Positions 1 through 14,649 of a stretch of 14,649 nucleotides of DNA are shown here, piece by piece. This stretch comes from Octopus sinensis. Its lineage: Eukaryota. The notes beneath the pieces were generated by a model, which searched no databases, was not told the DNA's origin, and saw only the letters and a list, made by a program, of their open reading frames with translations. Every line of letters begins with the position of its first letter. Position 1 is the stretch's first letter. The stretch spans positions 1 through 14,649 of the forward strand of contig NW_021825772.1 of assembly GCF_006345805.1 (NCBI RefSeq). The letters are read 5' to 3'. A program made the position numbers and the translations under genes.

Positions 1-16
1 GATAGATAGATAGATA
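1..16. repeat. (GATA)n microsatellite, cut by the window edge; abuts the 3' end of LINE copy A
   Basis: Four perfect GATA units at the window start. Confidence 0.95.
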
Positions 17-1449
17 ACTTTCTTTTATTAGCCACACAGGGTTGAATACAGAGGGGACAAATACAAATGCAGAGCTTTTCTTTTCGAGGGTGGAAAAAAA
101 TAAATGTAAGATTGCGATCAAAAGGGATCGAGAGGAGGAAAAAAAAAATAAAAAAAAATCGTGTATCACAGAAAAATGATAAAAACATTGATAAAAACAA
201 GATTGGGTCATCCGTGGGAAGAAAAGCCTACAGAAAAGACCACGGGAACCTCAGTCAGGGAGGAAATAACCACATGAGATCAAAATGCTATCTTTCTTTC
301 TTTTTTACGATCTACAGGATCATGTCAAAATGGTTTCGTCACTCGCACGCACATCTTTGCAACATTCACCCATCTTTTTTTTAATCTTTCGCGAGACAAA
401 ACTTCCCTCTCCATTCTCACCTTCCTTTTCAAGTGGTACTTGAAAAAGTTGATGAGCGATTGGCCAGAGAGGTGGAAGTGTTTGTCTCTAATCCTTTCGC
501 TCGGGTCCACCACACACATTCTTTCACCATGGCCACCAGTACGATGAAAACTGCCTTGTCTTTCCGGTTGAGGGAAAGGGGCGGAGAGCAATTCCCACAA
601 TAGACTCGGCCGATAGGCGGATTCGTCCCACACGTGACAGCAGCCGTTCGGCATAAGCCCACAGGTCTGAAATGGTTGGACATTGCACGAGTGCGTGCAG
701 AACGGTTTCGTCGCTCTGACCGCATCTCGGGCAAGTCGGTCCAGTGTGTCTGGACCGTGTCTGTAGAGCTTATCCCGAACAGGTAATGCTTCTCGATAGC
801 ACTGCCAGGCCAGGGATCTTTGGGGTTGTTCATAGGTCCCGGCCCGAAAGTTGTCCTGAACAGGCGGGTCAGGTGTTCCTCGTCGACGCCCAGACTCTGC
901 CCGAGTTCGTCGTCGCACCTCCTCCACTAATCCTCTATAGAATGCCTTTGTTGTGATGGAGTTGCACAAGTTCGATCCCGGACGCAGAGTTGCTTGAGAG
1001 CAACGCGACACTCGCGGTGCCATTCGCCTAGCCTCGGTCTCTGCTTGATCCATGACTGTAGTTCGTCCAAGGAGACGAGCTGCGGGAAAGCGCGCCGCAC
1101 AAAAGGCGACCACACCTGTTCACCGTTGTCTATGAAGCGCCGGAGATGTCGCAGTCTCAGCGCATGTCTGCGCATCATCAACCACGGCATGCCCAGCCCT
1201 CCATTTAGCGGGTGTTGACAGCAAATGGATCGCCTAACCATCGGAACGTTTCCCTTGCACAAGAAGCGGAAGAGTATACATTCCAGTTTGGTGATGGTAG
1301 GGTCGGGACAAGGCACGACGGTCAGACGATACTCGATGACGGATGCGATGTACGCGTTCGCCACCTCCGCCCGACCTTTTAGGGATAGATTTCTCTCAGC
1401 CCATTTCTGGGTGAGAGTAGCCACACTAGGCGTTATCTCGCCCCAGTTC

Positions 1450-2250
1450 TTCTCCATTTGGAGGTCCGGACCGAACCAGACCCCGAGCAATTTAACCGGT
1501 CCGTCCGTCCAGCGTCCCACGATGGAGACGCTGTTGGACGGCATGGGCCTGCTTCTCCAGGTGCCGAGCCGCAAGCCCACTGACTTTTCCCGGTTAATTT
1601 TTGCTCCCGTTATCGCTTCGTATTCTTTTAGTGTCTCGCCGACCAGCTCTATGTGCTCGTAGCTCGACACTATGACGGTGACGTCATCCGCGTATGCTGA
1701 CACGCTCCTCCCGCATCCCAGCTCTCGTGGCATGCCCCTCAGCGTCGCCAGTTTCCGCAGTAGTGCTCAAGAGTCAATACATACAGCAGCGATGAGAGGG
1801 GGCATCCCTGACGAACCGAACGCATGATGTTAAAAGGTCTGGATAGATGACCATTTACGCGAACTACTGAGCGGATGCCGCTGTATAAGGCAGCGATCCA
1901 ACGCGGAAAACTGGACCGAAACCAGCCGCTTAAGGACAGCCTCGAAGTAGTGATGGTCTACCCTATCGAAGGCTTTTGATTGATCCAAATTGATCAGCGC
2001 CCCACCCATGCCAGGATTCTTAACTACCCTGTCTATGATGTAGCGCATCAGATGGAGGTTGTCATGAATACTTCTACCCGCACGGCGCATGTTTGCGCCT
2101 TGTCGATTAGTTTCTTGATGACAAGCGCCAACCTCTCGGCTAACACCTTGGCCAAAATTTTCAAATCTGCGTTGAGCAGAGTGATGGGCCTGAAAATTAT
2201 ATGACGTCCCCCTTGTTGGGTCTTTCTTAATCAGTGCCACTGATCCTCGC
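1450..2250 (-). other. Reverse transcriptase core of copy A ORF2
   Basis: RPITLLN, DQSKAFDRV, RQGCPLS, YADD and KLLG motifs in the expected order; boundaries approximate. Confidence 0.9.
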
Positions 2251-2999
2251 TTTACAAAGCAGGAATACTCCCGTTTTCTGCCAGTTGCAGTAGACAGCTG
2301 CCAAGACGCCTCCAAACAAGTCTGGCATATGAAATTAAAGTTCGTAGGGCAGACCATCCAAGCCTGGTGACTTGTCTCTCGCGCAGCCTACCATCGCATC
2401 CTGTACGTCCGCAGCTGTGATAGGCCTTTCACAAGACTCCACCTCTTTTGCTGAGAGTCGTGGCAAGGCATGCAGGTAGGCACTAAAGTCCACTCTGCGT
2501 TCTGACCCACCACTTGTCCCAAACAGTTGGGTGAAGTGTTGTTGAAAAGCTCCACACATCCTTTTAGGCTCGAGCAATACGCGCCCCTGTTCATCTATAA
2601 GAGACTTGATGGTGGCTCTGTTGCCTCGTTGCGTCTCCACCACTCGGGCCTCTTGGGCGGCTCCAACTCCTTCGTTCATCAGAGCACGCATCCTAGCTCT
2701 GACAACGCATCCCTCGTGTTTGGCGTTGAGGTGTTGGTCGAGGACCAATCTCGCCGCCAGCACGTTGGACGCGATGCCAGTTCTAAGTGCCTCTTCTAAA
2801 GCCTTAACTAATTCTCCCTCTATTCTATTTCGGTCTAATGCTAGTGCTTTACTGTATCTGACTGATTCTGCTTTAATTGCTCTTTTTAGAGCATACCACC
2901 ATCTGTTGTTGATGATGGTACCCGTCAAAGCTCCCTTAACTAATGTGCTGATCCGGTCCCTGTAAACCTGTCGTGCTGTAAAAGACGCGTTCAGTTTCC

Positions 3000-3727
3000 A
3001 GTAACCAGGACCCTGCCTATGTGTCTTATCTAAGTCAAGTGTACAAGTCACAAACTTGTGATCTGTGTAACTGTCTATATGAAATTGTGGACAACCTACG
3101 CTATTTTTATCTATTGTCCTACAGAATACTCTATCTAAGTATGATCTGGACGACCCGATGCGGTTACTCCATGTCCACATTGGCACATTCGGGTGGTCCA
3201 GTCGGTACCTGTCAGACAGTTGGAAACGTCTGAGCAGGTCTTTGAGGCATTTGCATCCCCTTCTATTGCTATCTCTGCCCACGTAGTCTAGATGCGTGTC
3301 CAGGTGGCATTCCAATCCCCCACTAAAAGTAAAGGACGAGACGTTCCATGAAAGACTCTAGACGTCGAAAGAAATCTGGTCGGCCTGTTAAGGACGGAGC
3401 ATAAACTGCTATCAGTCGAAAAGCACACTCATTGCTGCCATCGACATCCAAGACGACCAGCCTACCCTCCGGGTCTAGGAAAATTGCTCTTACTTTGAGA
3501 TCTAGACTCTTCCGGAGAAGCACCGCGGTGCCACCTCCGCCCATTCTCGGAGAAAAATAAATGTTAAAATGTGTACCGAAACTGTGCTGGAGTGCCCGCA
3601 AGCTGTGGAGTCTGGTCTCACTGATGGCTATGATATTCAGATTTAGTGACTTGATGTCATTTAACAGGTAGCCTTGTTTCCAAGGCGACCCCAAGCCACG
3701 TACATTTATACTGCCTATTCTGAGCAT
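3000..3727 (-). other. APE-type endonuclease domain of copy A ORF2
   Basis: NVRGL, E in SETR, Y in VYAP, GDWN, D in YLDR and TDH catalytic-type motifs; spans two 1-bp frameshifts near 3303 and 3346. Confidence 0.88.
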
Positions 3728-3796
3728 GTTCCGATAAAAAATTGTGTTTTACACACGAAAAGAAAGTGCAAAAATGAAAGAGAGAGAGAGAAAAGG

Positions 3797-5883
3797 TTAC
3801 TTGTTGTTCGAAAGTCCTTTGTTTTTCACCTCACAATCTTCTTCTATGAGGCTTTTGTATAGTTTTTTGATGAATACTTTTGAAATCTCCCTACTGCATT
3901 AGGGTAAAGAGATTTCAGGGTGCTGTATGTGTTCTGTGTTACGTGTATTATTTTAATGTGTTGTGGTGTGTGTTGTGCGTGGGTGGTTACTTGTTTTTAT
4001 GTCGTTTTCAGTATGTTAGTGTGTTTGACCTAATGTGTTCCATTAGGTCGTGGTTGTTTGTGTTTATGGCTGTCAACATTGTTGTGGGGTTTGATGATGG
4101 TGTGTTTGTGTTGATGTGTTTGTTTTCTGTGGATGTTTTTGTTTCGGGAGTGGTGAATCTTCCTGCTTTGTTTGTTATCTTTTCTTTTCTTTTTTTTTCT
4201 TTTCTTCTCCCCCCTGTGGCTATTTGCCAATCTTCTGTGTCTTCTTCGTCTAATGACAATCAGAAGAATCAGAGCTGGAAGAGGGAAAATATTGGGGTCT
4301 ATTGTAGACTGTGTTGATTTTGTTGTTGGTGTTGGTGGGTGAGCGTTAGTTGTGGTGTATGCGGTTTTGGAGGTGGGTGTGGGTATTTTGTGTTTGAGTG
4401 ATTGTAGGTATTGTTGTGTTGTTTGGAGTGTCAATTTTGTGGGGATTTGGAGTAGTAATTGTTTCTTCATTTTCGATGAGTGTCTTTTTGGCAGATCTCC
4501 TTGGTTTGGTAGTTGGTTTATTCTTGGTTGTTGTTGTTGTTGGTGATGTTGCTTCTGTTCTTGGTGCAGTTGGTGTGGTTGTTTGGTTGGTGAGGTTTGT
4601 TTTTTGTTGATTTTCTGTGATTAGTCCTGTTTGTGCAAAACGTGGTGTGGGTAGTAAACCTGGTTTATTTGTTTTTTCCGTTGTTTTTTCGTGCTGTTTT
4701 CTTGCGGCAGATTTGCAGTCTTTTTTTAGGTTTTGTTCACTGCCGCATATGTAGCAACGTGGCCTTCTGCCATCGACGACCACATACACCTTGTGGTCTT
4801 CTGATACACATATCTGGGTGGGTATTTTCTTTATGTCTTCTTGGTTTATATGTAGTAGAAATTCTACATTTTTTCCCACCCAGTTTTTGTGCTCCGTGAC
4901 CGTGGTTTCCAAAATTGTGAAATCTTTCATTTTCACACATAAGGCCTTTACTAACCAGAGATTGTTAGCTATTTTTGGGACGTTGTTTAAAGTGATCTTA
5001 GTCACTTTCTGTCCACGATAGCTTGGTATTAATGTCAGTTCATCTGAATGAAGAGTTAGCGTTGAGAAACGTTTTGCTAACTCTTCAGTGTGGAAAACCA
5101 CTTGTATGTGTGCGAACTTGCTCCACCAGGTCACATAGTCTTTGTAGTTCCAGATGGGTTTCAAGCATTTTTTATTTTGCTTGTGTTAGCCTTCTCTGGA
5201 CTTTTTGTTTTCTTATTAATTATTTTATAAATAATTGTTCTTTTTTTTTCATCTTCTAATATTTCTTCTGGTATGTTTATTTTTACTATACCATCTACTT
5301 CTGTTATTAAAATGTTCGTGTCTTTTATTTGTTGTGCAGTAAAATATACTGTTGTCTTTTTTTCTTTAATCGCCTCGGCGAAATTTGTTGTTGTTTTGTT
5401 ATTGTTGTTGCTGGTGGTGATGTTGTTGTTGGCTGCAGTTGGTAAATTTGGTGTATTTGGTTTGATTGTGCAAGTAGAAAGGGGTGGAAAATTACTTGCA
5501 TAATTTATTTCTGTATTCGAGCAGCTTTTGTCAATTTGTTTGGTGGTCACAGTCTTTTGTTTATTCACTTCAGTTCTTGTTGTTGGAGTAAAACAGGTCT
5601 GAACGGAATTGTTGTTGTTGTTATTGTTGTTTTTGTTGTTGGTGGTAGTGTCAGTGGCAGAAGAGACAGCCGTGGCAGCAGATGTCGAAATGGTGGCGCA
5701 ATTTTTATTTTTGTTGTCATTGTTATTTTTGTTGTTGTTGGTAGTTGAGGTAGTGGATGAGGTGGCGGCGGTGGTGGTGGTGGTGGTGAAGGCGGTGGTG
5801 GTAACAGTAGTAGTCTCTATGTTGTTCTTGCTAGTGGTGGTGTTGGTGACAGGGCTGTTACTACAAGTAGTTGTAGCGTTCAT
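3797..5883 (-). pseudogene. ORF1 of copy A (gag-like nucleic-acid-binding protein with low-complexity T/N arms and one degenerate zinc knuckle), frameshifted
   Basis: ATG at 5883. Track ORFs 5161-5883, 4346-5164, 4030-4470 and 4008-4259 join by small frameshifts. CYICGSEQNLKKDC at 4715-4756. The last segment reads KVFIKKLYKSLIEEDCEVKNKGLSNNK-TAA (3797-3799). The true start may be the ATG at 6013. Confidence 0.75.
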
Positions 5884-6211
5884 TGCAAAGTCATTGATGA
5901 TTTTACTTTGCGCGCATAAATTCTTTTTTTTTTTCTCCTAGCGTTTCCAGTCTAGGAGAAAGCTGGTCGATAAAGGAACGCGACCATCGTTCTACAATAC
6001 AATTTCTTGACATTTTCAAAATGTTGAGAAAGAAATTACAAAAGTTAAATAGGGTTGAAACTGTCCCTAGGGGCGAATTCCTCCCATGGAAAAGCACTCA
6101 AACGAAAGTTGGGTGCCTTACACACCTTATTTACAAAAATGTACACAAAATATGGGCTATAAATAGTCAAAAAAACAACGATTACCTTCGGAGCGAAGTG
6201 ACAGCACGTCC

Positions 6212-6219
6212 ATAGACAG

Positions 6220-6290
<71 letters not shown>

Positions 6291-6310
6291 ATTAGAGATA
6301 TAGATAGATA
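6212..6310. repeat. (GATA)n microsatellite between the 5' end of copy A and the 3' end of copy B
   Basis: Perfect GATA run 6221-6290 with degenerate edges (atagacaga; attagagatatagatagata). Confidence 0.95.
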
Positions 6311-7403
6311 TGTTTCTTTATTAGCCACACAGGGCTGCACACAGATAGAACAAATTACAAGGTAGAGCTTTTCTTTTGAAGGTTTAAAAAAAAAAAAAAG
6401 GGGGAGTTTCGATCAAAAGGGATCGTAAAAGGAGAGAAAGAGGACAAAAAAAGGGGGGTAAAAAAAAAAAAAAAAGGGGGGGAGAGGAAAAAAAAGTTGA
6501 TCAATAGGGATCGTTATCACAGAAATGTCAATATGAAGTGTAAAGGGGAGGACAGGTGAGGTTTACCCGTGGAAAGAAAAACCTACGGAAAAGACCACGG
6601 TAACCTCGGTCAATGAAGTCACATTTTATATTTCTTTTTTTTTTTTTTTTTTTTTTTTGCAAATAAGCAACTCTCTGTTTTCGATTTCTGGGTTCATAGG
6701 ACTATGCTCAAGGTGGCTTCGTCATTCATACGTGCCATTCTTGCTACATTCACCCATCTTTTTTTAAAACATTCGCTAGACAAAACTTGCCTCTCTACTC
6801 TCACTTTCCTTTTCAAGTGGTACTTGAAGAAGTTGATGAGAGATTGACCAGAGAGGAAAGTGTTTGTCTCAAATCCTTTCAGACGCGTCCACCAGATACA
6901 TTCTTTCGCCATAGCCACAAGATGATGAAAATAGCTCTTCCTTCCCGTTTGAAGGAAGGAGGCGTGACAATATTGACGATAGACTCAGCTGATAAACCGA
7001 CTCGTCCCACACGTGACAGCAGTTGTTCGACATAAGCCCACAGGTCGGAAATTGTTGACACTGAACGAGTGCGGCAGAACGGTTTCGTCGCTCTGACCGC
7101 ATCTCGGGCAGGTCGGCCCCGTGTTTCTCGAGCCGTGTCTGTAGAGCTTATCCCGAACGGGTAGCGCTTCTCGGTAGCATTGCCAGGCCAGGGATCTCTG
7201 GAAGTTGTCCATGGGCCCTGGCCCGAAAGTCGTCCCGAACAGGCGGGTCAGGTACTCCTCGTCGACGTCCAGGTTCGCCCCGAGCTCGTCGTCGTACCTC
7301 CCCTCCACTAAACCCCTATAGAATGCTTTGGCTGTGTTGAAGTCACTTAAGGTCGACCCAGGACGGCAGAGTTGCTTGAGAGCAACGCGACACTCGCGGT
7401 GCC

Positions 7404-7404
<1 letters not shown>
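6311..7404 (-). mobile_element. Tx1-group LINE copy B, 5'-truncated (~1.1 kb)
   Basis: ORF2 C-terminus (LAWQCYREALPVRDKL, CPRCGQ, stop TGA at 6694-6696) plus 3' UTR with AATAAA (6317-6322). Homology to copy C stops at ...cactcgcggtgcca (7404), where GATA begins. Confidence 0.92.

Positions 7405-7472
<68 letters not shown>
7405..7472. repeat. (GATA)17 microsatellite between copies B and C
   Basis: 68 bp perfect GATA run. Confidence 0.97.
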
Positions 7473-9582
7473 TGTTTCTTTATTAGCCACACAGGGCTGC
7501 ACACAGATAGAACAAATTACAAGGTAGAGCTTTTCTTTTGAAGGTTTTAAAAAAAAAAATAATAATAATAATAAAATAACAATAAAATAAAATAAAAAAG
7601 GGGGGTCGATCAAAAGGATCTCGTAAAGGAGAGAAAGAGGACAAAAAAAGGGGGGGGTTAAAAAAAAGGGGGAGAGGAAAAAATTGATCAATAGGGATCG
7701 TTATCACACAGAATGTCCATATGAAGTGTAAGGAGGACAGGTGAGGTTTACCCGTGGAAAGAAAAGCCTACGGAAAAGACCACGCTAACCTCGGTCAATG
7801 AAGTCACATGTTATATTTCTTTTTTTTTTTTTTTTTTGCAAATAAGCAACTCTCTGTATTAATTTTTACGGTTCATAGAACCATAGTCAAGGTGGCTTCG
7901 TCATTCACGTGCCATCCTTGCTACATTCACCCATCTTTTTTTAAAACATTCACTAGACAAAACTTGCCTCTCTACTCTCACTTTTTTCTTCAAGTGATAC
8001 TTGAAGAAGTTGATGAGAGATTGACCAGAGAGGAAAGTGTTTGTCTCTAATCCTTTCAGACGCGTCCACCAGATACATTCTTTCGCCATAGCCACAAGTA
8101 TGATAAAATAGCTCTTCCTTCCCGTTTGAAGGAAGGAGCGTGACGATATTAACGATAGACTCGGCTGATAAACCGACACGTCCCACACGTGACAGCAGTC
8201 GTTCGACATAAGCCCACAGGTGGGAAATTGCTGGACACTGCACGATTGCGTGCAGAGCGTTTCGTCGCTCTGCCCGCATCTCGGGCAGGTCGGCCCCGTG
8301 TTTCTCGAGCCATGCCTATAGAGCTTATCCCGAACGGGTAGCGCTTCTCGGTAGCACCGCCAGGCCAGGGATCTCTGGAAGTTGTCCATAGGTCCCGGGC
8401 CGAAAGTCTTTGAAACAGGCGGGTCAGGTATTCCTCGTCGACGCCCAGGTTTGCCCCGAGCTCGTCGTCGTACCTCCCCTCCACTAATCCCCTATAGAAT
8501 GCTTTGGTTGTGTTGAAGTCACTCAAGGTCGACCCGGGACGGCAGAGTTGCTTGAGAGCAACGCGACACTCGCGGTGCCATTCGCCCTTCTTCGGCCTCT
8601 TTTTGATCCACGACTGTAGTTCGGTCATGGAGACGAGTTGCGGGAATGCGTGCCTCACAAACGGCGACCACACCTGTTCACCGTCGTCTACATAGAGCCG
8701 GAGATGTCGCAGTCTCAGCGCGTGTCTGCGCATCATCAACCACGGCATGCCCAGCCCTCCTTTTAACGGGTGTTGACAGCAAATGGATCGCCTGACCATC
8801 GGGACGCATCCTTTCCACAAGAAGCGAAGAGGATGCGTTCTAGTTTGGTGATGGTAGGGTCGGCAAGGTACGACGGTCAGGCGGTAGTAGATGATGGACG
8901 CGATGTACGCGTTCACCACCTCCGCCCGACCTTTTAGGGACAGTTTCCTCTCGGCCCATTGCTGGGCGAGAGTGACCACCTACTCGTTATCTCGTTCCAG
9001 TTCTTCTCCATTTGGAGGTCCGGACCGAACCAGACCCCGAGCAACTCAACCGGGCCGTCTGTCCAGCGTCCCACGACGGAGGTACTGGTGGACGGCATGG
9101 GTTTGCTTCTCCAGGTGCCGAGCCGCAAGCCCACTGACTTTTCCCGGTTGATTTTTTGCTCCTGTCACCGCTTCGTAGTCTTTCAGTGTCTCGCCGACCC
9201 GCTCGATGTGCTCGTGGCTTGACACTATGACGGTGACGTCGTCCGCGTATGCAGACACGCTCGTCCCGCATCCTAATTCTCGCGGGATGCCCCTCAGAGT
9301 CGCCAGCTTCCGCAGTAGTGGCTCAAGAGTCAATACGTATAGAAGCGCCGAGAGGGCATCCCTGACGGACCGAACGTGCAATGTCGAAGGGTCTCGATAG
9401 ATGTCCATTTACGCGAATTACCGAACGGATGCCTCTGTACAAGGCAGCTATCCACCGCGGAAGACGGGACCGAAACCAGCCGCTCTCAGGACTGCCTCCA
9501 AGTATCGATGGTCTACCCTATCAAAGGCTTTCGATTGATCCAAGTTGATCAGGGCCCCACCCATGCCAGGTTCGTTAACTAC
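7473..9582 (-). mobile_element. Tx1-group LINE copy C, 5'-truncated (~2.1 kb), same subfamily as copy B
   Basis: Runs from the RT motif LDQSKAFDRV through YADD (9238-9249), LSLKGRA, GGLGMP and CPRCGQ to the stop at 7873-7875 and a 3' UTR with AATAAA (7479-7484). Homology to copy A ends at ...ttaactac (9582). Frameshifted. Confidence 0.92.
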
Positions 9583-9626
9583 TACGCCATATGCCCGTAG
9601 GCAATTATGGAGTGAATTTTTAGGGC

Positions 9627-10281
9627 TTATAAATCTAATATTTTTCTATTCTTCCTTAATACCGGTTGCTCATATCTGTTCAGACGGTTGTTGTGCTGCT
9701 TCTTTTAGTTTTCATATTTTCCAGTGGTGTTCTCTGTCTATTATTTTAACTTCATCCCACAGGGGGAGGTGGTCTCCATTTTTCCATATATGATCAGCTA
9801 TACCCGATTTATCAATATCTCCCCGTGTCACAGCTTTGCAATGTTCATCTACCTTTATTTTGATGGGTTGGCATGTTTCGCCTTAGTATAACCTACCACA
9901 GCAGCATGGGATGGAGTACAAGCAGTTTTTGTTCATATTCTCTTCTATTGGTGGTTTTACTCGAAGGAGATGTTTGCGAAGTATATTACTTTTGAATACT
10001 GTCCTGATGTCATATGGGCCGCATATCTTTGTATCTCTTCGAAGAAGCCTTTCACATAGAGTAGACAGACTGTGGATAGTTTATTGGCTTCATTCTCTCT
10101 TCTCCTCATAATTGGAGTGGATAGTATGTTTGGGGGTAGTTGTTGCTTAACAGATTGTTACTTAGCTTGATCATTTCTTCGTGGTGGTATCACGATCGCT
10201 ACTTATATTCTTCGCTCAATGTTTTAGGCACTGAGCAATCCCTCTCTTTACACTGTATGGATGGTGGGAATTGAAGTTGAG
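9627..10281 (-). mobile_element. Decayed Penelope-like element fragment (RT thumb plus GIY-YIG endonuclease)
   Basis: Manual translation gives LNFNSHHPYSVKRGIAQCLKH*AKNISS, then NNLLSNNYP, then TVCLLYVKG, GPYDIRTVFKSN, NKNCLYSIPCCCGRLY*GETCQPIKIKVDEHCKAVTRGDIDKSGIADHIWKNGDHLPLWDEVKIIDREHHWKI*KLKEAA. Contains stops and frameshifts, so it is absent from the ORF track. Confidence 0.85.
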
Positions 10282-10335
10282 ACAGACAGAGACGATACAC
10301 AGAGAGATAGACAAAGCAAGAGAGAAAGTATTTCA

Positions 10336-10563
10336 TATTTCTTTACTACCCTCAAGGGGCTAAACACAGAGAGGACAAACAAGGGCAGACAAACGGATTA
10401 AGTCGATTATATCGACCCCAGTGCGTAACTGCTACTTATTTAATCGACCCCGAAAGGATGAAAGGCAAAGTCGACCTCGGCGGAATTTGAACTCAGAACG
10501 TAACGGCAGGCGAAATACGGCTACGCATTTCGTCCGGCGTGCTAACGTTTCTGCCAGCTCGCC
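10336..10563 (-). mobile_element. ~230 bp SINE with tRNA-like head (recalled as an octopus family), with a 20-bp target site duplication
   Basis: Near-identical to 14065-14292. Head ggcgagctggcagaaacgttagc, B-box-like gagttcaaattcc. Flanked by gcaagagagaaagtatttca at 10316-10335 and 10564-10583. Confidence 0.9.
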
Positions 10564-10824
10564 GCAAGAGAGAAAGTATTTCAGTTAACGAATGTGTCCA
10601 TCACAAGGAGTGAAAAAAATATCTTGATAGCAGAGCTATAATGATTTCCACCCCTTCTCCATGGAAAGAAAAAAACCGCTGTAGAATGATTAGTAATACA
10701 GACAAGGAGCTTACCGCATGGAGGTAAAATTGCAAAAAGTTTGGCGAATGTAAGGCATAGCTCTAATGCGGGTCATTTGAAGGCAATGAAATTATTATCA
10801 GTGGCCTCCTTTGTTGGTTTAAAC

Positions 10825-11093
10825 AAGTGGTTCTCAGCCATTTTTTGCCTACGGACATTTTTGATTCTTATTTTACTCAAATGGACCCTCCTAGACATTC
10901 CATGTTTAGAAATCCTATTGTACTTTTATAATTAAATATTATTAGCAGATGTATAAAAAAAATTGATAAAACGCTTTTTTTTGTATTGTAGATATATAAC
11001 CACAAATTTTAACAATAAAATTTTATGTGAACTCCCAAGGGCCATATGGACCCATCCCAGCAGTGCCATATGAACCGCTATTGAGAACCAATG
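10825..11093. mobile_element. hAT-type MITE (non-autonomous DNA transposon), 269 bp
   Basis: Imperfect TIRs aagtggttctcag (10825-10837) and ttgagaaccaatg (11081-11093), resembling CAGTGGTTCTCAA. Flanks gtttaaac (10817-10824) and gtttaaag (11094-11101) match 7/8, fitting an 8-bp hAT TSD. AT-rich non-coding interior. Confidence 0.72.
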
Positions 11094-11297
11094 GTTTAAA
11101 GTAATCATGAGTGCATTGTACATTGTCCTGAGACTGATAGAGTAAAAAAAAAATGAACGTTTTAGTGAAGTTTCGTTGATTGTGTGACATTAAATTGTAT
11201 CCGGCAATGAGGTTCCACCTCCGAAGTTCATGAGTTCTGATGCAGTGTGGAACAACCCCTTAGTCAACACTACTTTCAAGAGTACTCTGACGATTTT

Positions 11298-11395
11298 TGG
11301 TGTTGGTGGTGGTGGTGGTGGTGGTGATGATGAAGGTCGTAGTAGTTGTGATGGTGGTATTGGTGGTGATGGTGACTGTGGTATTGCTGCTGCTG
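11298..11395. repeat. Compound trinucleotide microsatellite (GGT/GAT/GCT)
   Basis: Visible GGT, GAT and GCT runs. Confidence 0.85.
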
Positions 11396-11762
11396 TTGCT
11401 GTTACAGTTGAGCTGTTGAGCGAAGCTGTCTTCGTTCCAGTGGGAGAAGTCCGAAAAGTGGTCCTTTGCTATTCGTAATACCCGCAGAAGAGAAAGCAGG
11501 TCAACCCCCGACACCGAGAGCAACCGACGGATGGATGAATGCGCATCCAGGCTCAGCGGTTGCGTAGAAAGTCGGGGGCATGAAACAGGAAGAAAGAGTG
11601 AGAGAAAGTTGGGGCGAAAGAGTACAACAGGGGTCGCCACCACCCCTTGCCGGAGCCTCGTGGAGCTTTAGGGGTTTTCGCTCAATAAACACATACAATG
11701 CCCGGTCTGGGAATCGAAACCGCGAGTCCGCTGCCCTAACCACTGGGCCATTGCGCCTCCAC
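11396..11762 (-). mobile_element. tRNA-derived SINE of a second family, inserted in a CAG/CTG repeat
   Basis: Minus-strand head gtggaggcgcaatggcccagtggttagggcagcgg with A box TGGCCCAGTGG and B-box-like GTTTCGATTCC. Candidate 12-bp TSD ttgctgctgctg at 11384-11395 and 11763-11774. Confidence 0.8.
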
Positions 11763-11886
11763 TTGCTGCTGCTGCTTGTGACGATGATGAGGATGACGAT
11801 GATGACGACCATCACCCCCAACACCATCACCACCCATCACCACCACCACCATCACGACGACGACGACGATGATGATGGTGGTGTGG
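11763..11886. repeat. Compound trinucleotide microsatellite (GCT/GAT/CAC/GAC/GGT)
   Basis: Visible runs of these triplets. Confidence 0.85.
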
Positions 11887-12491
11887 TTGATAGTAAGGGA
11901 AATTCAATAATGGTCCGGGGTGGTGTTACTTGTCAAAGCCCCCAAGAATAAAAGATTGTCCCATAGTTAAAGGCATACAGGACTCAGAAGATGGCAGGCC
12001 CTTAGATATTTATCATAAAGGCTCATCAGCCGACATCACGTGAACCATATACTGGCAGAAACAACGAAAAGCTTCTGCTGTGTTTTCTGCAGAAAAATTA
12101 TGTAGCTTCAGATTTTGTCATGAAAATCCATAACCGATGTCACCTGTAAAAACAGACATGGTACGTGAAGAGAGCTGGAGAGCATTGTAGAACTGGAAAC
12201 AAACATAGGGAAGAATATGAGAAAGCTTTTTTCTAAGATGGCAAACAGTTTACGAAGTTTTATTGATTGAGAAAAGAAAAAAAAAGAGTAGAAAATTTTG
12301 GAGGATTCCTTAGACTTAACAAGTCTTCAAAAGGTCCAGCTACAATTTAGGAAGTGAAAGAAGTTGCTGGGTGAAACATGCATCTTTTGTTTTCAGAAGT
12401 GTATTTTTTGAAAGAGAATCAGCGGTGAGTAAAGTCATCCAGTTGATGAAGTGGTAAGTTTCCTCTGCTGTTGCTTCTGTTGGTGCTGATT

Positions 12492-12515
12492 TTGTTGTTG
12501 TTGTTGTTGTTGTTG
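12492..12515. repeat. (TTG)8 microsatellite
   Basis: Perfect 24-bp run. Confidence 0.9.
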
Positions 12516-12964
12516 GCAAAATACCTTGTTTGCGCTACTTCGGAATAGCTGTGTGTGAATAGCATGGTTCCTTGGCTGTTGTGGGATTAGATTCTGTGAG
12601 GAATATTAAGAAATATACTTAAGAAGCCAACTTCCGTCATCGGTATATTTCTTTTGTGAAATCGAGAAGAAACTCGCTGAATGTTGGTGGTGAGTTTGGT
12701 TTTCCTACAAGCTTCTCCCATTCAAGGGAAATCTATTGATACGATATTGATTTTTGTTAAAGGGATGTTTTCTTACCAAAATTTGAAGATGGAAACAAAA
12801 GTTGAGGGAGACGAATATAAGAAGGAAAGAAGAGGAAAATGAGGAGGAGGAGAGTAAAATGGTGAAATAAAGTGGGAGTGAGAGACAAATAAAATAGTGT
12901 CGCTAAGGAGTTGAAATCTAGATGCAACGTTACTGCTATTACATTAGATAAATTTATGTTCGAA

Positions 12965-13130
12965 GTAAGAAATAACAATATGAACAACGTGAACAGCAAC
13001 AAGAATTACAACAATGCGAAATACCTAAAGACAACAATAAAAATAATAAAAACAGTGGTAAAAGCAGCAACAATAACAACAACAGCTAACACTACTACAA
13101 TAAGAGGGACACAGCCAACAGCATCAACAC
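12965..13130. repeat. AAC/AAT-rich low-complexity tract
   Basis: Degenerate aac/aat/cag triplet runs. Confidence 0.6.
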
Positions 13131-13589
13131 ACACGCATTTATTTTTAATGAGATTTTCCAGCTGTCTTCGTCTCGAATGTTTGTGAAAGAAAATATAAAT
13201 GCAACGATAGTTCAGCAACAGGTCGGTCAAACATTATAAAAACAACCTCAAACGCAACCAACATAGCCAAGGCTTTCTATGTGGAAATCGGTTCCATCGC
13301 CGGTCAAAATATTGACAAGGGTAAACTAATAGTCAACGACAAGAATTAACGGGAAAAACATGAGATTCAGCTTTCAGAAATACAAGAGGCATGCAGTATA
13401 GCAAGTATTACAAGACGGCAATTTTGTCGGATGTGTCACAGAGGGTTATTCAAAGAATCGATGAACGGTAACCTATTGATGAATAACTCATTGAGCAGAG
13501 AAACAAACACACAGAAAGGGAAAGCAATGTTTGAAATCTCTGTGAGAGAGAAAAGGCATCATTCGTTGTGAATATTCCAACTATCTGCG

Positions 13590-13660
13590 CTCTGAGTTCA
13601 AATACAGCCGACATCAACTCTGCTTTACATCTTTTATGGGGTCGATAAAAGAAGTATCAA
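13590..13660 (+). mobile_element. Old, diverged internal fragment of the ~230 bp SINE family
   Basis: tctgagttcaaatacagccgacatcaactctgctttacatcttttatggggtcgataaaagaagta aligns by eye to SINE ...gagttcaaattcagccgagatcgactcggcctttcatcctttcggggtcgataaattaagta. Confidence 0.7.
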
Positions 13661-14064
13661 TCGAGGTTGATGAACTGGTGGAACTTAAGAATGCCGGTCC
13701 AGATGTCTTGCGGTATTTATTCCGGCTTTTTGCATTCATAATTAAATTCCTGCTACTCGGTAGAGTTAGTCCATCACCCGGTTTAATACCACCACTTGGC
13801 AATTTTGGTTACTTTTAGTGGAGTCCATTTTGTCGTAAGTATTTAAGTGAGGTTTCGTGTTCGGGGCTACCTTTCTCCCCTCTTCTTACCAGTCCTTGAG
13901 GCCCTGTAAAGGGTCATGAACATTACGTTCCCCTATACTTAAAAATATATATAAAGAAGATATACATTACCCATGGAGAACATTTTGTTGCAGCAGATGC
14001 CAGATTTTCCAGTTGCCGAACCGCTTAAGAACAAGGATTCCACACTTATACTAAGATATATGAG

Positions 14065-14292
14065 GGCGGCGAGCTGGCAGAAACATTAGCATGCCGGGCG
14101 AAATTCCTAGCGGTATTTCGTCTGCCGTTACGTTGAGTTCAAATTCAGCCGAGATCGACTCGGCCTTTCATCCTTTCGGGGTCGATAAATTAAGTACCAG
14201 TTGCGCACTGGGGTCGATATAATCGACTTAATCCGTTTGTTTGTCCTTGTTTGTCCTCTCTGTGTTTAGCCCCTTGTGGGTAATAAAGAAAT
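14065..14292 (+). mobile_element. ~230 bp SINE, complete copy, with a 9-bp target site duplication
   Basis: ggcggcgagctggcag...gagttcaaattc...gtgggtaataaagaaat. Flanked by atatatgag at 14056-14064 and 14293-14301. Near-identical to the reverse complement of 10336-10563. Confidence 0.9.
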
Positions 14293-14649
14293 ATATATGA
14301 GCAGATGTGTGATAAAGGTAACAGTTGGGCGTGCCTACAAGACAAACTTACCGATGGCTAATTGTGATTGTTTTGCTTGATGTAGCTAAAATTAAGATTC
14401 AAAAAGTAGACTGGTTTGATGTAGACATATCCCTGATTAGATATGGCCAATGCTAACTAGAAAAGGAGCAAAAATTATCTAGTTAATGGAACAACCACAT
14501 GGAATTCGGTTAAATATAACGCTCGAAGGTGAACGACCTGTGACGCAAACCACTGAATGGCTTTCTGCTAAAATGAAAGAGTGAAAGCGCGAAAGAGGAA
14601 GGACCTCCCCCCACTCCCCTACCTCACCTACTGCACTCACACTTTCTAC

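Follow-up and report, generated by a model that had tools for sequence, protein, structure and literature searches.

Head-to-tail copies of an L1-superfamily LINE joined by GATA tracts in Octopus sinensis suggest repeated insertion into a tetranucleotide repeat

Three copies of one LINE family of the L1 superfamily (L1 and Tx1 clades), encoding an APE endonuclease and a reverse transcriptase (RT), are arranged head to tail in the window, the whole stretch of 14,649 nucleotides of Octopus sinensis DNA that was analyzed. We hold with moderate confidence that this L1/Tx1-superfamily LINE integrates in (GATA)n/(TATC)n tracts and that the array has grown behind resident copies; serial insertion into (GATA)n tracts of this kind is the most economical reading of the locus. 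The three independent same-orientation LINE copies proposed in the preliminary description were borne out, each of them having decayed separately, with only (TATC)n in between. The complete list of features with their coordinates is given in Table 1.

Table 1 Features of the LINE array and of the SINE copies in the window
Feature	Position	Strand	Description
(GATA)4	1..16	+	(TATC)n directly adjoining copy A at its 3' end; tract cut by the window edge
Copy A	17..6219	-	full-length-looking, dead LINE copy
Copy A 3' UTR	17-322	-	
Copy A ORF2	~323-3727	-	APE endonuclease at the 3727 end
Copy A spacer	3728-4345	-	between ORF1 and ORF2
Copy A ORF1	4346-5883	-	one frameshift near 5164
Copy A 5' UTR	5884-6219	-	
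GATA tract	6220..6310	+	between B 3' end and A 5' end; 91% pure
Copy B	6311..7403	-	5'-truncated in the C-terminal part of ORF2
GATA tract	7404..7472	+	between C 3' end and B 5' end; 17 perfect units
Copy C	7473..~9624	-	5'-truncated inside the RT domain
SINE copy	10336..10563	-	228 bp; last ~47 nt collinear with the LINE 3' end
SINE second copy	14065..14292	+	228 bp

The coding capacity of the family was analyzed mainly in copy A. Its ORF2 contains an Exo_endo_phos domain (positions 3727-3323, E 3.5e-6, Pfam), and human L1 endonuclease chains were matched in the PDB. RVT_1 was detected by Pfam in copies A and C, the RT of copy A carries the YADD motif (as SAYADDVTV), and a C-terminal Cys-His motif of the zf-RVT type, CPRCGQSDETVLHALVQCP (CPRC...H...C), is located near 677-733. 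At least 10 frameshifts were counted within the final 1740 bp of ORF2. In ORF1, a CCHC-like knuckle, CYICGSEQNLKKDC, was recognized; the homologue search yielded no homologue of this ORF and Pfam no domain.

The best solved relative of the family was human L1 ORF2p (residues 4-853, E 1.8e-55), with R2 at ~1e-11. The stitched ORF2 scored 191 bits against human L1 ORF2p and 183 bits against a consensus from bivalves that carries the label L1-Tx1, near-equal values that are uninformative on Tx1 versus L1. The placement of the family in Tx1 is taken solely from the published octopus LINE tree (PMC10294476): in this mollusc tree (Data S1), all octopus L1-superfamily RT clusters fall within Tx1, as sister to the group holding Tx1_XT and KoshiTn1. 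Among database proteins, P0001 (66% identity, 912 aa, PF13966 on record) is the closest; it is intact but lacks the endonuclease end, and its 3.1-kb contig ends 113 bp past the stop codon, ahead of any tail. The relatives with ~40% identity, L002, L014, L016, and L017, were examined for clade-wide microsatellite flanks. No microsatellite tail was present in L002 and L017, L016 has an A-rich/GAAA tail, and L014 forms a tandem array without a microsatellite, so the GATA association is lineage-specific and these relatives add nothing to the test. A metagenome scan with the 18-nt LINE 3' end CCCTGTGTGGCTAATAAA gave 11 matches; all were due to chance and lacked both TATC and a LINE context.

Copies B and C were delimited against P0001. 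Copy B begins at ~residue 676, downstream of the RT domain, and its 3' UTR has ~390 bp. Copy C was traced by tblastn with P0001 to residue 328, PGRSIHDNLHL; the LINE match reaches ~9624, and the limit of 9582 assigned earlier was too short. From there to 14649, no significant protein or DNA similarity continuing copy C was found, and the sequence flanking its 5' end is unrelated and not GATA. At the DNA level, A and B are 84% identical, A and C 85%, and B and C 91-93%, corresponding to two subfamilies ~15% apart, with copy A in a different subfamily from B and C. Copies A, B, and C have 10, 3, and 13 private frameshifts, with densities of 5.7, 4.3, and 7.4 per kb, respectively; these densities are inseparable and thus give neither an age order of the copies nor a direction of array growth.

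Reading of the junctions on the element strand revealed the repeat in direct contact with the LINE ends. Copy C finishes with ...AATAAAGAAACA, followed by (TATC)17 T and then by GGCACCGCGAG, which is the 5' end of B. Copy B also finishes with ...AATAAAGAAACA, from which TATCTATCTATATCTCTAAT(TCTA)17TCT leads to CTGTCTATGGACG, the 5' end of A; this tract comprises 17 perfect GATA units at 6221-6288 and a degenerate stretch beside B. The 3' end of copy A reads ...AAAAGAAAGT, followed by (TATC)4 and the window edge. All three copies in the window, read in the sense direction, finish with ...AATAAAGAAAC/GN before (TATC)n, AATAAA is located 6-8 nt ahead of the LINE end, and the 3' junctions are precise, with an identical repeat register in both subfamilies. 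The GATA 16-mer occurs 29 times in the window, exclusively in the three LINE-end tracts and on the + strand, compared to 0 occurrences in 200 shuffles of the sequence.

These junctions confirmed the original tally, by which the repeat touches three of three 3' ends and two of three 5' ends. Both GATA-joined 5' ends, those of A and B, adjoin the tract directly behind the copy upstream of each, and among the 5'-truncated copies (n = 2), B is preceded by the repeat, namely, the tract behind C, and C is not. Since B is truly 5'-truncated with the repeat as its upstream neighbour, this repeat is not part of B. The claim that the upstream repeat must be target DNA holds for B. This tract, however, follows the 3' end of C without a break and may therefore be the tail of C instead of a genomic microsatellite.

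Three same-orientation copies with only the repeat between them, and GATA nowhere else in the window, support insertion into the tracts, which is favoured because the probability of two chance landings in tracts of 70-90 bp is negligible; the support for targeting comes from three copies at one locus. New copies would be inserted in (GATA)n/(TATC)n tracts by target-primed reverse transcription, for which the nicked (GATA)n strand would supply the 3'-OH, and the nicked end could anneal to UAUC repeats terminating the element RNA. Judging from the sequence, Pol II cleavage after AATAAA would fall within the TATC tract and UAUC would be kept on the RNA. Each resident copy would leave a tract behind in which later copies could land, leading to the growth of a same-orientation head-to-tail array, and at least two such insertions probably took place at the locus before the decay of all three copies. 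We think that targeting depends on annealing of the RNA tail to the target repeat at least as much as on sequence-specific cutting. From the initial proposal of repeated insertion into one GATA tract, the insertion series was retained as the simplest route to the array, but not the pre-existing GATA microsatellite. The non-GATA 5' flank of C may mean that the family also inserts elsewhere or that target DNA was lost there.

Further evidence on priming was provided by a SINE that stops exactly where the unique LINE sequence stops. The target-site duplication of the minus-strand copy has 20 bp (GCAAGAGAGAAAGTATTTCA, at 10316-10335 and 10564-10583); that of the plus-strand copy, whose 3' end is ...TGTGGGTAATAAAGAAAT, has 9 bp (ATATATGAG, at 14056-14064 and 14293-14301). 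Both are located at non-GATA sites with ordinary target-site duplications, and TATC is absent after the 3' end of both 228-bp copies, which counts against UAUC as a required 3' end of the template. In both copies, the first bases of the target-site duplication match the 3' end of the RNA over a short stretch, GAAATA and ATAT, which fits annealing-assisted priming. The 3' end common to the LINE and the SINE points to a LINE lineage mobilizing the SINE. A conserved 3' hairpin common to both elements was considered and dropped, as the consensus fold reached -0.7 kcal/mol with no compensatory pairs. The SINE is present two and a half times in the window and resembles the abundant tRNA-derived octopus SINEs; a tRNA scan and an Rfam scan of the window detected nothing. 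Other repeats, among them SINEs and trinucleotide tracts, are also densely packed in the window.

The same observations bear on a possible, if doubtful, explanation in which the endonuclease itself recognizes and cuts GATA/TATC, as assumed for Kibi and Koshi with TC and TTC, and the family colonizes pre-existing microsatellites, with TATC being the target and not an RNA-encoded tail. The repeat on all three 3' flanks and two of the three 5' flanks would be expected, the target choice of Tx1 families is generally credited to the endonuclease (PMC4494074), octopus clusters stand beside the Tx1_XT/KoshiTn1 group in the published tree (PMC10294476), and the SINE end fits reverse transcription from ...AAAGAAA on a template without TATC. 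However, no tract at the locus is demonstrably older than the first copy, both GATA-joined 5' ends lie on the tract behind another copy, and C, where its 5' end faces out of the array (~9624), does not adjoin GATA. If the SINE sharing the LINE 3' end had been mobilized by this endonuclease, its non-GATA sites and its target-site duplications of 20 bp and 9 bp would not be expected, and the ~40%-identity relatives are without GATA association. A mollusc Tx1 lineage with a truly GATA/TATC-specific endonuclease, in which this lineage or a sister lineage supplies the SINE 3' end, is regarded as rather unlikely. No LINE target of the GATA/TATC type was found in the literature searched.

It is still less probable that (TATC)n is only a tail and that the chain arose by RT template jumping, tandem duplication, or unequal exchange between GATA tails. 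In the single-event version, the RT, on leaving one LINE RNA, would resume at the 3' end of the next, and the duplication or unequal exchange would have occurred soon after insertion. Such events would account for the orientation common to all copies, the lack of GATA at the 5' end of C, the comparable decay of A, B, and C, and the oddity of exactly 17 perfect units in both internal tracts; the junction of the repeat with mid-ORF2 sequence in B would also be expected from duplicating the 3' part of C with its tail. Against duplication, copy A belongs to the different subfamily (84-85% identity), and its presence cannot be accounted for in this way. The alignment of the copies contained no frameshift common to B and C, the sole gap shared by them in MAFFT being two different 1-bp deletions ~6 bp apart. 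With no disabling mutation in common, B was not copied from an already decayed C, and a late tandem duplication of C giving B was ruled out. If the RT had jumped onto polyadenylated RNAs, the copies should be separated by A-runs, but none are present at the junctions, and tail exchange alone does not put a 5'-truncated copy behind a tail. Finally, passive accumulation by chance in a repeat-rich, low-recombination region, with the GATA tracts as unrelated microsatellites, would agree with the SINEs and trinucleotide tracts of the window but is exceedingly improbable given zero non-repeat bases between the copies, one orientation and one junction register in all three, and GATA tracts at LINE 3' ends only.

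If serial insertion into GATA tracts holds genome-wide, a mixed-base tetranucleotide would join the short list of targets of microsatellite-homing LINEs, with a mollusc example, and some of the GATA tracts and LINE clusters in cephalopods would be accounted for. Natural variation in the targets of APE endonucleases is of interest for LINE-based site-directed insertion. Should a GATA-specific lineage supply the SINE 3' end, the expansion of octopus SINEs would be tied to a target-specific LINE family.

The octopus family is a probable new member of the microsatellite-homing LINEs. Known Tx1 families of this kind are Kibi in (TC)n, Koshi in (TTC)n, and crocodilian families in (TTCC)n/(TTTC)n (Kojima and Fujiwara 2004; PMC4494074; PMC3812793). 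Like the octopus family, they are APE-type L1/Tx1-superfamily LINEs, and they can stack inside one tract. They have one microsatellite on both sides, also at 5'-truncated copies, an arrangement seen here in B but not in C. In contrast to them, the octopus repeat is GATA/TATC, which is not composed of purines or pyrimidines only, and the host is a cephalopod. Microsatellite specificity was defined by Kojima 2015 as the repeat at >20% of flanks genome-wide (PMC4494074), whereas the putative specificity in the octopus is supported by three copies at one locus and not by a genome-wide survey. Dong in (TAA)n, of the R4 clade, and Waldo in (ACAY)n and Mino in (AC)n, both of the R1 clade, also home to and interrupt a microsatellite (PMC3812793), but they differ in clade and repeat unit, and the endonuclease of Dong is restriction-like, not APE.

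Partner SINEs and 3' tails that resemble a microsatellite and are encoded by the element itself are found in LINEs of the RTE, CR1/L2, and Rex types, for which it has been proposed that the priming site is set by pairing of the tail repeat with the nicked target (Ohshima and Okada 2005; PMC6007223; PMC2887409). They share with the octopus LINE the short repeat after every 3' end and a SINE with the LINE 3' terminus. Their SINEs normally have the same tail repeat, unlike the octopus SINE without TATC. For tail-encoded pairs, 5' flanks unrelated to the tail are expected, whereas octopus copies A and B abut the repeat and only C differs, and these families are not known for head-to-tail chaining via their tails, in contrast to the chained octopus copies. 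Microsatellite-targeting Tx1 elements, tail repeats, and tail sharing between LINEs and SINEs are already established, and the current understanding is not overturned.

The mechanism proposed here for UAUC and GATA corresponds to the pairing known from R1Bm, in whose read-through transcripts, reportedly described by Anzai et al. in 2005, target sequence forming the 3' terminus of the RNA anneals to the nicked target and determines where reverse transcription starts. Unlike the octopus GATA case, the R1 target is a unique site in 28S rDNA, and the R1 endonuclease has a known sequence specificity.

Three minus-strand copies (A, B and C) of a single LINE family filled the first two thirds of the window; three copies in one orientation had been seen in the preliminary description. 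ORF2 of the full-length-looking copy A, although disrupted by many frameshifts, matched Pfam Exo_endo_phos (APE-type endonuclease) and RVT_1 (reverse transcriptase [RT], with YADD), and its C-terminus bore a CPRC...H...C motif. For searches, the copy A reading frame was stitched by hand. The best solved relative was human L1 ORF2p (E 1.8e-55, endonuclease and RT together), and by this match and its domain content the family belongs to the L1 superfamily. A bivalve consensus labelled L1-Tx1 and human L1 scored alike against the window ORF2, which does not separate Tx1 from L1; published work placed all octopus L1-superfamily LINEs in Tx1 (PMC10294476), and PMC13282606 counts 13 L1-Tx1 families as active in O. 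vulgaris. The family may belong to Tx1 if, as the preliminary description took it, the window is cephalopod. The nearest database protein was P0001 (66% identical), an intact relative of 912 aa without the endonuclease end; the NCBI assembly that encodes it is split into very short contigs, and its contig ends before the element 3' end. Judged from its start on P0001, copy B is a 5' truncation that begins within the C-terminal part of ORF2. Copy C, and with it the array, had been ended at 9582, where its DNA similarity to copy A fades out, but protein similarity extends 40 bp more and moves the end to about 9624; beyond this, no LINE sequence was found by similarity search up to 14649.

Coordinates of the GATA tracts, LINE copies and SINE copies in the window
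Feature	Position or length	Strand	Description
(GATA)n tract	1-16	+	(TATC)n on element strand
(GATA)n tract	6220-6310	+	between copies B and A
(GATA)n tract	7404-7472	+	between copies C and B
Copy A	6219..17	-	complete layout: leader, ORF1, spacer, ORF2, 3' UTR
Copy A leader	336 bp	-	5' of ORF1
Copy A ORF1	5883-4346	-	N-terminal half low-complexity; CCHC-like knuckle
Copy A spacer	620 bp	-	between ORF1 and ORF2
Copy A ORF2	3727 to about 323	-	endonuclease, RT, C-terminal Cys-His motif
Copy A 3' UTR	about 300 bp	-	3' of ORF2
Copy B	7403..6311	-	begins at about residue 676 of P0001
Copy C	about 9624 to 7473	-	begins near residue 328 of P0001, within RT domain
SINE copy 1	10336-10563	-	228 bp
SINE copy 2	14065-14292	+	228 bp
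SINE fragment	13588-13660	+	partial copy

Across the whole window, (GATA)n was confined to the three listed tracts, on a single strand throughout, and a GATA 16-mer was absent from shuffled sequences. The earlier observation that all 3' ends and two of the three 5' ends join the repeat was borne out. The 3' junctions were precise and in one register, reading (slash, junction) ...AATAAAGAAACA/TATC in copies B and C and ...AAAAGAAAGT/TATC in copy A. The 3' end of copy C passes through 17 perfect TATC units into the 5' end of copy B (T/GGCACCGCGAG), which is truncated and preceded by repeat as described, and the 5' end of copy A adjoins the tract behind copy B. The 5' end of copy C, the sole outward-facing one of the locus, adjoins unrelated DNA and is not on GATA. 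Both internal tracts contained exactly 17 perfect units (6221-6288 and 7405-7472) despite 7-16% divergence of the surrounding LINE copies; this equality may reflect chance, a length ceiling or shared history. AATAAA was located 6-8 nt upstream of each LINE 3' end (28-33, 6321-6326 and 7483-7488, minus strand).

Copy A was 84-85% identical to B and C, which were 91-93% identical to each other, and it is a different subfamily from B/C. Alignment to the intact coding sequence of L001/P0001 gave 10 frameshifting indels in 1740 bp of copy A, 3 in 704 bp of B and 13 in 1750 bp of C. None was common to B and C; the lone same-column gap in MAFFT proved to be two distinct 1-bp deletions about 6 bp apart. 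Duplication of copy B from an already decayed C was ruled out because they share no frameshift. Decay levels lay so close together that they gave no time order of the copies and did not distinguish growth downstream into tails from growth upstream into a pre-existing tract.

GATA-tract homing of this family is likely, and serial target-primed insertion is the best reading of the array, since each alternative meets an objection. New copies would insert into (GATA)n tracts one after another, and every copy would leave a tract at its own 3' end, making the array self-feeding. Template jumping between LINE RNAs, if onto polyadenylated RNAs, would be expected to leave A-runs, and none was present between copies. 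Exchange between GATA tails offers no route to a 5'-truncated copy behind a tail. Chance cannot account for two insertions into 70-90 bp tracts in a large genome.

The GATA link is specific to this lineage, as the next relatives (about 40% identical) showed no GATA association; one had an A-rich/GAAA tail and others no tail. In the former (L016, 6600-6660), the tail starts only about 20 bp past the stop codon, leaving almost no 3' UTR. Another (L014, 1-15346; ENA ERZ25071366 ctg14421c) consists of ~6.5-kb units arranged head to tail, which agree at 99.2% identity and meet without a microsatellite; the contig ends overlap by 2354 bp at 100% identity. As assembled, it is a LINE either in tandem array or in a circular assembly.

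The terminal ~47 nt of a SINE and of the LINE aligned over their whole length, anchored at the end, at about 83% identity (score 50 versus 16 +/- 2 for shuffles), and the SINE has AATAAA too. A common 3' end is the classic signature of a LINE/SINE partnership, which the alignment suggests here. The SINE ends in ...AAAGAAAT(A) without TATC, and its copies lie at non-GATA sites between ordinary target-site duplications of 20 bp and 9 bp. Either it was mobilised by a sister LINE family without GATA homing, or the machinery has no restriction to GATA and the LINE owes its association to its RNA tail; both readings weigh against regarding GATA-specific cutting as established. SINE copy 1 lies beside a degenerate GAGA/GACA/GATA-type tract (10279-10335), and the target-site duplication of this copy begins with a match to the SINE RNA 3' end (GAAATA). 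Another SINE-like element with a tRNA-like head (11440-11770, minus strand; no ARAGORN or Rfam call) lies between two trinucleotide tracts (11298-11374 and 11771-11890), of which one is (TGG)n and the other (GAT/GAC/CAC)n.

As the cause of targeting, a mixed mechanism or one dominated by pairing of the RNA tail with the target repeat is somewhat probable and is favoured over strict endonuclease specificity. In favour of pairing, given the AATAAA position, transcripts should be cut within the downstream TATC tract, where Pol II cleavage would leave UAUC on the RNA. A priming site fixed by template repeats, proposed for RTE-type elements (PMC6007223), counts for tail pairing, and the copy C 5' end off GATA also favours it. 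Strict specificity of the endonuclease for GATA is unlikely: it is the usual account of target choice in Tx1 families (PMC4494074), and a published tree places octopus L1-superfamily RTs adjacent to Tx1_XT and KoshiTn1 (PMC10294476), but the SINE with the LINE-like 3' end sits at non-GATA sites.

Full-text searches of the literature brought up neither a GATA-targeting LINE nor any analysis of the targets that cephalopod Tx1 elements use. Microsatellite homing is known for Kibi (TC)n, Koshi (TTC)n and crocodilian Tx1 families (TTCC/TTTC)n (PMC4494074, PMC3812793), and for Dong (TAA)n, Waldo (ACAY)n and Mino (AC)n (PMC3812793); if confirmed, a GATA-homing family would be an addition to these LINEs.

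Follow-up and report, generated by a model that had tools for sequence, protein, structure and literature searches.

Tail sharing between SINEs and LINEs is a textbook phenomenon. Stringent-type pairs with a common 3′ tail include eel UnaL2/UnaSINE1, turtle CR1 with a Pol III SINE, and tobacco TS with RTE; L1-clade LINEs are the partners in only 3 of 58 catalogued tail-sharing pairs (PMC3747384). Among Tx1 systems, crocodilian SINEU is mobilised by Tx1-Mar, and Kibi and Koshi are microsatellite-specific Tx1 elements (PMC4494074).

SINEs are among the largest repeat classes of octopuses and feature prominently in discussions of how cephalopod genomes evolved. In O. vulgaris, about 12% of the genome consists of SINEs. 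The octopus SINEs OK, OR1 and OR2 were reportedly described by Ohshima and Okada in 1994. In octopus repeat annotations, "tRNA-Core" and "tRNA-Deu" SINEs dominate (PMC8967140). The octopus repeat surveys consulted here report abundant, mostly unclassified SINEs together with active L1-Tx1 families and name no partner (including PMC13282606). A keyword search of a literature library found no paper that names a partner LINE for octopus SINEs. Here we analyse a stretch of 14,649 nucleotides from Octopus sinensis (contig NW_021825772.1; "the window") in which SINE and LINE copies end in the same sequence.

A co-terminal tail on SINE and LINE copies of the window

The window holds three LINE copies and two copies of one SINE (Table 1). 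LINE C, B and A form a head-to-tail array on the minus strand, in which the 5′ ends of B and A abut the (TATC)n of the preceding copy; the 5′ side of LINE C has no (TATC)n. The LINE could itself add (TATC)n as a tail, into which further copies then tend to insert; alternatively, one pre-existing microsatellite could have been the target of repeated insertion. In the ORF1 region of LINE A (4346-5164), the zinc knuckle reads CYICGSEQNLKKDC, with Asn in place of the His of CX2CX4HX4C. With this substitution and several frameshifts in ORF2, LINE A is a dead copy.

Table 1. Positions of the elements and their parts. Coordinates refer to the window unless a locus is named.
Feature	Position	Strand	Remarks
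SINE copy 1	14065..14293	+	about 229 bp, non-coding; ends set by target-site duplications
LINE-like 3′ tail of SINE copy 1	14245..14293	+	36/44 to LINE B/C, 31/38 to LINE A
Upstream target-site duplication, SINE copy 1	14057..14064		TATATGAG; possibly 9 bp, ATATATGAG; read from sequence
Downstream target-site duplication, SINE copy 1	14294..14301		TATATGAG; read from sequence
B-box-like motif, SINE head	14135..14146	+	GAGTTCAAATTC; read from sequence
Conserved central block of SINE	14158..14196	+	..GCCTTTCATCCTTTCGGGGTCGATAAAT.AAGTA..; 39 nt, SINE positions 93-131
SINE copy 2	10336..10564	-	tail 10336-10384; 34/44 to LINE B
Target-site duplication, SINE copy 2, tail side	10317..10335		TGAAATACTTTCTCTCTTG on minus strand
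Target-site duplication, SINE copy 2, head side	10565..10583		perfect 19-bp repeat of 10317-10335
LINE copy A	18..6215	-	full length (about 6.2 kb), degraded, frameshifted; 5′ end approximate
LINE A ORF1	about 5883-4346	-	CX2CX4NX4C knuckle
LINE A ORF2	APE from 3727, RT about 2357-927, stop near 325	-	Pfam Exo_endo_phos, RVT_1
LINE A 3′ UTR and tail	UTR about 300 nt, tail 18-66	-	sequence
LINE copy B	6311..7403	-	5′-truncated, 1.1 kb; tail 6311-6362; 94-97% identical to copy C
LINE copy C	7473..9590	-	5′-truncated within RT, about 2.1 kb; tail 7473-7524; 5′ end approximate
(TATC)n after LINE A	1..17	-	cut by window edge
(TATC)n between LINE B tail and LINE A 5′ end	6220..6310	-	repeat
(TATC)17 between LINE C tail and LINE B 5′ end	7404..7472	-	repeat
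LINE relative 3′ end with tail	L126, ends 11070		O. sinensis
LINE relative 3′ end with tail	L128, ends about 11190		A. hians
LINE relative 3′ end with variant tail	L127, near 12285		A. hians; seen in sequence, outside motif count
Truncated LINE copy 3′ end with tail	L127, ends 12650		A. hians

Several other features lie within or near the array. The LINE 3′ UTRs (about 80-330, 6400-6650 and 7560-7830) contain a CCGTGG...CCACGG hairpin-like block and CGATCCCTTTTGATCG; both are common to LINE A, B and C and to a relative in an ENA metagenome (L124, 960-1130), and the SINE has neither. Just upstream of the truncated 5′ end of LINE C, positions 9640-10000 of the minus strand hold a broken frame (...CLYSIPCCCGRLY, stop, GETCQPIKIKVDEHC...SGIADHIWKNGDHLPLWDEVKIIDREHHWKI, stop). 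This frame may resemble the part of a Penelope-like element that encodes its terminal GIY-YIG endonuclease, an identity that Pfam, with no match, did not confirm. Long (GGT)n/(ATC)n-type triplet runs with imperfect inverted repeats occupy 11260-11950. Rfam also gives sub-threshold miRNA matches in this region (mir-598, 32 bits where the gathering score is 69), which most likely stem from the repeats.

The two SINE copies are 90-93% identical to each other in a repeat search within the window, and neither has poly(A) or a microsatellite at its 3′ end. Both terminate in ...AATAAAGAAATA, with GAAATA followed directly by the target-site duplication. Together with homologues in Argonauta hians, they have the properties of a SINE: they are short, non-coding, dispersed and multicopy, and they carry target-site duplications. 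In two independent copies, the duplications (8-9 bp and 19 bp) flank head and tail together, so that the LINE-like tail is intrinsic to the SINE and not an adjoining LINE fragment.

A tRNA origin of the head was considered and rejected. ARAGORN detected no tRNA in it and Rfam, searched with the SINE alone, gave no tRNA match even at E ≤ 10; only the B-box-like motif was seen. At the B-box position, the Argonauta homologue of the window SINE has a near-canonical GTGTTCGAATCCCA. Upstream of the tail, the SINE contains a palindrome of its own, GTCGATATAATCGAC. Degraded fragments of an older related SINE lie side by side at 13585-13665 (B box to central block; score 41.5 against SINE positions 69-134) and 13672-13743 (head-like, SINE positions 6-80), and neither includes the tail.

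The central block has a wider distribution than the tail. It is 93-97% identical in more than 120 SINE-like copies on JGI host-associated metagenome contigs (loci L004-L123), and the heads and 3′ modules of these copies differ strongly from those of the window SINE. The shared tail is absent from all of these copies, which were found through the central block and represent other SINE families. Because one block is common to SINE families with unrelated heads and tails, it behaves, as far as its sequence distribution goes, like a SINE-superfamily central domain of the CORE or Deu-Nin type. Identity with the MIR-type CORE is not supported, as alignment to a MIR core sequence was not significant (score 10.5 compared to 10.9 ± 1.9 for shuffles).

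The preliminary description of this DNA had aligned the SINE and LINE ends by hand and without gaps, and its counts were all reproduced. The end of SINE copy 1 (14250-14293) matches the end of LINE B (reverse complement of 6311-6354) at 36 of 44 positions, the second SINE copy (reverse complement of 10336-10379) matches LINE B at 34 of 44, and LINE A (reverse complement of 24-61) matches 14250-14287 at 31 of 38. LINE C (reverse complement of 7473-7516) also gives 36/44 with 14250-14293. The "ccttg" block that had been noted upstream of the tail in LINE B and the SINE is real, but aligning it needs a 3-nt gap. As had also been claimed, the ends are co-terminal, since local alignment stops no more than 2 nt from both termini. 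Gapped local alignment (SINE positions 180-226) places the homology solely in the terminal 43-55 nt of the two elements, which in the LINE form the end of the 3′ UTR. An unprompted repeat search recovered the same match as inverted repeats I4 and I5 (47 nt, 83%).

We compared the match with 200 dinucleotide-preserving shuffles of the SINE, each searched against both strands of the whole window with the SINE copies masked, a comparison of the kind that the preliminary description had proposed. The observed Smith-Waterman score was 28.5, while the shuffles had a mean of 15.0 (sd 1.6) and none of the 200 reached the observed score. When all matches of the SINE in the window are ranked, the three LINE 3′ ends, and nothing else, come directly after its own copies and one old SINE fragment. 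A match by chance or composition might be suspected from, for example, a shared AATAAA signal and T/G-rich sequence, as the last 12 nt (TAATAAAGAAA) are of low complexity and include a polyadenylation-like hexamer. The probability of this explanation is negligible, given that the highest shuffle score was 21, that the match is co-terminal in both elements, and that the tail recurs in O. sinensis and A. hians loci but is absent from control DNA (below). The shared co-terminal tail is real and not a product of chance.

Class of the LINE and distribution of its tail

To classify the LINE, we combined domain and structure searches of the window copies and their relatives. Pfam recognised Exo_endo_phos and RVT_1 pieces in ORF2 of LINE A, APE, RVT_1 and zf-RVT in full-length relatives, and zf-RVT in close relatives. 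An ORF2 in which APE precedes RT and a zinc-binding region lies at the C terminus (seen as zf-RVT in relatives) is the arrangement of the L1 superfamily. In ORF1 of a 48%-identical relative, zf-CCHC was found at E = 0.0014, a weak match below the Pfam cut-off, and no RRM was detected in ORF1. The nearest solved structure for the RT piece of the window is human L1 ORF2p (2e-4). For an intact relative (P0050), human L1 ORF2p scored 7e-43 compared to 1e-22 for R2; as the PDB contains no CR1, RTE or Jockey RT, this makes the enzyme L1-type in a coarse sense only. Poly(A) is absent from the LINE copies. Thus, the LINE clearly belongs to the L1 superfamily, as judged from its APE endonuclease, RT, zf-RVT, ORF1 zinc knuckle, lack of poly(A) and nearest structure.

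Membership of the Tx1 clade fits the data, on the basis of architecture and published RepeatMasker-type labels rather than a tree. The ORF1 knuckle resembles the Type I kind described for Tx1-type elements (PMC5203782). Tx1 elements lack poly(A), and insertion into repeats, microsatellites among them, is common for them (PMC4494074). Of the LINE classes with recent activity in O. vulgaris, L1-Tx1 alone is L1-type, with 13 families (PMC13282606). All three window LINE copies abut (TATC)n, and relatives lie in varied sequence. In protein searches with the LINE, no Tx1-named protein was among the matches. In NCBI/nr, one close relative of ORF2 (P0002) bears the name "zinc-binding domain-containing protein" and is assigned to a Herbaspirillum sp. 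MAG, where it almost certainly reflects host or eukaryotic contamination of the bin.

A profile search with the C-terminal region of the LINE returned protein relatives from Argonauta hians and O. sinensis, and a protein search added one from the cuttlefish Acanthosepion pharaonis. We examined three octopod loci, one from O. sinensis (L126) and two from A. hians (L127 and L128), which total 64 kb. With up to 4 edits permitted, we counted 21 instances of the tail motif CCCTTGTGGCTAATAAAGAAA in these loci and 0 in 359 kb of control loci. Five LINE-relative 3′ ends with the tail were verified, either by their distance of 220-270 nt from the ORF2 stop or as the end of a 5′-truncated 3′-UTR copy; four of the five were caught by the motif count. 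In BLAST comparisons between LINE lineages (window, O. sinensis and A. hians), only the coding sequence and the terminal 30-49 nt align, the latter at 80-97%. The protein identity of lineages with the tail falls to about 47%, and the rest of their 3′ UTRs cannot be aligned.

Most of the remaining tail occurrences terminate SINE-like elements of several families. In one family of A. hians, homology to the window SINE runs from the B box through the central block and a GTCGAT..ATCGAC hairpin as far as the tail; the 5′ head of this family is different, and its target-site duplications are 11-13 bp long. In A. hians, LINE and SINE tails agree at 28 of 29 positions over the last 30 nt. Thus, at the level of sequence, the pairing of LINE and SINE tails appears again in a second genus, Argonauta.

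Some tail-bearing elements in A. hians lie close together. In L127, 12013-12650 includes a 230-nt 5′-truncated LINE 3′ fragment about 130 nt after the tail of a longer copy, and at about 15180-15314 a SINE is inserted directly behind the tail of another element (…GAGAAATC|TATAGG…). In L128, two short tail-bearing elements lie in tandem at 5151-5361, 157 nt apart. New insertions seem to favour sequence beside older tails.

Searches of other collections were less informative. There were 0 matches to the window SINE pattern in a scan of genome contigs, 0 to the shared-tail pattern in a scan of metagenome contigs, and 0 in scans of viral contigs for more copies of the SINE/tail family. Among the LINE relatives on short metagenome contigs, the 3′ UTR is divergent in L003 and homologous in L124, where the contig breaks off about 30 nt before the end of the UTR; the contig of L129 ends 113 nt past the stop codon. 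A resemblance to the tail in L125 was discarded as not significant (score 10, compared to 10.1 for shuffles).

Source of the SINE tail and a putative route of mobilisation

We asked which LINE tails the SINE tail most resembles. It agrees with LINE tails at 34-37 of 41-43 positions (81-86%), with the best match to an O. sinensis LINE, and LINE tails agree among themselves at 31-40 of 40-43 positions, so that the SINE tail is no more distant from LINE tails than these are from one another. The SINE-specific positions CCTTGTGG (compared to CCTGTGTGG in LINE A, B and C) and GAAAT match the LINE tails of O. sinensis and A. hians. Because of this agreement, the SINE tail appears to derive from this LINE group, and the direct partner or source subfamily is probably one other than window LINE A, B and C.

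Sequence similarity by itself has no direction, and SINE copies far outnumber LINE copies in the examined loci. One could therefore propose the reverse transfer: an abundant SINE would have donated the terminal ~45 nt to the LINE group, perhaps through template switching, with some other origin for the SINE tail. We consider this very unlikely. The tail ends LINE lineages whose proteins are as little as ~47% identical and which also diverge in the remainder of the 3′ UTR, and it is carried by SINE-like families that differ in head and body; repeated copying of a single ancient LINE tail is a simpler account than many separate captures by LINEs.

The preliminary description had gone on to propose that the SINE is mobilised by this Tx1 family or a relative, through sequence-specific recognition of the tail. 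The partner-pair part of that proposal is supported and extended, since the tail lies inside the SINE duplications, on five related LINE ends and on SINE-like families of Argonauta. The window copies themselves are probably not the direct partner, which the wording "or a relative" allows for, and both the Tx1 label and sequence-specific recognition are putative.

The model that we regard as likely is that the SINE is a composite element whose 3′ module comes from an octopod L1-superfamily (Tx1-like) LINE, and that it is mobilised in trans by a stringent mechanism. The SINE would consist of a head with a B-box-like promoter motif, the deeply conserved 39-nt central block, a short body and a LINE-derived 3′ module of about 45 nt. 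The donor would be a LINE group without poly(A), with the consensus terminus ...TCTGTGT..GCCCTTGTGGCTAATAAAGAAAT. Its ORF2 protein, with APE endonuclease, RT and a zinc-binding C terminus, would recognise this module at the end of the SINE transcript in the same way as on the LINE RNA. The protein would then nick the target and prime reverse transcription there, leaving target-site duplications of 8-19 bp. We infer that ORF2p binds the tail and that this LINE group, rather than another, is the source of the enzyme; from the shared sequences, the SINE would be mobilised by the group in trans.

We also looked for a hairpin in the tail. The predicted hairpin is GCCC-CUUGU-GGGU in the SINE, with GGCC/GGCU or AGCC/GGCU in the LINEs. 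A GCCC/GGGU-type hairpin is compatible in 87% of cells, compared to ~47% for slid controls, and does not exceed shuffle controls. There is one compensatory pair only, from a single event. Stability above that of shuffles was not found (energy z-scores of -1.2 to +0.9), and recognition by structure is therefore hypothetical.

The insertion junctions have a common feature. TAT directly follows 19 of 26 LINE and SINE copies, compared to a background of ~0.02 per position, and lies within the duplication wherever duplications can be resolved. This suggests a common target or microhomology preference and is a hint of shared machinery. The accumulation of copies in (TATC)n and beside older tails would also follow from a preference of this kind. 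Short tandem repeats at the terminus are not a common feature: (TATC)n follows LINE A, B and C, and both window SINE copies lack it. In A. hians, neither the LINE nor the SINE partner has a long terminal repeat.

The tail could be LINE-derived but a relic, such that the SINE moved by means of another LINE clade or mechanism and the shared sequence no longer matters. This would fit the observations that, among the LINE tails compared, none exceeds 86% identity with that of the SINE and that terminal (TATC)n is not common to LINE and SINE. Other candidate enzymes exist, as RTE, CR1 and Dong-R4 families have also been recently active in octopus (PMC13282606), and the LINE reported to be expressed in octopus brain is an RTE (PMC9115989). 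However, in several different SINE-like families, and in LINE lineages with as little as ~47% protein identity, no part is better conserved than the last ~30 nt. This argues for continuing selection on the tail. The TAT junction is also common to LINE and SINE copies. We therefore regard a relic tail as unlikely, although less so than a reverse transfer, and favour stringent mobilisation in trans.

Comparison with described SINE-LINE systems

To judge by the shared, conserved tail, the enzyme is likely to come from the L1/Tx1-like group, which makes this group a concrete candidate for the driver of octopod SINE expansion. A broader model, which we put forward only tentatively, is that a Tx1-like LINE group that recognises a 3′ module of ~30-45 nt instead of poly(A) may be the engine of an octopod-specific SINE expansion. 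Several SINE families with different heads would have captured the module, and module and TAT-type target would have persisted since before the split of Argonauta and Octopus. If the partnership is as we propose, it would clearly exemplify, in animals, stringent template choice by a member of the L1 superfamily, where tail-sharing SINE partners are rare, and would bear on when poly(A)-based relaxed recognition arose.

Of the octopus SINEs described previously, the window SINE can be likened to them by description only: it is abundant, about 230 bp long, and has a conserved central block and target-site duplications. Unlike the octopus SINEs that carry tRNA labels, its head contains no tRNA according to ARAGORN and Rfam.

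The octopod pair also resembles mammalian L1 with Alu or B1, in that an ORF2p with APE and RT presumably acts in trans on a small non-coding RNA, and in that the target-site duplications are of similar size. The mammalian system is relaxed and depends on poly(A), whereas the octopod elements have no poly(A) and share a specific terminal sequence.

Like Tx1 LINEs, the octopod LINE is APE-type and has no poly(A), an ORF1 zinc knuckle, an association with (TATC)n, and head-to-tail arrays. As in Tx1 systems, its copies and those of the SINE share an insertion-junction signature, here TAT. The link between SINEU and Tx1-Mar was argued from target preference (PMC4494074), whereas the octopod link is argued from the shared tail. 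Unlike the target-specific Tx1 elements, target specificity in the octopod system is weak at most, and SINE copies lie in ordinary unique sequence.

The closest parallel is with the stringent pairs. As in those pairs, the last tens of bases of the SINE are homologous to, and co-terminal with, a LINE of the same genome, neither element has poly(A), the tail is conserved among relatives of the LINE, and one tail is reused by several SINE families. Three differences stand out. In UnaL2/UnaSINE1, terminal short repeats are shared and required, whereas the octopod (TATC)n is found on LINE copies only. Stringent pairs have a conserved stem-loop, whereas the hairpin of the octopod tail is weak and predicted only. 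Finally, unlike the LINE of most stringent pairs, the octopod partner belongs to the L1 superfamily. The partnership is thus of a familiar kind, but one rarely documented for L1-type LINEs.
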